A stretch of 64,000 nucleotides of DNA from Sulfurospirillaceae bacterium. Its GTDB lineage: Bacteria > Campylobacterota > Campylobacteria > Campylobacterales > Sulfurospirillaceae. The notes below the pieces were generated by a model. It made no database searches. It had not been told where the DNA came from and saw nothing but the letters and a program-made list of their open reading frames with translations. Within the stretch, counting starts at the first letter, position 1. Each line of letters starts with the position of its first letter. Below are positions 1-64,000 of the stretch, in pieces. The position numbers and the translations under genes were made by a program. Location of the stretch: contig JAWVXD010000002.1 of the NCBI GenBank assembly GCA_033723415.1, positions 160,001-224,000 on the forward strand, written 5' to 3'.

Positions 1-717
1 ACTTCCAAACATTACTTTTGGATGAGCGCTTAATGCTACTCTTAAAAGAGCTTCTCTGTCTTCAGGTGTTTTTGCTATCGGTTTACAAAAAAGATGAGGT
101 TTTAACATCCCTCCTGCCAAATCATCAAGAGTGATCAAAAGATGATGCAGCGTGATCGTAGCATATAAATTTTCATATTTATCAAGAAGCTCAACACTAT
201 GTTTTGTCGTTATATGCTCCATGATGATCTTGAGTTTAGGGAAATTCTTGGCAAATTGTTCATAAATCGTACCAAATTCTTTTTCTCTGTCCATCACAAA
301 ACCATTTGTCTCCCCGTGTACTAAAAGCGGTATTTCTAACTCACTCATAGCTTCGAAAGTCTCTCTTAGTGATTCTATATCCAGGTTGGCCACTCCTGAT
401 TCAGAATTTGTTGTTATCCCGGAGGGATATAATTTTATACCTTTGATATGTTCTTTAGCAACTTGCAAAAATTGAAAATCATAACTGTCTTTAAAAAATA
501 GTGTCATCAAAGGCTCAAACTTCTCATCTCCTACTGCTTTTTGAATATTTTTTTTGTATTCCAGCAAAGCTTCTATAGAAGTTATAGGAGGTACTAGATT
601 TGGCATCACTATAGCGGCTGCAAAGCTTTGTGCACTGAGCGGAGCCACCACGTTTAGCATATCCTTATCTCTTAAGTGAAGATGCATATCTAGAGGAGAT
701 TTTAATACAAGAGTCAT
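1..717 (-). CDS. pyrC: dihydroorotase (runs off window start; 3' part missing)
   Basis: Manual translation from ATG at 717: [21 protein letters not shown]...[10 protein letters not shown]...[13 protein letters not shown]...LLVHGE...IMEHITT; class II dihydroorotase motifs; AAGGA RBS upstream. Confidence 0.95.
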
Positions 718-899
718 TATGATTATCCTTAAAGTGATTTTATATTATACCAAATCACAAAAGCAATCCGTATAATTTTTCTATATTTAGTAGAAATTAA
801 TATCTATTTAGTTAAAATCCGGCAAATTCTTAAATTACTCTATGCTTATAAACTCAAGTAATAAATTCTTTTTACAATCAATACATAGGAAAAATATAA

Positions 900-2381
900 A
901 TGTTTACTCTAAAAAATTATGATACTTCCAATACTAAAAATGACCTATTGTCAGGGGCAGTCGTAGCAGTAGCTCTCATCCCCGAAGCGATAGCTTTCTC
1001 TTTGGTAGCCAACTTTAACCCTTTGGTCGGTTTGTATACTGCGTTTATTTTGGGCTTGATCACTGCGATCATCGGAGGAAAACCGGGAATGATTAGTGGA
1101 GCAACCGGTTCTATGGTCGTTGTATTGGCATCTTTGGCACAAAGTCATGGCTTGCAATACGTGCTTTGGGCCACGATCTTAACAGGACTCATACAAATCG
1201 CCATAGGTGTTGCAAAGCTTGGAAAACTTATCAGATTTGTACCTCAACCTGCTATATTCGGTTTTGTAAATGGACTTGCAGTTGTTATTGCCATGAGCCA
1301 GTTGAAACTTCTTGGTAATGCTCATTACAGTATGTATATCATTATAGTAACAACGATGCTTATCATGTACTTTCTTCCAAAATATACAAAATCAGTACCA
1401 TCGGGACTTGTTGCTATTGTAGTTTTGACTCTTGTTGCTTACTTTTCCGGAATTGACACAAAAACGGTTGCAGATCTTGGAAATATAAGTGGAGGCTTGC
1501 CTAAATTTTCTATCCCTAATGCCCCGCTTAATCTCCATACTCTCATCACGATTTTGCCTTATTCTCTTATCTTAGCTTTGGTAGGCTTGATAGAATCGCT
1601 CTTGACACTATCTGTACTGGATGAGATGAGTGAAAAACGAGGAAGCGGGAATAAAGAGTGTATCGCACAAGGTATCGGCAATACGACTTGCGGTTTTTTC
1701 GGTGGCATGGCAGGATGTGCTATGATAGGGCAATCTATCATCAACTTTACATCAGGCGGTCTCACAAGACTCTCAAGTGCTACGGCAGCTATTTTACTCA
1801 TCACTTTTGTTGTACAGCTCTCTCACGTCATAGGTGTTATACCCATAGCTGTCTTAGTCGGGATCATGTTTATGGTCTCTATAGAGACTTTTGAGTGGGC
1901 AAGCGTTGCCAGACTTCGAAAAATGCATAAATCAGATGCATTTATTCTCATAACCGTCACGATAATCACTATCTTTGCAGATCTTGCAGTTGCAGTCATC
2001 TCAGGCGTGATCATCTCTGCCCTCGTCTTTGCATACCAGCAAGCCAAACTTACAAAAAAAACTAAAATAGAAGAAGACGGGACCAAAGTATATGAATTAA
2101 ACGGTCCGCTCTTTTTTGGCTCGGCAACTCAGTTTACAAACGATATCTTTGATCTAAAAGATGATCCTCAAAATGTTGTGATCGACTTCACCAATACCAG
2201 AGTTATGGATTCAAGCGGTGTAGAAGCGATAGATAAAGTGACAAAAAAATATACCGAACTTGGCAAAAGCCTAAAACTGCGACATTTAAGCGATGACTGC
2301 ATAGAAGCTTTGCAAAATGCAGGTAGATTTTGTATGCATGAGGTCGATAACCCGACCTATAAAGTTGCTAGAGATTACTAG
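900..2381 (+). CDS. SulP family inorganic anion transporter with C-terminal STAS domain
   Basis: LIPEAIAF, GGMAGCAMIGQS, GPLFFGS and DSSGVEA motifs; many TM segments. Confidence 0.93.
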   Translation: MFTLKNYDTSNTKNDLLSGAVVAVALIPEAIAFSLVANFNPLVGLYTAFILGLITAIIGGKPGMISGATGSMVVVLASLAQSHGLQYVLWATILTGLIQIAIGVAKLGKLIRFVPQPAIFGFVNGLAVVIAMSQLKLLGNAHYSMYIIIVTTMLIMYFLPKYTKSVPSGLVAIVVLTLVAYFSGIDTKTVADLGNISGGLPKFSIPNAPLNLHTLITILPYSLILALVGLIESLLTLSVLDEMSEKRGSGNKECIAQGIGNTTCGFFGGMAGCAMIGQSIINFTSGGLTRLSSATAAILLITFVVQLSHVIGVIPIAVLVGIMFMVSIETFEWASVARLRKMHKSDAFILITVTIITIFADLAVAVISGVIISALVFAYQQAKLTKKTKIEEDGTKVYELNGPLFFGSATQFTNDIFDLKDDPQNVVIDFTNTRVMDSSGVEAIDKVTKKYTELGKSLKLRHLSDDCIEALQNAGRFCMHEVDNPTYKVARDY

Positions 2382-3265
2382 ATCTCTAGCCTGTCTAAAT
2401 TAAACCTATCTTTAAAAGTACATTTTTTACATAACTCTTCGACGGCTTTATGTTTTTTAAAGCCGTCGATTATATTTTTGGCTTTTTGGCTTTCTAATAT
2501 ATCGCTTAAACTTGATGAATGCAAATTTCCCAGGTCCACAACTCCTTCTCCATCTAAACAACAAGGCACTACCGTTCCATCAGCAAGTATTGCCAGTTGG
2601 GAAGAAAGTCCATGACAAAAACCATCCGTACTGTTTGAACTTGATAGATTTGGCCACTCAAAATAGTGATCAAAGTGCACCAAAATCTTTTTTGCCAGCC
2701 TTATTGATCTTGGTGGATTTAAGATCATCTCTTCTTCAAATTTAATTTTAAAAAATGAAGAAAGTTTTTTAAAGATTTGCTGATTATAAGGATTTTCACT
2801 TCTATTTTCATCTAGATTCCATAACCTTAAATTTATAAATACCTCATCGTCGACTCTTTTTTCACAAAGCTTTAACACTTCATCCATATACTCATCAAAT
2901 GTGCATTTCATGTTGTTTTTATTGTAACTGTTTAGAGAGATATTTATCTGTTTTAGGCTTTTATGAAAAATATCTTCGTGTTTGCTCAGATAATTTCCAC
3001 TAGTCGTTATCATAACGTTGAATTTATATTTTTGGGCAATGTCAAGATAAGATTTTAGATTTGAAAGAGCTAAGGGATCACCTAATACATGCAATGCTAT
3101 ATCTTTTGTAAAAGGACTGAGCTCCATCAATATTTTTTCAAAGAAATCCAGCTCCATAACCATCTTGGGCTTTGTTTTTGTCGGACAGAAGCTACATTCC
3201 AAGCCGCAAATATTTGTGATCTCGATATATGCTTTATGGAACCTATGGGCTTTTCTTGGCATCAT
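2378..3265 (-). CDS. radical SAM protein with SPASM/twitch domain
   Basis: EITNICGLECSFC (CxxxCxxC); C-terminal C...ADGTVVPCCLD...CKKC. Confidence 0.9.
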   Translation of the reverse strand: MMPRKAHRFHKAYIEITNICGLECSFCPTKTKPKMVMELDFFEKILMELSPFTKDIALHVLGDPLALSNLKSYLDIAQKYKFNVMITTSGNYLSKHEDIFHKSLKQINISLNSYNKNNMKCTFDEYMDEVLKLCEKRVDDEVFINLRLWNLDENRSENPYNQQIFKKLSSFFKIKFEEEMILNPPRSIRLAKKILVHFDHYFEWPNLSSSNSTDGFCHGLSSQLAILADGTVVPCCLDGEGVVDLGNLHSSSLSDILESQKAKNIIDGFKKHKAVEELCKKCTFKDRFNLDRLEI

Positions 3266-4317
3266 ATGATCAACTCATTTTGTAACTCTTCAAATTCATT
3301 TTGTGCTGTGTCATTTTCGTGAAAATGCTCCATTCTGTCTTCCGCATTCTCAAGATTGCCAAATTTTGCTATATGAAAGATCGCATCTCCTTCTTGGACA
3401 AGCGGGATCTCTGATTTTCCTATTATAACACCTGCAAATGGAGTTTTTATTGAGAAAGTATTGTCTCCCAAAGGCTCGTCAATATAAGCTATGATCTCAT
3501 TTTTTACGACTATATCCCCTAAAGCTTTTACCGTTCTTAAGATACCACTTTCACTGGATCTCACCCACTGGCTGCTTCTAGATATGATAGGGGCTTTTTT
3601 GATCTTTTTGGTTTTCTTGCTAGATCCTTTTGGAAGCATTCCGTTTTCTCTTAGAACATTGACTATTCCTCTAACTCCTATTCGGATACTTGTCTCATCA
3701 AAGCGTAGTGCTTCTCCTGCTTCATAAAGTAAAATTGGAGTACCGTTCTCTTTGGCAACGGATCTGAGTGAACCTTCTCTTAGTTCTGAGCCCAAGACGA
3801 CAGGCGCTTCAAAAGCAATAGCCAATTTCAAAGTTTGTTCATGATCCAAATTTGTTCTGATCTGAGGAAGATTTGATTTGTGAATGGACGCCGTATGTAG
3901 ATCTATACCAAAATCACACTTACTTGCTATCTCACTATAAAATATATTTGCTACTCTACTAGCCAAAGAGCCTCTCTCGCTTCCGGGGAAACTCCTGTTT
4001 AGATCTCTTCTGTCAGGCAAATATCTAGACAAGGTCATGATCCCGTAAACATTTACGATAGGAACCAAAATGATCGTTCCTCTTAGTTTTTTTAGAATAA
4101 CTAACTTTCTGAACCTTCTAATGATCTCAATACCGTTTAACTCATCTCCATGTATGGCAGCACTGATAAAAATGATAGGACCTGATTTTTTACCTGATAT
4201 CACCCTGATCGGAAGTTTTGTAGGAGTATGATAAAGCTTCGGCAATTCTATATATATGTTTGTATTGCTGCCTTTTTGGATCTCAACTCCGCCGATTGTT
4301 AATTTTTCACTGCCCAT
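3262..4317 (-). CDS. succinylglutamate desuccinylase/aspartoacylase (M14-like) family peptidase
   Basis: HGDELNG, DLNRSFPG and IDLHT zinc carboxypeptidase-fold motifs. Confidence 0.92.
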   Translation of the reverse strand: MGSEKLTIGGVEIQKGSNTNIYIELPKLYHTPTKLPIRVISGKKSGPIIFISAAIHGDELNGIEIIRRFRKLVILKKLRGTIILVPIVNVYGIMTLSRYLPDRRDLNRSFPGSERGSLASRVANIFYSEIASKCDFGIDLHTASIHKSNLPQIRTNLDHEQTLKLAIAFEAPVVLGSELREGSLRSVAKENGTPILLYEAGEALRFDETSIRIGVRGIVNVLRENGMLPKGSSKKTKKIKKAPIISRSSQWVRSSESGILRTVKALGDIVVKNEIIAYIDEPLGDNTFSIKTPFAGVIIGKSEIPLVQEGDAIFHIAKFGNLENAEDRMEHFHENDTAQNEFEELQNELII

Positions 4318-4320
4318 GCT

Positions 4321-5244
4321 CTAGACTCCTATCTTATCCCTTGGTCCTCTTCTTGTCTTGGTCTTTGATTCTTCTATGTGCTTTTCTATGTAATCCATAA
4401 CTTTGCCTGCAACATCAAAGCCCGTAGCACTTTCAATGCCTTCTAATCCCGGAGACGAGTTTACTTCCATCACAAGCGGTCCTCTGGCTGAGGGGATCAT
4501 ATCAACGCCGCAAACTCCAAGTCCCATTGCACGTGCTGCCGAGACTGCCATGGCTTTTTCTTTTCTCCCCAGCTTGTAAGCCGTAGCACTCCCGCCTTGG
4601 TGAAGATTTGATCTAAAATCTCCCTCGGCACCTTGTCTTTTCATAGCCCCGACCACTTCTCCATTTACTATAATGGCTCTTATATCGGCACCTCCGGCTT
4701 CGGCTATAAACTCTTGAACAAGAAGATTGACGTTCATACCGTAAAATGCGTCTAAAACTGACTTAGCGGCTTTTTGAGTCTCGACCAAAACAACACCTAC
4801 ACCCTGTGTTCCCTCTAATATCTTCAAAACTAGAGGAGTTCCACCACTTAGTTTGATGATATCTTTTACGTCTGATTTATTGGAAGCAAAAACGGTTCTT
4901 GGCATATCTACATCATTTTTTGAAAGTATTTGCAAACTTCTCAGTTTATCTCTACTTCTTGCTATTGCTAAATTGCCTGCAACACTAAAAGCACCCATCA
5001 TCTCAAAGTGCCGCACCATAGCTGTTCCAAAAAAAGTTCTACTTGCTCCGATTCTGGGGATGATCGCATCTGGAGTATCTAAAGGTTTTCCATGGTAGTT
5101 GATCTTTAACTCCCCTTTGATTATTTCGATACTACAGGCAAGATAGTCTATGACTCTTATCTCCCAACCTTTTGCCAAGCCTGCTTCCAAGAGCCTTTTA
5201 GTTGAATAAAGATTTTCATTTCTTGACAATATATATACTTTCAT
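4321..5244 (-). CDS. rimK: RimK family alpha-L-glutamate ligase (ATP-grasp)
   Basis: [43 protein letters not shown]. Confidence 0.95.
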
Positions 5245-5669
5245 TTTTTTCCTTCTTTTTTGGATAAATACTCTCCTGAGACATCAACTAAAAATCTTTT
5301 ATTCAAAAACTTCCTGCCGATCAACATCGGATACTGCATATCTTTTCTATTTGTCAAAGTTACTACTATCTGGTATTTTTTGCCAAAAAACATTGCCGTT
5401 ATCTTGATAGAGGGTCTTAGCTGCACTTCGCCGTTTGAGCTTTTTATCCTCTTCATTTTATATAAGGGAATGATCATTTTTTTGCCATGATAAGAGGGGT
5501 GAACCTTATCTAAAAGTTTAAAATGCACAAGATCATTCTCGTCTACTTCTATGTTATCGCAATGAATAGCACTAGAGTCAGCTCCGGTATCGATCTTGGC
5601 ATCCAAATCATATAATTCTAAATCCAGCAAATCAATAGATTCCAATCTACCTATAATTTTTTTATTTAT
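5241..5669 (-). CDS. RimK-associated retropepsin-like protease (RimB-like / 'ATP-dependent zinc protease' family); probable start is ATA at 5669 rather than TTG at 5645
   Basis: [13 protein letters not shown] and [12 protein letters not shown] motifs; in-frame upstream codons give [10 protein letters not shown] preceded by AAAGGA. Confidence 0.85.
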
Positions 5670-5732
5670 AGAATATCCTTTAAGAAATTTGCATATTATA
5701 TAATTTTTGAAATAAAATTTTACTACTGAATA

Positions 5733-6098
5733 TTATCTTGGTTTGATGTCCTTGCTTTTGCCTCCTTTTAACCTTTCCATCAATGCAAAAAGACCCGGAC
5801 TTAGATATCTGACTTTATATCCTTTTGATGCAAGATAAAATCTTGCCATGTTAGATCGATCAGAGTATTGACAAGCAACTACCAATTCTTTGTCTTTTGG
5901 CAATTCTTCAAGCCGATCAGGCAGCTCATGGGTTGGGATTTGTAAACCAAAATTCATCTGCCATATAGCAATTTCAGGTTTAATCCTAACATCTATCAAT
6001 TCAGCTTTTCCTTCATTGTAAAGTGTTATAAACTCCTCTATATCTACTCTAATATCTTTCATATTTTTGGGCATTACTTCTCTAATGACATTTTCCAT
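5733..6098 (-). CDS. single-domain rhodanese-like protein
   Basis: LIDVR...LPKDKELVVACQYSDRS active-site loop. Confidence 0.88.
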   Translation of the reverse strand: MENVIREVMPKNMKDIRVDIEEFITLYNEGKAELIDVRIKPEIAIWQMNFGLQIPTHELPDRLEELPKDKELVVACQYSDRSNMARFYLASKGYKVRYLSPGLFALMERLKGGKSKDIKPR

Positions 6099-6112
6099 TC
6101 TATATTTTCCTA

Positions 6113-6301
6113 TTATTTATTTTCTTGTTTTAACTCATCCAATGCTTGCTGCATCACCTCTAATATCTTCTCACTAGCTACTCTATCATCCATCTCCGGA
6201 ACATTCCATCCTTCAAAGGTCATATTCATTTTATAGATTGCTCTGATCTCCATTCTGATCTCACTGCTTAGTGCTTCTACTCCTTTTGCTGTTTCATTCA
6301 T
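6113..6301 (-). CDS. small hypothetical protein in RND operon
   Basis: 62 aa ORF tightly packed between RND permease and rhodanese, AAGGA RBS. Confidence 0.7.
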   Translation of the reverse strand: MNETAKGVEALSSEIRMEIRAIYKMNMTFEGWNVPEMDDRVASEKILEVMQQALDELKQENK

Positions 6302-6303
6302 CT

Positions 6304-9300
6304 TTATTCCTTTCTGAGTTTATCTCTATCAAAGATATAAGCATACATAGGTACATAAATGAGTGTCAAAAGCGTACCTATCAAAAGACCGCCTATAGCA
6401 ACGTCTGCTAATGGACTGAGTCGCTCTAATCCAACTGCTTGCTCCAATGCTATAGGGATCATCCCTGCTATTGTACCAAATGCTGTCATCATGACAGGGC
6501 GAAACCTTATAGTAACACTGTCAATAGCACTTTGAAATGCACTCTTGCCTAATTTTTTATTTGCCTGATAAAAGTCTATCAGTAATACTGCATTTTTAAT
6601 AATGATTCCAAATAAAAGCAAAATTCCTAACAAACTCGGCATACAACTTGGTTTATCAAATAACAACATCCCCCAAGAAGCTCCTATCAAAGATAGCGGT
6701 AGTACTAAGATCATGATAAATGCCATTCTGACAGATCTGTAAATTGCTATCAAACTCATAGTAAGTATAATTACACCCAGTCCTATAGCTTTTAACATCC
6801 TGCCAAAACTGTCTGATATTTGTGCACTGTCACCTCTTTGTGAAACTATAAAATTATCAGATTTTACGCTTTTTAGAGCATTTATAGTGTCATCGGTAAG
6901 ATGTGTCACAGGTCTTTTTGCTCTATAACCGTTAACATCAAGCGAATAAAGCATATTGTCTCGCTCAATCTTGGCATATGTTAAACTCTTTTTTATGGTT
7001 GCAATTTGAGACAATGGGATCTCTCCAAATTTTGTTGTTATAGGCAATAGTTTTAAGGTTTCAAGATTTTTGGTAAATCTGTCTTTGAGATAAAGCCTCA
7101 CAAATTGTGTATTCATCGACTCTAGATTTGCATTAAGTGAGACTATTTCTCCTTTTATCGGGATCTGCATTGCTATATCAAAAGGGGTTATCCCGTAGCG
7201 TAAAGCTTTATTTCTGTCTACGTCTATTATGTATTCTGTAAAATCCTTACCCCAGCTTGTCGATACTGAAGTCAAACCTCGAACTGTTTTCATCGCCTTT
7301 GCAACTTTTTTAGAATATTCACTCATACCATCAAGAGTAGGTGAACTGATTCTTGAATCAACAGTAGCTTTTATACTGGAAACTGCAGTCGCTCCAAAGT
7401 CAAATACATCATTTCGCTTAAGTCCTTCAAGATGTGACAATTTTTCTCTGATTATATCCTCAAGCTGCCACAGTGTCTTGTGTCTTTTAAATCTGTTCAC
7501 GGCATTGATCGTGATCGTAGCTTCAGTAGGAAGATTGCCGCTGCCTAAGCTTAAAACTCCTGGTTCACTGCCAAATGCTATTGAACTTCTAATTACCCAG
7601 GATTGATCATTTAGCCATTTTAAAAAAGGCTTCAATCTCTTTTCTGCTCCCTCAACAGTTCCATTTGCGCTAAATGCTATCTGAGCTTTTATAATACCCG
7701 TATCCATAGGAGGCATAGCATCTTTACCAATAGTTGGCATAATATTTTTCATACTAAATACGAGAAATGCTACAACACTCATGGTCAAAGCCATTCTTCT
7801 TACTATCTTCCAGCCTCCGCCTCCGTTAGAAAATTTTATGATCCCTTCATAAGGAGCAACCAATCTTCCGATAGTATTTTCATAAAACCACTCAAATGCT
7901 CGTTCTATTTTTGTCTTTGTCACTCCATTTTTGTATAATCTGGCAGATAACAAAGGTATGAAAGTTATAGATAAGAAATAACTAACCAATAAAGCTATGA
8001 TCAAAGTTTCTATCAAAGGTTTAAATATTTTTTGAGGGAACCCGCCGACAAACATCAAAGGGAATAAGATAGCTACAGTTGCAAGAGTTCCTGCAAATAC
8101 CGGACTTAAAACTTCTTTCGTACCATTTTTTATGGCAGTTTGAAGATCTTCTTTTGTTTCGACAAGATGTCGTTCTATATTTTCCAATACCACAACTGCA
8201 TCATCCGTAAGCATTCCAAGCGCTAGGATAATTGCAGTATATATAACTATATTCAGCTCTCCTCCGCCTAACCAAATTATTGCAATAGTCGTAAAGAACA
8301 CCATTGGGATAGACAGCCCTGCCGCAATTATAGCTCTAAAGTTCCCTAAGAACACCATGATCACTATCAAAGTGTAAATCACCGCATCTCTTAGAGCTTC
8401 TAGCATATTTGTATTCGCCTGCTCTATCAAATCTCTTTGAGTATCACTTATCTCAAAATTTATATTTGGATATTTTATTTCTAATTTTTTCATTTCAGCC
8501 CTGGCGGCTTTGCTGACGTCTAAAACACTTCCACCGGGAGATCTTTGAATGGAAAGTGCTATAGAATCTTTTCCATTGCCGATGTAGCCGCTTGTTCTTT
8601 TTTGATGTCCCCATTTTACGGTTGCTATATCTTTTAGCCTTACATTCGGCTTGATTAATAGATTTTGCAAATTTAAAACATTGTCTTTTTCTCCATAAAT
8701 AGTAACCGTATAAAAACTGTTATTTCCTTTTATAAATCCTACCGGAATATCTTTGTTTTGAGCTAAAATAACTTTTGAAATCGTACCAAAATCTACTCCG
8801 TATTTCTTTGCTTTAAATGGATCTATCTCTACGTTTATAGCGCTTTCGTATCCGCCAAATACTTCTACATTGCCGATTGATTTGTTGCTTAGGAGGTGTG
8901 GCTTTATAAAGCTGTCTGCTATCTTCCTTATCTCTCCTAATGATATTGATGAATTTTTTGGACTCAATGCTATAACATCAACCGGAAGCGTAAAATCTCC
9001 TGCAGTATATATGGCAGGATTTAACCCTGTAGGAATGTTCGCTTTTGCGATATTTAGTGCATTGGCTACATCTACCGCTGCAGAATTTAAACTCTTTTTA
9101 TAGTCAAACTCAACACTGACGATTGACATATTTGGTACATTTACACTGCTTATATCACTCACAGAACCTAATCTTGAAAGTTCTTGTTCTATCGGTTTTG
9201 ATACTGTCGAGGCTGCCACTTTTGCAGTTGCTCCAGGTACTCTTGTGACAACCACGACTTTTGGAGGATTAGCGTCTGGAAAAAGATTTTTGGGTAGGGT

Positions 9301-9390
9301 GACTAGTCCGATGATTCCCATAATAAAGAATCCTGCTATCAGGCTGTAAAGAAGATAAGGCCTTTTATAAAAATATTCAAATAACATCAT
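6304..9390 (-). CDS. RND efflux permease (AcrB/CzcA family)
   Basis: 1028 aa; GMLTDDAVVVLENI and RFRPVMMT motifs. Confidence 0.95.
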   Translation of the reverse strand: MMLFEYFYKRPYLLYSLIAGFFIMGIIGLVTLPKNLFPDANPPKVVVVTRVPGATAKVAASTVSKPIEQELSRLGSVSDISSVNVPNMSIVSVEFDYKKSLNSAAVDVANALNIAKANIPTGLNPAIYTAGDFTLPVDVIALSPKNSSISLGEIRKIADSFIKPHLLSNKSIGNVEVFGGYESAINVEIDPFKAKKYGVDFGTISKVILAQNKDIPVGFIKGNNSFYTVTIYGEKDNVLNLQNLLIKPNVRLKDIATVKWGHQKRTSGYIGNGKDSIALSIQRSPGGSVLDVSKAARAEMKKLEIKYPNINFEISDTQRDLIEQANTNMLEALRDAVIYTLIVIMVFLGNFRAIIAAGLSIPMVFFTTIAIIWLGGGELNIVIYTAIILALGMLTDDAVVVLENIERHLVETKEDLQTAIKNGTKEVLSPVFAGTLATVAILFPLMFVGGFPQKIFKPLIETLIIALLVSYFLSITFIPLLSARLYKNGVTKTKIERAFEWFYENTIGRLVAPYEGIIKFSNGGGGWKIVRRMALTMSVVAFLVFSMKNIMPTIGKDAMPPMDTGIIKAQIAFSANGTVEGAEKRLKPFLKWLNDQSWVIRSSIAFGSEPGVLSLGSGNLPTEATITINAVNRFKRHKTLWQLEDIIREKLSHLEGLKRNDVFDFGATAVSSIKATVDSRISSPTLDGMSEYSKKVAKAMKTVRGLTSVSTSWGKDFTEYIIDVDRNKALRYGITPFDIAMQIPIKGEIVSLNANLESMNTQFVRLYLKDRFTKNLETLKLLPITTKFGEIPLSQIATIKKSLTYAKIERDNMLYSLDVNGYRAKRPVTHLTDDTINALKSVKSDNFIVSQRGDSAQISDSFGRMLKAIGLGVIILTMSLIAIYRSVRMAFIMILVLPLSLIGASWGMLLFDKPSCMPSLLGILLLFGIIIKNAVLLIDFYQANKKLGKSAFQSAIDSVTIRFRPVMMTAFGTIAGMIPIALEQAVGLERLSPLADVAIGGLLIGTLLTLIYVPMYAYIFDRDKLRKE

Positions 9391-9397
9391 CTATCCT

Positions 9398-10483
9398 TTA
9401 TCTTACGGCTTTTACTTTGATTCCACCAAGAAGCCTAAGTAATATATCCTGTTTTGCAACAATTATTTTCTCGTCTTTATTAACACCGTCTACTATGACA
9501 CCCTGTTCACCATTTGCCACAATCTTGATCTTTTTTGCTTTGGCCAAATCATTCTTTAGCACTAAAACATAATTTTTTCCGTTTCTATTTAGTATCGCAT
9601 CATGTGGTAGTTTAAAACCTTTGCCGTCAAAAATCACAACATCAATATTGATAGTTTGTTCACTAGCTAGACTCTCGTCTATGTTTGCCAAATATTCTAA
9701 AAGCCCATTCTTTGTCGTATTTAAAGGACTGAGAGAAAACTTTTTTTTGTTATATATGATCTCTTTTGCATGTATGCTTGCAGGAAGACTGACTAAGAGG
9801 TAACTGTTCGATCTTGCACTTATACTGATGATAGGCTTACCCATCATAGCTACATCTCCAACGTTTACAAGCTTGGTTACAGCACCGTTAATCGGTGACA
9901 ATATCTTAGTGTATGAGCGCATGTTCTCTACTGAAGCTTTATTTGCTGCAAGCTCTTTTATCTTGAATTTCAAAGTATCGATTCCGGATTTTAGCGTTTC
10001 CAAGTTTGTCACTTCTCTCTCAAACTCTTCTTGTGATGCTCCTCTAACGCTTAAAAGCTTTTGAGTTCTTTTATGTGTATTTTCTAAATTTTTTAAAGCT
10101 ATCTCTTTTGATTTTAATTGCGATTTTAGAGAAGATATATTTAGATTTAACGATTCTATTTGGGTTTTTAGCTCTTTATCATCTAATTTTGCGATCAAAT
10201 CACCTTTTTTAACAACTGTTCCGCTTGTAACTATGTATTTAATCCTTGCATTCACTCTAGAGCTTATTTTGACATCATCATTACTTTTTGTCAAAGCCAG
10301 ATAAGGAAGAGTCAAAATTGATTTTTCCTGCACGGGAGATAATGTTTTTACGTGTATTGCATATGTTATAGGTTTAGGAGTTTTAAGCTCTGCTGCTCTT
10401 TTTGCCTTTATTACCTTCATTCCTCCAACAACAATCGTACCTATTACACCTAATACAACTATAAAAGTCAACAACTTCTTCAT
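9398..10483 (-). CDS. RND periplasmic adaptor (membrane fusion protein)
   Basis: N-terminal anchor, lipoyl half-motifs (GTVVKKGDLIAKLD; ILSPINGAV), coiled coil. Confidence 0.92.
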   Translation of the reverse strand: MKKLLTFIVVLGVIGTIVVGGMKVIKAKRAAELKTPKPITYAIHVKTLSPVQEKSILTLPYLALTKSNDDVKISSRVNARIKYIVTSGTVVKKGDLIAKLDDKELKTQIESLNLNISSLKSQLKSKEIALKNLENTHKRTQKLLSVRGASQEEFEREVTNLETLKSGIDTLKFKIKELAANKASVENMRSYTKILSPINGAVTKLVNVGDVAMMGKPIISISARSNSYLLVSLPASIHAKEIIYNKKKFSLSPLNTTKNGLLEYLANIDESLASEQTINIDVVIFDGKGFKLPHDAILNRNGKNYVLVLKNDLAKAKKIKIVANGEQGVIVDGVNKDEKIIVAKQDILLRLLGGIKVKAVR

Positions 10484-11763
10484 CTTACAACTCCTCTTAA
10501 ATCATTTCCGTATATCACTGCAAGCTTTGCTATGACTTGCCATTTTTGTGAAACTGTTTCATAATAACTTGATATCGCACTTAAAACTTTATCTTCATAA
10601 ACAAGGTAATCTTCTTCGCTCATTCTTCCCTGACTAAAGGAAAGCTTTGCAAATTTCAAAAGATCTTCTCTTTTTTGTATGTTAAGTTGTTTTAATTTTT
10701 TAGATTTCGACAGTAATATCAACTCTTTTTGTAAAGCCTTGGCTTGAGATTTTAATTCTTGCTCAGTTTTTCTGAGTTTCATTCTATCTCTCATAATCTC
10801 TACTTTTTTTAACTGCATATCAATGTCTTCACCTCTACTGTACAAAGGCATAGAGACTCCCAATCTATAATACCCATATCCTCTGTGCACGCTCTGCCCG
10901 TATAGAACATCATCTTGTGCATAGTTTTCACTCCACATAAGATCAAACGAAACTTTAGGATAGTATCTTTTTGCAAAACTTGCCTCAAAATCACTATTTG
11001 ATGCATTTATAATTTCTTGAAGAGGTTTAAGTGCAAAAATTTCACCTTTTTGGACATCTGTCACCAAGTGCATCTTTGCAGGTTTTTTTATCTCTAATCC
11101 TGTTAAATTTTCTATTGCTGAGACTAATGTTGCTTTTTTTATAAAGAGATTATTTATATTTATGTCCAATTGATTTATTTTTTCATCTATCTTATCAAGT
11201 GAAATTCCGGGCATCCTTCCTGAGTTTACGGAGATCTCTAGATCATCTCTTGTTTTTTGTAAAGATTTTTTTGTTTTTTTCAATGTTAACACTAGATTTT
11301 CCAAATATTCCAATGAAGCGTTTGCCCCCAACACTAAAGCCTCTTGTTGATAAAAATTAAGCTCTTTTTTCAATCTGGCACTTTTTGCAAGATATTTCGC
11401 TTTTTTACTTAAATCACCAAGTTCTTTTACAAAAACGGGAATATGTACTCCAACTCCTATTTGCTCGATTGTATTTGAAAAGGGAAGCGGCTCGTTCTTC
11501 GCTATTAATTTTGCTGCAGCTAGCGGATCTAACGGTCTTAGATTTGTCGCAGAATTATAATGAGTATAATTAGCAAACATGTTTGCCTCAGGATAATACC
11601 CTGCTTTGGTCTTATCTTCTGCAATATTTGCCATTTTTGAACTCAGTTCATCTATCTTTGTTGCAGGTTGTTGTTTTAGAGCTTTGAACAATTCATCCAT
11701 AGTTGTAGCGTTTAAGTTGATAACTACTATAAATGAGATCAATAGCGATAATTTTTTCATCAT
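10480..11763 (-). CDS. TolC family outer membrane protein
   Basis: Signal peptide, duplicated YYP repeat, position in efflux operon. Confidence 0.88.
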   Translation of the reverse strand: MMKKLSLLISFIVVINLNATTMDELFKALKQQPATKIDELSSKMANIAEDKTKAGYYPEANMFANYTHYNSATNLRPLDPLAAAKLIAKNEPLPFSNTIEQIGVGVHIPVFVKELGDLSKKAKYLAKSARLKKELNFYQQEALVLGANASLEYLENLVLTLKKTKKSLQKTRDDLEISVNSGRMPGISLDKIDEKINQLDININNLFIKKATLVSAIENLTGLEIKKPAKMHLVTDVQKGEIFALKPLQEIINASNSDFEASFAKRYYPKVSFDLMWSENYAQDDVLYGQSVHRGYGYYRLGVSMPLYSRGEDIDMQLKKVEIMRDRMKLRKTEQELKSQAKALQKELILLSKSKKLKQLNIQKREDLLKFAKLSFSQGRMSEEDYLVYEDKVLSAISSYYETVSQKWQVIAKLAVIYGNDLRGVVR

Positions 11764-12392
11764 TAGTCCTTCAGCATTTTTGTAATTTTTCTTATTAAGT
11801 AGTCTGATATTTCAGCTATATCACAATTTGCACAAGTATCTATATTATCTATTTCTAGTGCTTTTATTCTCAAAGGTTTTGTCGTTATCACAAGATTGAT
11901 AGTGCCTATGATCATAAAATACAAGACCATAGGTACAATATCATTAAAAGAACCATCTTTTTTTCCTCTATCTAATATATCACTAAAAAGAGCAAATAAT
12001 TTTCTCATCTTATAAAATAAATTTTCTGACATCACTGAACCGCTGTTGCTTAATTCTTTTAGTAAGAGTGCAGGTAAATGTGGATTATTTGAAGCAAAGA
12101 AAGCATATGTTTTTATAAAATTTTTTAACTCCTCCATCGGATTTTTGTAATTTTGATTCTCTTTTTGAACAGTTATATATATTTCATCAATGACTGTTTC
12201 CATAACTGCTTCATATAGACCTTGTTTGTTTTTAAAATAATAAAATATCATTGCTTTGTTGAGACCGCTCATGTTCGCTAGTTCATCCATCGAACTCAGA
12301 TTAAAACCTTTTTTAGAAAAAAGTTTAATTGCGCACTCCAAAATAAGCTTTTTGGAAGCTTCAGAATCTCTTTTTTTAACAGCCTTCTCCAT
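11763..12392 (-). CDS. TetR/AcrR family regulator
   Basis: LFSKKGF...SGLNKAMIFYYFKNKQGLY HTH; C-terminal CANC. Confidence 0.93.
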   Translation of the reverse strand: MEKAVKKRDSEASKKLILECAIKLFSKKGFNLSSMDELANMSGLNKAMIFYYFKNKQGLYEAVMETVIDEIYITVQKENQNYKNPMEELKNFIKTYAFFASNNPHLPALLLKELSNSGSVMSENLFYKMRKLFALFSDILDRGKKDGSFNDIVPMVLYFMIIGTINLVITTKPLRIKALEIDNIDTCANCDIAEISDYLIRKITKMLKD

Positions 12393-12403
12393 TCCGTTTC
12401 CTT

Positions 12404-12425
12404 ATTAACTAACTAGATAGTTAAT
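12404..12425. promoter_or_regulatory. candidate TetR operator
   Basis: ATTAACTA-ACTAGA-TAGTTAAT inverted repeat immediately upstream of the tetR RBS. Confidence 0.65.
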
Positions 12426-12725
12426 TATATATTTACTACTCTTAAAATCAACATAAATGATAAAAAATAAATACAACGAAGAATTAACGAGCCAATAGTA
12501 TTAGTGTAAAAATTTGAAATTCAAGAATAAAAACGCTATCATGATACTATAACAAGTATCTGAGATTATCAATGTTTAGGCACTCGAAAATGCAAGATAA
12601 ATTTAACAATATAAATAAGCTTTCCCATACTACGCATCTGCAAAACATTTAAATATCTCAAGCATATACAATATATAGAAAAAATTTAATTGCTTTAATC
12701 TACTTCTAAATGCAAATAATTCTTA

Positions 12726-12754
12726 TTGACTATTATTTTTTATTTAGATAGAAT
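12726..12754 (+). promoter_or_regulatory. sigma70 promoter of rubrerythrin gene
   Basis: TTGACT-17 nt-TAGAAT, followed by AAGGAG RBS. Confidence 0.65.
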
Positions 12755-12783
12755 TTTAGTAGAATTAAAATAAAGGAGTACAG

Positions 12784-13431
12784 ATGAAACAGTACGAAAC
12801 ATACAAATGTAACGTTTGTGGGAATGAAGTAGAAGTTCAAAATGTTGGTGGAGGAACACTTGTTTGTTGCGGTAAAAACATGGAGTGTACTACAAAAGAT
12901 TTGACAGCAGTAAATCTTATGAAAGCATTTGCAGGTGAAAGTCAAGCTAGAAATAAGTATGAATTTTTCGGAGAACTGGCTCGTGAGGCTGGTTGGCATT
13001 CTATAGCTGATCATTTTATGGAAGCAGCTACTAATGAAAAATATCATGCAAAAGCAGAGTATGAGGCTTACAACAAACTAGTTTACGGCATAGAGATGCA
13101 CGAAACGCTCAAGAATCTTGATATGGCGATCGAAGGCGAGCATTATGAGCATACCGAGATGTATCCAAATTTTGCTGCTATTGCCGAAGAAGAAGGACAC
13201 AAAGACATAGCTCGTTTACTAAAAGCCATAGCAAAAGTAGAAATAGAACATGAGAGAGAATATGCTGAACTTAAGAAAGTACTTGAAGAAGAAGGATTTT
13301 TCGACAGTACAGAAGATGAATTTTGGGTTTGCGAAATATGCGGACATGTACACAGAGGCAAGAAAGCTCCTAAAGCATGCCCTCTTTGTAAAGCGCCTCA
13401 GGAATATTTTCAAAGACAGCATTTGTATTAA
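12784..13431 (+). CDS. rrc: desulforubrerythrin (desulforedoxin + four-helix di-iron + rubredoxin domains)
   Basis: CNVCGN...VCCG N-domain; AFAGESQARNKY; ExxH pairs; C-terminal CEICG...CPLC. Confidence 0.9.
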   Translation: MKQYETYKCNVCGNEVEVQNVGGGTLVCCGKNMECTTKDLTAVNLMKAFAGESQARNKYEFFGELAREAGWHSIADHFMEAATNEKYHAKAEYEAYNKLVYGIEMHETLKNLDMAIEGEHYEHTEMYPNFAAIAEEEGHKDIARLLKAIAKVEIEHEREYAELKKVLEEEGFFDSTEDEFWVCEICGHVHRGKKAPKACPLCKAPQEYFQRQHLY

Positions 13432-13438
13432 CAACTTG

Positions 13439-13464
13439 GTATTTGCTGAGTTTTCGGCAAATAC
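13439..13464 (+). other. intercistronic hairpin between rrc and DPS-like gene
   Basis: GTATTTGCTGA-GTTT-TCGGCAAATAC with G-U pairing; no strong U-tract. Confidence 0.55.
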
Positions 13465-13487
13465 TCAACCTTTAAAAGGATGATATC

Positions 13488-14003
13488 ATGGCAAAAAGAG
13501 GAATATCTATACTAAGAGGAATCGAAGCCGAGGAGGTCGTCAAACTTTTAAATAAAGCCTATGCTGACGAATGGCTGGCTTATTACCAATATTTTATTGA
13601 AGCAAAAGTTGTCAAAGGGATCATGAAAGATGCCGCGATCGCTGAGTTGACTCAACACGCAGCTGATGAATTGCGTCATGCGACTATGGTGAGTGATCGC
13701 ATCCTACAACTTGGGGGCACGCCGCTTCTACATCCAAAAGATTGGCTAGCTCAAACAAACTGTGGCTATGATGCCCCGGAAGATGCAAACGTTTTACCTA
13801 TTTTAGAACAAGCTATCAAAGGTGAACAGTGTGCTATTGGCATCTACTCAAAACTTACAGATATAACGCGTGAAAAAGATATAGTCACCTATGATATGGT
13901 ATCTCAAATATTAGCTGACGAAGTGGAACATGAAGAAGATCTTCAAGCTCTTTATGATGATATTCACGAGTTTATAGCTGAAGTTAAAAAAAATATCAAA
14001 TAA
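13488..14003 (+). CDS. DPS-like (DPSL) / bacterioferritin-related ferritin-like protein
   Basis: LNKAYADEWLAYYQY, DELRH, GEQCAI, DEVEHEEDL. Confidence 0.88.
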   Translation: MAKRGISILRGIEAEEVVKLLNKAYADEWLAYYQYFIEAKVVKGIMKDAAIAELTQHAADELRHATMVSDRILQLGGTPLLHPKDWLAQTNCGYDAPEDANVLPILEQAIKGEQCAIGIYSKLTDITREKDIVTYDMVSQILADEVEHEEDLQALYDDIHEFIAEVKKNIK

Positions 14004-14008
14004 ATACC

Positions 14009-14037
14009 AAGGGAGAAGTGAAGACGACTTCTCCTTT
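14009..14037. terminator. probable bidirectional intrinsic terminator
   Basis: GGAGAAGT-N7-ACTTCTCC stem between convergent genes. Confidence 0.6.
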
Positions 14038-14046
14038 GAAGAATAT

Positions 14047-15219
14047 TTATTTTATAAACTCAGGATATGCTTCAACTCCACACTCTTCCAAATCAAGTCC
14101 CTCATATTCATGTTCCTCATCACTTCTAAGCCCTATTAGCTTTTTGATTATATAAAATACGACAAAAGAAAAAGTAAAAGTAAAAACACCTATTACAACT
14201 ACTCCTTTAAATTGAGTCATAAATGACACATTTGAAAAAATAGAAACTGCCAGTGTTCCCCAGATACCGTTTATAAGATGAACCGAAAGAGCACCTACAG
14301 GGTCATCAATTTTAAGTTTGTCAAACAAAGGAACAGCATATATGACTAATCCTCCGCCAACGGCACCTATAACGATCGGCTCCCAAAGTCCGAAAAGATC
14401 AGCTCCGGCCGTAATCGCTACAAGTCCGCCTAAGGCACCGTTTAGAATCATAGTAATATCTAGTTTTTTATATTGCATATATACTATAATGGTAGCTGTG
14501 ATCGCTCCGGCAAGTCCTGCAGTATTTGTATTGACTATAATTAATCCAACTAAATCGGCAGCAGATTTTGATGATATATGAAATGCACTTCCACCGTTGA
14601 ATCCAAACCAGCCGATCCAAAGAAGAAGTCCACCTAGCGTAACCAATGGAATATTTGATGCAGGAATCGGTTTGATTTTACCATCTGCCGCATACTTGCC
14701 TTTTCTAGGTCCTAAAACTATTATAGCCGCTAGTAGTGCCCATCCTCCGACTGAGTGAATCACACTGCTTCCTGCAAGATCATGCATATCTTTTAAAAAT
14801 CCTCCGCCCCATGTCCATTTTCCGACCATAGGATATATAAATCCGCTCATGATAATCGCAAATGTCATAAATGGGAGTATTCGGATTCGCTCACTAACAC
14901 CGCCACTCATTATGGAAACTGTTTTACTAACAAAAGCCATTTGAAAAAAGAAAAATGCAAAACCGCTATATCCCACTACTTGAACGCCTTTTAGGAAAAA
15001 ACCGCTGCCGTTGAACATGAGATTATATCCCCAGATTAAATATACGAATGAACAAACAGCATATAAAAGAACATTGCCTGTTAGTACGGCCGTTACATTT
15101 TTTGTTCTAACTAATCCAGCCTCTAACATTGAAAAACCCGGAGCCATAAATATAATAAGTACGGCTGAGAAAATTAGAAATAGTGAATCTATAGCATATT
15201 TTAAGTCTACTGTCTCCAT
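14047..15219 (-). CDS. amtB: ammonium transporter
   Basis: PGFSMLEAG, FFQMAF, HDLAGSSVIH, WIGWFGFNGGS, DDPVGALSVH. Confidence 0.96.
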   Translation of the reverse strand: METVDLKYAIDSLFLIFSAVLIIFMAPGFSMLEAGLVRTKNVTAVLTGNVLLYAVCSFVYLIWGYNLMFNGSGFFLKGVQVVGYSGFAFFFFQMAFVSKTVSIMSGGVSERIRILPFMTFAIIMSGFIYPMVGKWTWGGGFLKDMHDLAGSSVIHSVGGWALLAAIIVLGPRKGKYAADGKIKPIPASNIPLVTLGGLLLWIGWFGFNGGSAFHISSKSAADLVGLIIVNTNTAGLAGAITATIIVYMQYKKLDITMILNGALGGLVAITAGADLFGLWEPIVIGAVGGGLVIYAVPLFDKLKIDDPVGALSVHLINGIWGTLAVSIFSNVSFMTQFKGVVVIGVFTFTFSFVVFYIIKKLIGLRSDEEHEYEGLDLEECGVEAYPEFIK

Positions 15220-15313
15220 AGGTATACCTTTGCAAAATTTTCTTATATTTTACAATATTTGTATGGATTATTGTGAGTAAAAATTAAGCAGTTTTATTAA
15301 ATATTACTTAAAA

Positions 15314-15343
15314 TGCAGAAATACAGATATCTGTATTTCTGCA
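15314..15343 (-). terminator. perfect 30-bp palindrome, likely terminator after P-II gene
   Basis: TGCAGAAATACAGATATCTGTATTTCTGCA; followed by TTTT on minus strand. Confidence 0.7.
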
Positions 15344-15352
15344 AAATTATAT

Positions 15353-15691
<339 letters not shown>

Positions 15692-15798
15692 TCATATACT
15701 CCTTGAGTTTTTTTTATTGTATCTATTTTTTTATAAGTTTACTATCTGTTTTTGAACATTAAATATACAAATTAATAAATTTTAACTTAATTAAAATT

Positions 15799-16470
15799 TT
15801 AATTATTCATTTTAGATATTAATCTCTTGTTTGTAAATTTATACATTTTATTTTTTAACTTTTCCAAAATACCTGCTTTTATCAACTGTTTAAACATTCC
15901 GACAACAGTAGGTTTACTTACGTTTATATTGTCCATGATATCTTGGTAAGAGCCGTTAAATACATGATCTTCATCCAAATTGTTCATAATATATTTTAGT
16001 ATTTCTATTTTTTTACCGCCGACCAATGCAGACAGACTCTCAACTATAGATGAACAATCTTCCAATTCCTTTTTTTGTAAAATCGGTAGAACAATATTGT
16101 ACATAGAAGTAACCAATTCTCGTATATTTATTGGTTTCATGACAAACCCTTCTACTCGAAGTTTCACTGCATCAAGTAAATAATCTGTTTCAGTAAATGC
16201 TGTTGTAATTATGACAGGAGTCATATTTTTATCTTCAAATCTTAACTTTTTTAACATTTCAATGCCGTTTAAATTTGGCATCGTTATATCTGTTATGATC
16301 AAGTCAACATTTCTCTCCGAAAGAATTTTCAAACCTTCTTCTCCATCATTGGCTACTACGACTTCTTTTACAAAATCACCCAAAATCATTTTGGTTTGAT
16401 TTTGAACAGAGATATCGTCTTCTACATAAAGTACCACGCAATCTTTAAGACTATTTAGATCCATAATCAT
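15799..16470 (-). CDS. response regulator with atypical C-terminal winged-HTH
   Basis: VEDD...TDITMP...KP receiver; C-terminal SYQDIMDNINVSKPTV HTH. Confidence 0.88.
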   Translation of the reverse strand: MIMDLNSLKDCVVLYVEDDISVQNQTKMILGDFVKEVVVANDGEEGLKILSERNVDLIITDITMPNLNGIEMLKKLRFEDKNMTPVIITTAFTETDYLLDAVKLRVEGFVMKPINIRELVTSMYNIVLPILQKKELEDCSSIVESLSALVGGKKIEILKYIMNNLDEDHVFNGSYQDIMDNINVSKPTVVGMFKQLIKAGILEKLKNKMYKFTNKRLISKMNN

Positions 16471-18073
16471 TACCTCCCTTTAACGGTAAACTTATTTTTA
16501 TATTTGTACATTTTTCATATTTCCCAAAGCCGGTAAAAGAATGAGAAATATTTTCTGCGACTATCTTGCCATTCATTTGTTTTTCTATAATTTGTTGTGA
16601 CATATAAAGGCCAATTCCTGTTCCTGAAGACTTGTGCTTCGTTGTAAAATAAGGCTCAAAAATTCTATCAAGCACATCTTTTTTGATGCCCCCTCCATTG
16701 TCGATAACGTCAACATAACCATATATATCATCCGTATTTACTACGACTTCTATCAGTTTTTCTTCTAGATCAGACTCTTTTAAAGCATCTTTTGAATTTG
16801 AAAATAGATTTATTATAACTTGGGAGAATTCATTTGGAAATCCCATGATCTCAAAATCGTTTAAAGTTGTCAGAATAATATTTATCTTGTCTCTCTTATA
16901 ATAACCGCCGATAATCTCGATACTCTTCTGAATAGATTTTTCTATGCTAAATAATGTTTTCTGTTTATTTGGATTGAAAAAATTTCTAAAATCATCTATA
17001 GTTTTAGACATATTTTCTGCCAGCATCAAGCCTTCTTTTACTTGGGCATCTATAAACTCTTCAGAAAGTGTACCGTTGAGCATTTTTTTTGTCTGAAAAC
17101 TTTGTATAACTAATCCAAGAGCATTTAGAGGTTGTCTCCATTGATGTGCAATGTTGCCGATCATTTCTCCCATGGCAGCATGTCTGGATTGGCGTATCAT
17201 GATCTCATCTTTTTGGCGAGATGATTCGATGCCCTGATTGATTTTGAGCTCAAGATTACGATTCAATTCTTGTAATTCTTCTGTTTTTTCATCTACCATA
17301 TTTGCTAGATTTTCATGCAATAACCTAATGTTTTGAAGTATAACTATGGCAATGAGTGCTGCTACAAAAATCGTACCAATAGTTCCTGCGACTATCCACT
17401 CAAAAGTCGTCTTATAGACTTGATTTGTCTTTTCTTTGTCTTGTACTGAAGCTTCAAGATTAATATTGATGAGTTGCGTCAAATCAATATTTACAGAATA
17501 CACAGCCGGATATAGCTGACTTTTTAATATTTCATATGCTTGTTTTTTATTGTCGTTCTTAAATAAAATAAACATATCAGTCAAGATACTATCTATATAA
17601 TCGATTTTTTTATCTACTTTTGCTGCTAAAAAGTACTCGTCACTTGTGGTAGCCTGATTATTATTTTTAACTCTGCCTATATAAAAAAAATCTAATAATT
17701 TATCAATAAAACTATCGTTTTTAGTTGTCATGCCAAGCTTATAATCTTTCCAATCTCTTCTGATTAGATCTTGAGCTAGGAAGACAACATCTTCTCCTTG
17801 TTTATAGGCAATCAGATTTCTTTCCATATCCCTCAAAGTATCTAGAATATTTACACTGTATATGTCTTTTAACTTTTCTAAGCTTGCTATCGGAAGCATT
17901 CTTTTTGCATAAATAACATTATAGTTATCCATGATTCTGTTCAAGCTTATGTGCGAAAAGCTCCCTATGAAAAGCATCCCTGCAACCATAACTAAGAACA
18001 ATAAACTAGTCTTTTTTTCTACGGTCATATCATTTATTTTGACGATAAAATCGTACATTGGCTTATTTTTCAT
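16451..18073 (-). CDS. sensor histidine kinase with periplasmic four-helix-bundle domain
   Basis: 2 TM; IAHQWRQPL H-box; DNGGGI, FEPYFTTK, GTGIGL. Confidence 0.94.
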   Translation of the reverse strand: MKNKPMYDFIVKINDMTVEKKTSLLFLVMVAGMLFIGSFSHISLNRIMDNYNVIYAKRMLPIASLEKLKDIYSVNILDTLRDMERNLIAYKQGEDVVFLAQDLIRRDWKDYKLGMTTKNDSFIDKLLDFFYIGRVKNNNQATTSDEYFLAAKVDKKIDYIDSILTDMFILFKNDNKKQAYEILKSQLYPAVYSVNIDLTQLININLEASVQDKEKTNQVYKTTFEWIVAGTIGTIFVAALIAIVILQNIRLLHENLANMVDEKTEELQELNRNLELKINQGIESSRQKDEIMIRQSRHAAMGEMIGNIAHQWRQPLNALGLVIQSFQTKKMLNGTLSEEFIDAQVKEGLMLAENMSKTIDDFRNFFNPNKQKTLFSIEKSIQKSIEIIGGYYKRDKINIILTTLNDFEIMGFPNEFSQVIINLFSNSKDALKESDLEEKLIEVVVNTDDIYGYVDVIDNGGGIKKDVLDRIFEPYFTTKHKSSGTGIGLYMSQQIIEKQMNGKIVAENISHSFTGFGKYEKCTNIKISLPLKGGNDYGSK

Positions 18074-19217
18074 GTATCAACTTAAATTTGCCATCAATAT
18101 ATTGGCTTATCAATACTAACCGTAAACAAGGACATTTGACCGATACCGTACTTGAACAGGTATTATTTTTAATATCTTTTGACAATTTTTCCATTTCTCT
18201 TATAAAATCCGATTTTCTAAAATTTTTTCCTACGGCTTTAAAAACTTCTGCAGTCATCTCAGCAGCAAAATAACCCTCTAGTGAAACATATCCTAACTGT
18301 TTTTCAGGGAAGTACTTAGACATGAGTTCTCTATACTTTTCAACTTCTTTTTCTTTAGATGTCCAAGGAGTAGGAACAACTTGTGAGAAAAATACGTTTT
18401 TAACATTTTTATTAAGAGTCTCAACCAACAATTTTGGACTGATGAAAGAGAGAACGCCAAAATCTATATTTTTGATTATTTTGTCATTTTTTCTCGCTCT
18501 TTTTATAAATTCGGCTACAGGCATCGTAGTTCCAACCAAGATAATCGCCTCAGGTCTAGTTAGACTTATCTCATATAAAGCATTGCCTACAGAGAGTGTG
18601 TTTCTCTTATAACTTCCTTCTCCAATAATTTTCAAATTTCTTTTGTCTAGTGCTTTTCTTATACCTCTAAGACCGCTTCTTCCATAACTATCATTTTGAT
18701 AAAATACAGCTATTCTAGTAAGTTTTTTTTGATCTACAAAAAATTTTACTAAATTTTCTGTTTCTGCTTCATAACCTGCTCTCGCATTTAAGATAAGAGG
18801 ATTGGGAGGTTCTCGTAAAAAATCTGCTCCGGAAAAAGTACCTAAAAGGGGAATATTATTATCAATTGCAATTGGCAGTATTGCTCTTGAAGTCGGAGTT
18901 CCGATGATACCAAAAAAAGCAAAAATTTTATCTTTTTTTATCAAATTTTTGGCATTTTCAATAGCAAGATTCGGCTCGTATCTATCGTCTTTTGCGATAA
19001 TTTTGATAGGTCTTCCGTATATCCCACCTTTGTCATTGATATCATTAAAATATGCCATAGCACCGGTAAGCATATCGTCGCCTAAGTTACTTTTATTTCC
19101 GGAAAACGGTCCGCTCATCCCAAGGCGAATTTCTTTATCGTTGAATTTTCCTTGTGAAAAATAAAAAGATAACAAAATAACAATAAATACAATAATTGCA
19201 GAGACAATTTTATTCAT
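18063..19217 (-). CDS. periplasmic ligand-binding protein (LivJ-like, type 1)
   Basis: GGIYGRPIKIIAKDDRYEP, FYQNDSYGRSG; N-terminal hydrophobic segment. Confidence 0.88.
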   Translation of the reverse strand: MNKIVSAIIVFIVILLSFYFSQGKFNDKEIRLGMSGPFSGNKSNLGDDMLTGAMAYFNDINDKGGIYGRPIKIIAKDDRYEPNLAIENAKNLIKKDKIFAFFGIIGTPTSRAILPIAIDNNIPLLGTFSGADFLREPPNPLILNARAGYEAETENLVKFFVDQKKLTRIAVFYQNDSYGRSGLRGIRKALDKRNLKIIGEGSYKRNTLSVGNALYEISLTRPEAIILVGTTMPVAEFIKRARKNDKIIKNIDFGVLSFISPKLLVETLNKNVKNVFFSQVVPTPWTSKEKEVEKYRELMSKYFPEKQLGYVSLEGYFAAEMTAEVFKAVGKNFRKSDFIREMEKLSKDIKNNTCSSTVSVKCPCLRLVLISQYIDGKFKLIHEK

Positions 19218-19298
19218 AATGGATATAATATCATTTAGTTTTTATAAAATAGCTTAAATAAGTAAATAAAACTTAACTAAGGATAATTAAGATAACAA

Positions 19299-19943
19299 AT
19301 GAAGTGCAATATATGTAAAACTCTCACAAAGAAAATAATTGATGACAAAATGAGCAAGCTATACCATCAATGTAGCAATTGTGAGACAATTTGGCTTGAC
19401 AACGGCTTTTTCGTTGATAAAACAAAAGAAAAAATGCAATACGAAAATCACAATAATAGTTTTGAAAGTACAGGTTATGTAAAAATGTTTGAAGATTTTT
19501 TGAATTATTTTTGGCAAGATTTACCAAATAATTATACTGATGCTTTTGATTTTGGCTCAGGTCCGGGTCCGGTTTTAGCTGAAATCTTAAAACAACGAGG
19601 ATTAAATGTTGATTGTTATGATAAATTTTATCAACCATTCAAGATATATGAAAATAAGAAGTACGATCTTATCACCTCAACGGAAGTTTTTGAACATATC
19701 CAAAATCCGCTAGAAACTCTAAAACTATTTAAAGATCATCTAAAACAAGATGGACTCATCTCTATCATGACACTTTTTCACAAAAACGATACTGAAGAAT
19801 TTTTAAATTGGTGGTACAGAAGGGATCCCACACATATCTCTTTTTATACACCTCATTCATTTGAAGTAATGGCTCATATGTGTGGGCTTAAAGTCATAAA
19901 ACACGACAATAAGAGGGTTATAATTCTTACTTCTTTAGAGTAG
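19299..19943 (+). CDS. class I SAM-dependent methyltransferase with N-terminal Cys (Zn-ribbon) motifs
   Basis: CNIC...CSNC; FDFGSGPGP; TEVFEH; DPTHISFY. Confidence 0.9.
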   Translation: MKCNICKTLTKKIIDDKMSKLYHQCSNCETIWLDNGFFVDKTKEKMQYENHNNSFESTGYVKMFEDFLNYFWQDLPNNYTDAFDFGSGPGPVLAEILKQRGLNVDCYDKFYQPFKIYENKKYDLITSTEVFEHIQNPLETLKLFKDHLKQDGLISIMTLFHKNDTEEFLNWWYRRDPTHISFYTPHSFEVMAHMCGLKVIKHDNKRVIILTSLE

Positions 19944-20229
19944 GAATATACTCGGCTAAAGTTTTAATCTGCGCCTCATTCAGATTGGCTACCTGTCCTT
20001 TCATGATGCCCTTCATAGCACCGCCAAAGGTTCCTTTTTTGTAACCGTTTAGTGCTGCTTCGATCTTCTTAGAGTCCCATTTGTTGATTATCTCAGATTT
20101 ACCTAAAGCCTTTTTCTCGGCATTTAGTCCATGACAAGCAGTACACTTTTTAAACAACATCTCTGCGCTATCTGCAGCCATTGCATTTAATGCAAACACT
20201 GATAATGCGATTAATAATAACTTTTTCAT
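19927..20229 (-). CDS. cytochrome c553-type monohaem cytochrome
   Basis: Signal peptide, CTACHG, MKGIMKGQV distal Met region. Confidence 0.92.
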   Translation of the reverse strand: MKKLLLIALSVFALNAMAADSAEMLFKKCTACHGLNAEKKALGKSEIINKWDSKKIEAALNGYKKGTFGGAMKGIMKGQVANLNEAQIKTLAEYIPTLKK

Positions 20230-20287
20230 TTCAAACTCCTTTTTCTATTTATAAAAGTATAAAATAAAAAAGTGAAATGATTGTGGA

Positions 20288-21289
20288 TTATTTTATAAGT
20301 ATGTGAAGATACTCTCTCGTATAAGTTGCTTTATGATTTCTATTTTGAGTTTTATCAGCTTTAAATCTTCGATACTCTGTCGTCAATAAATCATATTTTC
20401 CATATTTTGACATGATTTTTTTGATATCTTCTTTACTCATCAAACCTTCATTATTATAGCTCAAAAAAATATATTTAAATTTTGCATCTTTGATCAAATC
20501 TTCAAAACTTTTATGTACTGCTTTGCTTTTAGAATAATTGGATTTGCTATATTTACGCAATCCGGTTTTTCCTCTGGGAATAAAATCATCATATAAAGCT
20601 ATAGTGTTCAAGATATGATAATTTGCACTGTATTGTCTTTGATTGTAAGGTGGATCAAGGTACAAGATATCTCCTTCAATCTTTTTTATCAACTCATTGC
20701 TGTCTTCATTATAAACTTTGTGAGAATTACCATGTATCTCAAAAAGAGCAGGTTCCAAGATTAATTTTTTTTGTGCAGATTTTTTAAGATGTTTTAAAAA
20801 TGCACTATATACTGAGGCCGTATTTGCAACTTTATCCGCACTTTCTATAAGCGATGCTAGCAAAAAATAATATATATTTTCTGCGATTTTTCCACTATCA
20901 TGCCACTCTCTTATTTTCACTCTGATCGTATCAATCTTTTTGCCGTTTTCATCACTAAAATACTGTCTCTCACTCCCGCTGCCTAAACAATAATTTTGAT
21001 ATATAAATCCATCATTTATTGGTTTTAAAGAGCTTAGTTTATCTATATAAGTTTGTTTGTCATCTATCTCAGAAGAATTCTCTATATAATTTTTATTTAG
21101 AACAAAGCTATAATTTTCCATATCATTACTTATTACCTGTTTCACATCTTTTTTAAAAACTCTTCCAACTATACCTGTACCGGCAAAAATATCACAAAAT
21201 ATTTTGTCAGACAATCCTCCATCAATAACTTTTTCAATCTCTCTTCTTAAAAATTTGGAAAGTTTTACTTTTGAACCTATATAGTTCAC
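20288..21289 (-). CDS. N6-adenine DNA methyltransferase, M.NlaIII/M.HpyI-like
   Basis: MNYIGSK, DIFAGTGIVG (motif I), YLDPPYNQRQY (motif IV), LSYNNEGL. Confidence 0.9.
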   Translation of the reverse strand: MNYIGSKVKLSKFLRREIEKVIDGGLSDKIFCDIFAGTGIVGRVFKKDVKQVISNDMENYSFVLNKNYIENSSEIDDKQTYIDKLSSLKPINDGFIYQNYCLGSGSERQYFSDENGKKIDTIRVKIREWHDSGKIAENIYYFLLASLIESADKVANTASVYSAFLKHLKKSAQKKLILEPALFEIHGNSHKVYNEDSNELIKKIEGDILYLDPPYNQRQYSANYHILNTIALYDDFIPRGKTGLRKYSKSNYSKSKAVHKSFEDLIKDAKFKYIFLSYNNEGLMSKEDIKKIMSKYGKYDLLTTEYRRFKADKTQNRNHKATYTREYLHILIK

Positions 21290-21822
21290 TTTAAGCCCTT
21301 TACCATTAGATTAATATCGCTCCATTCACCAAAACCGCTTTCTGCATTTATATGCCCTGCGTCTTTTAGAACAAGATGCTTAACATCCAATTGTTTAGCT
21401 AAATCATTAGCTTCAGCGTTTGGCATATATGGATCATTTGTCGAAGTGATAAGGATAATCTCCTGTGCGTAGATGTTTTGAGGAGCTGAAACAGGAAAGA
21501 AAGTAGAAACTTCTTCCACTTCTGTCGTCAAACTAGGCGGTGCGACCAAAAAAAGCTTTTTAACAGGTGTGATCTTTTCCTCATTACACAGATGAAACCA
21601 AAGCGTATTGGCCAAAGAGTGGCATACTACAATGTCAGGCTTAAAATCAGACAAAATATCACGGACTTGCTTCATCCAAGTATCTTTTTTTGGATTGTCT
21701 TTGTCTATAAGAAGAGGAAAACTTACTGTTCCATAATCTTTAGCAAGTTCACATGCAAGATAGCTTTGCCAGTGAGGAAAATCACTTCCTCCCCAGCCAT
21801 GAAGTATTAATGTTTTCACCAT
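21286..21822 (-). CDS. RBBP9/YdeN family alpha/beta hydrolase
   Basis: LHGWGGSDFPHWQ, CHSLA, NDPY, AGHINAESGFGEW. Confidence 0.9.
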   Translation of the reverse strand: MVKTLILHGWGGSDFPHWQSYLACELAKDYGTVSFPLLIDKDNPKKDTWMKQVRDILSDFKPDIVVCHSLANTLWFHLCNEEKITPVKKLFLVAPPSLTTEVEEVSTFFPVSAPQNIYAQEIILITSTNDPYMPNAEANDLAKQLDVKHLVLKDAGHINAESGFGEWSDINLMVKGLK

Positions 21823-21832
21823 TTTGTCCTAA

Positions 21833-22162
21833 TTATTTTAATTTTCCGAATACTTTGTATATATCCCAGTACTCATCAATCGCCTCTTTTAGTTTTTTAT
21901 CGCTAAGAGTTGTTTTTTTCTTCACGCCAAATCTATTTAATAATGCGGTATTTAGTATCGAGTTTTCTTTTTTTGGATTTTTAAGATACTCACTAATCGC
22001 ATATTTTGTTTCTATTTCACTGCTATACTTTAAAAGATATCTATAAAAAAATTTATCTATTTTGACAGGCATCGATTTATGGCATTTAACGCAATTGTCT
22101 TCATAAACAGAAGCTTGCAAATTCAACAAAATTACAAAAATTACAAAAACTATCTTCACCAT
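21833..22162 (-). CDS. small exported protein with CxxCH (putative c-type cytochrome)
   Basis: Signal peptide followed by NCVKCH. Confidence 0.7.
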   Translation of the reverse strand: MVKIVFVIFVILLNLQASVYEDNCVKCHKSMPVKIDKFFYRYLLKYSSEIETKYAISEYLKNPKKENSILNTALLNRFGVKKKTTLSDKKLKEAIDEYWDIYKVFGKLK

Positions 22163-23343
22163 GATACCTTTACTTGCGTGTAAATATTTACTTTTGAGTC
22201 GATTTCGATTTGTAGATCGTACTCATCTGCAATTTTACTGACAATACTGAGCCCTATACCAAATCCGCCTACACTCTTATCAGCACGTTCATATCTTTTA
22301 AAAATCTGATCTAGATTTGCTTTTTCTATGCCTCTTCCGCTGTTTTTCATAGAAAAATAGTGTTTTTTTAAGACAATTTCAATCTCACCATTTATTTTAT
22401 TATATTTTATCGCATTTGAAAAAAGATTATCTATCAATTTTGCAATTTTTGTTCTATCGGCATTGAGAAAAACATTATCTTCCAGATCAAGTTTTATTTT
22501 GATCTTTTTAGAGTCTAAAGATAGAGAAAAATACTCTACTCTCTCTAAAAATATCTCTTTCATATCTATAGTTTTGTTTTCTGAAATGATTTTTTTATCT
22601 AACGTGAGAAAAATCAAATCTTGATACAAATTGGATATGGTTTTTGCGGCAATTTGTATTCTATTTAATCTTTTTTGTAATTTTTCATCTATATTCTTAT
22701 TTTCACTTAGTTCAATGTTTGACAATATAGTACTAACTGGAGTATTTAGTTCATGAGTAGTATCTTTTATAAATCTATCCAAAAGCGACAAAGCCTCTTT
22801 CATCGGTTTTAGTATCAGATTCATCAAAAAATATCCCATCAAAAGCATAATAAAAAGTAAAATAAAACCATATTCCAGCAAATTTTTATATACTGTATTT
22901 TTCCATACTCCATCATCATTTACCTCAATAACCACATATTTTGCACCAAGATAATAATACTCCGGTTCTTTGATAAAATGTATCTTGTTCCCGACTAGAT
23001 ATATATCTTTATTTAAATTCACATGATCATTTTGGAGAAGTGAGAATATTTTGTGATAAGTACTGTCATAAATAGCTGATTTAAACCTTGGATCTCTAGG
23101 ATAGATCTTTGTATTATCAAAATTCCTGTGCAATTCTTTCAATTTTTCTATTTGTTCACTTGCTAAGTTGGATAATCCCAATCTTTTATTTTGGAGCATC
23201 AAATCTTCTTGAGTCTTATAATAATAAATTCCTAAAAAAGTCAATAAAAGTATCGTAAAAAATGAGTAAAGGATAAAAAACGAAGCAAGGGTTTTCTTTT
23301 CACTTTGTCGTAAATTTATATCCCAGCTTTTTAACACTGACAA
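22156..23343 (-). CDS. sensor histidine kinase (start uncertain)
   Basis: 2 TM; DTTHELNTP; NAIKYN; GGFGIGL. Confidence 0.92.
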   Translation of the reverse strand: MSVLKSWDINLRQSEKKTLASFFILYSFFTILLLTFLGIYYYKTQEDLMLQNKRLGLSNLASEQIEKLKELHRNFDNTKIYPRDPRFKSAIYDSTYHKIFSLLQNDHVNLNKDIYLVGNKIHFIKEPEYYYLGAKYVVIEVNDDGVWKNTVYKNLLEYGFILLFIMLLMGYFLMNLILKPMKEALSLLDRFIKDTTHELNTPVSTILSNIELSENKNIDEKLQKRLNRIQIAAKTISNLYQDLIFLTLDKKIISENKTIDMKEIFLERVEYFSLSLDSKKIKIKLDLEDNVFLNADRTKIAKLIDNLFSNAIKYNKINGEIEIVLKKHYFSMKNSGRGIEKANLDQIFKRYERADKSVGGFGIGLSIVSKIADEYDLQIEIDSKVNIYTQVKVSW

Positions 23344-23974
23344 TTTTATCTTTCCCTATTATTTTGCGTAGATTTTTTATATATGTTCTTAGAGCATCGT
23401 CACTGCTAACCTCATCATAACTCCAAAGTGTATCATATATAACTTCGTGAGTTATTATCTGATCTTGTTTCTGTAAAAAGAGCTTTAAAAGTGCTGCTTC
23501 TTTATTTTGCATCCTAACAACATTACCGCTAACTATAAGCTCATTGGTTAGTGTATCATACAATATTTCGTTATCAATTTCTATTTTTGAATCATTCGAG
23601 TGAAAAAAGCCTCTGTTAAGAAGAGTTTGAATTCGAAAAAGAAGTTCTTTTAATTCAAATGGTTTTCTTATATAATCATCACAGCCACTTATGTAGCCTT
23701 TTTCCACATCTTCTAAAGTATTTAACGAAGTTATAAAAATAGCAGGTATCTTATCATTTGCTTCTCTTGCTTTTTTTAAAACTTCAAAGCCATTGATCCC
23801 TGGAACATTTACATCTAAGAGGTATATATCAAAACTATTTTCGTACATTAGATCTCGTGCCTCATCTCCATCATATGCAGATGTAACAATATAACCTTCT
23901 TCTTCTAAAAATTCAGCAATAGTTTCATTTAAATTTACATCATCTTCAAGTAAAAAAATTTTATTTGGTTTCAT
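23300..23974 (-). CDS. OmpR family response regulator
   Basis: LLEDD, LLDVNVP, KPF, LRTYIKNLRK, GYK. Confidence 0.94.
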   Translation of the reverse strand: MKPNKIFLLEDDVNLNETIAEFLEEEGYIVTSAYDGDEARDLMYENSFDIYLLDVNVPGINGFEVLKKAREANDKIPAIFITSLNTLEDVEKGYISGCDDYIRKPFELKELLFRIQTLLNRGFFHSNDSKIEIDNEILYDTLTNELIVSGNVVRMQNKEAALLKLFLQKQDQIITHEVIYDTLWSYDEVSSDDALRTYIKNLRKIIGKDKIVSVKKLGYKFTTK

Positions 23975-24198
23975 TTTTTCATTTTTCTAAGTTTTTCTAT
24001 ATTTTGTTTGTAAATCTTTTTCTCTTTTTCACTCATAGATCTTATTCTTGCATTAATCTCTTTTAAAAATGCTTTTTGATTCTCCGGCGGCACATATCCA
24101 ACCATTGCCATAAGCTCTTCTGTACTCATGACGGTATAATCGACCGCTGCAAAAAGGGTAGAGAACAGTATAAGAAGACTAAATAAAACTTTTTTCAT
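23971..24198 (-). CDS. small exported protein, DUF1104-like
   Basis: Signal peptide then DYTVMSTEELMAMVG. Confidence 0.7.
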   Translation of the reverse strand: MKKVLFSLLILFSTLFAAVDYTVMSTEELMAMVGYVPPENQKAFLKEINARIRSMSEKEKKIYKQNIEKLRKMKK

Positions 24199-24250
24199 TC
24201 GATTCCTTTACAAAATTGTAATAAAAAATAGTGTACTCTTTGTGATGAGC

Positions 24251-24757
24251 TCATTTCTCCTGCATCATGACTTCTAAATACGCACTAATATGACTTATAA
24301 CATAACTCAATACTTTTTGATCTTCTTCAGTAAATCCCGGACTTCCGTCAATCTTATTTAATAATTGTATAACACCTATAATTTTTTTGTCATAGCCAAA
24401 TATAGGCATAGTCATAATGTTCTTTGTATGATATCCGATACTTGTATCTATGATATCATTAAATAGCGGAGAGTTTTTTGCATCGTTTACGATGATCGTT
24501 TTTTGCGTTTTTAAAACTTCACCGACCATTCCTGTATTATCTGGAACTTCTAAAAAACTAATACCATCAAGGCAAATCGACCAAAAACTGCTACTTTGTT
24601 CATCATGCATAAAAACCGTACATCTATCGACATTAAGCATATTTTTGATGGAATCAGACAGTAAACTCATTCTCTTTGAATGGTCATTTTCAGAAACAAG
24701 CTTTTTGTTCAACTCTAGTAATTTATTTAATTTACTTTCACTAATGTCTTTAACCAT
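24251..24757 (-). CDS. stand-alone GAF domain protein
   Basis: DRCTVF, GMVGEV, IDTSIGYHTKNIMTMPI, IGVIQLLNK...FTEED (NKFDE-type motif). Confidence 0.88.
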   Translation of the reverse strand: MVKDISESKLNKLLELNKKLVSENDHSKRMSLLSDSIKNMLNVDRCTVFMHDEQSSSFWSICLDGISFLEVPDNTGMVGEVLKTQKTIIVNDAKNSPLFNDIIDTSIGYHTKNIMTMPIFGYDKKIIGVIQLLNKIDGSPGFTEEDQKVLSYVISHISAYLEVMMQEK

Positions 24758-25311
24758 AATATCACATCTTTATTTAATTTTTTTACTATCTTTGTATAGG
24801 CAGATACGGCGCCTTTTGCATCAATAGTATCACATTTTTGTGTATATGAAAAATCTTTTGTGGATATAAGCTTTGAGGTTTTACTATCAACCAAATAAAG
24901 CTGAATATCAAAAGAAACACTTGATATATTTTGTACTGCATTTACTACATTTCCCTCTAAAAGTAAATCAGGTGTTATTCTCGAATACTGAGTAAAAACA
25001 CCTTTGAATAGTCCACTTTTAGAAAGATTATCGGCAACGTTTTGTTCTATCATACTAACAAAATTTTCATTCCATTGTGAATATAAATATGAATTGGTAA
25101 TACTAGTAGGATACTTATACCAAATCCTTCTGCTTTGTAAAAAAGCCGGTGATTTAAATCTGGATATCTTTAAGATATCTTGACCTTTTTGTTGGTTTTG
25201 AACAGTATCACTTGTCGTTATACTATAAGTCGTAATAGGTTGAGACATCTCTTTTAGTGAACATCCACTGATAAAAATTAAAATTAAAACACTTGCTAAG
25301 ACTTTACTCAT
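24727..25311 (-). CDS. ABC-transport auxiliary lipoprotein (PqiC-like); start taken as ATG 25311
   Basis: MSKVLASVLILIFISGC lipobox; follows MCE gene. Confidence 0.8.
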   Translation of the reverse strand: MSKVLASVLILIFISGCSLKEMSQPITTYSITTSDTVQNQQKGQDILKISRFKSPAFLQSRRIWYKYPTSITNSYLYSQWNENFVSMIEQNVADNLSKSGLFKGVFTQYSRITPDLLLEGNVVNAVQNISSVSFDIQLYLVDSKTSKLISTKDFSYTQKCDTIDAKGAVSAYTKIVKKLNKDVILWLKTLVKVN

Positions 25312-26311
25312 GACTCTCTCCTGGTCCAGGAATTTTTTTGCCAACTTTATATAAAACATCACTCGGACTTTGTTTAAATTCTTCTATCGCATTATCTAAT
25401 CTCAATGATAATCCTTGAATAGAAAATGCCGTCTCATTCAATATTTGCATATTACGTTCAACTATATCTGCCAAATTGAACTTACCGTCAACCAAATCTT
25501 TTTGAACTTCGACAAAAAAGATCTTTGCCACATCTGAAGCCGCCCCTAGTCTATCACTAGCACGTCCAAGTTTATCAAACGAAGGCACTAATTTATCTTC
25601 AAAATCTTTTGTATGTTTTATAAAATCCTTACTACTCACCGTAAACTCATTGAAATTATTTCTTATCGAGTGAAAATCAACTTCTATGTTTGTCTTTAAT
25701 TCATTTATTTGATCAAACATCTGTGTCAATTTTTGTTTATTTTTATCTAGATATTCGGTTGTATTTGAAAGATTTATTATGATCTTGGAAATATTATCTA
25801 TATTTTGTTGGCTAAGAACCTTGCTTGCTTTTTCTGATATTACATTTAACTTTTGAACCATAGATTCACTACTATCATACAATGTTGCCAAAATTGATTT
25901 TTTCGAAATGATAGTCGGTACTTCACCCTTCTTTTGTAATAATAAAGGTGAAGTTTTGGTACCACCTTCTAATTCTACATGTTTTAATCCCGTAATCCCT
26001 TGCGTATCCAGGATAGAATATGTGTCCTTTTTGATAGGAGTCCCTTGCTTTATCTCTAATAAAATTTCAACTTCTTCGCTGTTATTTTTACTGATAGATA
26101 TACTTTTAACTCGTCCGACTTCAACGCCTCTTAATTTGACAGGAGAATCCAGACTAAGCCCAGAAACAGATTCTGTAAAATAAGTCTTATAATAATCATG
26201 TTCTATAGATTTGCTACCATATTTAGTAATCCAATATAAAAAGAAAAATAGTGCCAATGTAATTATTATAACAAATGCACCAACTACGGTATAGCTAAGC
26301 CTTTTTTCCAT
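25304..26311 (-). CDS. MlaD/MCE family protein
   Basis: ESVSGLSLDSPVKLRGVEVGRV, QGITGL. Confidence 0.92.
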   Translation of the reverse strand: MEKRLSYTVVGAFVIIITLALFFFLYWITKYGSKSIEHDYYKTYFTESVSGLSLDSPVKLRGVEVGRVKSISISKNNSEEVEILLEIKQGTPIKKDTYSILDTQGITGLKHVELEGGTKTSPLLLQKKGEVPTIISKKSILATLYDSSESMVQKLNVISEKASKVLSQQNIDNISKIIINLSNTTEYLDKNKQKLTQMFDQINELKTNIEVDFHSIRNNFNEFTVSSKDFIKHTKDFEDKLVPSFDKLGRASDRLGAASDVAKIFFVEVQKDLVDGKFNLADIVERNMQILNETAFSIQGLSLRLDNAIEEFKQSPSDVLYKVGKKIPGPGESHE

Positions 26312-26326
26312 GATACATTCCTTTCA

Positions 26327-27070
26327 TTATCTCTGTCCCTCTTTTAGAAATTCTCGAATAGCATAATTATCTGAATTTATGGCTTCTTCATAACTTCCCT
26401 CAAAAAGAATCTTTTTATCATATAAAATACAAAAGCGATCAAGGACATGTTCTACTGTATGCAAATCATGAGTGACAACAACGATAGTTAGTTTTAGAAG
26501 CGAGGCTATTTCTCTTATCAGTCTATCAAAATTTTCTGCACCGATTGGATCCAGTCCGCTTGTAGGTTCATCTAAAAAAAGAATTTTGGGATCCATAACA
26601 AGTGCTCTCGCAAATGCCACTCTTTTTTTCATACCCCCGCTTAACTCGCTAGGGAAAAGATAAGTCGCTTCCTCATCCAATCCTGACATCTTAAGCTTAC
26701 TAAGTGCTATCTGTTCTATCACATCTTTTGGCAAATTTGTATGCTCGATCAAAGGTACCGACACATTTTCTATAACATTTAAAGAAGAATACAACGCACC
26801 AAATTGAAAAAGAACTGCCCAATTGTTTCTAAGTTCTTCCATTTGTGCATAGGTTAATTCTCCGATTCTATTCCCAAGTATATCTATACTGCCGCTTGTG
26901 AAATTTTGGAGCATTACCATCTCTCTAAGGAGAGTAGATTTACCGCTGCCGCTGCCTCCTAAAATACCATATATCTCTCCTTCATAGATATTTATAGATA
27001 TTTTATCATGTACAACCTTTTTACCAAAGCTTGTTACTATATCCTTAACTTCTATGATAGATTTTTTCAA
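26327..27070 (-). CDS. MlaF-like ABC ATP-binding protein
   Basis: GGSGSGKS, LSGGMKKR, FLDEPTSGLDP. Confidence 0.93.
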   Translation of the reverse strand: MKKSIIEVKDIVTSFGKKVVHDKISINIYEGEIYGILGGSGSGKSTLLREMVMLQNFTSGSIDILGNRIGELTYAQMEELRNNWAVLFQFGALYSSLNVIENVSVPLIEHTNLPKDVIEQIALSKLKMSGLDEEATYLFPSELSGGMKKRVAFARALVMDPKILFLDEPTSGLDPIGAENFDRLIREIASLLKLTIVVVTHDLHTVEHVLDRFCILYDKKILFEGSYEEAINSDNYAIREFLKEGQR

Positions 27071-28194
27071 ATTCCAACCTTTGTTAAAACGACTGATATA
27101 AGAGCATTACACGCAATTACCCAAAATATAGCGTTTACTACGCTTATGGTAGTATATTGTCCTATGCTTTCGGTGCTACCTGATACTTGAAAACCCCTAA
27201 AACATCCTATAAGAGCTATCAATAACCCAAAAAATGGAGCTTTAAAGAGTCCTATAAGTATATGTTTGACTTCTATGGCATCTCTAAGCCTGATTACAAA
27301 TTCCAGATAAGAAATACCAAGTTGATATTTTGCAACGATCATGCCTCCAAAAACACCTATAATATCAGCAAAAAATACGATCAAAGGCATAGCTATAAGA
27401 AGAGCAAACATACGCGGCAATACCAAAAATAAGATTGGATCAAAACCCATAGTTTTCATAGCATCTATTTCTTGGGTTATTTTCATAGTTCCTATTTCAG
27501 CCGTATATGATGAAGCACTTCTTCCCGCTATAACGATAGCGGCAATTAAAGGTGCAAGTTCACGAAACATAGAAACACTGACGAGTTCTACTATAAAAAT
27601 ATTAGCTCCAAACTTTGCTAACTGTTCAGCTCCTTGATATGCTATGACCAATCCAACTAAAAAAGATGTCAAAGCGACAATCGGCAGTGCTTGTGCTCCT
27701 GATTTTTCTATATGTACAGCCGTTGCTTTATATCTAAATTTCCAAGGTCTTGTTAAAACTCTTCCAAATTCTATGGTACTTTGACCCAAGAAAGTTGAAA
27801 ACAGCATAAAAGATTCAAACAGATCCACAAAAAGTTTTCCCATCTTTTGAACTGAAGAAACTATAAAATTGTGTTTTTTTATAGGTATTTTGGATTTTTG
27901 TCTTAAGTTTTTTCTTGCGAAAAGCATAATACTTTTAAATTCAGGGTTCATTCCTACCATAACAAAAGGTATTTTGGCTTCAGAAAAATCGGCACTCAGA
28001 TCTGATAGAAGTATTGCTCCTGCAAAGTCAAGAGCATCGAGTTCTGTGCAATCAATAGTGACAATAGCAAATTTGCCATGTTTGACTTTCTTTACATTTG
28101 AGTACAGTTTTTTGATGTTAAACCTGTCAAATGCACCGGAAATCTTAATATTGCATTGTTTACTATCTTGTTGTATGATATCAAAACTACTCAT
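27067..28194 (-). CDS. MlaE family permease with N-terminal STAS-like domain
   Basis: [33 protein letters not shown]. Confidence 0.93.
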
Positions 28195-28259
28195 GTATAT
28201 ATTGTAATAGTATTTATTATAATTTCGCCTTAAATGGCACTCTAAACAAAGGAAAACAG

Positions 28260-28856
28260 ATGAAAAAGATAATACTTATATTTTTTGTTTTCATAAGCAT
28301 GGTGGCATATGCAAAAGGAGATAAGATGGAAAACTCACAAACCATCATACTAGGCGGCGGATGCTTCTGGTGCATGGAAGCTGTTTTTGAAGATGTAAAA
28401 GGTGTCACAAAAGTTGAAAGCGGTTATGCAGGCGGTGATGTCAAAAACCCTACTTACGAGCAAGTTTGCACAGGGACTACAGGTCATGCAGAAGTGGTAA
28501 AGATCACATTTGACGATAAAATAGTAGATTTGAAAAAACTTTTAAATATCTTTTTTGCAGTCCATGACCCCACTACCTTAAACAGGCAAGGCAATGATGT
28601 AGGAAGCCAGTACAGATCCGTAATATTTTACTTCAACGATAAACAAAAAGAGATAGCCGAAGAAGTGATAAGATCAGAATCTGATAAATTCAACAAACCT
28701 ATAGTAACAGAAGTTTTAAAAGCACCGATTTTCTACAAAGCAGAAGAGTATCATCAAGACTATTTCAAGAAAAATCCAAACCAAGGATACTGTATCTATG
28801 TTGTTCGTCCAAAAGTGGATAAATTTATCGAAAAATTTCCAAACTTAAAAAAATAA
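28260..28856 (+). CDS. msrA: peptide-methionine (S)-S-oxide reductase with signal peptide
   Basis: [28 protein letters not shown]. Confidence 0.95.
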
Positions 28857-28859
28857 AGA

Positions 28860-30146
28860 CTATATCTCATCAGCTGTTTTCACAGAATCGATGCCGTATT
28901 TGTCTCTTAGAGTCTGGATGCAAGAGCCGAGTTTATGTTGTTTTGCATCCTGCTCATAACTCAAGATGTCATAAGATTTGTGCTTATACTCCATAAAATT
29001 TGACACACTGATACCTAGATATGTTATAGCCTGAGTTTTATGGATGTCGATCTTGGAAAACATCTCGATCATCAGTGATTTAAAGAACCTTTCGCTGAAA
29101 AGCCTTTCTATGGTTATGTTGTATTTCTCTCTAAATCCTATCTCGTATTTAATCTTCAAAAAATATGTCGTAGGATTTAGACCTAGTTTCATGATCGTAT
29201 AAGTTAGATTTCGAGCTAGAATCACCATCCTGCGTTGTACTTCATCCCGCTCGTATATAGGATCAAAAGTCCTGCTTATTCCGACTGATTTTCTAGAGTG
29301 AATCTCTCTCACTTCTTCATCATCTACTCCCATGATTCTATTATATAACTGAATACCGGGTTTTTTCCAAGAATAAAAAAGGCTTTTTGCACTCTTAATA
29401 TCACCTAATTTTTCGATACCTCTATCATTGAGTCGTTTTTTATATCCTCTTGCTAATCCGGGGAATCTATCAATCTCCATATTTTCTATAAATCTGTCCC
29501 AATCTTCAGGTTTAACTTGACGCACACCAAAAGGTTTTGCACTCTGCGTCACTAGTTTTGCAGCCCATTTTGAATTTGCAATACCAAAAGAGATAGGCAG
29601 TCCAAATTTCTCAAATATCTCATTTTTGAGATCATCGCAAAATGAAAATACATCTTCTTCTTTTATCCATCCACTTAAATCTCCAAAAAATTCATCAATA
29701 CTGTATTGTTCTAACAAAGGTATTTTTGTTTTTAAAAAGTTAGCTAACCTATGTGAGGCTTCATGATATAAAAGATGATTTGGTGATAAAACAATAAGTT
29801 TGGGACAAAGCTGTAAAGCCTCGTTGATGGTCATTCCTGTTTTGATCTTATACTTTCTTGCCTCATAAGAAGCTGTTGTGATTATACCCCTTATTTTTGC
29901 TACTCCATCAAACTTATCTACAAAGAAGTTATTGAAATCATTATTTATAATTTTTTTTTCTGAGTAAAAAACATTTGGTACAAAAGCACCGCTATTTTGA
30001 TTATATAATTTTCTTTTACTGTATCCTTTTTCAAATATGCGAGTATCGCTTCTTCCTCCAACGGCTATAGGCTTGCCTAATAAAGTTGGATCTTGTACTC
30101 TTTCACATGAAGCAAAAAAACAATCTAAGTCCATATGTATCTTCAT
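28860..30146 (-). CDS. dinB: Y-family DNA polymerase IV
   Basis: HMDLDCFFASCE, ASYEAR, YSIDEFF, AAKL; little-finger domain (KSVGISRTF). Confidence 0.92.
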   Translation of the reverse strand: MKIHMDLDCFFASCERVQDPTLLGKPIAVGGRSDTRIFEKGYSKRKLYNQNSGAFVPNVFYSEKKIINNDFNNFFVDKFDGVAKIRGIITTASYEARKYKIKTGMTINEALQLCPKLIVLSPNHLLYHEASHRLANFLKTKIPLLEQYSIDEFFGDLSGWIKEEDVFSFCDDLKNEIFEKFGLPISFGIANSKWAAKLVTQSAKPFGVRQVKPEDWDRFIENMEIDRFPGLARGYKKRLNDRGIEKLGDIKSAKSLFYSWKKPGIQLYNRIMGVDDEEVREIHSRKSVGISRTFDPIYERDEVQRRMVILARNLTYTIMKLGLNPTTYFLKIKYEIGFREKYNITIERLFSERFFKSLMIEMFSKIDIHKTQAITYLGISVSNFMEYKHKSYDILSYEQDAKQHKLGSCIQTLRDKYGIDSVKTADEI

Positions 30147-30209
30147 ACAATCTCCAAATCAATAGCTTTAAATTATCTCTAGTAACAATATTGTAATTAT
30201 CCAAATATT

Positions 30210-30253
30210 TGATATAATAAGCAAATTAATTGATAAATATATCAACTAATTTG
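30210..30253 (+). promoter_or_regulatory. extended -10 promoter plus 32-bp inverted repeat (candidate operator)
   Basis: TGATATAAT at 30210-30218; CAAATTAATTGATA-AATA-TATCAACTAATTTG at 30222-30253 (13/14 arms). Confidence 0.7.
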
Positions 30254-30262
30254 GAGGAAACT

Positions 30263-30925
30263 ATGGATTTTACCAAGATAGCAGAAAAAATAAGAACTTA
30301 CCTACAACAAAAATTTAACACTAAGATATATGATTCAGATATAGCTCAAGCTCTAAATATATCTAAAGAGCACTACAGCAGATCCAAGAAAAGCAACAAC
30401 GTACCTCTAAAATCGATCATAGAATTTTGCGCAAAAGAAAATATAGTGATCAATTATATATTATTTGACCAATCACCGGAATCTTTAATACAAACAACAA
30501 ACAAGCTTATAACTATAAAATACTTCAAACATATAAATACTTCTGCAGGCGGTGGAGCTCTTAACGATAACGAGGATTTTGAATATTTGACCATAGATGA
30601 TGAATTAGTAGCTATGTTAGGCGGGGAAAACAGACTCAAATATATAGAAGCCGTCAACTCTATCGGAGATTCTATGGAACCAATCATCAAGGATAAAGCC
30701 GTACTTTTCATAGACAGGCAAAATACAAATTTACTCAAAGACAAAAAAGAGATATATGTTCTTAACACCCCAGCCGGAATCCTTGTAAAAAGACTCGATA
30801 TAACTGTTTCCGGAAAACTCAAGCTCATATCTGAAAATCCATCTTATGAAACAGAAATCATAGATATAGATGAAGTATCTATCATAGGAAAAGTTATCGG
30901 AGCGATACAAAATTTTGAAAACTAA
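30263..30925 (+). CDS. HTH + S24 peptidase (LexA/CI-like) repressor; ATG 30263 preferred
   Basis: GGAGG RBS; DIAQALNIS HTH; SAG cleavage site; GDSMEP and LVKRL catalytic Ser/Lys. Confidence 0.88.
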   Translation: MDFTKIAEKIRTYLQQKFNTKIYDSDIAQALNISKEHYSRSKKSNNVPLKSIIEFCAKENIVINYILFDQSPESLIQTTNKLITIKYFKHINTSAGGGALNDNEDFEYLTIDDELVAMLGGENRLKYIEAVNSIGDSMEPIIKDKAVLFIDRQNTNLLKDKKEIYVLNTPAGILVKRLDITVSGKLKLISENPSYETEIIDIDEVSIIGKVIGAIQNFEN

Positions 30926-30944
30926 GAAAAATACTTCACTTGTC

Positions 30945-30973
30945 TTGACATTGCTACTAATTAGTAATATAAT
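30945..30973 (+). promoter_or_regulatory. consensus sigma70 promoter with operator palindrome in spacer
   Basis: TTGACA-17 nt-TATAAT; TACTAATTAGTA at 30955-30966. Confidence 0.85.
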
Positions 30974-30991
30974 GCTTTTAGGAGTTTTTTT

Positions 30992-31444
30992 ATGAAATTA
31001 AAAAGTACGAAAAGTTATGGAGTTGTTGCAGACAAGTTGATGAGAACTTGGATGCAGATCTTTAGAAGTTACAACAAAATAAGAGCTAAAGAGACAAATT
31101 ATATACAGTCTTTCGGCTTGACCATGAATCAATTTCAGGTTTTAGAAGTACTTTATCACAGGGGCGACCTCAACATTGGCTCCATCACAAAACTCACTAT
31201 GAGTACTCCGGGAAATATTACGGTTGTCGTTAGAAATCTGAAAAGAGATGGTTATATTTCTTCTTATACCGACAGCAAGGATCAGCGAGCATCGATATTG
31301 TCTATCACTCAAAAGGGGAAAGATGTTATCGAAAAGTTGTTTCCGGGTCATGCTAAAAACTTTGAAGAGTACTTTAAAGTTTTGAATGACGATGAATTGG
31401 AAACCTTATTTAGGATATTGAGAAAGCTGCAAAAAGCACAGTAG
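30992..31444 (+). CDS. MarR family regulator
   Basis: GLTMNQFQVLEVLYHRG...GNITVVVRNL...DQR...ITQKG. Confidence 0.93.
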   Translation: MKLKSTKSYGVVADKLMRTWMQIFRSYNKIRAKETNYIQSFGLTMNQFQVLEVLYHRGDLNIGSITKLTMSTPGNITVVVRNLKRDGYISSYTDSKDQRASILSITQKGKDVIEKLFPGHAKNFEEYFKVLNDDELETLFRILRKLQKAQ

Positions 31445-31459
31445 CTTTTTTTAACTATA

Positions 31460-31477
31460 AATTACTAATTAGTAATT
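31460..31477. promoter_or_regulatory. second copy of MarR operator palindrome
   Basis: Perfect AATTACTAATTAGTAATT; same core as at 30955. Confidence 0.8.
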
Positions 31478-31494
31478 AAAAGAAAGGATTTATT

Positions 31495-31710
31495 ATGGCA
31501 CAACCGGTCAAAGTTAGTTTAGAAGCAGGCAAGAATTATTACTTCTGTACATGTGGTAAAAGTACTGATGGTGTTTTATGTAGTGGAGCACACAAAGGCT
31601 CAGAATTTACCCCGACTATATTTAGTGTAGAAGAGAGCAAGGACTACCATCTATGCGCATGCAAAAAAAGTGCTAATGTACCTTTTTGCGATGGTTCACA
31701 CAAATCATAG
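31495..31710 (+). CDS. CDGSH iron-sulfur (NEET, MiNT-like two-motif) protein
   Basis: CTCGKS...LCSGAH and CACKKS...FCDGSH. Confidence 0.92.
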   Translation: MAQPVKVSLEAGKNYYFCTCGKSTDGVLCSGAHKGSEFTPTIFSVEESKDYHLCACKKSANVPFCDGSHKS

Positions 31711-31733
31711 TAACTTGTGAGATTTGCAAATAA

Positions 31734-32510
31734 ATGTTCCCTTCGCTATTTATATCACACGGTTCTCCGGAACTTGCTATTAAGCAACATAAAGTGGCAG
31801 ATTTTTTAAGAAATCTGCCTACTATGATAGGGAGCAGACCAAAGTATATAATAATCGTATCTGCACACTGGGTGACAAATGGATTAAAGATATTATCCAA
31901 CGACAAGCCTGGTATTATTTATGATTTTTATGGTTTCCCTGAGAGCTTATACAAACTAAAATATCCTGCCAAAAATGATCTACAGATGGTAGAAAAAATA
32001 AAAAAAACTTTAGTTTCAAAACATATCAGCATATCAGAGGAAAATAAAAGGGAAGGCTATGACCATGGTGTTTGGTCTCCTTTAAGTTTGATGTATCATG
32101 ATGCAGATATACCTATTATCCAGCTCTCATTGCCAGCAGACTATAACATAGATCAACTGATGCAGCTAGGCATCGCTTTGCAAGAGTTCAGAGATGATTC
32201 TCTTATCATAACAAGCGGCAATCTGACACATGATCTAAGAGGCTCTATCTGGGATGAAGATGCACCTATAGCAAGTTATGCAAAATATTTTCGAGAAAAT
32301 GTAGTTGAACTACTAGAAAAAGGGGATATTTCATCATTGATAGAATTCATCTCCACAGATCAAAGCACAAAAGCAAATCATCCCACACTTGAGCATCTAT
32401 TGCCAATCTTTATCTCTATCGGAGCATCGATAGAAAAGATTGGGAAAGCTTATAACAATATCTATATGTATGCTAACCAAGCAATGGATACTATCATCTT
32501 CAACACTTGA
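31734..32510 (+). CDS. DODA/YgiD-type class III extradiol dioxygenase
   Basis: FISHGSP, VSAHW, YDFYGFP, YDHG, SGNLTH, HPTLEH. Confidence 0.92.
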   Translation: MFPSLFISHGSPELAIKQHKVADFLRNLPTMIGSRPKYIIIVSAHWVTNGLKILSNDKPGIIYDFYGFPESLYKLKYPAKNDLQMVEKIKKTLVSKHISISEENKREGYDHGVWSPLSLMYHDADIPIIQLSLPADYNIDQLMQLGIALQEFRDDSLIITSGNLTHDLRGSIWDEDAPIASYAKYFRENVVELLEKGDISSLIEFISTDQSTKANHPTLEHLLPIFISIGASIEKIGKAYNNIYMYANQAMDTIIFNT

Positions 32511-32525
32511 TCTCTTCATTTGATT

Positions 32526-33746
32526 TTATTGATACCTTAGTGCCTCTATCGGCTCTAAATTTGAAGCTTTATGTGCCGGATAAAAGCCAAAAAACACTCC
32601 CACGCTTGAGGCAACTAAAAATGATACAATAATAGAGTTTTGGGTTATCATGATGCTTAAGCCAAAAAACTTCATGACCACAAAAGACCCTCCGATGCCG
32701 ACACCGACACCTATCAAACACCCTATGACCGAGATCATCAATGCTTCGAGCAGGAATTGAAGTAGGATATCTCTTTGTTTCGCTCCTATGGCGATTCGTA
32801 TCCCTATCTCTCTTGTTCGCTCCGTCACTGAAACAAGCATAATATTCATAATCCCAATCCCTCCTACCAACAAAGATATAGAAGCGATAGCCGCTAACAT
32901 TAATGACATAGATTTTGTTGCTTCTTGTGCTGTTTTTGCCAAGGCTGTTAGATTTCGTATCGTAAAATCATCGTCTGCATTGCTTCTGAGTCGATGCCTT
33001 TGACGAAGAATGATTGACATCTCTTTTTCAACGGAAGGCATAATTTGCTCTGAAGTTGCTTGTGCCATGATATATCTCACTCTGTCTTTAAATCTGCTGC
33101 CAAATAATTTTGTTTGTGCGGTCGTGATAGGAATGATAGCCGTATCGTCTTGATCTCTGCCGTCCAGACTCTGACCTTTTTTTGATAAAACCCCTAAAAC
33201 GATATAAGGACTTTGTTTAATACGTATCATCTTGCCTATAGGATCTTCGCTTCCAAACAAATTATCTACAACGGTTTGTCCGAGTATAACAACTTTTGTT
33301 GCCCCTCTAATATCTGAATTTGTAAAAGAGTAGCCTTGAGATATACTCCAATCCCTGACTTGTAAAAATGAAGGTGTCGTACCGATGATCATCGTATTCC
33401 AGTTTTGTGAGTGATAAACCATCTGTGCCGTCCTTGAGGTTACCGGGGCGACAGCCGATATACCTTCGATCTCTTCCATAGCAGTTGCATCGCCTACTAC
33501 CAAAGTATGAACACCGCCGCTTCCCATACGAACACCGCCTGAAGTAGTAGAACCTGCCAGTATTATAAAAAGGTTACTTCCCATCGAGGCAATCGAGGCT
33601 CTGACCGATGCCTGCGTCCCTTCTCCTATAGCAGACATCAATATTACAGCCCCCACACCAATGATCATACCAAGCATCGTGAGAAACGTTCGGAGTCTAT
33701 TGGCTCCCATAGCCCTCCAAGCTTCAAAAAGCATCGATAACATCAT
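32526..33746 (-). CDS. MacB-type ABC permease
   Basis: VGGIGIMNIMLVSVTERTREIGIR, PIEALRY. Confidence 0.94.
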   Translation of the reverse strand: MMLSMLFEAWRAMGANRLRTFLTMLGMIIGVGAVILMSAIGEGTQASVRASIASMGSNLFIILAGSTTSGGVRMGSGGVHTLVVGDATAMEEIEGISAVAPVTSRTAQMVYHSQNWNTMIIGTTPSFLQVRDWSISQGYSFTNSDIRGATKVVILGQTVVDNLFGSEDPIGKMIRIKQSPYIVLGVLSKKGQSLDGRDQDDTAIIPITTAQTKLFGSRFKDRVRYIMAQATSEQIMPSVEKEMSIILRQRHRLRSNADDDFTIRNLTALAKTAQEATKSMSLMLAAIASISLLVGGIGIMNIMLVSVTERTREIGIRIAIGAKQRDILLQFLLEALMISVIGCLIGVGVGIGGSFVVMKFFGLSIMITQNSIIVSFLVASSVGVFFGFYPAHKASNLEPIEALRYQ

Positions 33747-34456
33747 GACAATATCTCCATTATATCTCTAACTAAGCCGTCATGTTGAATCTTTCCATCT
33801 TTAAAATGTATCAACCTTTTTGCATATCTTGCGATATCTTCCTCGTGCGTTACTATAATTATAGTGATCCCGTCTCGATCGTTTAATTCTTGAAACAATT
33901 GCATGATCTCTTGAGATGTCGTAGTATCAAGGTTTCCTGTAGGTTCATCTGCCAATATAAGTTTGGGATTATGGACCAGTGCTCTGGCAATTGCGACTCT
34001 TTGTTGTTGTCCTCCGGATATATGACTCGGTAGATAATTTTCAAAAGTTTCTAATCCGACACTTTTTAAAACCTCTTTTGCGCGTTTTTTTCTATCTCTC
34101 AAATCATATCCGGCATACACTAAAGGAAGCGATACATTGTCTATAAGATTCTTTCTAGGCAATAAATTGAACCCTTGGAAAACAAATCCGATAACACTGT
34201 TTCGAAGTTCTGCCAGCTCATTTTTATTGAGTTTTGTGGTATCAAGACCATTCAAAAGATACCCTCCGCTTGTAGGCTTATCTAAGCATCCCAATATATT
34301 CATGAATGTTGATTTCCCTCCACCGGAAGATCCCATTATAGCAACAAACTCACCATTATCTATGGTAACGTTTATATCTCGTAAGACCGGTACTTCGCCA
34401 GCTTCTGTATAATAATTTTTTACTAAATTTGAAACTTCAATAATATGCTGCATCAA
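33743..34456 (-). CDS. MacB-type ABC ATP-binding protein
   Basis: GSSGGGKST, SGGQQQRVAIARAL, LADEPTGNLD. Confidence 0.94.
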   Translation of the reverse strand: MMQHIIEVSNLVKNYYTEAGEVPVLRDINVTIDNGEFVAIMGSSGGGKSTFMNILGCLDKPTSGGYLLNGLDTTKLNKNELAELRNSVIGFVFQGFNLLPRKNLIDNVSLPLVYAGYDLRDRKKRAKEVLKSVGLETFENYLPSHISGGQQQRVAIARALVHNPKLILADEPTGNLDTTTSQEIMQLFQELNDRDGITIIIVTHEEDIARYAKRLIHFKDGKIQHDGLVRDIMEILS

Positions 34457-35622
34457 AATAACTTACCTAATGTTTTTGTTTTTTTTTCGCTGATCTCGTT
34501 TTCACCTGCAATAATTTTATCCCCTACTTTTAGCTTATCTGTTGTAATTTGAGAAAATCTATTGTCCGTTATACCAACTTTTATATTTATTGCTTTTGGA
34601 GTGCCGTTTTCTAAAATATATACGGTCTTAAAGCTGCTGCTGTCTTGTGTTTTCTTTCTTTTTTTACTTGTTTGCGTCGATGTTTTTGTAGCTTCAACAC
34701 TTAGCCCTCTAGGCCTATACCGTAAAATAGAATTTGGTATCAATAATACGTCTTTTTTCGTTGCGATGATGATGCTGACATACGCTGTGATACCGGGTAT
34801 CAGTATTTCATCTGGATTATTCACTTCAACGACAACATCATAAGTTACGACATTTTCAGTAGTGATAGCATTCAACCGTACCTGCTTTACTTTCCCCTCA
34901 AAAGACATATTTGGAAATGCATCCACGGAAAACTTTACACGTTGCCCGACTTTGATCTGTCCTATATCTGCCTCGGCAAAACTGGTATCTATCTGCATTT
35001 TTCTTAGATCTTGAGCTATCTTAAAAAGAATCGGAGCCTGCAGACTTGCAGCGACTGTTTGTCCCACATCTATGGCTCTATCTATCACTACTCCGGCAAC
35101 TGGTGATCTGATGACCGTATATTCTTGGTTTATTTTGTCTTTTTTATGTTGAGCTATGGCTAAATCCAAACTTGCTTTTGCTGACTCTAAAGATTGCGTT
35201 GACGTATCTAACTCTTGCTTTGAGATGAACTCTTTTGCAAACAATTCCTGCGCTCTTTTATTATTGGCTTTTGCCAAATTCAAAACAGCTTTTGCATTTG
35301 CAACATTGGCACTGCTTTGTGCGACTTGTGCATCAAACAAAGAACTGTCAAGTTCTGCTAGTATTTGTCCTTGTTTCACTTTATCGTTAAAATCTACGTA
35401 CAGTTTGGAGACTCTACCGGAAACTTGACTTCCGACACTTACCAAAACGATAGGATTTAAAGTACCGTTTGCAGTCACACTTTGCGTAACATCTCCTTTT
35501 GTTAAAGTATAAAATTTATATTTTTCTCCGATTGGTATCTGATTAGCATTTTGCCACCAAAAATACCCACCGCCACACAAAAGGATGAGAATAATCGACA
35601 AAAATAGTTTTTTAAAATTCAT
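34453..35622 (-). CDS. MacA-like periplasmic adaptor
   Basis: VGSQVSG, IRSPVAGVV, GQTVAASLQAP. Confidence 0.92.
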   Translation of the reverse strand: MNFKKLFLSIILILLCGGGYFWWQNANQIPIGEKYKFYTLTKGDVTQSVTANGTLNPIVLVSVGSQVSGRVSKLYVDFNDKVKQGQILAELDSSLFDAQVAQSSANVANAKAVLNLAKANNKRAQELFAKEFISKQELDTSTQSLESAKASLDLAIAQHKKDKINQEYTVIRSPVAGVVIDRAIDVGQTVAASLQAPILFKIAQDLRKMQIDTSFAEADIGQIKVGQRVKFSVDAFPNMSFEGKVKQVRLNAITTENVVTYDVVVEVNNPDEILIPGITAYVSIIIATKKDVLLIPNSILRYRPRGLSVEATKTSTQTSKKRKKTQDSSSFKTVYILENGTPKAINIKVGITDNRFSQITTDKLKVGDKIIAGENEISEKKTKTLGKLF

Positions 35623-35624
35623 TA

Positions 35625-36926
35625 TTATAATCCTTTAATATTATCAAAGTTTAGAGAACCTATTGCTCTTGCAAAATCTGCTTTTATTATATACCAGCCA
35701 TATAGTGCTTGTATGTACTGCTGCCTTGCACTTGAGAGCAAACTTTGGGCATTTAACAGATCGAGTATCGTGCCGACTCCTGCTTTATATCTTCCAAATG
35801 AGAGTTCATATGAGGCTTTTGCACTTTCCAATAAATCTTGACTTGCCAAAACAGCCTGTATCTGAGTCAACAAAGATTGATAGGTCTTATAAACTTCCAA
35901 ACTTGCATCAAGAGAGAGTTTTTTATACTCTGCTTCTCCGATCAATACTTGTTGTCTTGCGGCTTGTTTCTCATATTTTGTTGCATAACCGTCAAAAATA
36001 GGTATTTTTACATACAAACCTATATTTGAGTTTTTATAAGAAGAGGATAATGATGAGTCGGTATATCCAATTCCCGAAGTTATGGAAAATGTCGGCTTAT
36101 CTCCTGTCGCTGCTATTTTTTCGCTAGCCTTTAAAGCCTCTATTTTAGCTCCGGCGGCTAAAATATCCGGACGGATTTTTTTTATCTCTGCCATAAGTTT
36201 GCGTATGTTTTGTCCAACAATATTCATATCAGGATGGAGAGATGGAGGGATTAGATTTAAATTTGTATCAGGGCTTAGTCCCAGTGATGAAGACAGATCC
36301 CCTTTTGCATTTTCTATGTTACCTTTGGCTTTAACGCTGTCTAAAACAGCTTGAGAATGTACTGTTCTAGCCTGTAATACATCAGCTTTTGTAGTTGTTC
36401 CTATTTGATAACGTGTCTTTGCAGCATTTAGATTCTCTAATGCAAATCTTTCTGCTTCTTTTGTGGCATCATACGATGCTTGCGCGCCAAAAAATAAATA
36501 ATATGCTTGAAGAGTAGAGAAAAAAACACTTTGAATCGTACTATTTTGTGAAAAAAATGCTGCGTCTAAAAGGTACTGAGCATTTTGAACGGTTGCATCT
36601 CTTTTCCCAAAATCATACAATAGATATGAAAATGTTATATTTATATTGCTTGAGCTTCCAGTAGGATTACCGCTTTGCTGTGCAATAGCAGTTGAAGCAC
36701 TTGCACTGACTGTCGGGAAAGACGAGGATTTACTTACTCCAAGCAAGGATTTTTGATATAGTAGCGAAGCCCATGCTATTCTGGTTTTAGGATTATTGCA
36801 AAGTGCTATTTTTACAACTTGCTCTAAACTAAGAGGCTGCCTTAGATCAGGTAGTTTGCAAGGATCTGTGATACTTCCAAATGCAAAACTTACGATGAAA
36901 AAGGCTGTTAAAATACAAACCCTCAT
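35625..36926 (-). CDS. TolC family outer membrane protein
   Basis: Signal peptide; RYKAGVGTILDLLNAQ. Confidence 0.92.
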   Translation of the reverse strand: MRVCILTAFFIVSFAFGSITDPCKLPDLRQPLSLEQVVKIALCNNPKTRIAWASLLYQKSLLGVSKSSSFPTVSASASTAIAQQSGNPTGSSSNINITFSYLLYDFGKRDATVQNAQYLLDAAFFSQNSTIQSVFFSTLQAYYLFFGAQASYDATKEAERFALENLNAAKTRYQIGTTTKADVLQARTVHSQAVLDSVKAKGNIENAKGDLSSSLGLSPDTNLNLIPPSLHPDMNIVGQNIRKLMAEIKKIRPDILAAGAKIEALKASEKIAATGDKPTFSITSGIGYTDSSLSSSYKNSNIGLYVKIPIFDGYATKYEKQAARQQVLIGEAEYKKLSLDASLEVYKTYQSLLTQIQAVLASQDLLESAKASYELSFGRYKAGVGTILDLLNAQSLLSSARQQYIQALYGWYIIKADFARAIGSLNFDNIKGL

Positions 36927-37076
36927 GACGACCTTCTAATGAGAAATAAACTAATTATACAACCATTTCTATTTACAAATCAGTAACAAACCTTAAATAA
37001 TAAAATAAGTATATTGTTTTCAAATATATTTATTTTATTAAAGGTAAAATTTGTTTTTTAAAAGGTGGTTGTGTAG

Positions 37077-38978
37077 ATGAAATTGGGATTTAGAAATAAA
37101 ATTTATGTATCTGTCGGCGCTATATTGGTCTTAAGCTTATTGGCAAGTAACATATTAAGCTATCAAGCTTCAAAAAACTTAATGAAAGAGAAGATAGGAA
37201 CGATTTTAAAAGATCTTGTTACTTCAAACTCTTTAGCGATAAGCGATGCGATCTCTTTCAAACATAAAGTGCTTATCAATGTATCTAAGGGTCTAACCAA
37301 TCCTGACAACAGATCTGACAGCTATCTTCTAAAAAGATTTCGAAGCTTTCAGAAGATAATGCAGGCTAGTGATGTTTATATGGGATTTGAAGAAGACGGT
37401 AGATTTGTCAGTTCTTCATTGGAAAAATTGAAAAATGATGGAGATCCTAGAAAACAAGATTGGTATAAAAAAGCAAAAGCTCTTGGTCATGACGCTATAT
37501 CTGACATTTATATAAATGACACTACAAGAAAAAAATCATATGCATATTTAGTGAGAATGGGAAGCGACAGCTCAAAATTTGTAGGCGTTTTAGCAGCGGT
37601 AAATAATTTTTCAGATATCGAAAACACCGTCAAGAAGATCAAAGTCAAAGGCGGCTACCCTTATATGCTTGATGAAAACGGGAAAATTATAGCTTATCCG
37701 CAACAATTTGATTCAAAAGAGAAATTACAATCTCTTCAAAAATCTTTATCAAACGTCAAAGAAACTATTTTAAAAGAGAAAAATGGCATCTTAGAGTACA
37801 AGTTTAACGGCAGCAATAAGATCATAGCTTTTGATACTATTAACCAAACAGGTTGGAAACTCGTGATCTCAACCACTGCAAAAGAAGCTTATAAAGAAAT
37901 AGACAGCCAATTTATCAAAAATATTCTAATAACTTTAGGCTTCACTATATTTGGTTCGATCCTGATGATATTGATCCTTAAAAAACTTTTTATCCCTATC
38001 ACAAAGCTTAAAGATATGGTTACAGAACTTGCGACAAAAGATGCAGATCTGACTTCAAGAATAGTTACGTCCGGTGAAGACGTAATCGCTCAAACAGGAC
38101 AGGGCATCAATCTCTTTGTAGAAAAAATGCAAAATCTACTCAGAGAAACAAAAGAAAGCAGTCAAGAGAATTTAATTATTTCAGACAAACTAAGCAGTAC
38201 ATCTTTAGAAGTCGGAAAAAGAGTAAAAGATGAAAGTCAATCTATAAGTAAGATAAGCGAGAGCGGAAATGCTATACACTCGAATCTCACAAACTCTTTA
38301 GGAGATGCAAAACAAGCAAGCGAATATTTAGAAACATCTAATAAAGTGCTTCTAGAGATAAAGGAAGGCATCCAGAATTTATATGAAAAACTAAATGCAA
38401 CTTCGGCAAAAGATGTAGAACTAGCTCAAAAATTACAACAAACAAGTCAAAATACAAAAGAGATAAAAGAGGTTTTAAGTGTCATCAACGATATAGCAGA
38501 TCAAACAAATCTTTTAGCTTTAAATGCTGCGATTGAAGCAGCACGTGCAGGTGAACATGGGAGAGGATTTGCTGTTGTTGCAGACGAAGTGCGAAAATTA
38601 GCTGAAAAGACTCAAAAATCATTGGTTGAAATCAACTCTACTATCAATGTAGTCGTCCAATCCGTCCAGGAAGCAAGCCAAGAGATGAATGATTCATCAC
38701 AAGAGATCATGGAAATATCCAAAAACGGAGAAGATCTAAATAAGAATGTAGAAAAAACCGTCAGCAGTATGCATGAAACTACAAAGATCACTCAAAATAC
38801 GATCAAAGAATATATAAATACAGCAAGTCAAATCGAAGAAATAGTAAAAGACCTGACACATATAGACAGTTTATCAAACATCAATTCACAAAGTGTAGAA
38901 GAGTTAGCCGACTCCAGTGAGCATCTAAATTCTTTGACAAAAAAATTAAACAATGAACTCAAAAAGTATAATACCTGA
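37077..38978 (+). CDS. methyl-accepting chemotaxis protein with dCache domain
   Basis: 2 [48 protein letters not shown]. Confidence 0.96.
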
Positions 38979-38991
38979 TATTTAATACTCC

Positions 38992-39034
38992 GCAAGATTT
39001 ATGTCCAATATAATATACAGAACATAAATCTTGC
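38992..39034 (+). terminator. hairpin downstream of MCP gene
   Basis: GCAAGATTTATGT ... ACATAAATCTTGC 13-bp arms; no U-tract on + strand. Confidence 0.5.
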
Positions 39035-39113
39035 ACAAACTTCCAAATAATTAATCAACCCTTTATCTCATTTAATATAAGATTGCTTTCCGACTAAAAA
39101 ATTTGGAGTTTAT

Positions 39114-40328
39114 TTGAAGAAAACAGCACTAATAAGATTTTTTACCTCTAAAGTTGCACTTTTATATATGATATCTATAGCATCTATCATCGCATTTTCA
39201 GCGTGGATGTCGCTTTTAAACAATTTTGTTGTAGAAGCTGCTTCGTTTAACGGTAAACAAATAGGAATACTTCAAAGTCTCAGAGAGATTCCGGGTCTTA
39301 TGGCTTTTAGCGTCATGCTCGTTTTGATATTTATAAATCAACAAAGACTAGTATACATATCTATGATTTTATTAGGACTTGGTACGGCATTGACCGGTTT
39401 TTTCCCAACTCCTGCGGGACTTTATATTACTACTGTCATCATGTCTTTTGGATTTCACTATCTTGAAACTTTAAATCAATCTCTAAGTCTGCAATGGTTG
39501 GATAAAAAAACTGCACCGATCACGCTAGGAAAGATCAGTGCCGTTAGATCCTTTATTGGTTTATTTGTTTTTATACTCATCTATTCACTTATGAAATATC
39601 TCAAGGTAGACTACAAATATGTATATCTTATCTTCGGAACGACCACTGTTCTCATCGGTATTTTATCTTGGATATTGTTTACGCACTTCAAAGAAACCGT
39701 TATCCAAGAAAAAAAGATAAGACTAAAAAAAGAGTATTGGTTATTTTATATTCTAACATTTTTTGCAGGGGCAAGAAGACAAATATTTGTAGTTTTTGCC
39801 GGATTTTTGCTTGTTAAAAAATTTGATGTAGATATCGACAATATGATAATCTTACTGTTTATAAACTCTATTTTAACCATGTATCTAGCGCCAAAAATAG
39901 GTAAAATGATAGTACATTTTGGAGAAAGACTTGCGCTAAGATTAGAATATATCGGACTTATAATAGTATTTGTCTCTTATGCTTATGTGCATAATCTTTA
40001 TGTTATTTTTGCATTATATGCCCTAGACAGCCTGTTGTTTTCTATGGCTATTGCACTAAAGACTTATTTTCAAAAGATAGCAGATCCAAAAGATATGTCA
40101 AGTGCTTCAGCCGTTAGTTTTACGATAAACCATATCGCTGCTGTTTTTCTGCCTGCACTTTTAGGTTTGCTGTGGTTGAACTCATATTCTCTAGTTTTTA
40201 TGATAGGTGCCGGTATAGGCGTTTTATCGTTGATGCTGTCTTTTCTTATACCAAAAGACCCGCAAAGAGATTTTGAAACAATTTTTAAAATAAATACTCA
40301 GGCAGTACCCAATACTATCGAAGGTTGA
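39114..40328 (+). CDS. MFS transporter
   Basis: About 12 hydrophobic segments; LQSLREIPG; TTG start with GGAG RBS. Confidence 0.85.
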   Translation: MKKTALIRFFTSKVALLYMISIASIIAFSAWMSLLNNFVVEAASFNGKQIGILQSLREIPGLMAFSVMLVLIFINQQRLVYISMILLGLGTALTGFFPTPAGLYITTVIMSFGFHYLETLNQSLSLQWLDKKTAPITLGKISAVRSFIGLFVFILIYSLMKYLKVDYKYVYLIFGTTTVLIGILSWILFTHFKETVIQEKKIRLKKEYWLFYILTFFAGARRQIFVVFAGFLLVKKFDVDIDNMIILLFINSILTMYLAPKIGKMIVHFGERLALRLEYIGLIIVFVSYAYVHNLYVIFALYALDSLLFSMAIALKTYFQKIADPKDMSSASAVSFTINHIAAVFLPALLGLLWLNSYSLVFMIGAGIGVLSLMLSFLIPKDPQRDFETIFKINTQAVPNTIEG

Positions 40329-40357
40329 TCTTATGTATGATCAACCTTCGATCGAGA

Positions 40358-41173
40358 TTATTTATAACTCTCTATTTTACCTATTTGCCTAAATGTCTCA
40401 ACACTCATCATGCCGATTTCATCCATAAGAGATACTTTAAAACTTCCCATCTTATTGATATCATCAAGCTTACTCACGGCTATTTCTCCCGCTATGCTCA
40501 TACTCCATATACCGCTGATCGCACTGACTAAAGCGGAATTTTTTGCTCCCAGAAAACTTCCTATCAAAGAACTTGTCATACAACCTGTACCCGTTACTTT
40601 TGCAAGATTGCTATGTCCATTACTCAAAAGGTAGGTATTTTTTCCATCTGAAACACTATCGACTTTACCTGTAATCGCTACTACACAACCTAGAGTCTTT
40701 GCCAGTTTTTGCGCTACTTTTGGACTTTCATCTTCATCTTCAAGAGAGTCGACTCCGGCACTTTTGGCTTCAAGTCCGGCAACGGTTTTGATCTCGGCCA
40801 TATTTCCACGGATGACGCTAAATTTTACATTTTGCATCAGTTTTTCAACAGATTGAAACCGAAACGGCGTAGCTCCGATACCGACAGGATCTAAGATCAC
40901 GGGTATATTTTTTGCATTTGCTGCTTTACCTGCTATCACCATAGATTCTAGAGTTCTTTCATTGCCCGTTCCTATATTTAAGACGAGTGCTCCACAAAAG
41001 CTTACCATCTGCGCAACTTCTTTTGCTTCATCAGCCATCACTGGACTCGCGCCGATCGCCAAAACTACATTTGCACAATCATTCACAGTCACATAGTTTG
41101 TGATGTGATGCACCAACGGCTTTTCTTTTTTTACATTCTCCAGTGAGAGATTTAACTCTTTTCTAATATCCAT
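40358..41173 (-). CDS. thiM: hydroxyethylthiazole kinase
   Basis: PLVHHITNYVTVNDCAN, LNIGT, LDPVG, RGNMAEI, VTGTGC. Confidence 0.96.
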   Translation of the reverse strand: MDIRKELNLSLENVKKEKPLVHHITNYVTVNDCANVVLAIGASPVMADEAKEVAQMVSFCGALVLNIGTGNERTLESMVIAGKAANAKNIPVILDPVGIGATPFRFQSVEKLMQNVKFSVIRGNMAEIKTVAGLEAKSAGVDSLEDEDESPKVAQKLAKTLGCVVAITGKVDSVSDGKNTYLLSNGHSNLAKVTGTGCMTSSLIGSFLGAKNSALVSAISGIWSMSIAGEIAVSKLDDINKMGSFKVSLMDEIGMMSVETFRQIGKIESYK

Positions 41174-42363
41174 TTTTTCATTCCTTTTTTTGTAATTACA
41201 AAAAGTAAAGCTGTAACCAACATAGTCGGCAGCGTTGAGCCTATGATAAGATCATATGCTATAAACTGGTAATAAGCATACACGCCTATAGCCCAGATGA
41301 TCAGTGAACCTATATGTAAATTTAGGTTTTCTTGAATTGTTTCTTGTTTAAAAAAGAAATAATCGCTAAGCAAAATAGCAAAAAGCGGTGCAAATACTGA
41401 ACCGATCGCGTAGAGAAAGTTCTCATATTCTTCAATCGGAGCGAGTAGTGCTATAACCAAACCGATAAGTCCCATGACAAAAGCCACTTTTCTCTCATTA
41501 AATTTTGGAAATACGTTTAAAAATGTAACGCCTGCAGAGTATGCATCCAAAAACGTTGTCGTAACAGTAGATAACAAAACGATACACAGTGCAAAAAATC
41601 CTAGATGCATTGCTGTCATCATGGCACTGACATCACCGTCTTTTGAATAAAGCGCTACAGCCAAACCGATCGTATACATCAAAGAACTTCCAAGGAAGTA
41701 ACCTATAAAACTTCCAAAAAGACCCGGGCCTTTTTTGGCTGAAAATCTTGTATAATCAGCTATCAACGGAAGCCAGGAAAGCGGCATAATAACGCTCAAC
41801 TCTAAAGCAGAACCAAAACTCATCTTGCCTGTGCCGACACTTGAGAAAACACTGCTTTCCCTAAATACCACAAAACAAAGTAACAAGGTCAAGGCAAATA
41901 GTAAGACCACTGCTATGACATTGAGCTTTTTAAAGCCTTCTTTACCTAAAAGTATCCATAGTGAGATCAAAACACCGATCAACAATGACCACATCATGAT
42001 ATTGTCAAAACCAAACAGCGTTTTACCAAGTTCATTTGCGGCTCGTCCTCCGGAGATAATCATAACAGCCGTCCAACCTATCAACTGCAAAACGTTTAAA
42101 AGAGAAAACAGATATGATCCGTAAGCCCCAAAAGAGATACGCGTACTCATCATGGCAGGCAGTTTGCTCTTTGCCCCGATGACTCCACCCATGATAAGGA
42201 TGATACCTCCTATAAAATGTCCTAACAATATAGCTTTTAATGCTTCACTAAATCCTAATGGAGCTAAAAACCCACCTGTAAATATTTCTGCCAATGATAT
42301 GGCAGCCCCAAACCAAAGGGCAAATAATTGAAACCCACTTAACTTTATACTCTCTTTAATCAT
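41152..42363 (-). CDS. cytX: hydroxymethylpyrimidine transporter
   Basis: LWFGAAISLAEI, MPLSWLPLIADY, STVTTTFLDAYSAG; thi context. Confidence 0.92.
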   Translation of the reverse strand: MIKESIKLSGFQLFALWFGAAISLAEIFTGGFLAPLGFSEALKAILLGHFIGGIILIMGGVIGAKSKLPAMMSTRISFGAYGSYLFSLLNVLQLIGWTAVMIISGGRAANELGKTLFGFDNIMMWSLLIGVLISLWILLGKEGFKKLNVIAVVLLFALTLLLCFVVFRESSVFSSVGTGKMSFGSALELSVIMPLSWLPLIADYTRFSAKKGPGLFGSFIGYFLGSSLMYTIGLAVALYSKDGDVSAMMTAMHLGFFALCIVLLSTVTTTFLDAYSAGVTFLNVFPKFNERKVAFVMGLIGLVIALLAPIEEYENFLYAIGSVFAPLFAILLSDYFFFKQETIQENLNLHIGSLIIWAIGVYAYYQFIAYDLIIGSTLPTMLVTALLFVITKKGMKKWILEKS

Positions 42364-43162
42364 TCTTTACTCCTGCTTTTTTATATAGATCATAAAAGTG
42401 ATGCACCGGACCCACACCCTGCCCTATGGCAAATCCTTGTTTGATTGCATCTGTTATATATATTTTTGCCGCATTTACGGCAGTTTCCACGTTCATCCCT
42501 TTTGCTAGATTTGCAGCAATTGCTGAAGAGAGTGTACAGCCTGTGCCATGTGTATTTTGTGTCTTTAGCATCTCACTTTTTAAAAGGTAGAATTTATCTC
42601 CATCATACAGTACATCTGTCGCATTTTCTATGTGCTGACCGCCTTTTATCAAGACATACGAACACCCTAGTTTATGCAGATCAAGTGCAGCTTTTTTCAT
42701 ATCTTCCAGAGTTTTTATCTCATAACCCACGATAACTCCTGCTTCTAGTATGTTTGGTGTGATTATGGTCGCCATCGGAATCAAGATATCAATAAGAGCT
42801 TTTTTTGCTTCCGGTTGAAGTAGATCAAATCCGCTTTTTGAGATCATGACGGGATCCACGACAAGATGAGGAAGTCGGTATTTTTTCAAGGTCTTTGCTA
42901 TAACTTCTATAGTTTCAGGACGAGAAACCATACCTATCTTGACTACATCCACTTTTATATCATCAAAGATTGCTTCTATCTGATGTGCGATAACGGAGGG
43001 GTCTATATCTTGTACGTCAAATACGCCTTGAGTGTTTTGTGCAGTTACTGCTGTTATCACGCTCATCCCAAAAGTGCCATGAGCACTGAAGGTTTTTAGA
43101 TCAGCCTGAATTCCGGCTCCACCGCTACTATCGGAGCCTGCTATCGTTAAGCAATGTTTCAT
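42356..43162 (-). CDS. thiD: HMP/HMP-P kinase
   Basis: LTIAGSDSSGGAGIQADLKT, TAQNT, NTHGTGCTLS. Confidence 0.96.
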   Translation of the reverse strand: MKHCLTIAGSDSSGGAGIQADLKTFSAHGTFGMSVITAVTAQNTQGVFDVQDIDPSVIAHQIEAIFDDIKVDVVKIGMVSRPETIEVIAKTLKKYRLPHLVVDPVMISKSGFDLLQPEAKKALIDILIPMATIITPNILEAGVIVGYEIKTLEDMKKAALDLHKLGCSYVLIKGGQHIENATDVLYDGDKFYLLKSEMLKTQNTHGTGCTLSSAIAANLAKGMNVETAVNAAKIYITDAIKQGFAIGQGVGPVHHFYDLYKKAGVKND

Positions 43163-43229
43163 AATCTTCCTTATTTATTGAAGATTAGTGATAAGAGAGA
43201 AAAAGAGGGGTGAGTATTTGTGTCAATTT

Positions 43230-43322
43230 GGCTTTCCTACGCTGGCATTACCCAGATCAGGTCAAGGGTCAAAGAATCACTATTCTTTATCTCAGCCGGT
43301 TTCCCCGGCACTCCTAGCACTA
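43230..43322 (-). ncRNA. TPP riboswitch
   Basis: Minus strand reads CTAGGAGTGC...GGCTGAGA...ACCCTTGACCTGATCTGGGTAATGCCAGCGTAGGAAAG upstream of thiD. Confidence 0.96.
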
Positions 43323-43434
43323 ATTCTATATAGTGCCGGATTATACAATTATTTATACTTAATTTCAAGTTTGATATTATTGAAGCAACCAAATAGGGCA
43401 GATCATGAAGATTCTCCACCCTATTGGCCTTTGA

Positions 43435-43965
43435 TTAGTCTTGTTGTATCTTAAAAGTATTGAAGATTATATCTGTAGCCAACATCCTTGTAGCATGATT
43501 TACAGCATCCAAGATATCTTTATCACTCCAATTCATCGCTCGAAGTGCATCCAAATCATCAGCATTTACCGAGTGAGCATCACGTATGGATTTTATAGCT
43601 ATTTTAAGTAGTGCGATTTCTCGATCCGGAAGATTTGCATCGTCTATGTTTTTACGCATTGCTTCAACTTGTTCTAGAGTCCAACCTGCCATATTGATCA
43701 GCATCCCTGTGTTGAAATCTATACAAAATTTACAATCATTTGTGCTAGAAACCAAAATACGAATAGACGCAAGAAGCGGCATAGAAAGCGTCTTGTGATT
43801 CATATAATATCCTATAAAATCCATCTGCTGTCGTAACAACTCCGGACTAGAACTAAACAAAAGTGCATTGTTTCCGACACTTCCTCTCATAGTTATAATT
43901 GTTTCATAAAGTTTTGCTAACTCACCTGTGGCATCTTGTTGTGAAATCGTCTCAATAATTGGCAT
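43435..43965 (-). CDS. AhpD/carboxymuconolactone decarboxylase family protein
   Basis: VSSTNDCKFC motif; WSDKDILDAV. Confidence 0.82.
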   Translation of the reverse strand: MPIIETISQQDATGELAKLYETIITMRGSVGNNALLFSSSPELLRQQMDFIGYYMNHKTLSMPLLASIRILVSSTNDCKFCIDFNTGMLINMAGWTLEQVEAMRKNIDDANLPDREIALLKIAIKSIRDAHSVNADDLDALRAMNWSDKDILDAVNHATRMLATDIIFNTFKIQQD

Positions 43966-43986
43966 TTTTCAATCCTTTGATAAATA

Positions 43987-44035
43987 TAGACCGATTGGTC
44001 AATAAAATTATAATATAAATAGACCAAATAGTCAA
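43987..44035. promoter_or_regulatory. two NemR-like TetR operator boxes
   Basis: TAGACCGATTGGTCAA (43987-44002) and TAGACCAAATAGTCAA (44020-44035) in divergent intergenic region. Confidence 0.75.
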
Positions 44036-44058
44036 GTAATCTATGCTATAATTATTTT

Positions 44059-44631
44059 ATGAAAAAAACAACCAGACAAAAACTCATAGATGCAACTTTT
44101 GAAGAGGTATACTCTCACGGCTACCAAGGTGCCGCTTTATCGGATATCTTAACTAAAGCCGGAGTGCACAAAGGCTCGATGTATCACTATTTTGGAAGCA
44201 AAAAAGATATGGCGCTGACAGCGCTAAAAGAAAAGATATATGCTAAATTTCTTGAGAGATACGGCAAAATACTAGAGCTCCAAAGCGGATATTTGGAACA
44301 ATTTATCAAAGGCATTGAGGATACTGAGCTTAGAGATTTGCGCAGAGGATGCCCTATAGCAAATATCATCCAAGAGATGTCAAATTTGGATGATGATTTT
44401 CATCAAACCATGAAAGCTATCTATGCGGAGTTTAGAGAATATATAAAAAAGATTCTTGATAAGGCTATAGAAAAAGGAGAGATGAAGCATTGCGATACGC
44501 AAAAGCTTGCTCTTTTTATAACTGCAACCCTAGAAGGTGCGATCCTCTCTACAAAAGCCAGCGGAGAGATAGATGATTATGAAAATGTCGTAGAGATCTT
44601 GATCTCACATATTTGGCAATATAAGATTTAA
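44059..44631 (+). CDS. TetR family regulator (NemR/YxaF-like)
   Basis: AGVHKGSMYHYF; GCPIAN. Confidence 0.92.
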   Translation: MKKTTRQKLIDATFEEVYSHGYQGAALSDILTKAGVHKGSMYHYFGSKKDMALTALKEKIYAKFLERYGKILELQSGYLEQFIKGIEDTELRDLRRGCPIANIIQEMSNLDDDFHQTMKAIYAEFREYIKKILDKAIEKGEMKHCDTQKLALFITATLEGAILSTKASGEIDDYENVVEILISHIWQYKI

Positions 44632-44644
44632 ATTGGAGATAACG

Positions 44645-45214
44645 ATGAGCAAAGAGCGTTGCAGTTGGGTAAAACTAAGTGATCCCGTATATGTAGCTTA
44701 TCATGATACAGAGTGGGGGAAACCTCTTCATGATGACAGGGCTCTTTTTGAGCTTTTTTGCCTAGAGACTCAAAGCGCAGGTCTTAGTTGGCTCACGATT
44801 CTCAAAAAGCGTGAAGGTTATCGCAAGGTATTTGAAGGATTTGATCTACAAAAAGTTGCGGCTTACACACAAGAAGATGTCAACCGCATATTACAAAGCG
44901 ATCAAGTCATCAAACATAAAGCAAAGATCGAATCAATCATCAACAATGCAAAAGGATTTTTAAAGATACAACACGAATATGGATCCCTTGATGCGTATTT
45001 TTGGAGCAAGGTTGATGGAAAGCCGATCGTAAATGATGTAGATGAGCATAAAGATACGATCACTACTTCTAATATCTCTGATGAGTTGACAAAAGAGCTT
45101 AAAAAAAAGGGATTTAAATTTGTAGGCTCCGTCACTATCTACTCGTTCATGCAAGCTAGCGGGATGGTAAATGATCATAAAAACGAATGCTTTTGCAAAC
45201 AAATCAAAGACTGA
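44645..45214 (+). CDS. tag: DNA-3-methyladenine glycosylase I; ATG 44645 preferred
   Basis: RCSW, YHDTEWG, QSAGLSW, FKFVG, GMVNDH...C. Confidence 0.95.
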   Translation: MSKERCSWVKLSDPVYVAYHDTEWGKPLHDDRALFELFCLETQSAGLSWLTILKKREGYRKVFEGFDLQKVAAYTQEDVNRILQSDQVIKHKAKIESIINNAKGFLKIQHEYGSLDAYFWSKVDGKPIVNDVDEHKDTITTSNISDELTKELKKKGFKFVGSVTIYSFMQASGMVNDHKNECFCKQIKD

Positions 45215-45218
45215 GTGG

Positions 45219-45341
45219 ATGAAACAATCATGGAAAGCAGACGCATACGCGCAAAATTCCAAATGACAAGCCATCTGGGTAGAAGAGTTGATATAAAAAA
45301 TCAATTTACAAAAAAATGAAACCATATTGGATATCGGATAC
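45219..45341 (+). pseudogene. 5' remnant of class I SAM methyltransferase (Tam-like)
   Basis: MKQSWKADAYAQNSK*QAIWVEELI*KINLQKNETILDIGY; stops at 45264 and 45294; breaks off in motif I. Confidence 0.75.
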
Positions 45342-45562
45342 AGCTATATAAGAGATACACAAAAGAGCAATGTCATGATTGCAGTTTTTTGCTCTTTGCG
45401 CACATGTTCGCTTTATGCTTTTACAAGTATGCATATGATATTCTTTCTTTAAGACCTATTCAACGCAGCAATCAGTAAAAATGCCACTTGGAAAGAATCA
45501 TGACAAAAAAAAATGATATAGAACAAAATTTCAAAGAAACATTTCAAGAAATTAATCATGTC

Positions 45563-45709
45563 ATGCAACAATATCCTTTATTGATCCCTTCGTCAACTAA
45601 AAAACAAAAAATCGCTGATCACCTCTCTTCTATTAACAACTTTATCACCTCCCAAGTTAAAAAACTAAAAGAGCATAAAAAAGGGCTAATACACCAGCTT
45701 TTTCCATAA
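45563..45709 (+). pseudogene. hsdS: 3' remnant of type I R-M specificity subunit (within ORF 45488-45709)
   Basis: LLIPSSTKKQKIADHLSSINNFITSQVKKLKEHKKGLIHQLFP matches the HsdS C-terminal conserved helix. Confidence 0.8.
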
Positions 45710-45758
45710 AAAGAGGTAAAATAAAAATGGCAAAATTAAATCAAACAAAGGAGAACAA

Positions 45759-46742
45759 ATGAAACTGGATTCAATTATTATACATGAGATAAAAAAAGAG
45801 GCGAATACCACAAATACCGCTACTTTATACATATCTAATGTGACATTAGATGCAACTAATGAATATGTATTAAATATTGTTACTTCTTTGGAAGAGTCTT
45901 TTTCAAAAAAAACACTCAAGAGAGCTAAATTTTCCGATGATGGTTTTAAAGAGGATTTTCAAGATTATAGTTCTATTGATATTGTAAATTTTTCAGATAT
46001 TTTAACAAGAAAGTTAAAAAATAAAATTGATGGTATTTCTCCAGCAAAAGGTGGGTATCTTGTATTTGCCAGATATACAACAACACAAGACTTCTTAGCG
46101 ATTTTTTTAGTAAGAAATACGGAAGGTTCTAAACTTATCCCAAGTGGCGGAAGTTGGAATTTAGACTCTACACAATATTTAGATGTTGAACATTTTGCAA
46201 TGGGTGCAAAAATTAATTTATCAATTTTAAATAGTGACTCAGATGATAGATATATATCTTTAGTTCGAGGTAATACAGATATTTCAAGTTACTTTGAAGC
46301 ATGGATTGGATTAGATGATCCAAAGCAAGAAAATAAAGATGCACAAGCTTTATTCAATATATCAAACCACATAGAATTACCAGATGGAATGACAAGAGAT
46401 AGTTTAAAAAGAATTATTTTTGATTATGCAAAAAGTAGCACGGGAAAAGTTGTTAATTTAAGAGACCTAAGTACATATATCTTTCAAGATGAAAATTATA
46501 TTACAAACTACTGTGAAACAAATAATATAGATATTGATGGAGAATTTAAATTAGCTGGTGCAAATTTAAGCAGATTTTATAAAGTTTCTGTTAAGGCAAA
46601 TAATATTGAACTGACTTTTCCAAGAAGTAGTTTTAATCCCGACGAAATTGAAATAATAGATGAACAAGTTGTTATTCATTCTACAGAGTTAGCACAACGA
46701 ATTCAAAACGCTATTGATGCTGATATTGATATAGAGCAATGA
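45759..46742 (+). CDS. YejK/NdpA-like nucleoid-associated protein
   Basis: IIIHEIKK N-terminus, AKGGYLVFARY, LDVEHFAMGAKINLS, YISLVRG...ISSYF; 327 aa; AAGGAG RBS. Confidence 0.8.
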   Translation: MKLDSIIIHEIKKEANTTNTATLYISNVTLDATNEYVLNIVTSLEESFSKKTLKRAKFSDDGFKEDFQDYSSIDIVNFSDILTRKLKNKIDGISPAKGGYLVFARYTTTQDFLAIFLVRNTEGSKLIPSGGSWNLDSTQYLDVEHFAMGAKINLSILNSDSDDRYISLVRGNTDISSYFEAWIGLDDPKQENKDAQALFNISNHIELPDGMTRDSLKRIIFDYAKSSTGKVVNLRDLSTYIFQDENYITNYCETNNIDIDGEFKLAGANLSRFYKVSVKANNIELTFPRSSFNPDEIEIIDEQVVIHSTELAQRIQNAIDADIDIEQ

Positions 46743-47992
46743 AAATAGAAGCTATAAACAGACTAGTTGATTTATTAGCTAGTTGCACAGATGAAGCAGC
46801 GGATGAATTAACCTTTGTATCTAATGATTTAAAAAATCACAAAACATTATTAACTGAGTTAAACATTCATAGTGAAGAGTTGGCAGAGGGAATCAGTATA
46901 AACTTAGCTAATCAAGCTATTAATATTTATAAAACAAAAAAAGATTGTATAAAACATTTTCAGGGAAATATTGAAAAACCTATAGTAATTCTTGCGGATA
47001 AAATTATTTATGATAAAGATACTGATAATGTCTTTTTTGAAAATTTAATATATTCACTAAAAATTAGAACACTAATAGAAGAAAGAGAGATAGTTTCATT
47101 TCATGATAAAATAAATAGAAGTTTTATTTTATTGTCTGAATCAAATGGAAAGCTCAAATTGGGTTATGAAAGTAAACCATTAGAATTTTACAACGAAGAA
47201 CATAATTTAAAAAATTTATTTAAATTGCTATTAAAAAAATTAGACAAAGATGAGTTTGCTTCATTCTTTAGAGATAATATTATTAAAAGTGTAGAGGATG
47301 AAGAAGATATAAAAAGAAGATATATCACTTTTCTTACTCGTTTAAATAACACAATAGAGAAAACTGAACGGGAGTATAGTCTGTTTATTAATAAATTTTC
47401 TTTTGAAAAATTTAATTCAGAACTCAAAAAAGAAAAAGAAAAATATATAAAAAACATTCAAGATAATTTATCAGAGTTTTTATCAAAAGTAAATGCTTTG
47501 CCTGTTCAATTTGGTGTTTATATTTTATTGATTTTTAGGTTTGAACACGAGATAATTCCTTTAATCGGGACTGTAGTTTTAATTATTGCTTGGAGTTCTT
47601 TTAGTTTTTTATCTCTTCAAACAATGAAAAAGACAATAAATTTTATAGAGAGAAAATTTGAAAATGTATTTGAGCAAATTGCTCAAGAATCAGGAATTAA
47701 TGAAAAGATATTAACACAAGATAAGAAAGAAGTTGATAATAAAATTAGTGATATTAGACAAATGATATATTGGTATCAAGGTATTGTTGTTGTTTTTAGC
47801 TTAATTTTTATACTTTTTAGTGGTTCAAACATTTATCAACAGTATAAAAAGAATAATGATAAAAACCCTCTCTTAAATGAAAAAATAAATAAATATGATG
47901 GTATTAAAGGCACAATGGAGAATAACCAATCTCAATCTAATAAAGTCATTATTCACAAAGATACCAATAACGAAAGAGAAGTTCATAAATGA
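46739..47992 (+). CDS. hypothetical protein: soluble N-domain, coiled coil, about 3 C-terminal TM segments
   Basis: 417 aa intact ORF; ATGA overlap with upstream gene. Confidence 0.8.
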   Translation: MKIEAINRLVDLLASCTDEAADELTFVSNDLKNHKTLLTELNIHSEELAEGISINLANQAINIYKTKKDCIKHFQGNIEKPIVILADKIIYDKDTDNVFFENLIYSLKIRTLIEEREIVSFHDKINRSFILLSESNGKLKLGYESKPLEFYNEEHNLKNLFKLLLKKLDKDEFASFFRDNIIKSVEDEEDIKRRYITFLTRLNNTIEKTEREYSLFINKFSFEKFNSELKKEKEKYIKNIQDNLSEFLSKVNALPVQFGVYILLIFRFEHEIIPLIGTVVLIIAWSSFSFLSLQTMKKTINFIERKFENVFEQIAQESGINEKILTQDKKEVDNKISDIRQMIYWYQGIVVVFSLIFILFSGSNIYQQYKKNNDKNPLLNEKINKYDGIKGTMENNQSQSNKVIIHKDTNNEREVHK

Positions 47993-48663
47993 CTAATAAA
48001 GAAACAAATTATTTAAAAGTTTTAGAAGCGTTTAATAACTCAAATTTATCAGTTATTGAAACAAAATTTGGCAAGAGGTACATTTCCAAAATTATTTTTG
48101 TAATATTTTTAATTCTATCTATTAGTAGTATTTATTGTGCTAAAGAGAATAGTAGTAGTTGGATTATTATTGCACTTGGCTTAATGATGATGTTTTCTAT
48201 CTTCCTATATTTTAAACATATCAATAACAAGGTTATAAGCTATTTTGGAGAAAGTAGTAAAGCTTTTATAAAACAAAATGAAATCTATTGGCGAGCTATT
48301 AGAGCATTGATTTTTTTTGAAAATATACAAAATCAAAAGCTTGATTTAGATGAGAATATCATTATAGAAATAATTGAAAAAGAATTGAATTTAAAAAAGA
48401 TAGAAATACTCAAAACACCAGTTTTTCTAGGACTGTTGACAGTATGGGGAATGTTGATAAATAGTATTTTTGATAAGACTGAGCTATCGGTTTTGTGGAT
48501 ATTTTTCTTTATTCTTTTGATGATTACATATTTTTCTTATGGCTTAGTTTCTGTTTTAAGAACTGAAGAGTCGAAAATGAATGATCTGAAACTTTTTATT
48601 CATTGGTACAACGTGATTGCTCCTACAATTGGGAAATTCCATATTAGTGAAGAAAAAGACTAA
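47989..48663 (+). CDS. hypothetical membrane protein (2+2 TM)
   Basis: 224 aa; two pairs of hydrophobic helices; ATGA overlap. Confidence 0.78.
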   Translation: MTNKETNYLKVLEAFNNSNLSVIETKFGKRYISKIIFVIFLILSISSIYCAKENSSSWIIIALGLMMMFSIFLYFKHINNKVISYFGESSKAFIKQNEIYWRAIRALIFFENIQNQKLDLDENIIIEIIEKELNLKKIEILKTPVFLGLLTVWGMLINSIFDKTELSVLWIFFFILLMITYFSYGLVSVLRTEESKMNDLKLFIHWYNVIAPTIGKFHISEEKD

Positions 48664-48699
48664 CACACTCAAGACTACCGAAAAAAAGGAGCTTGATAA

Positions 48700-48822
48700 A
48701 TGAATGAAAACAACATCCACAACGCAGCAGACACTAAAGTTTCCGTATCGCTTCTTACAAAAGAGCGTACGGCGTGGATGAGTCAAGCTCAGATAGTGGA
48801 TCTTTTTACGAAGACAAAATAA
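48700..48822 (+). pseudogene. 5' remnant of RhuM family gene
   Basis: AAGGAG RBS; MNENNIHNAADTKVSVSLLTKERTAWMSQAQIVDLFTKTK*N resembles the RhuM N-terminus (TVWxxQxQxAELFxxxKQN). Confidence 0.72.
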
Positions 48823-48857
48823 AATCAAAAACTGATAGCTTTTAAAAAAGATATTTC

Positions 48858-49235
48858 TCACTTTGCCTTGCAGATGGTCGCTTCACATGGGTTTTCGGCT
48901 GTGATCTTACCATGAGTTGAACTGTATAAGATTCCCCATTTATACATCTCGGTGAGTACGGGTTTGAGCTCTTGTCCGATTTTAGTAAGAGAGTATACAA
49001 CCTTTGGGGGCACTTCTGCAAATACTTCTCTGTGGATTATATTTTTTTCTTCGAGTTCTTTGAGTTTGACCGTTAGCGTTTTTTGCGTTATCTCACTGAT
49101 GATCTCATGAAGTTCTTTAAACCTTTTGTCACCGTCTAACAGATGCCAGATGATGGCGAGTTTCCACCTGTCATTGAAAACATCCAGTGTCACGGAAACG
49201 GAACATTGATACTCTTTATCATTTATGTAATACAT
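48858..49235 (-). CDS. HxlR family winged-HTH regulator
   Basis: CSVSVTLDVFNDRWK, ITQKTLTVKLKELE, EVPPKVVYSLT. Confidence 0.93.
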   Translation of the reverse strand: MYYINDKEYQCSVSVTLDVFNDRWKLAIIWHLLDGDKRFKELHEIISEITQKTLTVKLKELEEKNIIHREVFAEVPPKVVYSLTKIGQELKPVLTEMYKWGILYSSTHGKITAENPCEATICKAK

Positions 49236-49279
49236 CTATATCCTTAATAATTAGTACATATTATACCATAATTTTTCCA

Positions 49280-49301
49280 TTACTTACCAAAAGTAAAGTA
49301 A
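49280..49301. promoter_or_regulatory. candidate HxlR operator
   Basis: Imperfect inverted repeat TTACTTAC-CAAAA-GTAAAGTAA in divergent intergenic region. Confidence 0.5.
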
Positions 49302-49353
49302 GGGAGTATTAAGTAAATAAGGAATATAATTTTTCTTTTTTAAAGGAGCAAAA

Positions 49354-49944
49354 ATGAAAAAAATACTTATCATAAACGGACATCAATACTATAAAGATAT
49401 CGCAGAGGGCAACCTAACAGGTTCAATCATAAAGAAAATGGTAGATACCTTAGAGAACAAAGGTTTTGAGATAAAACAAACAGACATAGACAACGGGTAT
49501 GACGTGAAAGAAGAACTTGAAAAACTTGCTTGGTCAGATTATATAATCTTCCAATATCCTGTTTATTGGATGGGTGTGCCTTGGATCGCCAAAAAATACA
49601 TCGACGAAGTATTTTCAGCAGGGGCTGGAACGGTGACCTATCTGAATGATGGCAGAAGCAGAGAAGATGCCTCTAAGACATACGGAAGCGGCGGTCTTAT
49701 GAGCGAAAAAAAATATATGCTTAGTCTCACATACAACTGCCCAACCAGTGAATTTAACAATAAAGACGGATTTTTTGAAGGGCTAAGTGTCGATGAGGCA
49801 AATGTAGCAGCACACAAACTTTTCCAATTCTGCGGCGCAAAGAAGCTTGATACTTACTCGATCCATGATATCTTCAAAGGTGACCTTGATCTTGATAGTG
49901 AACTTGTAAAACTGGAACAAATCCTAAACAAAAACTTCTCATAA
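49354..49944 (+). CDS. mdaB: MdaB-like NAD(P)H:quinone oxidoreductase
   Basis: ILIINGH, QYPVYWMGVPW, DGRSR...YGSGG. Confidence 0.88.
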   Translation: MKKILIINGHQYYKDIAEGNLTGSIIKKMVDTLENKGFEIKQTDIDNGYDVKEELEKLAWSDYIIFQYPVYWMGVPWIAKKYIDEVFSAGAGTVTYLNDGRSREDASKTYGSGGLMSEKKYMLSLTYNCPTSEFNNKDGFFEGLSVDEANVAAHKLFQFCGAKKLDTYSIHDIFKGDLDLDSELVKLEQILNKNFS

Positions 49945-49952
49945 GGACAATC

Positions 49953-51086
49953 ATGCACTTTTCATACAAAAACCCGACACTGATAGAATTTGGACAAGGC
50001 AAGATAGCCCGCATACAAGACCTCATACCAAAAAACAAAAGAATTCTGGTTGCCTATGGCGGCGGAAGCATAAAACGAAACGGCGTATACGATCAGGTAA
50101 AAGAAGCCCTATCCGAACACACGTGGTTTGAGTTTGGAGGTATCGAGCCAAACCCGACAAAAGAGACACTGGATAAAGCAGTCATTTTCGGAAGAGAGAA
50201 TGATGTAGATTATATATTGGCTGTCGGTGGAGGTTCTGTTCTTGATGGATCCAAATATATTGCCAATGCATTTTATTATGACGGTGATGGCTGGGACTTG
50301 TTGGAAGGCAAATACAAAGCAACAAAAGCACTAGAGATAGGTACGATACTTACACTTGCCGCAACAGGGAGTGAATCTAACAGTGGTTCGGTTGTGACAA
50401 AAAAAGAGACGAGTGAGAAAAGATTTTTCCACTCTGAACTGTCTTATCCAAAATTTTCTATTTTAGATCCAGACGTGCTAAAAAGTCTAGACGATAGACA
50501 ACTTAGTAATGGAATCATAGATGCGTTCGTGCATACTTGTGAACAGTATCTGACATATTCACATGGTGCGATGGCTCAAGATCATTATAGCGAGGGGATC
50601 CTTCGAGGGCTTATAGAGCTTTCTGCTTCTTTTGATAAAAGAGATGATCTTTGGTATGCAAACCTTATGTGGCTTGCAAATCAAGCATTGAATGGTTTGA
50701 TCGGTCTTGGTGTACCTCAAGATTGGGCGACACACTTCATTGGACATGAGCTAAGCGGACTTTATGGTATCGATCATGCAAGAACATTGGCGATCATCCA
50801 GCCAAACTTGTTAAAAGTACTTGTTAATGAAAAACAAGATAAACTTTTGCAAATGGGGAAAAACGTATGGTCTCTGGATACAAAAGATCCTAATGAGGTT
50901 ATTAATAAAATAGAAGAATTGTACAGTTCTCTTCATGTTGATCTAAAAATCTCATCATATACCGATGATACTGGTATAGAGTTGAAAGTTCTTTCTCTTT
51001 TGAAAAAGCATGGTTTTGTGAACTTTGGAGATAGAGAACTTGTCAGTACAGAGGTTGTGAAAAAGATACTTGATATGTCATTATAA
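49953..51086 (+). CDS. iron-containing NADPH alcohol/aldehyde dehydrogenase (YqhD-like)
   Basis: YGGGSIKRNG, GIEPNP, AVGGGSVLDG, DWATHFIGHEL...DHA. Confidence 0.92.
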   Translation: MHFSYKNPTLIEFGQGKIARIQDLIPKNKRILVAYGGGSIKRNGVYDQVKEALSEHTWFEFGGIEPNPTKETLDKAVIFGRENDVDYILAVGGGSVLDGSKYIANAFYYDGDGWDLLEGKYKATKALEIGTILTLAATGSESNSGSVVTKKETSEKRFFHSELSYPKFSILDPDVLKSLDDRQLSNGIIDAFVHTCEQYLTYSHGAMAQDHYSEGILRGLIELSASFDKRDDLWYANLMWLANQALNGLIGLGVPQDWATHFIGHELSGLYGIDHARTLAIIQPNLLKVLVNEKQDKLLQMGKNVWSLDTKDPNEVINKIEELYSSLHVDLKISSYTDDTGIELKVLSLLKKHGFVNFGDRELVSTEVVKKILDMSL

Positions 51087-51109
51087 ATAAGAATTTGAAA
51101 AAGAGGTGA

Positions 51110-51916
51110 ATGATGCCGGGTTTTGAATTTATCATATACTACATACTTTTAGGTTCCTTTGTCGGTGTAGCGGCGGGATTGATGGGTATCGGTGGCGGTG
51201 GTATCATCGTACCGGTTCTCACGACACTTTTTTTAATGCAAGGCGTACCGCACAATGAAGTAGTTCATTTAGCTCTTGGTACATCTATGGCGACTATCGT
51301 CATCACTTCTTTTTCTAGTCTAAGAGCTCATCACAAACGAGGTGGCGTGATCTGGGATGTTGTCAAGATGATGGCACCCGGGATCTTGCTAGGAGCTTTT
51401 TTAGCAACCTTTCTAGCTTCGATTCTCAGCTCATTTTATCTGGCTATATTCTTTTCAATCTTTATGGCTTACGTATCAATTCAAATGTTTATAAACAAAA
51501 AACCAAAACCAAGCAGAAAACTTTTGAGCTCACTCGGACAATTTATATCCGGTTCCATCATCGGACTCGTTTCTGCGCTTGTGTCAATCGGAGGGGGCTC
51601 ACTTAGCGTTCCTTATCTGATTTGGCAAAATGTCGAACTAAGAAAAGCGATAGGTACGAGTGCTGCTATAGGATTTCCACTTGCGATAAGCGGTACTATC
51701 GGATATATCATAAACGGCTGGGGTCATACAGACATGCAACATCTTGTTGTTGGATTTGTATCTTTACCGGCTTTTTTTATCATCGCATTTTGCAGTTATT
51801 TTATGGCGCCTGTTGGTGTCAAATTGACGCATATACTTCCTGTTGAGATCACCAAAAAGATCTTTGCATTGTTACTCATCACTCTAAGTATCAAGATGCT
51901 GAGTTCATTTATATAA
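51110..51916 (+). CDS. TauE/SafE sulfite exporter family protein
   Basis: GLMGIGGGGIIVP, ALGTS, IGGGSLSVP, AIGTSAA. Confidence 0.92.
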   Translation: MMPGFEFIIYYILLGSFVGVAAGLMGIGGGGIIVPVLTTLFLMQGVPHNEVVHLALGTSMATIVITSFSSLRAHHKRGGVIWDVVKMMAPGILLGAFLATFLASILSSFYLAIFFSIFMAYVSIQMFINKKPKPSRKLLSSLGQFISGSIIGLVSALVSIGGGSLSVPYLIWQNVELRKAIGTSAAIGFPLAISGTIGYIINGWGHTDMQHLVVGFVSLPAFFIIAFCSYFMAPVGVKLTHILPVEITKKIFALLLITLSIKMLSSFI

Positions 51917-51940
51917 TATAGGAATAAAAACTTCTTTCTA

Positions 51941-52651
51941 TCATTCCTTGCATATAAATGTATAATCAGCAATATAGCTTATCTCGGCATCTTCTTTTGT
52001 AGGTTCACTTGAGTGTATTAAATTTGTTGAAGTTCCCTTAGAAAGAATCATTTCCTGTCTTGAAAGAGGAATCGCCGAATTTGTATTTGGAGAAAGGTCT
52101 ATACTTTTCGTGGTACATCTTCTCTCTAGAAGCTTGGATATTCTCTTTGCATACTTTGCGCTATATAAAAGAGCTCTTCTCTCCAGATTTTCTTTCTTCT
52201 TCGCTATAGCATGTTTGGAAACAATCCATTGTGTTCCAAAATTTGTAACACTTACCTTTTTGTTGTTCTCTATAAGTTTTTTGAGTATCGGCTCATTGTA
52301 AAATTTCTCTAGTTGACTTGGTTTATCATACTGACATTTGAAATTTAGTGTACCTTTGTAACCTATAAATACACTTTTTCCTTTAGATTTATCCCATTCC
52401 AATGCTTTATTGATAGCATACCCGCTGTTTTTACAGATCTTTTCATATTTTTTTAAAACAGTTGAGAGTGAAGAGAGTGTATTTGATGCTTGTGTATAAT
52501 CTTTTTCTGTAACATTTAGAGCGATTCTTGTGGAAAGTCTATCAGGCGTTATTGAATCAACAAATTTTTTAGTTTTATGAATCGTCATACTCCCGCTATC
52601 TTGAGCAAAAAGAGATGCTGCTATCACTAAACCCGCAAGCAATACTTTCAT
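51941..52651 (-). CDS. exported protein, SIMPL/DUF541-like
   Basis: Signal peptide; SITPD, FIGYKG pattern and C-terminal layout. Confidence 0.6.
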   Translation of the reverse strand: MKVLLAGLVIAASLFAQDSGSMTIHKTKKFVDSITPDRLSTRIALNVTEKDYTQASNTLSSLSTVLKKYEKICKNSGYAINKALEWDKSKGKSVFIGYKGTLNFKCQYDKPSQLEKFYNEPILKKLIENNKKVSVTNFGTQWIVSKHAIAKKKENLERRALLYSAKYAKRISKLLERRCTTKSIDLSPNTNSAIPLSRQEMILSKGTSTNLIHSSEPTKEDAEISYIADYTFICKE

Positions 52652-52769
52652 GTAAGCCCTCCTAGATTGTATCTTTTGATCACCTTAAGAGTTTACAACA
52701 GCCCTTATAAAAATCTGCTTATTATACTTCATAAAATCTTCCAAAATTTTCTTATGATTAAGACATACT

Positions 52770-54149
52770 TTACTCTTTAATACACTTGAACCATACATTT
52801 GCAAATGCTTTAACAGCTGGTAGTATCTCATCTTCCATAAATCCGCCAAAACCCATACGTATAGCTTCAAAATCACCTCCTGAGCGCTCTTTGGCGCAAT
52901 ACATCTTTAACCTTGCTTCTTCTGCTTGTTTCATAAGCTCGCCTAAATCCATCTTGACTGTTGGATAGATCAAGATTGCCAATCCTCCGCCTTCTCCAAT
53001 AATCTTTATAGTGTCACCCAGTGCAATTTTTAGACTCTCTTTCATGAGATCATGCTTTCTGTGATTGAGATTTCTTATCTTTCGTAGATGTCTATCCCAG
53101 TGCCCTTCTTTCATAAAAAGCTCCAATGTCTTTTGCAAGCTCAACGATACACGTGCATGATGATGATCAAAAAGTTTTTTGTATTGTACTAAGAACCTTA
53201 AAGGCAAGACCATATAGCTAACACGAAGAGCTGGAGAAAGAGATTTTGAAAAAGTTCCGACATAGATGACTCTCTCATCATTATCCAAACCTTGCAAAGA
53301 AGGAATCGGTCTATTCTTATAACTCATCTCGCTGTCATAATCGTCTTCTATGATAAAAGCATCATTTTTATTTGCCCACTGAAGTAATCGCAAACGATTG
53401 GCAATAGGCATAGAAACTCCTGTGGGATATTGGTGAGAAGGTGTTATATAGACAAGTTTTGATCGAGTTTTTTCTAGATCATGTAGTATGAGACCATTAC
53501 CATCTACTCCAATATTCTCTATCTTATATTCATAATCTTCAAAAGCTCTTCGTGCCACATCATATCCAGGATGCTCCATAGCAAAGATCTTTTCTTTATT
53601 CTTAAAAAGTCGTGCCAAAAAACCCATAGAATCTGCAGAACCACCAAAAATTATAACTTGTTTAGAAGAGCATTTTACTCCTCGTGATCGTACAAGATAC
53701 TTTGCTATCTCTTCTCTCAGTCCAAGTTCGCCCTGTCCATCCTGATATGCTCCAAAATCTAGTGATTCATTTATAGCTTTATTAAAAAGACGTTTCCAAA
53801 GCTTTAGGGGAAAAGAATTTTGACACAAACGTGCAGGAAAAAAATCATATAAATATTCATCTTTTGTTATCTTTGTTGTTTCTAAAATAATATTATTTGT
53901 ACTTAGCTGCTCAGCATTAAAATCACTCACAAAATAACCACTTTTACTTTTACTTTCGATATAACCCTCCGCATAAAGTTGATTAAAAGCTGACATTACG
54001 GTATTTTTGCTGAGTCCATACTCTTGTGCGATCTTTCTAATCGAAGAGATTTTATCCCCGACATGCAACTCGTTAACAATTTGATTTTTGATCTCACTGT
54101 AAAGCTGCAAATATAAAGGTATGTTTGATTTAGAGTCCAATATATACAA
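52770..54149 (-). CDS. MocR/PdxR family PLP-dependent GntR regulator
   Basis: GntR HTH (SIRKIAQEYGLSKNTV); TPSHQYPTG, EDDYDSE, GTFSKSLSPALR. Confidence 0.94.
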   Translation of the reverse strand: MYILDSKSNIPLYLQLYSEIKNQIVNELHVGDKISSIRKIAQEYGLSKNTVMSAFNQLYAEGYIESKSKSGYFVSDFNAEQLSTNNIILETTKITKDEYLYDFFPARLCQNSFPLKLWKRLFNKAINESLDFGAYQDGQGELGLREEIAKYLVRSRGVKCSSKQVIIFGGSADSMGFLARLFKNKEKIFAMEHPGYDVARRAFEDYEYKIENIGVDGNGLILHDLEKTRSKLVYITPSHQYPTGVSMPIANRLRLLQWANKNDAFIIEDDYDSEMSYKNRPIPSLQGLDNDERVIYVGTFSKSLSPALRVSYMVLPLRFLVQYKKLFDHHHARVSLSLQKTLELFMKEGHWDRHLRKIRNLNHRKHDLMKESLKIALGDTIKIIGEGGGLAILIYPTVKMDLGELMKQAEEARLKMYCAKERSGGDFEAIRMGFGGFMEDEILPAVKAFANVWFKCIKE

Positions 54150-54243
54150 TCTGTATCCTAAAATTTTATATAATTTGTCACTTGTTAAAAGTACAGTATG
54201 AAAAGTATAATAACATAAAATTTTTAAAAGAGAAGAGAAAATA

Positions 54244-55110
54244 GTGCATTATGAGAAAAAAAGTGTTGCTTTAGGGATGCTTGGTATTTTAGCTTTTAGC
54301 TTAACATTGCCCATGACCCATATAGCATTGTATGAGCTAAGCCCTGTATTTATAAGCTTTGGTAGAGCAATCATAGCTGCTATTTTAGCATCATTCGCCT
54401 TGCTTGTTACAAAAGCTAAGATTCCGACTATCAATCAATTTAAAATGCTTGCAACAGCAGCTTTAGGCGTTGTTGTCGGGTTTCCTTTTTTTAGTGCAGT
54501 TGCTCTAATGAGTGTTCCAGTAAGCCATGGAGGAGTTGTTGCAGGGATATTACCTCTGTGTACAGCATTTTTCGGTGTCATTCTGGCACATGAAAAGCTA
54601 AAAATGCGATTTTGGATATCTTCTCTGGTAGGCAGTGCTGCTATCCTCTGGTTAACGATGAGCGACAAATCACTTGTATTGGGAGATACCTTTCTTTTAG
54701 CTGCTGTTATCTCAGCAGGATATGGATATGCGCAAGGTGCTATAGTTTCAAAAGAGTTAGGCTCTTGGCAGTCAATAAGCTGGATGCTGGTCATCTCTGC
54801 GCCTGTGTTGATATTCCCCACGATATATACGATGCCAAGCGATATATCTGAGTTACATTTTGCTACAATTGGAAGCTTTTTGTATCTTGGTTCGATCAGT
54901 ATGTATCTAGGGTTTTTCTTTTGGTACAAAGCTTTGTCAATAGGAGGTATAGCAAGGATTGGACAATTTCAACTCCTTCAGCCTTTCATGACACTCTTTT
55001 TTGCTTGGATATTGCTAAAAGAGAGTGTACAAGTAAATGAAATTTTTACGGCAATCGTTGTAGTTATATCAGTATTTTTCGGTAGAAAAAATAAAAAGGA
55101 AATATTATGA
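54244..55110 (+). CDS. DMT/EamA family transporter
   Basis: FSLTLPMT, FFFWYKAL, GQFQLLQP; about 10 TM. Confidence 0.9.
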   Translation: MHYEKKSVALGMLGILAFSLTLPMTHIALYELSPVFISFGRAIIAAILASFALLVTKAKIPTINQFKMLATAALGVVVGFPFFSAVALMSVPVSHGGVVAGILPLCTAFFGVILAHEKLKMRFWISSLVGSAAILWLTMSDKSLVLGDTFLLAAVISAGYGYAQGAIVSKELGSWQSISWMLVISAPVLIFPTIYTMPSDISELHFATIGSFLYLGSISMYLGFFFWYKALSIGGIARIGQFQLLQPFMTLFFAWILLKESVQVNEIFTAIVVVISVFFGRKNKKEIL

Positions 55111-55709
55111 GAAGAGATGAATTTCAAATAACCAATGAAGATGATATAAAATCCGTTTTGAACGAATGTGAGTATGGGACACTTTCTCTAATAGCAGGTA
55201 GTGAGCCTTATGGAGTTGCTGTTAATTTTGTTTTTTTTGAAGGAAATATATACTTTCACGGAGCCAAAGAAGGTCGTAAAGTAGATGCTATCAAAACAAA
55301 TCCAAAAGCGTCGTTTTTAGCAGTAAGACCTTACTCAAAGATTCCATCTTATTTTAGTAATACACGCGCAGCCTGTCCTGCTACACAGTTTTTCGCTTCT
55401 GTTCATATTTACGGAAATCTTATAATCATAGAAAATGCTCATGACAAAGCAAAAATACTAGAAGAGATGATGAAAAAACTACAAAGAGAGGGCGGTTACG
55501 ATAAGATAGAGGCAGATAACCCGATGTATACCAAGATGCTTGAGCAAACCGGCGTTTATGCACTCTTACCTGAAACTATAAGCATGAAACTAAAAGCAGG
55601 ACAAAATCTGACCAATGAAAAAAAGAGCTCTCTAGTCCTACAACTGCGCGAGCGTGGTGAGGACATAGATAAAAAAAGTGCTTCGGTGATAGAGAACTAT
55701 ATCATGTAA
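55107..55709 (+). CDS. pyridoxamine 5'-phosphate oxidase-like flavin-binding protein
   Basis: MRR..., YGTLSL, PYGVAVNF, IYFHGAKEGRK. Confidence 0.87.
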   Translation: MRRDEFQITNEDDIKSVLNECEYGTLSLIAGSEPYGVAVNFVFFEGNIYFHGAKEGRKVDAIKTNPKASFLAVRPYSKIPSYFSNTRAACPATQFFASVHIYGNLIIIENAHDKAKILEEMMKKLQREGGYDKIEADNPMYTKMLEQTGVYALLPETISMKLKAGQNLTNEKKSSLVLQLRERGEDIDKKSASVIENYIM

Positions 55710-55716
55710 ATCTTTA

Positions 55717-56163
55717 TCATTTTTGATCCTGGTTCCGATAGTCTTGAGATAGTCTTTTCAAAGCTTCCAGATCATTACCTGTGATGATATCTCCTTTATT
55801 TTCGGATTCTCTAAACATTGCAATGATATCCTCTCTTGTCGTTTGTGAACTCATCATAAAATTTTTAAAAGGATAGGTTGAAAATCCACTTGTTTTATGA
55901 TTGGCTGAGCTTGTGATAAATCGCACACCATGAGCGATCTGCACAAATTTACCTATAATAAGTCGATCCAGGCTTAATTCAAATAGATAAGAAGCCAAAA
56001 TACCGGCATAATCTTCTACTTCTTCAAAATTATGGTAATATGAAAACTCACCGACACTGATACGCTGATGACTAAGAACTTCTTTGAGATGTACCGTCTG
56101 TTCAATAACAGTTCCATCAGGCATAATCATCGGATATTTTTTTTTGCTGTTCAACAGTGCCAT
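55717..56163 (-). pseudogene. CatB/Vat-related O-acetyltransferase with internal deletion
   Basis: VGEFSYY, LIIGKFVQIAHGVRFI, ANH...FSTYPF, KGD present; GNDVWIG hexapeptide block and WWDW region absent. Confidence 0.75.
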
Positions 56164-56175
56164 AGAAGTGCCCTT

Positions 56176-56589
56176 TTAGTTGATCTTTTTAAAAACATTA
56201 AAACAAGTCTTTAGATCATCTATATTTAAATCTTCCAATAATGCATCGACCGTTTGACTTAACGTATTCATCGAATCTTGAAACAAATTAAAGCCTACAT
56301 CCGATAACTTCACAAAGCTGACTCGTGCATCACGTGGGTTTTGCTCTTTTTCTACTATCTTTAACTTTTCCATAGGATTTAGTAACCTTGTAACTCCTGA
56401 AGCGCTCATATTAACACCTTCGGCTAGATCAATGCGTCTCATTGTCATGTTTGTTGCCAATGAAAGTCGATACATCACCAAAAATTCAGAGAAAGTAATA
56501 CCGTGAAGACTCAATTGTCTATCGACATATTTCATGATCTTATTGTGCAAATCAGCTAAACTTAAAACAAATTCCAAATTTTTATTCAT
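56176..56589 (-). CDS. MarR family regulator
   Basis: MRRIDLAEGVNMSASGVTRLLNPMEK...DARVS. Confidence 0.92.
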   Translation of the reverse strand: MNKNLEFVLSLADLHNKIMKYVDRQLSLHGITFSEFLVMYRLSLATNMTMRRIDLAEGVNMSASGVTRLLNPMEKLKIVEKEQNPRDARVSFVKLSDVGFNLFQDSMNTLSQTVDALLEDLNIDDLKTCFNVFKKIN

Positions 56590-56598
56590 TCTTTTTCC

Positions 56599-56632
56599 TT
56601 GCGATATATTTGATTGCGCAAGTATATCGCAA
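56599..56632. promoter_or_regulatory. candidate MarR operator
   Basis: TTGCGATATATTTG-N6-CAAGTATATCGCAA (13/14 arms) directly upstream of the marR RBS. Confidence 0.7.
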
Positions 56633-56703
56633 ACAATTTATTTTTGTCAAGAGATTTGACATAAAAATGTTAAAATATACATTTTATAAAGAAGGTGCTC
56701 ATA

Positions 56704-57330
56704 ATGAATATAGAAAAACTCAAAAATGCGCAAGCTTACTTTTTTGCACTCTATCCTAAAGGTTTTAAAGACGAAGCGCTTCAACCAATAGTAAAACGCC
56801 ATAATACGGCAAAGATCGGTGAGAAAGTAAAAGAAATGTTTGCACAGGATAATTTTGCTCAACCGGAGCTAATTTGTGAAAACTTTACAAAGATCGTCTC
56901 TAGGTCATCACTAATTTCCGTATTCGAGAAACCAAAAGTAAGAGATATGATAAAAGGAATGGGGCATGAGCAAAAAGATATGCTCTCCATCGGTCTGTAT
57001 GAGTTGATATACGGCAATAAAAAAGCCGGTTTTGAAAGCCTCGTCGATGTCCTCTTGATGCACGGGCTTGCCAAGTGGTCTATCATCACGCTGATCCCCT
57101 ACTATTACGCCAGAGAGAAGAATTTTTTTATAAAACCGACCACGACCAAAAACGTCATCAAATTTTTTGAACTCAAGGGTTTGGTCTATAAACCAAGACC
57201 GACTTATGAGTTTTATGTCGCATATACAAAAGCCTTGAAGAAGATGAAATCCCAACTCAAAAGCTCGATCAGCAACGATAATGCAGGATTTACGGGATTT
57301 TTGATGATGGCGATGCAAGAGCAGTCCTAA
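56704..57330 (+). CDS. hypothetical protein (ATG 56704 preferred)
   Basis: Long ORF with AAGGTG RBS; no recognised family. Confidence 0.75.
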   Translation: MNIEKLKNAQAYFFALYPKGFKDEALQPIVKRHNTAKIGEKVKEMFAQDNFAQPELICENFTKIVSRSSLISVFEKPKVRDMIKGMGHEQKDMLSIGLYELIYGNKKAGFESLVDVLLMHGLAKWSIITLIPYYYAREKNFFIKPTTTKNVIKFFELKGLVYKPRPTYEFYVAYTKALKKMKSQLKSSISNDNAGFTGFLMMAMQEQS

Positions 57331-57366
57331 AAGTGAAATTTACCTCTTTTTTTGTATAATTGCCGC

Positions 57367-57933
57367 ATGAATAAAGAAATCAATTATCTAATAGAATTTT
57401 TAGCAAAATCAAACATCCCCGACATCTCGGATTCGTATGTATTGACATTGAACTTTTTTGACAAGCACTCGATTTATATACCTTCAAAGTACGACACTAA
57501 AGCTTTGAGATTGCTGGCACAAAAGAGCGATATTGTGCTCAGTGATGATGCTCTCGCACTTTTGAAAAGACTAGATTTGCTACTTAATGCAAATATCCCA
57601 GAAGAGATAAAAAGCTCAAAAAAACAACTCTTTGAAACGCTCGTCAAATCTAACTTCAAACAAAAAAAAGGACGGCTTGATAAGGTCGAAACCGCTATCT
57701 ATAAGACGCTTAGTGCTTATATATTCGGACTGACCAGAGCGCTTGATCTGTTTTTTATTTACACCAAACAAAATATGCAAGAGCCTGAAGTTTTTATAGA
57801 CTTTGCCCAGATGATACATACCAATCTTTTTGAAACTATCTTTAACGAAGAAGAAAAAGCGCTTTTAAGAGAAAAGCTCAAAGAGATCATGAGCGTTTAT
57901 CTCTCTTTATATGCCAGATATCTTTATATCTAA
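57367..57933 (+). CDS. hypothetical helical protein (ATG 57367 preferred)
   Basis: Long ORF followed by terminator; TATAAT 6 nt upstream of ATG. Confidence 0.72.
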   Translation: MNKEINYLIEFLAKSNIPDISDSYVLTLNFFDKHSIYIPSKYDTKALRLLAQKSDIVLSDDALALLKRLDLLLNANIPEEIKSSKKQLFETLVKSNFKQKKGRLDKVETAIYKTLSAYIFGLTRALDLFFIYTKQNMQEPEVFIDFAQMIHTNLFETIFNEEEKALLREKLKEIMSVYLSLYARYLYI

Positions 57934-57967
57934 ATAGCAAACATACTTACTAAGTATGTTTGCTATT
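57933..57967. terminator. bidirectional terminator-like palindrome
   Basis: AATAGCAAACATACTTA-C-TAAGTATGTTTGCTATT between convergent genes. Confidence 0.75.
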
Positions 57968-57990
57968 GTCTCAAATTGAAACAGTGAACT

Positions 57991-59400
57991 TTATTTTTTT
58001 GGCTTAAACTTTTTTGGACGGATCATATTTTCCGGTTTGATTATCTCATCTAATTCATCTTTAGATAAAAATCCTTTTTCTAACACAATATCATAAACCG
58101 ATCCGCCTGTTTTTAGTGCTTCTTGTGCTACAATAGTAGAATTTTCATATCCTAAATAAGGATTGAGTGCCGTTACCAAGCCAATACTATTTAGAACTAG
58201 ATCAAGGCAGTGCTGTTTATTTGCAGTGATTCCATCAACACATTTATACGCCAATGTTTCAAAGGCATTTTTCATCATGTTAATAGAGTTGCTTAAGTTA
58301 TAGATGATAAGAGGTTCAAAAACATTTAGCTGTAGTTGTCCGGCTTCTGCTGCCATCGTAACTGATACATCCGTACCTATGACTTGAAAGCAGACTTGAT
58401 TTACTACTTCAGGAATAACAGGATTTACTTTACCTGGCATGATGGAACTTCCAGGCTGCATAGCAGGTAGATTGATCTCTCCAAATCCAGTTCTAGGACC
58501 TGAGCTTAAAAGTCTAAGATCATTGCAGATCTTTGACATCTTTGTTGCAACTCTTTTTAAGACACCTGATATCTGTATATATGCTCCAGTGCCTTGTGTT
58601 GCTTCGACTAGATCTTCGGCTGTCGTAAAGGGACGATTTGTGACTTCCTGAAGTTTAGCTTCAACTGTCTTGGCATAGTCTGGATGTGTATTTATACCTG
58701 TACCGATAGCTGTTGCTCCCATATTGATCTCTTTGACCAGACGCAATGTTTCAGTTACTCTGTAAATATCTTCGTTGATCATGACACCATATGCACGAAA
58801 CTCTTGCTCTAACGTCATAGGAACAGCATCTTGAAGCTGAGTCCTTCCCATCTTTATAACATCTTTGAACTCCAACGCCTTATTGAAAAAGGAATCTCTA
58901 ACGATCGCTAAAGACTCTGTAAACTCTATAAGTTTTTCATATAAATTGATATTAATAGCTGTAGGATAAACGTCATTGGTAGATTGTGAAAGATTGACAT
59001 CGTTATTTGGGTGGAGAAATTTGTACTCTCCTTTTTTGTGTCCCATAAATTCTAGACCGATATTGGCTATAACTTCGTTAGCATTCATGTTAGTTGATGT
59101 TCCGGCACCTCCTTGTATCATATCAACGACAAACTGGTCATGATATTTACCTGCGATGATCTCATCACATGCCCTACAAATCGCATCAGTTTTCTCTTCA
59201 CTTAAAAGATCCAATTCAAAATTTGCAAGCGCAACGGCTTTTTTTACTTTTGCTAACGACGTTATAAAAGTAGGAAAACCAGATAGAGTAACTCCTGTTA
59301 TATGAAAATTCTCAACAGCTCTTGCTGTCTGAACTCCATAATAAAACTCATCTGATATCTCTTTTTCACCTATCAAATCATGTTCTATTCTTGATGTCAC
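57991..59400 (-). CDS. aspA: aspartate ammonia-lyase
   Basis: QGGAGTSTNMNANEV, QSTND, KMGRTQLQDA, GSSIMPGKVNPV. Confidence 0.96.
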   Translation of the reverse strand: MTSRIEHDLIGEKEISDEFYYGVQTARAVENFHITGVTLSGFPTFITSLAKVKKAVALANFELDLLSEEKTDAICRACDEIIAGKYHDQFVVDMIQGGAGTSTNMNANEVIANIGLEFMGHKKGEYKFLHPNNDVNLSQSTNDVYPTAININLYEKLIEFTESLAIVRDSFFNKALEFKDVIKMGRTQLQDAVPMTLEQEFRAYGVMINEDIYRVTETLRLVKEINMGATAIGTGINTHPDYAKTVEAKLQEVTNRPFTTAEDLVEATQGTGAYIQISGVLKRVATKMSKICNDLRLLSSGPRTGFGEINLPAMQPGSSIMPGKVNPVIPEVVNQVCFQVIGTDVSVTMAAEAGQLQLNVFEPLIIYNLSNSINMMKNAFETLAYKCVDGITANKQHCLDLVLNSIGLVTALNPYLGYENSTIVAQEALKTGGSVYDIVLEKGFLSKDELDEIIKPENMIRPKKFKPKK

Positions 59401-59667
59401 ATTGTCTCCTAAATATTTTGTACCTGAAATTATAAAGTTTTTAATTGGTCATTTAACTATTTTTTTGTATATAATAGTATCATTTTATAACTATTTAAAC
59501 TATTTCATTTATGTCACTCTCAAATCCTTTTATTTTGCTATAAAATAACACAAATGTATCACTATCGTTAATCACACTATCTCTTTATTTTATTTTTAAC
59601 CAATATTACATTAATTTATATTATAATGAATATGTGAGCAGAATTTACCGTAAAAAAAGGATGTTTC

Positions 59668-60102
59668 ATGGCACATTTATTTCCATTGGTATTTATCGGT
59701 GTAGTAGTTAGTTTGATTGTTTTTCTATACTTTGAAAAAAGAGCCATAGAAGCTAAAAGAAGACATGAAAAAAATGGTTTCAAAGCAAGTGAAATGACCA
59801 TAAATGAAAACTTTGAAAGATACGATACTCAAAGTAATGTAACATTTTATTTTTCTACGATGTTCGTATTTACTATTTTTATGAGTTACTTTGGCTTCTT
59901 TAAAGAAAGCCTGAGTCTAGTAGATGTTTTTTTATACATTTTCTTAACTACTTTTATAGGATCTCTCATAATATTTTTACTAAAAATTAAAAAAAGTATA
60001 TTGATCAAGGTCTTTGCTGCATTCTTATACGGTGCACCTCTTATCGCCTCCTCTGCATTTGGTTTTATTATAACTTACATCATTTATATTAAATTAATGT
60101 AA
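59668..60102 (+). CDS. hypothetical membrane protein
   Basis: Four hydrophobic segments; AAGGA RBS; followed by hairpin. Confidence 0.7.
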   Translation: MAHLFPLVFIGVVVSLIVFLYFEKRAIEAKRRHEKNGFKASEMTINENFERYDTQSNVTFYFSTMFVFTIFMSYFGFFKESLSLVDVFLYIFLTTFIGSLIIFLLKIKKSILIKVFAAFLYGAPLIASSAFGFIITYIIYIKLM

Positions 60103-60111
60103 ATATGTTTT

Positions 60112-60144
60112 TATGAGGGCAATTATATAAATATTGCTCTCATA
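60112..60144 (+). terminator. hairpin, possible terminator
   Basis: TATGAGGGCAAT-N9-ATTGCTCTCATA. Confidence 0.55.
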
Positions 60145-60260
60145 CTACTTGATTAGCTACCTGTTTTTGTTTAAAAAATGATATTTTTTATTTACTAAAT
60201 CTTTAAAAAACGGTAATAAAATTGAAAGTGAAAATATTAAAAAACAAATAGGAGTAAACT

Positions 60261-60743
60261 ATGAAAACTGTAAATACAGCATTGGTTATAGGCCTTCTAA
60301 GCGGATTTTTAATATCTGCCAACGCACAAACAAATCAATCTATGAATGATTCGTTTTACAATGATTTTGTCAACATGCAAAAGAATATGGAAAAGATGTT
60401 TCAAGATTTTCACCAAAAATATTTTAAAGATGACAAATTTTTTAACAATTCTTCGATCTTGCCAAAAAGCAACTTTAAGGATGCAGGTTCTACATATGTT
60501 CTCAAGATGAAACTGCCTGGATTTGACAAAAGTAACATTCATATAAAAACAAAAGACAACATGCTCTATGTGGATGCAAAGACTTATAATAAAAATGAAA
60601 AAAAGAGTAATAATACATATCAAAGTTCAGTGTATGCGGACTCTTTTTATAGAAGTTTTTTACTGCCGAACAATGCAAAAACACAAGACATGAAAACAGA
60701 TTATAAAAACGGTGTACTTACTATAAAAATACCAAAATCATAG
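60261..60743 (+). CDS. Hsp20/alpha-crystallin family protein with N-terminal signal peptide
   Basis: LPGFDKSNIHI, FYRSFLLP, YKNGVLTIKIPK; N-terminus MKTVNTALVIGLLSGFLISANA. Confidence 0.88.
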   Translation: MKTVNTALVIGLLSGFLISANAQTNQSMNDSFYNDFVNMQKNMEKMFQDFHQKYFKDDKFFNNSSILPKSNFKDAGSTYVLKMKLPGFDKSNIHIKTKDNMLYVDAKTYNKNEKKSNNTYQSSVYADSFYRSFLLPNNAKTQDMKTDYKNGVLTIKIPKS

Positions 60744-60782
60744 TATAAAATTTTTCATGGCCATAAGTCTATTTGTAGTTGC

Positions 60783-63731
60783 CTAGATGTTACTCTTCAA
60801 CCATTGCATGAGGTTAGATAAGCTAAGCGGCTTTGTAAAAAAATAGCCTTGGCCTTGATCGCATCCGTGTTGTTCTAAATACACTTTTTGCTCTTTTGTC
60901 TCGATCCCTTCCGCAAGTGAAAGTATTTTCATATTTTGAGCCAGATCAAGGATAGAACAGACAATTGCACAAGCATCTTCATGATTAGGAATGTTATTTA
61001 CAAATGCTATATCCACTTTAAGTTTGTCTATTGGCAATTTCAATAAATAACTCAAAGAAGAATATCCTGTGCCAAAATCATCTATTGCTATTTTTACTTT
61101 GATATCTCTAAGAGAGGTAAGAAGTTTGATCCATCTTTGAGGATCTTGCATAATAAAGGATTCTGTTATTTCTATCTCTAAAAATGCAGGATTTATCGAT
61201 GTTTCTTCAATAACATTTTTTACAGTATTCAAAAAATCGCTGTATTCTATTTGTACCCCTGATGCATTCACTGAGATTGTTGCTTCTTCTTTTAATAAAC
61301 CTTCTTCTTTAAGCTTTATCAAATCCTCGCAACTTTGTTTTAAGACAAAAGCACCGATATCTATGATCAATCTAGTATCTTCACATATACCTATAAAACG
61401 AGTTGGTGTTAAGATACCTTCTTCTGGATGATCCCATCTTAACAAAGCTTCAAGACCTGTTATTTCTAATGTTTTAAGATCAACTTGAGGCTGATAATAA
61501 ACTACGAATTGCTCTTTTTTGATAGCATTACGCAAAGCATTCTCCATATCAATACGCTCAATTGATGCTATAGACATCTCATGCTCAAAGAAAGCATATG
61601 TGCTTTTCCCTGAATTTTTAGCTCTGTACATAGCAATATCTGCATTTTTTATCAGTACTTCACTCATCTCACCATGATCTGGATAAAAACTAATCCCTAT
61701 GCTGCATGTCAGAAAAAAGGTAGATTTTCTATATACAAAAGGTTCTAAAAAGATACTATGAATTTTTTGAATAATTACCGGAACTTCGAAAAGAGACTCA
61801 AGATTTTCAATCAATAATATAAATTCATCTCCACCGATACGTGATAATGTGTCTATTTTACGCATTTTATTTAACATTCTCTGAGAAAATTGTTTTAATA
61901 CCTCATCTCCATATGAGTGACCGAAACTGTCATTAATTTTTTTAAAATCATCCAGATCAATATAGCATACTGCCAGTTGTGTACCAAAACGATTGCAATT
62001 GTCTATGGCATGATTGATCCTATCAAGAAGAAAAATCCTATTTGGCAGACCTGTCAAAATATCATTGTGTGCCAAATATTCTAGTTCTCTTTCTGATGCG
62101 ATCAATCTGTCTTCGTAATTTTTTTTATCCGTAATATCACGGGCAGATACAACATAAGCTGATGCTTCTTTATCATCGTTCTTCTCAAAATATGGAAAAT
62201 ACTTTGCATGTAAATATCGTTTTTCATATTTTGATTCTATCCAATATTCTCTCTCAAAACTAATTCCGGACAAAGCTTTATCACAATATGGCCGGAGATT
62301 TTTATCAAAATATTCCTTACCAAGCAGTTCAGGCATACTGTGTCCTAAAATCTCATCTTCTTTTTTGTGAAAAAACTTTATAAATCCCCCGCTTATAGCA
62401 AGATAGACATAATTTCTATCTATCAGAGATAAAAGGTCATCAGAGTTAGAGACTATTTTTTTATACTGCTCTAGATTCCTTGTAATCGCTAATTTAGATT
62501 CCAACATTTTATTTGCATGCATAGCAAGATCTTTAAACTCGCTAAATCTTAATGCCTTTATATCAATAAAAGAATCTTTATGAGAAAGAGTATCAAAAAA
62601 ATTTGCAAATACAAGAAAATCGTTTTTTATTTTTTTATTTATCACTACGTAAAATATTGCAAATACGACTATAGCCCCAAGGACCATAAAAAGCATATAA
62701 ATAATTTGCTGGTTTAGTTTTTTTTGTATATCATTTCTCAACCATTCTATTTCACCATAAATATCATCAAGATAGACTCCAGAACCAACATACCAATGCC
62801 ATTTCGGTATACCGACAACATAACTTAGCTTTTTAATATTCCGTTCTTTATTGAGTGCAGGCATTGTATACTCAACAAATCCACCGCCGCTTTTGGCTTT
62901 TTCAATCAGCTCTCTTACAATGTATTTGCCGTTTTTATCTACTATATTGTACATATTTTGATTTTTGCTAGGATACGTTAAAGCTAATCCATCCCAAGTA
63001 CCCACAAAAATGTAATTATTACCATGCCTTAGCCTGTTTTTATTATCTAGTATCTCTTTTTGTGCTTTTGCCTCCATATCATCAAAATAAAGTCCTGTTC
63101 CTATAACCCAGTTGTATGGTTTAAACAACTTTACATATGATACTTTTTTAAAATATTTATTGCCTTGATTTGGTTTACTCCATTCATATTCAATAAATCC
63201 TTCATTTTTATATTTTGCGATATTTAGGATCCTTTGTAATGTATTGCTTTCTCTCTTATTGTCTAATGTAAACATGTTTTTCCCTTCCATTTCTGGATTG
63301 CTCGGGAAAAGAATATTTATGCCGTCTAGTTTTGTTATAAAATAATATCCTTCATTATTTTCATATCTTAATCCTCTTAATACGTTTGTTATCATTTGTT
63401 TGATTTGTGTGTTGCCAATCTTATCTTTGTATATGTTATATAAATTCATAGCAATATTGTATGCTTCAAGCGTTCTTGTTTTGACGGTTTTTCTTGTTTG
63501 TTGATCGATTTTTTTTTGTTTAATATAAATATAATCCACAAAATTTTTCACTTCATTTTGAAGCATGTTTTTTTTGTCATTCATTTGATTATTGTGAATC
63601 TTGGTTGACTCTTCTTCAAATTTAATTTTTGCCTCATAAAAAATAAATACAATTATAATGATGAGAAAGGAGATTAAGACAGTATAAGAAACAATATGAA
63701 AGTAATCAAACAAACTCAGTCTTTTTTTCAT
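60783..63731 (-). CDS. Cache-Cache-PAS-GGDEF-EAL c-di-GMP signalling protein
   Basis: Two Cache repeats (WVIGTGLY, WYVGSGVY); RKID...GGDEF; LEALLRW; DDFGTGYSS. Confidence 0.95.
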   Translation of the reverse strand: MKKRLSLFDYFHIVSYTVLISFLIIIIVFIFYEAKIKFEEESTKIHNNQMNDKKNMLQNEVKNFVDYIYIKQKKIDQQTRKTVKTRTLEAYNIAMNLYNIYKDKIGNTQIKQMITNVLRGLRYENNEGYYFITKLDGINILFPSNPEMEGKNMFTLDNKRESNTLQRILNIAKYKNEGFIEYEWSKPNQGNKYFKKVSYVKLFKPYNWVIGTGLYFDDMEAKAQKEILDNKNRLRHGNNYIFVGTWDGLALTYPSKNQNMYNIVDKNGKYIVRELIEKAKSGGGFVEYTMPALNKERNIKKLSYVVGIPKWHWYVGSGVYLDDIYGEIEWLRNDIQKKLNQQIIYMLFMVLGAIVVFAIFYVVINKKIKNDFLVFANFFDTLSHKDSFIDIKALRFSEFKDLAMHANKMLESKLAITRNLEQYKKIVSNSDDLLSLIDRNYVYLAISGGFIKFFHKKEDEILGHSMPELLGKEYFDKNLRPYCDKALSGISFEREYWIESKYEKRYLHAKYFPYFEKNDDKEASAYVVSARDITDKKNYEDRLIASERELEYLAHNDILTGLPNRIFLLDRINHAIDNCNRFGTQLAVCYIDLDDFKKINDSFGHSYGDEVLKQFSQRMLNKMRKIDTLSRIGGDEFILLIENLESLFEVPVIIQKIHSIFLEPFVYRKSTFFLTCSIGISFYPDHGEMSEVLIKNADIAMYRAKNSGKSTYAFFEHEMSIASIERIDMENALRNAIKKEQFVVYYQPQVDLKTLEITGLEALLRWDHPEEGILTPTRFIGICEDTRLIIDIGAFVLKQSCEDLIKLKEEGLLKEEATISVNASGVQIEYSDFLNTVKNVIEETSINPAFLEIEITESFIMQDPQRWIKLLTSLRDIKVKIAIDDFGTGYSSLSYLLKLPIDKLKVDIAFVNNIPNHEDACAIVCSILDLAQNMKILSLAEGIETKEQKVYLEQHGCDQGQGYFFTKPLSLSNLMQWLKSNI

Positions 63732-63851
63732 ACACTATGCCGCCGTTACAATATAAATTCATGCTACAACAGTATAGCCATGATTAGGAGCTATGCTAAA
63801 AGAGGATCGCAAAATGCCATCCTCTTCTTGCATAACAAAAAGCTTAGATTG

Positions 63852-64000
63852 TTATTTCAACAAGGCTAAACCACCGCTTCCATCTGCCACATACACACGT
63901 CCGTTTATGACTACAACGTCAGTCGCAGTACCTACGGTGTTTGCATGTTCCATAAGTATTGGTGCGGCAGGATTTGTCCAATCTATCTTAACGACTCCGG
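63852..64000 (-). CDS. 3' end of LVIVD-repeat (beta-propeller) protein, partial
   Basis: ...GVVKIDWTNPAAPILMEHANTVGTATDVVVINGRVYVADGSGGLALLK*. Confidence 0.75.
   Translation of the reverse strand, partial: GVVKIDWTNPAAPILMEHANTVGTATDVVVINGRVYVADGSGGLALLK

Follow-up and report, generated by a model that had tools for sequence, protein, structure and literature searches.

The question raised by this locus is whether three intact genes lying between broken ones form a single, undescribed anti-phage system, as a first-pass annotation had proposed. The genes (ORF1, ORF2 and ORF3) lie in the window, by which we mean the whole 64,000-nucleotide stretch of Sulfurospirillaceae DNA that was analysed, among the following features:

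45219..45337, + strand: 5' remnant of a SAM-methyltransferase-like pseudogene, with two in-frame stops
45488..45709, + strand: 3' remnant of the type I R-M specificity gene hsdS (PADLOC Specificity_I, E 2.6e-12)
45727..45762, + strand: mini-ORF of 11 codons, recognised from the sequence and its alignment with locus L013
45759..46742, + strand: ORF1, NA37/YejK-like nucleoid-associated protein (NAP), 327 aa (Pfam PF04245, E 2.6e-33)
46739..47992, + strand: ORF2, membrane protein, 417 aa, with remote profile homology to the DS-1 partner family
47989..48663, + strand: ORF3, 4-TM protein by hydropathy, 224 aa
48700..48822, + strand: 5' remnant of rhuM (40 aa), 60% identical to the RhuM N-terminus in locus L011 (E 2.7e-12)

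The layout reported earlier was confirmed: all three frames are intact and are chained by ATGA stop/start overlaps at 46739-46742 (ORF1/ORF2) and 47989-47992 (ORF2/ORF3), with the hsdS remnant as the broken gene on the left and the rhuM remnant on the right. The block is also more AT-rich than its neighbours, with a GC content of 26.1%, where the flanks have 38.5% and 36.9% and the genome as a whole 34.5%; values as low occurred in 0.19% of genome windows (n=4,766, overlapping, 2.9-kb). The left edge of the rearranged block is the pseudogene at 45219-45337, which shares 70% aa identity over 40 residues with a paralogue that is intact on contig C2 of G000 (L036:1409-2191) and is called methyltransferase-like from its motif as we read it. 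The hsdS remnant resembles the HsdS end of L013 (54%), with 89% DNA identity over 76 nt that include the RBS after it. The mini-ORF begins at the ATG that serves ORF3 in L013 and terminates where its stop overlaps the start of ORF1 in an ATGA, and in this alignment it reads as a marker of the cargo junction. No exact empty site turned up; the same-genus genome G013 retains the tag gene as well as the thiamine genes and has other DNA here. As for the decayed type I R-M locus in which the block had been placed, the hsdS remnant is real, but the R-M system is gone and is not decaying where it stood: no HsdS or HsdR domain was scored across the 100%-complete genome in a search that covered these two.

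ORF1 carries the YejK/NdpA family signature that had been noted by eye, and it matched the structure of E. coli YejK (9BE2) at E 4e-9 over nearly its full length. A housekeeping YejK was nevertheless ruled out by several results: ORF1 reached 99.5 bits with the YejK equivalog model, whose cut-off is 341, and NA37 genes were present in seven of 60 genomes of the family and in none of 13 genomes of the genus, which marks ORF1 as non-core. In the tree, ORF1 fell within a clade of seven NAPs (support 99/100), every one of them paired with an ORF2-family gene, which stands apart from core YejK, that of Proteus included. When mapped by hand, residues R173, R176 and K177 of the YejK N-domain pore correspond to N172, a gap and D174 in ORF1, and these basic residues are not kept in ORF1's clade either; the C-domain pore set is kept in part, YejK K284 corresponding to K275 and R280 being shifted by one (R272). 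Owing to this loss in one domain and partial retention in the other, clamping of DNA by the ORF1 clade is not assured.

In the AlphaFold2 model of ORF2 (pLDDT 90), an N-terminal alpha/beta domain (about residues 1-200) leads into a long helix spanning 202-252; hydrophobic helices at 254-290 and 342-360 follow, and the tail is disordered. The previous count of about three TM segments was a fair one, two being clear by hydropathy (272-290 and 342-360) and the third, a short hydrophobic helix in the model (254-267), being marginal. A whole-model fold search returned generic helical-bundle matches only (residues ~220-375; best Z 14.2, to designed bundles), no family was assigned by Pfam, PADLOC or NCBIfam, the ESM Atlas held unnamed clusters only, and a tblastn search of plasmids gave nothing. 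The family has 406 representatives at E<=1e-3. Over the first 170 residues, 93% of 132 members carry a net negative charge (median -7), compared with 47% of 359 control proteins from the same genome as the window (median 0); ORF2 itself is mildly acidic there (net -4), as are 26% of the control proteins to an equal degree.

Both proteins were compared with DS-1 (D390), a validated E. coli defence system found with DefensePredictor, which consists of WP_000355468.1 and WP_000150292.1 (NCBIfam NF053868/NF053869; PMC13092281). One locus in our set, L020, is DS-1 itself, since both of its proteins (P0223/P0222) scored above the cut-offs of these models and matched the D390 sequences of Table S8 by eye; the annotation of its sister locus, L021, carries the accession WP_000355468.1. 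Direct comparison gave little, with 20% identity (E 3e-4) between ORF1 and the DS-1 NAP, no BLASTP similarity between ORF2 and the DS-1 partner, and no match of either protein to the DS-1 models at E<=1, while the positive controls P0223/P0222 passed. In profile searches, by contrast, a profile of 132 ORF2-family members run against 2,310 sequences retrieved the DS-1 partner with an E-value of 2e-9, the best unrelated decoy reaching 0.092, and HHalign aligned the ORF2 family with the DS-1 partner family at a probability of 98.8% (E 5.5e-17) over 344 columns, that is, full length, and with the single DS-1 partner protein at 94.4%. In the reverse direction, with a cut-off of E<1e-3, a DS-1-family profile recovered 21 of 207 ORF2 homologues and none of 207 reversed controls. 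Judged by these profiles, ORF1-ORF2 and DS-1 are remotely homologous; with this homology and the layout of type II PANGU, described below, the idea that the cassette is undescribed does not hold for the pair.

The proposed coupling of a DNA-binding-type protein to a membrane effector is well borne out by other genomes. Among the loci found by ORF2-family queries and with upstream DNA present, 12 of 14 have an NA37 gene immediately upstream, the two others being a 3' fragment (L054) and a weak partial match to a dCTP-deaminase-like protein (L038); broken copies of the pair were seen in L010 and L021. The partner of the L012 NAP (340 aa, TM) was not counted as an ORF2 homologue (HHalign 1% and 9.5%), and the plasmid records NZ_LR743510, NZ_MN310372, NZ_CP104448, NZ_CP093857 and CP002527, which also gave matches, stand outside the loci read. 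The defence link claimed for the cassette also stood, with an R-M or defence-candidate neighbour in six of seven close-clade loci, a raw count from loci that are related and not independent. In L011 the order is ORF1-ORF2 followed by rhuM, and its NAP is 88% identical to ORF1, whereas its ORF2 is only 55% identical, indicating faster divergence of ORF2.

These contexts bear on whether the block is active at all. It could be mobile cargo that is silent or has no defensive role, such as a nucleoid or maintenance module left behind from a mobile element when the R-M locus was lost, as would accord with a promoter/terminator scan at chance level (22 promoter-like sites versus 22.6 expected), the deletion of the upstream hsd genes and the YejK-like plasmid genes that have no ORF2-type partner (L050, L051). 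We regard this as very unlikely, given three intact frames between three broken neighbours, a homologous pair, DS-1, that is experimentally defensive (PMC13092281), and relatives that occupy R-M loci and, in a prophage, the slot flanked by holin and Q.

The mode of action can be approached through type II PANGU. A preprint (bioRxiv 10.64898/2026.04.06.716658) defines PANGU as a two-gene system and describes type II, with Pag2A and Pag2B of PANGU-Ecu, as a YejK-like NAP plus an effector that has an acidic N-terminal soluble domain, the DNA-mimic DMK domain, and a C-terminal TM region. According to the same text, the nucleoid protein is freed as phage nucleases degrade the chromosome and then binds the acidic domain of the effector; in PANGU-Ecu both genes are required, the NAP binds DMK with a KD of 19 nM and relocates upon T4 infection, and loss of denA results in escape. 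ORF1 is likely the sensor, the counterpart of Pag2A and DS-1 protein 1, and ORF2 likely the effector, the counterpart of Pag2B and DS-1 protein 2. This likeness to type II PANGU is a probable one, drawn from architecture and from DS-1 as a proxy; that DS-1 is itself a type II PANGU is what we infer.

ORF3 stands apart from the pair. Its four hydrophobic segments (32-50, 57-75, 143-161 and 171-189) agree with the 2+2 TM segments first assigned to it, and its structure model is of low confidence (pLDDT 58). PADLOC, Pfam and NCBIfam contained no family for it, the ESM Atlas gave unnamed clusters only, and no relatives were found in a scan of viral contigs; an origin as an ORF2 paralogue was rejected, ORF3 showing no resemblance to that family. 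ORF3 did not occur at any of the pair loci, in any of five pair-bearing genomes or in G369, and, conversely, the pair was present in none of five distinct informative ORF3 contexts. Its relatives lie beside HsdS/RhuM/PrrC, GajB or SIR2, and in three of the five contexts it directly adjoins HsdS, GajB or SIR2. In L013 the order is hsdS, ORF3, rhuM, with the junction, hsdS end and RBS as in the window. In the loci read, ORF3 is thus a separately mobile module independent of the pair, and the three genes do not behave as the one unit they had been taken for.

The possibility that all three genes nonetheless work as one system, with ORF3 recruited in this lineage to amplify the pair or to serve as its second membrane subunit, is suggested by the ATGA coupling of ORF2 and ORF3. 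Furthermore, in three cases a close ORF2 homologue and a close ORF3 homologue from Logan agree in contig number and in the length of the longest contig (3668, 3222 and 3252), an indirect sign of a conserved string; the junction may therefore persist in relatives at about 80% identity, and the three contig sets probably carry both genes, which speaks against full independence of ORF3. The preprint text likewise describes a SLATT gene added in PANGU Cluster 1 and some type I operons, and one or more conserved hypothetical genes, its wording allowing two, downstream of the NAP in the PANGU-like Cluster 3 (bioRxiv 10.64898/2026.04.06.716658). We consider such a system unlikely, because in none of the loci read is the pair accompanied by ORF3, not even in L011 with its closely similar NAP, and ORF3 lacks the pair in all five informative contexts; moreover, it closely abuts unrelated upstream genes, namely HsdS in L013 and a 466-aa gene in L014, so the tight spacing appears generic for the slot. 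Comparably unlikely is a combined scheme in which ORF3 represents an undescribed anti-phage family of four-helix membrane proteins, mobile among defence islands (HsdS/PrrC, GajB, SIR2), and is coupled here to a type II PANGU pair, one released nucleoid sensor driving a two-protein membrane effector. As a stand-alone new defence gene, ORF3 is a tentative candidate, called undescribed from the absence of family matches.

The reading that we prefer, at a probability of roughly two in three, is that ORF1 and ORF2 form a pair remotely homologous to DS-1, likely a type II PANGU abortive-infection system, and that ORF3 is a separately mobile gene, likely a defence cargo in its own right, that occupies the same slot between hsdS and rhuM. 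Since the pair is distantly related to an anti-phage system, it likely kills the cell once a phage shreds its DNA. The mechanism is transferred from PANGU-Ecu onto what was computed here, namely the family of ORF1, the remote homology of ORF2, their conserved pairing, patchy distribution and defence-linked contexts and, for the loci read, the independence of ORF3. ORF1 would sit on the chromosome as a non-specifically bound dimer and come free as phage nucleases break down the host DNA; it would then bind the acidic N-terminal domain of membrane-anchored ORF2, whose long helical bundle and TM helices would rearrange. This rearrangement may compromise the inner membrane, and the damage would halt the infected cell before new phages have matured.

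A pair with another trigger would also be anti-phage. The membrane subunit of Kiwa senses a phage protein or membrane event; ORF2 might do the same, with ORF1 acting on phage DNA, and both the missing N-domain pore residues in ORF1's clade and the faster divergence of ORF2, as a phage-facing sensor might show, would suit this. Such a trigger is improbable in our estimate, as the acidity of the N-terminus across the ORF2 family fits the PANGU model, PADLOC gave no Kiwa match, and the sole type II system studied, as far as the preprint text goes, shows NAP relocation, effector binding and denA escape (bioRxiv 10.64898/2026.04.06.716658).

With the preferred reading, the design of a nucleoid sensor plus a membrane effector extends to a distant clade, mostly from Campylobacterota, that profile homology ties to DS-1. 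ORF1 offers a natural variant lacking the YejK N-domain pore residues, useful for understanding how type II PANGU effectors activate and kill, and an unnamed 4-TM family in defence-island contexts emerges as a side product.

Among known systems, Kiwa, a membrane protein with a DNA-binding partner in type I R-M loci, had served as the initial analogy. It is alike in these two respects and differs in the soluble partner, here NA37; PADLOC-DB 2.0 presumably includes Kiwa models, and membership was rejected, as no PADLOC model matched ORF1, ORF2 or ORF3 at E<=1 and Pfam gave no Kiwa match for any of them. Housekeeping YejK/NdpA of E. coli (PDB 9BE2; PMC11229321) is of one family with ORF1 along nearly the whole length, but ORF1 lies far under the equivalog cut-off, has its own clade, is missing from most relatives and has lost the N-domain pore triad. 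DS-1 likewise has an NA37 gene followed directly by a gene for a membrane protein of ~400 aa, and is AT-rich cargo in a defence hotspot. The relationship is remote at the sequence level; in addition, the DS-1 NAP (391 aa) has an N-terminal zinc-finger extension that ORF1 lacks and belongs to a separate clade, and DS-1 lies in a prophage, whereas ORF1-ORF2 occupy the hsdS-rhuM slot with ORF3 behind them.

Type II PANGU shares with the locus a YejK-like NAP gene, an adjacent gene, ATGA-coupled here, for an effector with TM segments in its C-terminal part, a patchy spread and a link to R-M or other defence genes. Its effector has an acidic N-terminus; the ORF2 family tends to be net negative there, and ORF2 itself is mildly so. 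It comprises two genes, whereas here a coupled ORF3 follows the pair, which is two-gene in all relatives read; its NAP clamps DNA via pore-lining basic residues, of which ORF1 lacks R173/R176/K177 of YejK and keeps K284 (as K275), with R280 shifted by one (R272); and Campylobacterota is not among the phyla named in the preprint text. The PANGU-like Cluster 3, if two genes follow its NAP, would resemble ORF1-ORF2-ORF3 by the preprint's description, but ORF3 is not conserved with the NAP, and the TM layout of ORF2 is that given for Cluster 2. ORF1-ORF2 are a distant relative of a known defence design and not a new kind of system.

The three genes that the first-pass annotation had placed in an AT-rich block were found at the same positions, each joined to the next by the ATGA overlap described, and a broken gene lies at the left edge of this cassette:

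45759-46742, + strand: ORF1, NA37/YejK-like protein, 327 aa
46739-47992, + strand: ORF2, membrane protein, 417 aa
47989-48663, + strand: ORF3, membrane protein with four hydrophobic segments, 224 aa
45219-45337: methyltransferase-like gene, 5' remnant with two in-frame stops

The low GC content noted earlier was confirmed, at 26.1% compared to 38.5% and 36.9% in the flanks and 34.5% genome-wide, and only 0.19% of 4,766 overlapping genome windows of the same size were as AT-rich. The proposed flanking remnants were likewise recovered, namely an hsdS tail on the left (PADLOC E 2.6e-12) and a rhuM head on the right (60% to RhuM of locus L011). The methyltransferase-like remnant, which has an intact counterpart of 70% identity (a paralogue at about 50408-51190 of G000:C2), is a third broken gene at the cassette. 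Since neither HsdS nor HsdR domains gave a scoring match anywhere in the genome, the R-M system appears to be lost, with the cargo slot between hsdS and rhuM alone left. The nearest homologues with a named source belong to Sulfurospirillum, Sulfuricurvum, Arcobacter and Sulfurimonas. Elsewhere in the window, a short acetyltransferase-like ORF (148 aa, 55717-56163) looked truncated by eye.

Assignment of ORF1 to the YejK/NdpA family also held (NA37, E 2.6e-33), and the protein is homologous to the clamp structure solved for E. coli YejK (E 4e-9). A housekeeping YejK was ruled out, with ORF1 scoring 99.5 against a 341-bit cut-off; among other genomes, NA37 was present in 7 of 60 from the family and in none of 13 from the genus. 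In a 22-row tree whose deeper branches are weak, ORF1 fell within a 99/100 clade of seven nucleoid-associated proteins (NAPs), every one paired with an ORF2-family gene, apart from the core YejK of Proteus and from the clade of DS-1, an E. coli anti-phage system. A separate, long-branched NA37 clade comprised genes from genus g5 of the window's family that stand alone and lack an ORF2-family partner (L043, L044, L045 and L047). PMC11229321 gives R173, R176 and K177 as N-domain pore residues of E. coli YejK; by hand count on alignments, these correspond to N172, a gap and D174 in ORF1, while K284 corresponds to K275 and a basic residue lies one position off R280. DNA clamping by ORF1 is therefore plausible but not assured.

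Among 14 loci found with ORF2-family queries and having upstream DNA, an NA37 gene lay directly upstream in 12 (L005, L006, L007, L008, L010, L011, L020, L021, L037, L053, L055 and L056; broken copies in L010 and L021), which are not independent, since L020 and L021 are one system; this count excludes L009, which is cut upstream, the pairs L018, L019 and L052, chosen through ORF1, and five plasmid matches. The exceptions were L054, a 3' fragment, and L038, where the C-terminal part of a dCTP-deaminase-like protein weakly matched the ORF2 profile. This gene belongs to a lower-GC string (L038:3040-7809) with adenylosuccinate-synthetase-like and nucleoside-kinase-like genes, assigned by eye except for the dCTP deaminase, that looks like a nucleotide-modifying defence cluster. 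Across the seven close-clade loci, the pair sits within an intact hsdM-hsdS-hsdR locus in L006, after hsdS in L005, ahead of a type II R-M pair in L008, after a restriction-enzyme-like gene in L037 and beside rhuM in L010 and L011, the latter also carrying PDC-M11A; in L007, no recognised defence neighbour was seen. Silent or non-defensive cargo is a very improbable reading of the window's block, for which a promoter scan at chance level speaks. At L012:7420-9454, an NA37 gene is coupled to a 340-aa TM protein, with an integrase alongside; the TM protein had no significant similarity to the ORF2 or DS-1 profiles, and the two are possibly a more distant PANGU-like pair.

ORF2 matched no named family in the Pfam, PADLOC or NCBIfam libraries. 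Its family is broad (406 representatives at E<=1e-3) and patchily distributed, occurring in 1 of 400 other phylum genomes and in 3 of 400 from the class of genome G455, including G455 itself and one weak partial match. In the structural model (pLDDT 90), an alpha/beta and helical domain at the N-terminus is followed by a long helix at 202-252 and by two hydrophobic helices, at 254-267 and 272-290; the chain then comes back through a helix that contains a TM segment (342-360) and ends in a disordered tail. Generic helical bundles were the only matches when known folds were searched. The N-terminal region carried a net negative charge in 93% of 132 family members versus 47% of 359 controls, the charge of ORF2 itself (-4) being unremarkable.

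DS-1, validated by DefensePredictor, consists of a YejK-domain protein and a 404-aa partner, according to PMC13092281. We located it in E. coli record L020, where both proteins pass NF053868/NF053869; the annotation of E. coli record L021 splits the partner gene in two (L021:2627-3834). The ORF2-family profile matched the DS-1 partner at E 2e-9 (top decoy 0.092), profile-profile comparison of both families gave 98.8% (E 5.5e-17, 344 columns), and, when 207 ORF2 homologues were searched in the opposite direction, 21 matched, compared with 0 of 207 after sequence reversal. The relation is nonetheless remote, since BLASTP found no similarity between ORF2 and the DS-1 partner and the window's proteins did not match NF053868/NF053869.

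In the preprint that describes it, type II PANGU is a YejK-like NAP with an effector that has an acidic DNA-mimic domain at its N-terminus and a TM region at its C-terminus; PANGU-Ecu requires both genes, its NAP departs the nucleoid upon T4 infection and binds the acidic domain with a KD of 19 nM, and T4 escapes through denA loss (10.64898/2026.04.06.716658). By analogy, ORF1 and ORF2 probably form a type II PANGU-like abortive-infection system, with ORF3 as a separate, probably defensive cargo, a reading to which we assign a probability of about two-thirds. By transfer from PANGU-Ecu, release of ORF1 would let it bind ORF2 at the putative acidic domain. Failure of the membrane is the proposed next step. 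That the two form a defence pair with another trigger seems quite unlikely.

ORF3 matched no family in Pfam, PADLOC or NCBIfam, and comparison revealed no likeness to ORF2. Besides itself, 13 database homologues were found, and relatives occurred in 5 of 353 genomes of one survey; its profile matched in no pair locus, in 0 of 5 pair-bearing genomes (of unstated completeness) and in 0 of 60 other family genomes, G369 among them. Five distinct informative contexts were obtained, none with the NAP pair, L016 and L061 being uninformative.

Contexts of ORF3 relatives
Context 1 (L013, L058): hsdS, ORF3, rhuM, PrrC
Context 2 (L014, L057): two unknown AT-rich genes, ORF3, rhuM fragment
Context 3 (L059/L062): GajB, ORF3
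Context 4 (L060): HTH/IrrE, ORF3, SIR2
Context 5 (L015): ORF3 alone amid other genes

The window's hsdS end and ribosome-binding site have matching counterparts in L013, where they run directly into ORF3, whereas the order in L011 is ORF1-ORF2-rhuM. Two cargoes are thus combined as a mosaic in the single slot of the window. Three ORF2/ORF3 homologue pairs (~80% identity), with equal contig counts and equal sizes of the longest contig, count against full independence of ORF3; a three-part system, in which ORF3 works with ORF1 and ORF2, is still unlikely, given the five contexts.

Other features accompany the ORF3 relatives. L013 and L058 have the same ORF3 and RhuM (RhuM 100% identical) after HsdS alleles just 41% identical, evidence of specificity-subunit exchange beside a fixed cargo. 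The AT-rich coupled genes at L014:4996-7997 (likewise in L057), of 533 and 466 aa and directly upstream of the ORF3 relative, had no Pfam, PADLOC or NCBIfam match and are a possible undescribed defence pair. At L060:387-3367, the HTH/IrrE-peptidase gene, the ORF3 relative (31%) and the SIR2 gene form a tight string; HerA is the usual partner of this SIR2 type.

The main value of the locus lies in a divergent pair clade and in ORF3 as a candidate defence gene. Judging from its layout, DS-1 would be a member of type II PANGU. ORF1 shares YejK-like family membership with the NAPs of both systems, and the ORF2 family shares a C-terminal TM region with the type II PANGU effector, its N-terminal region being net acidic in most members; the pair is distantly related to already known systems and not a separate kind.
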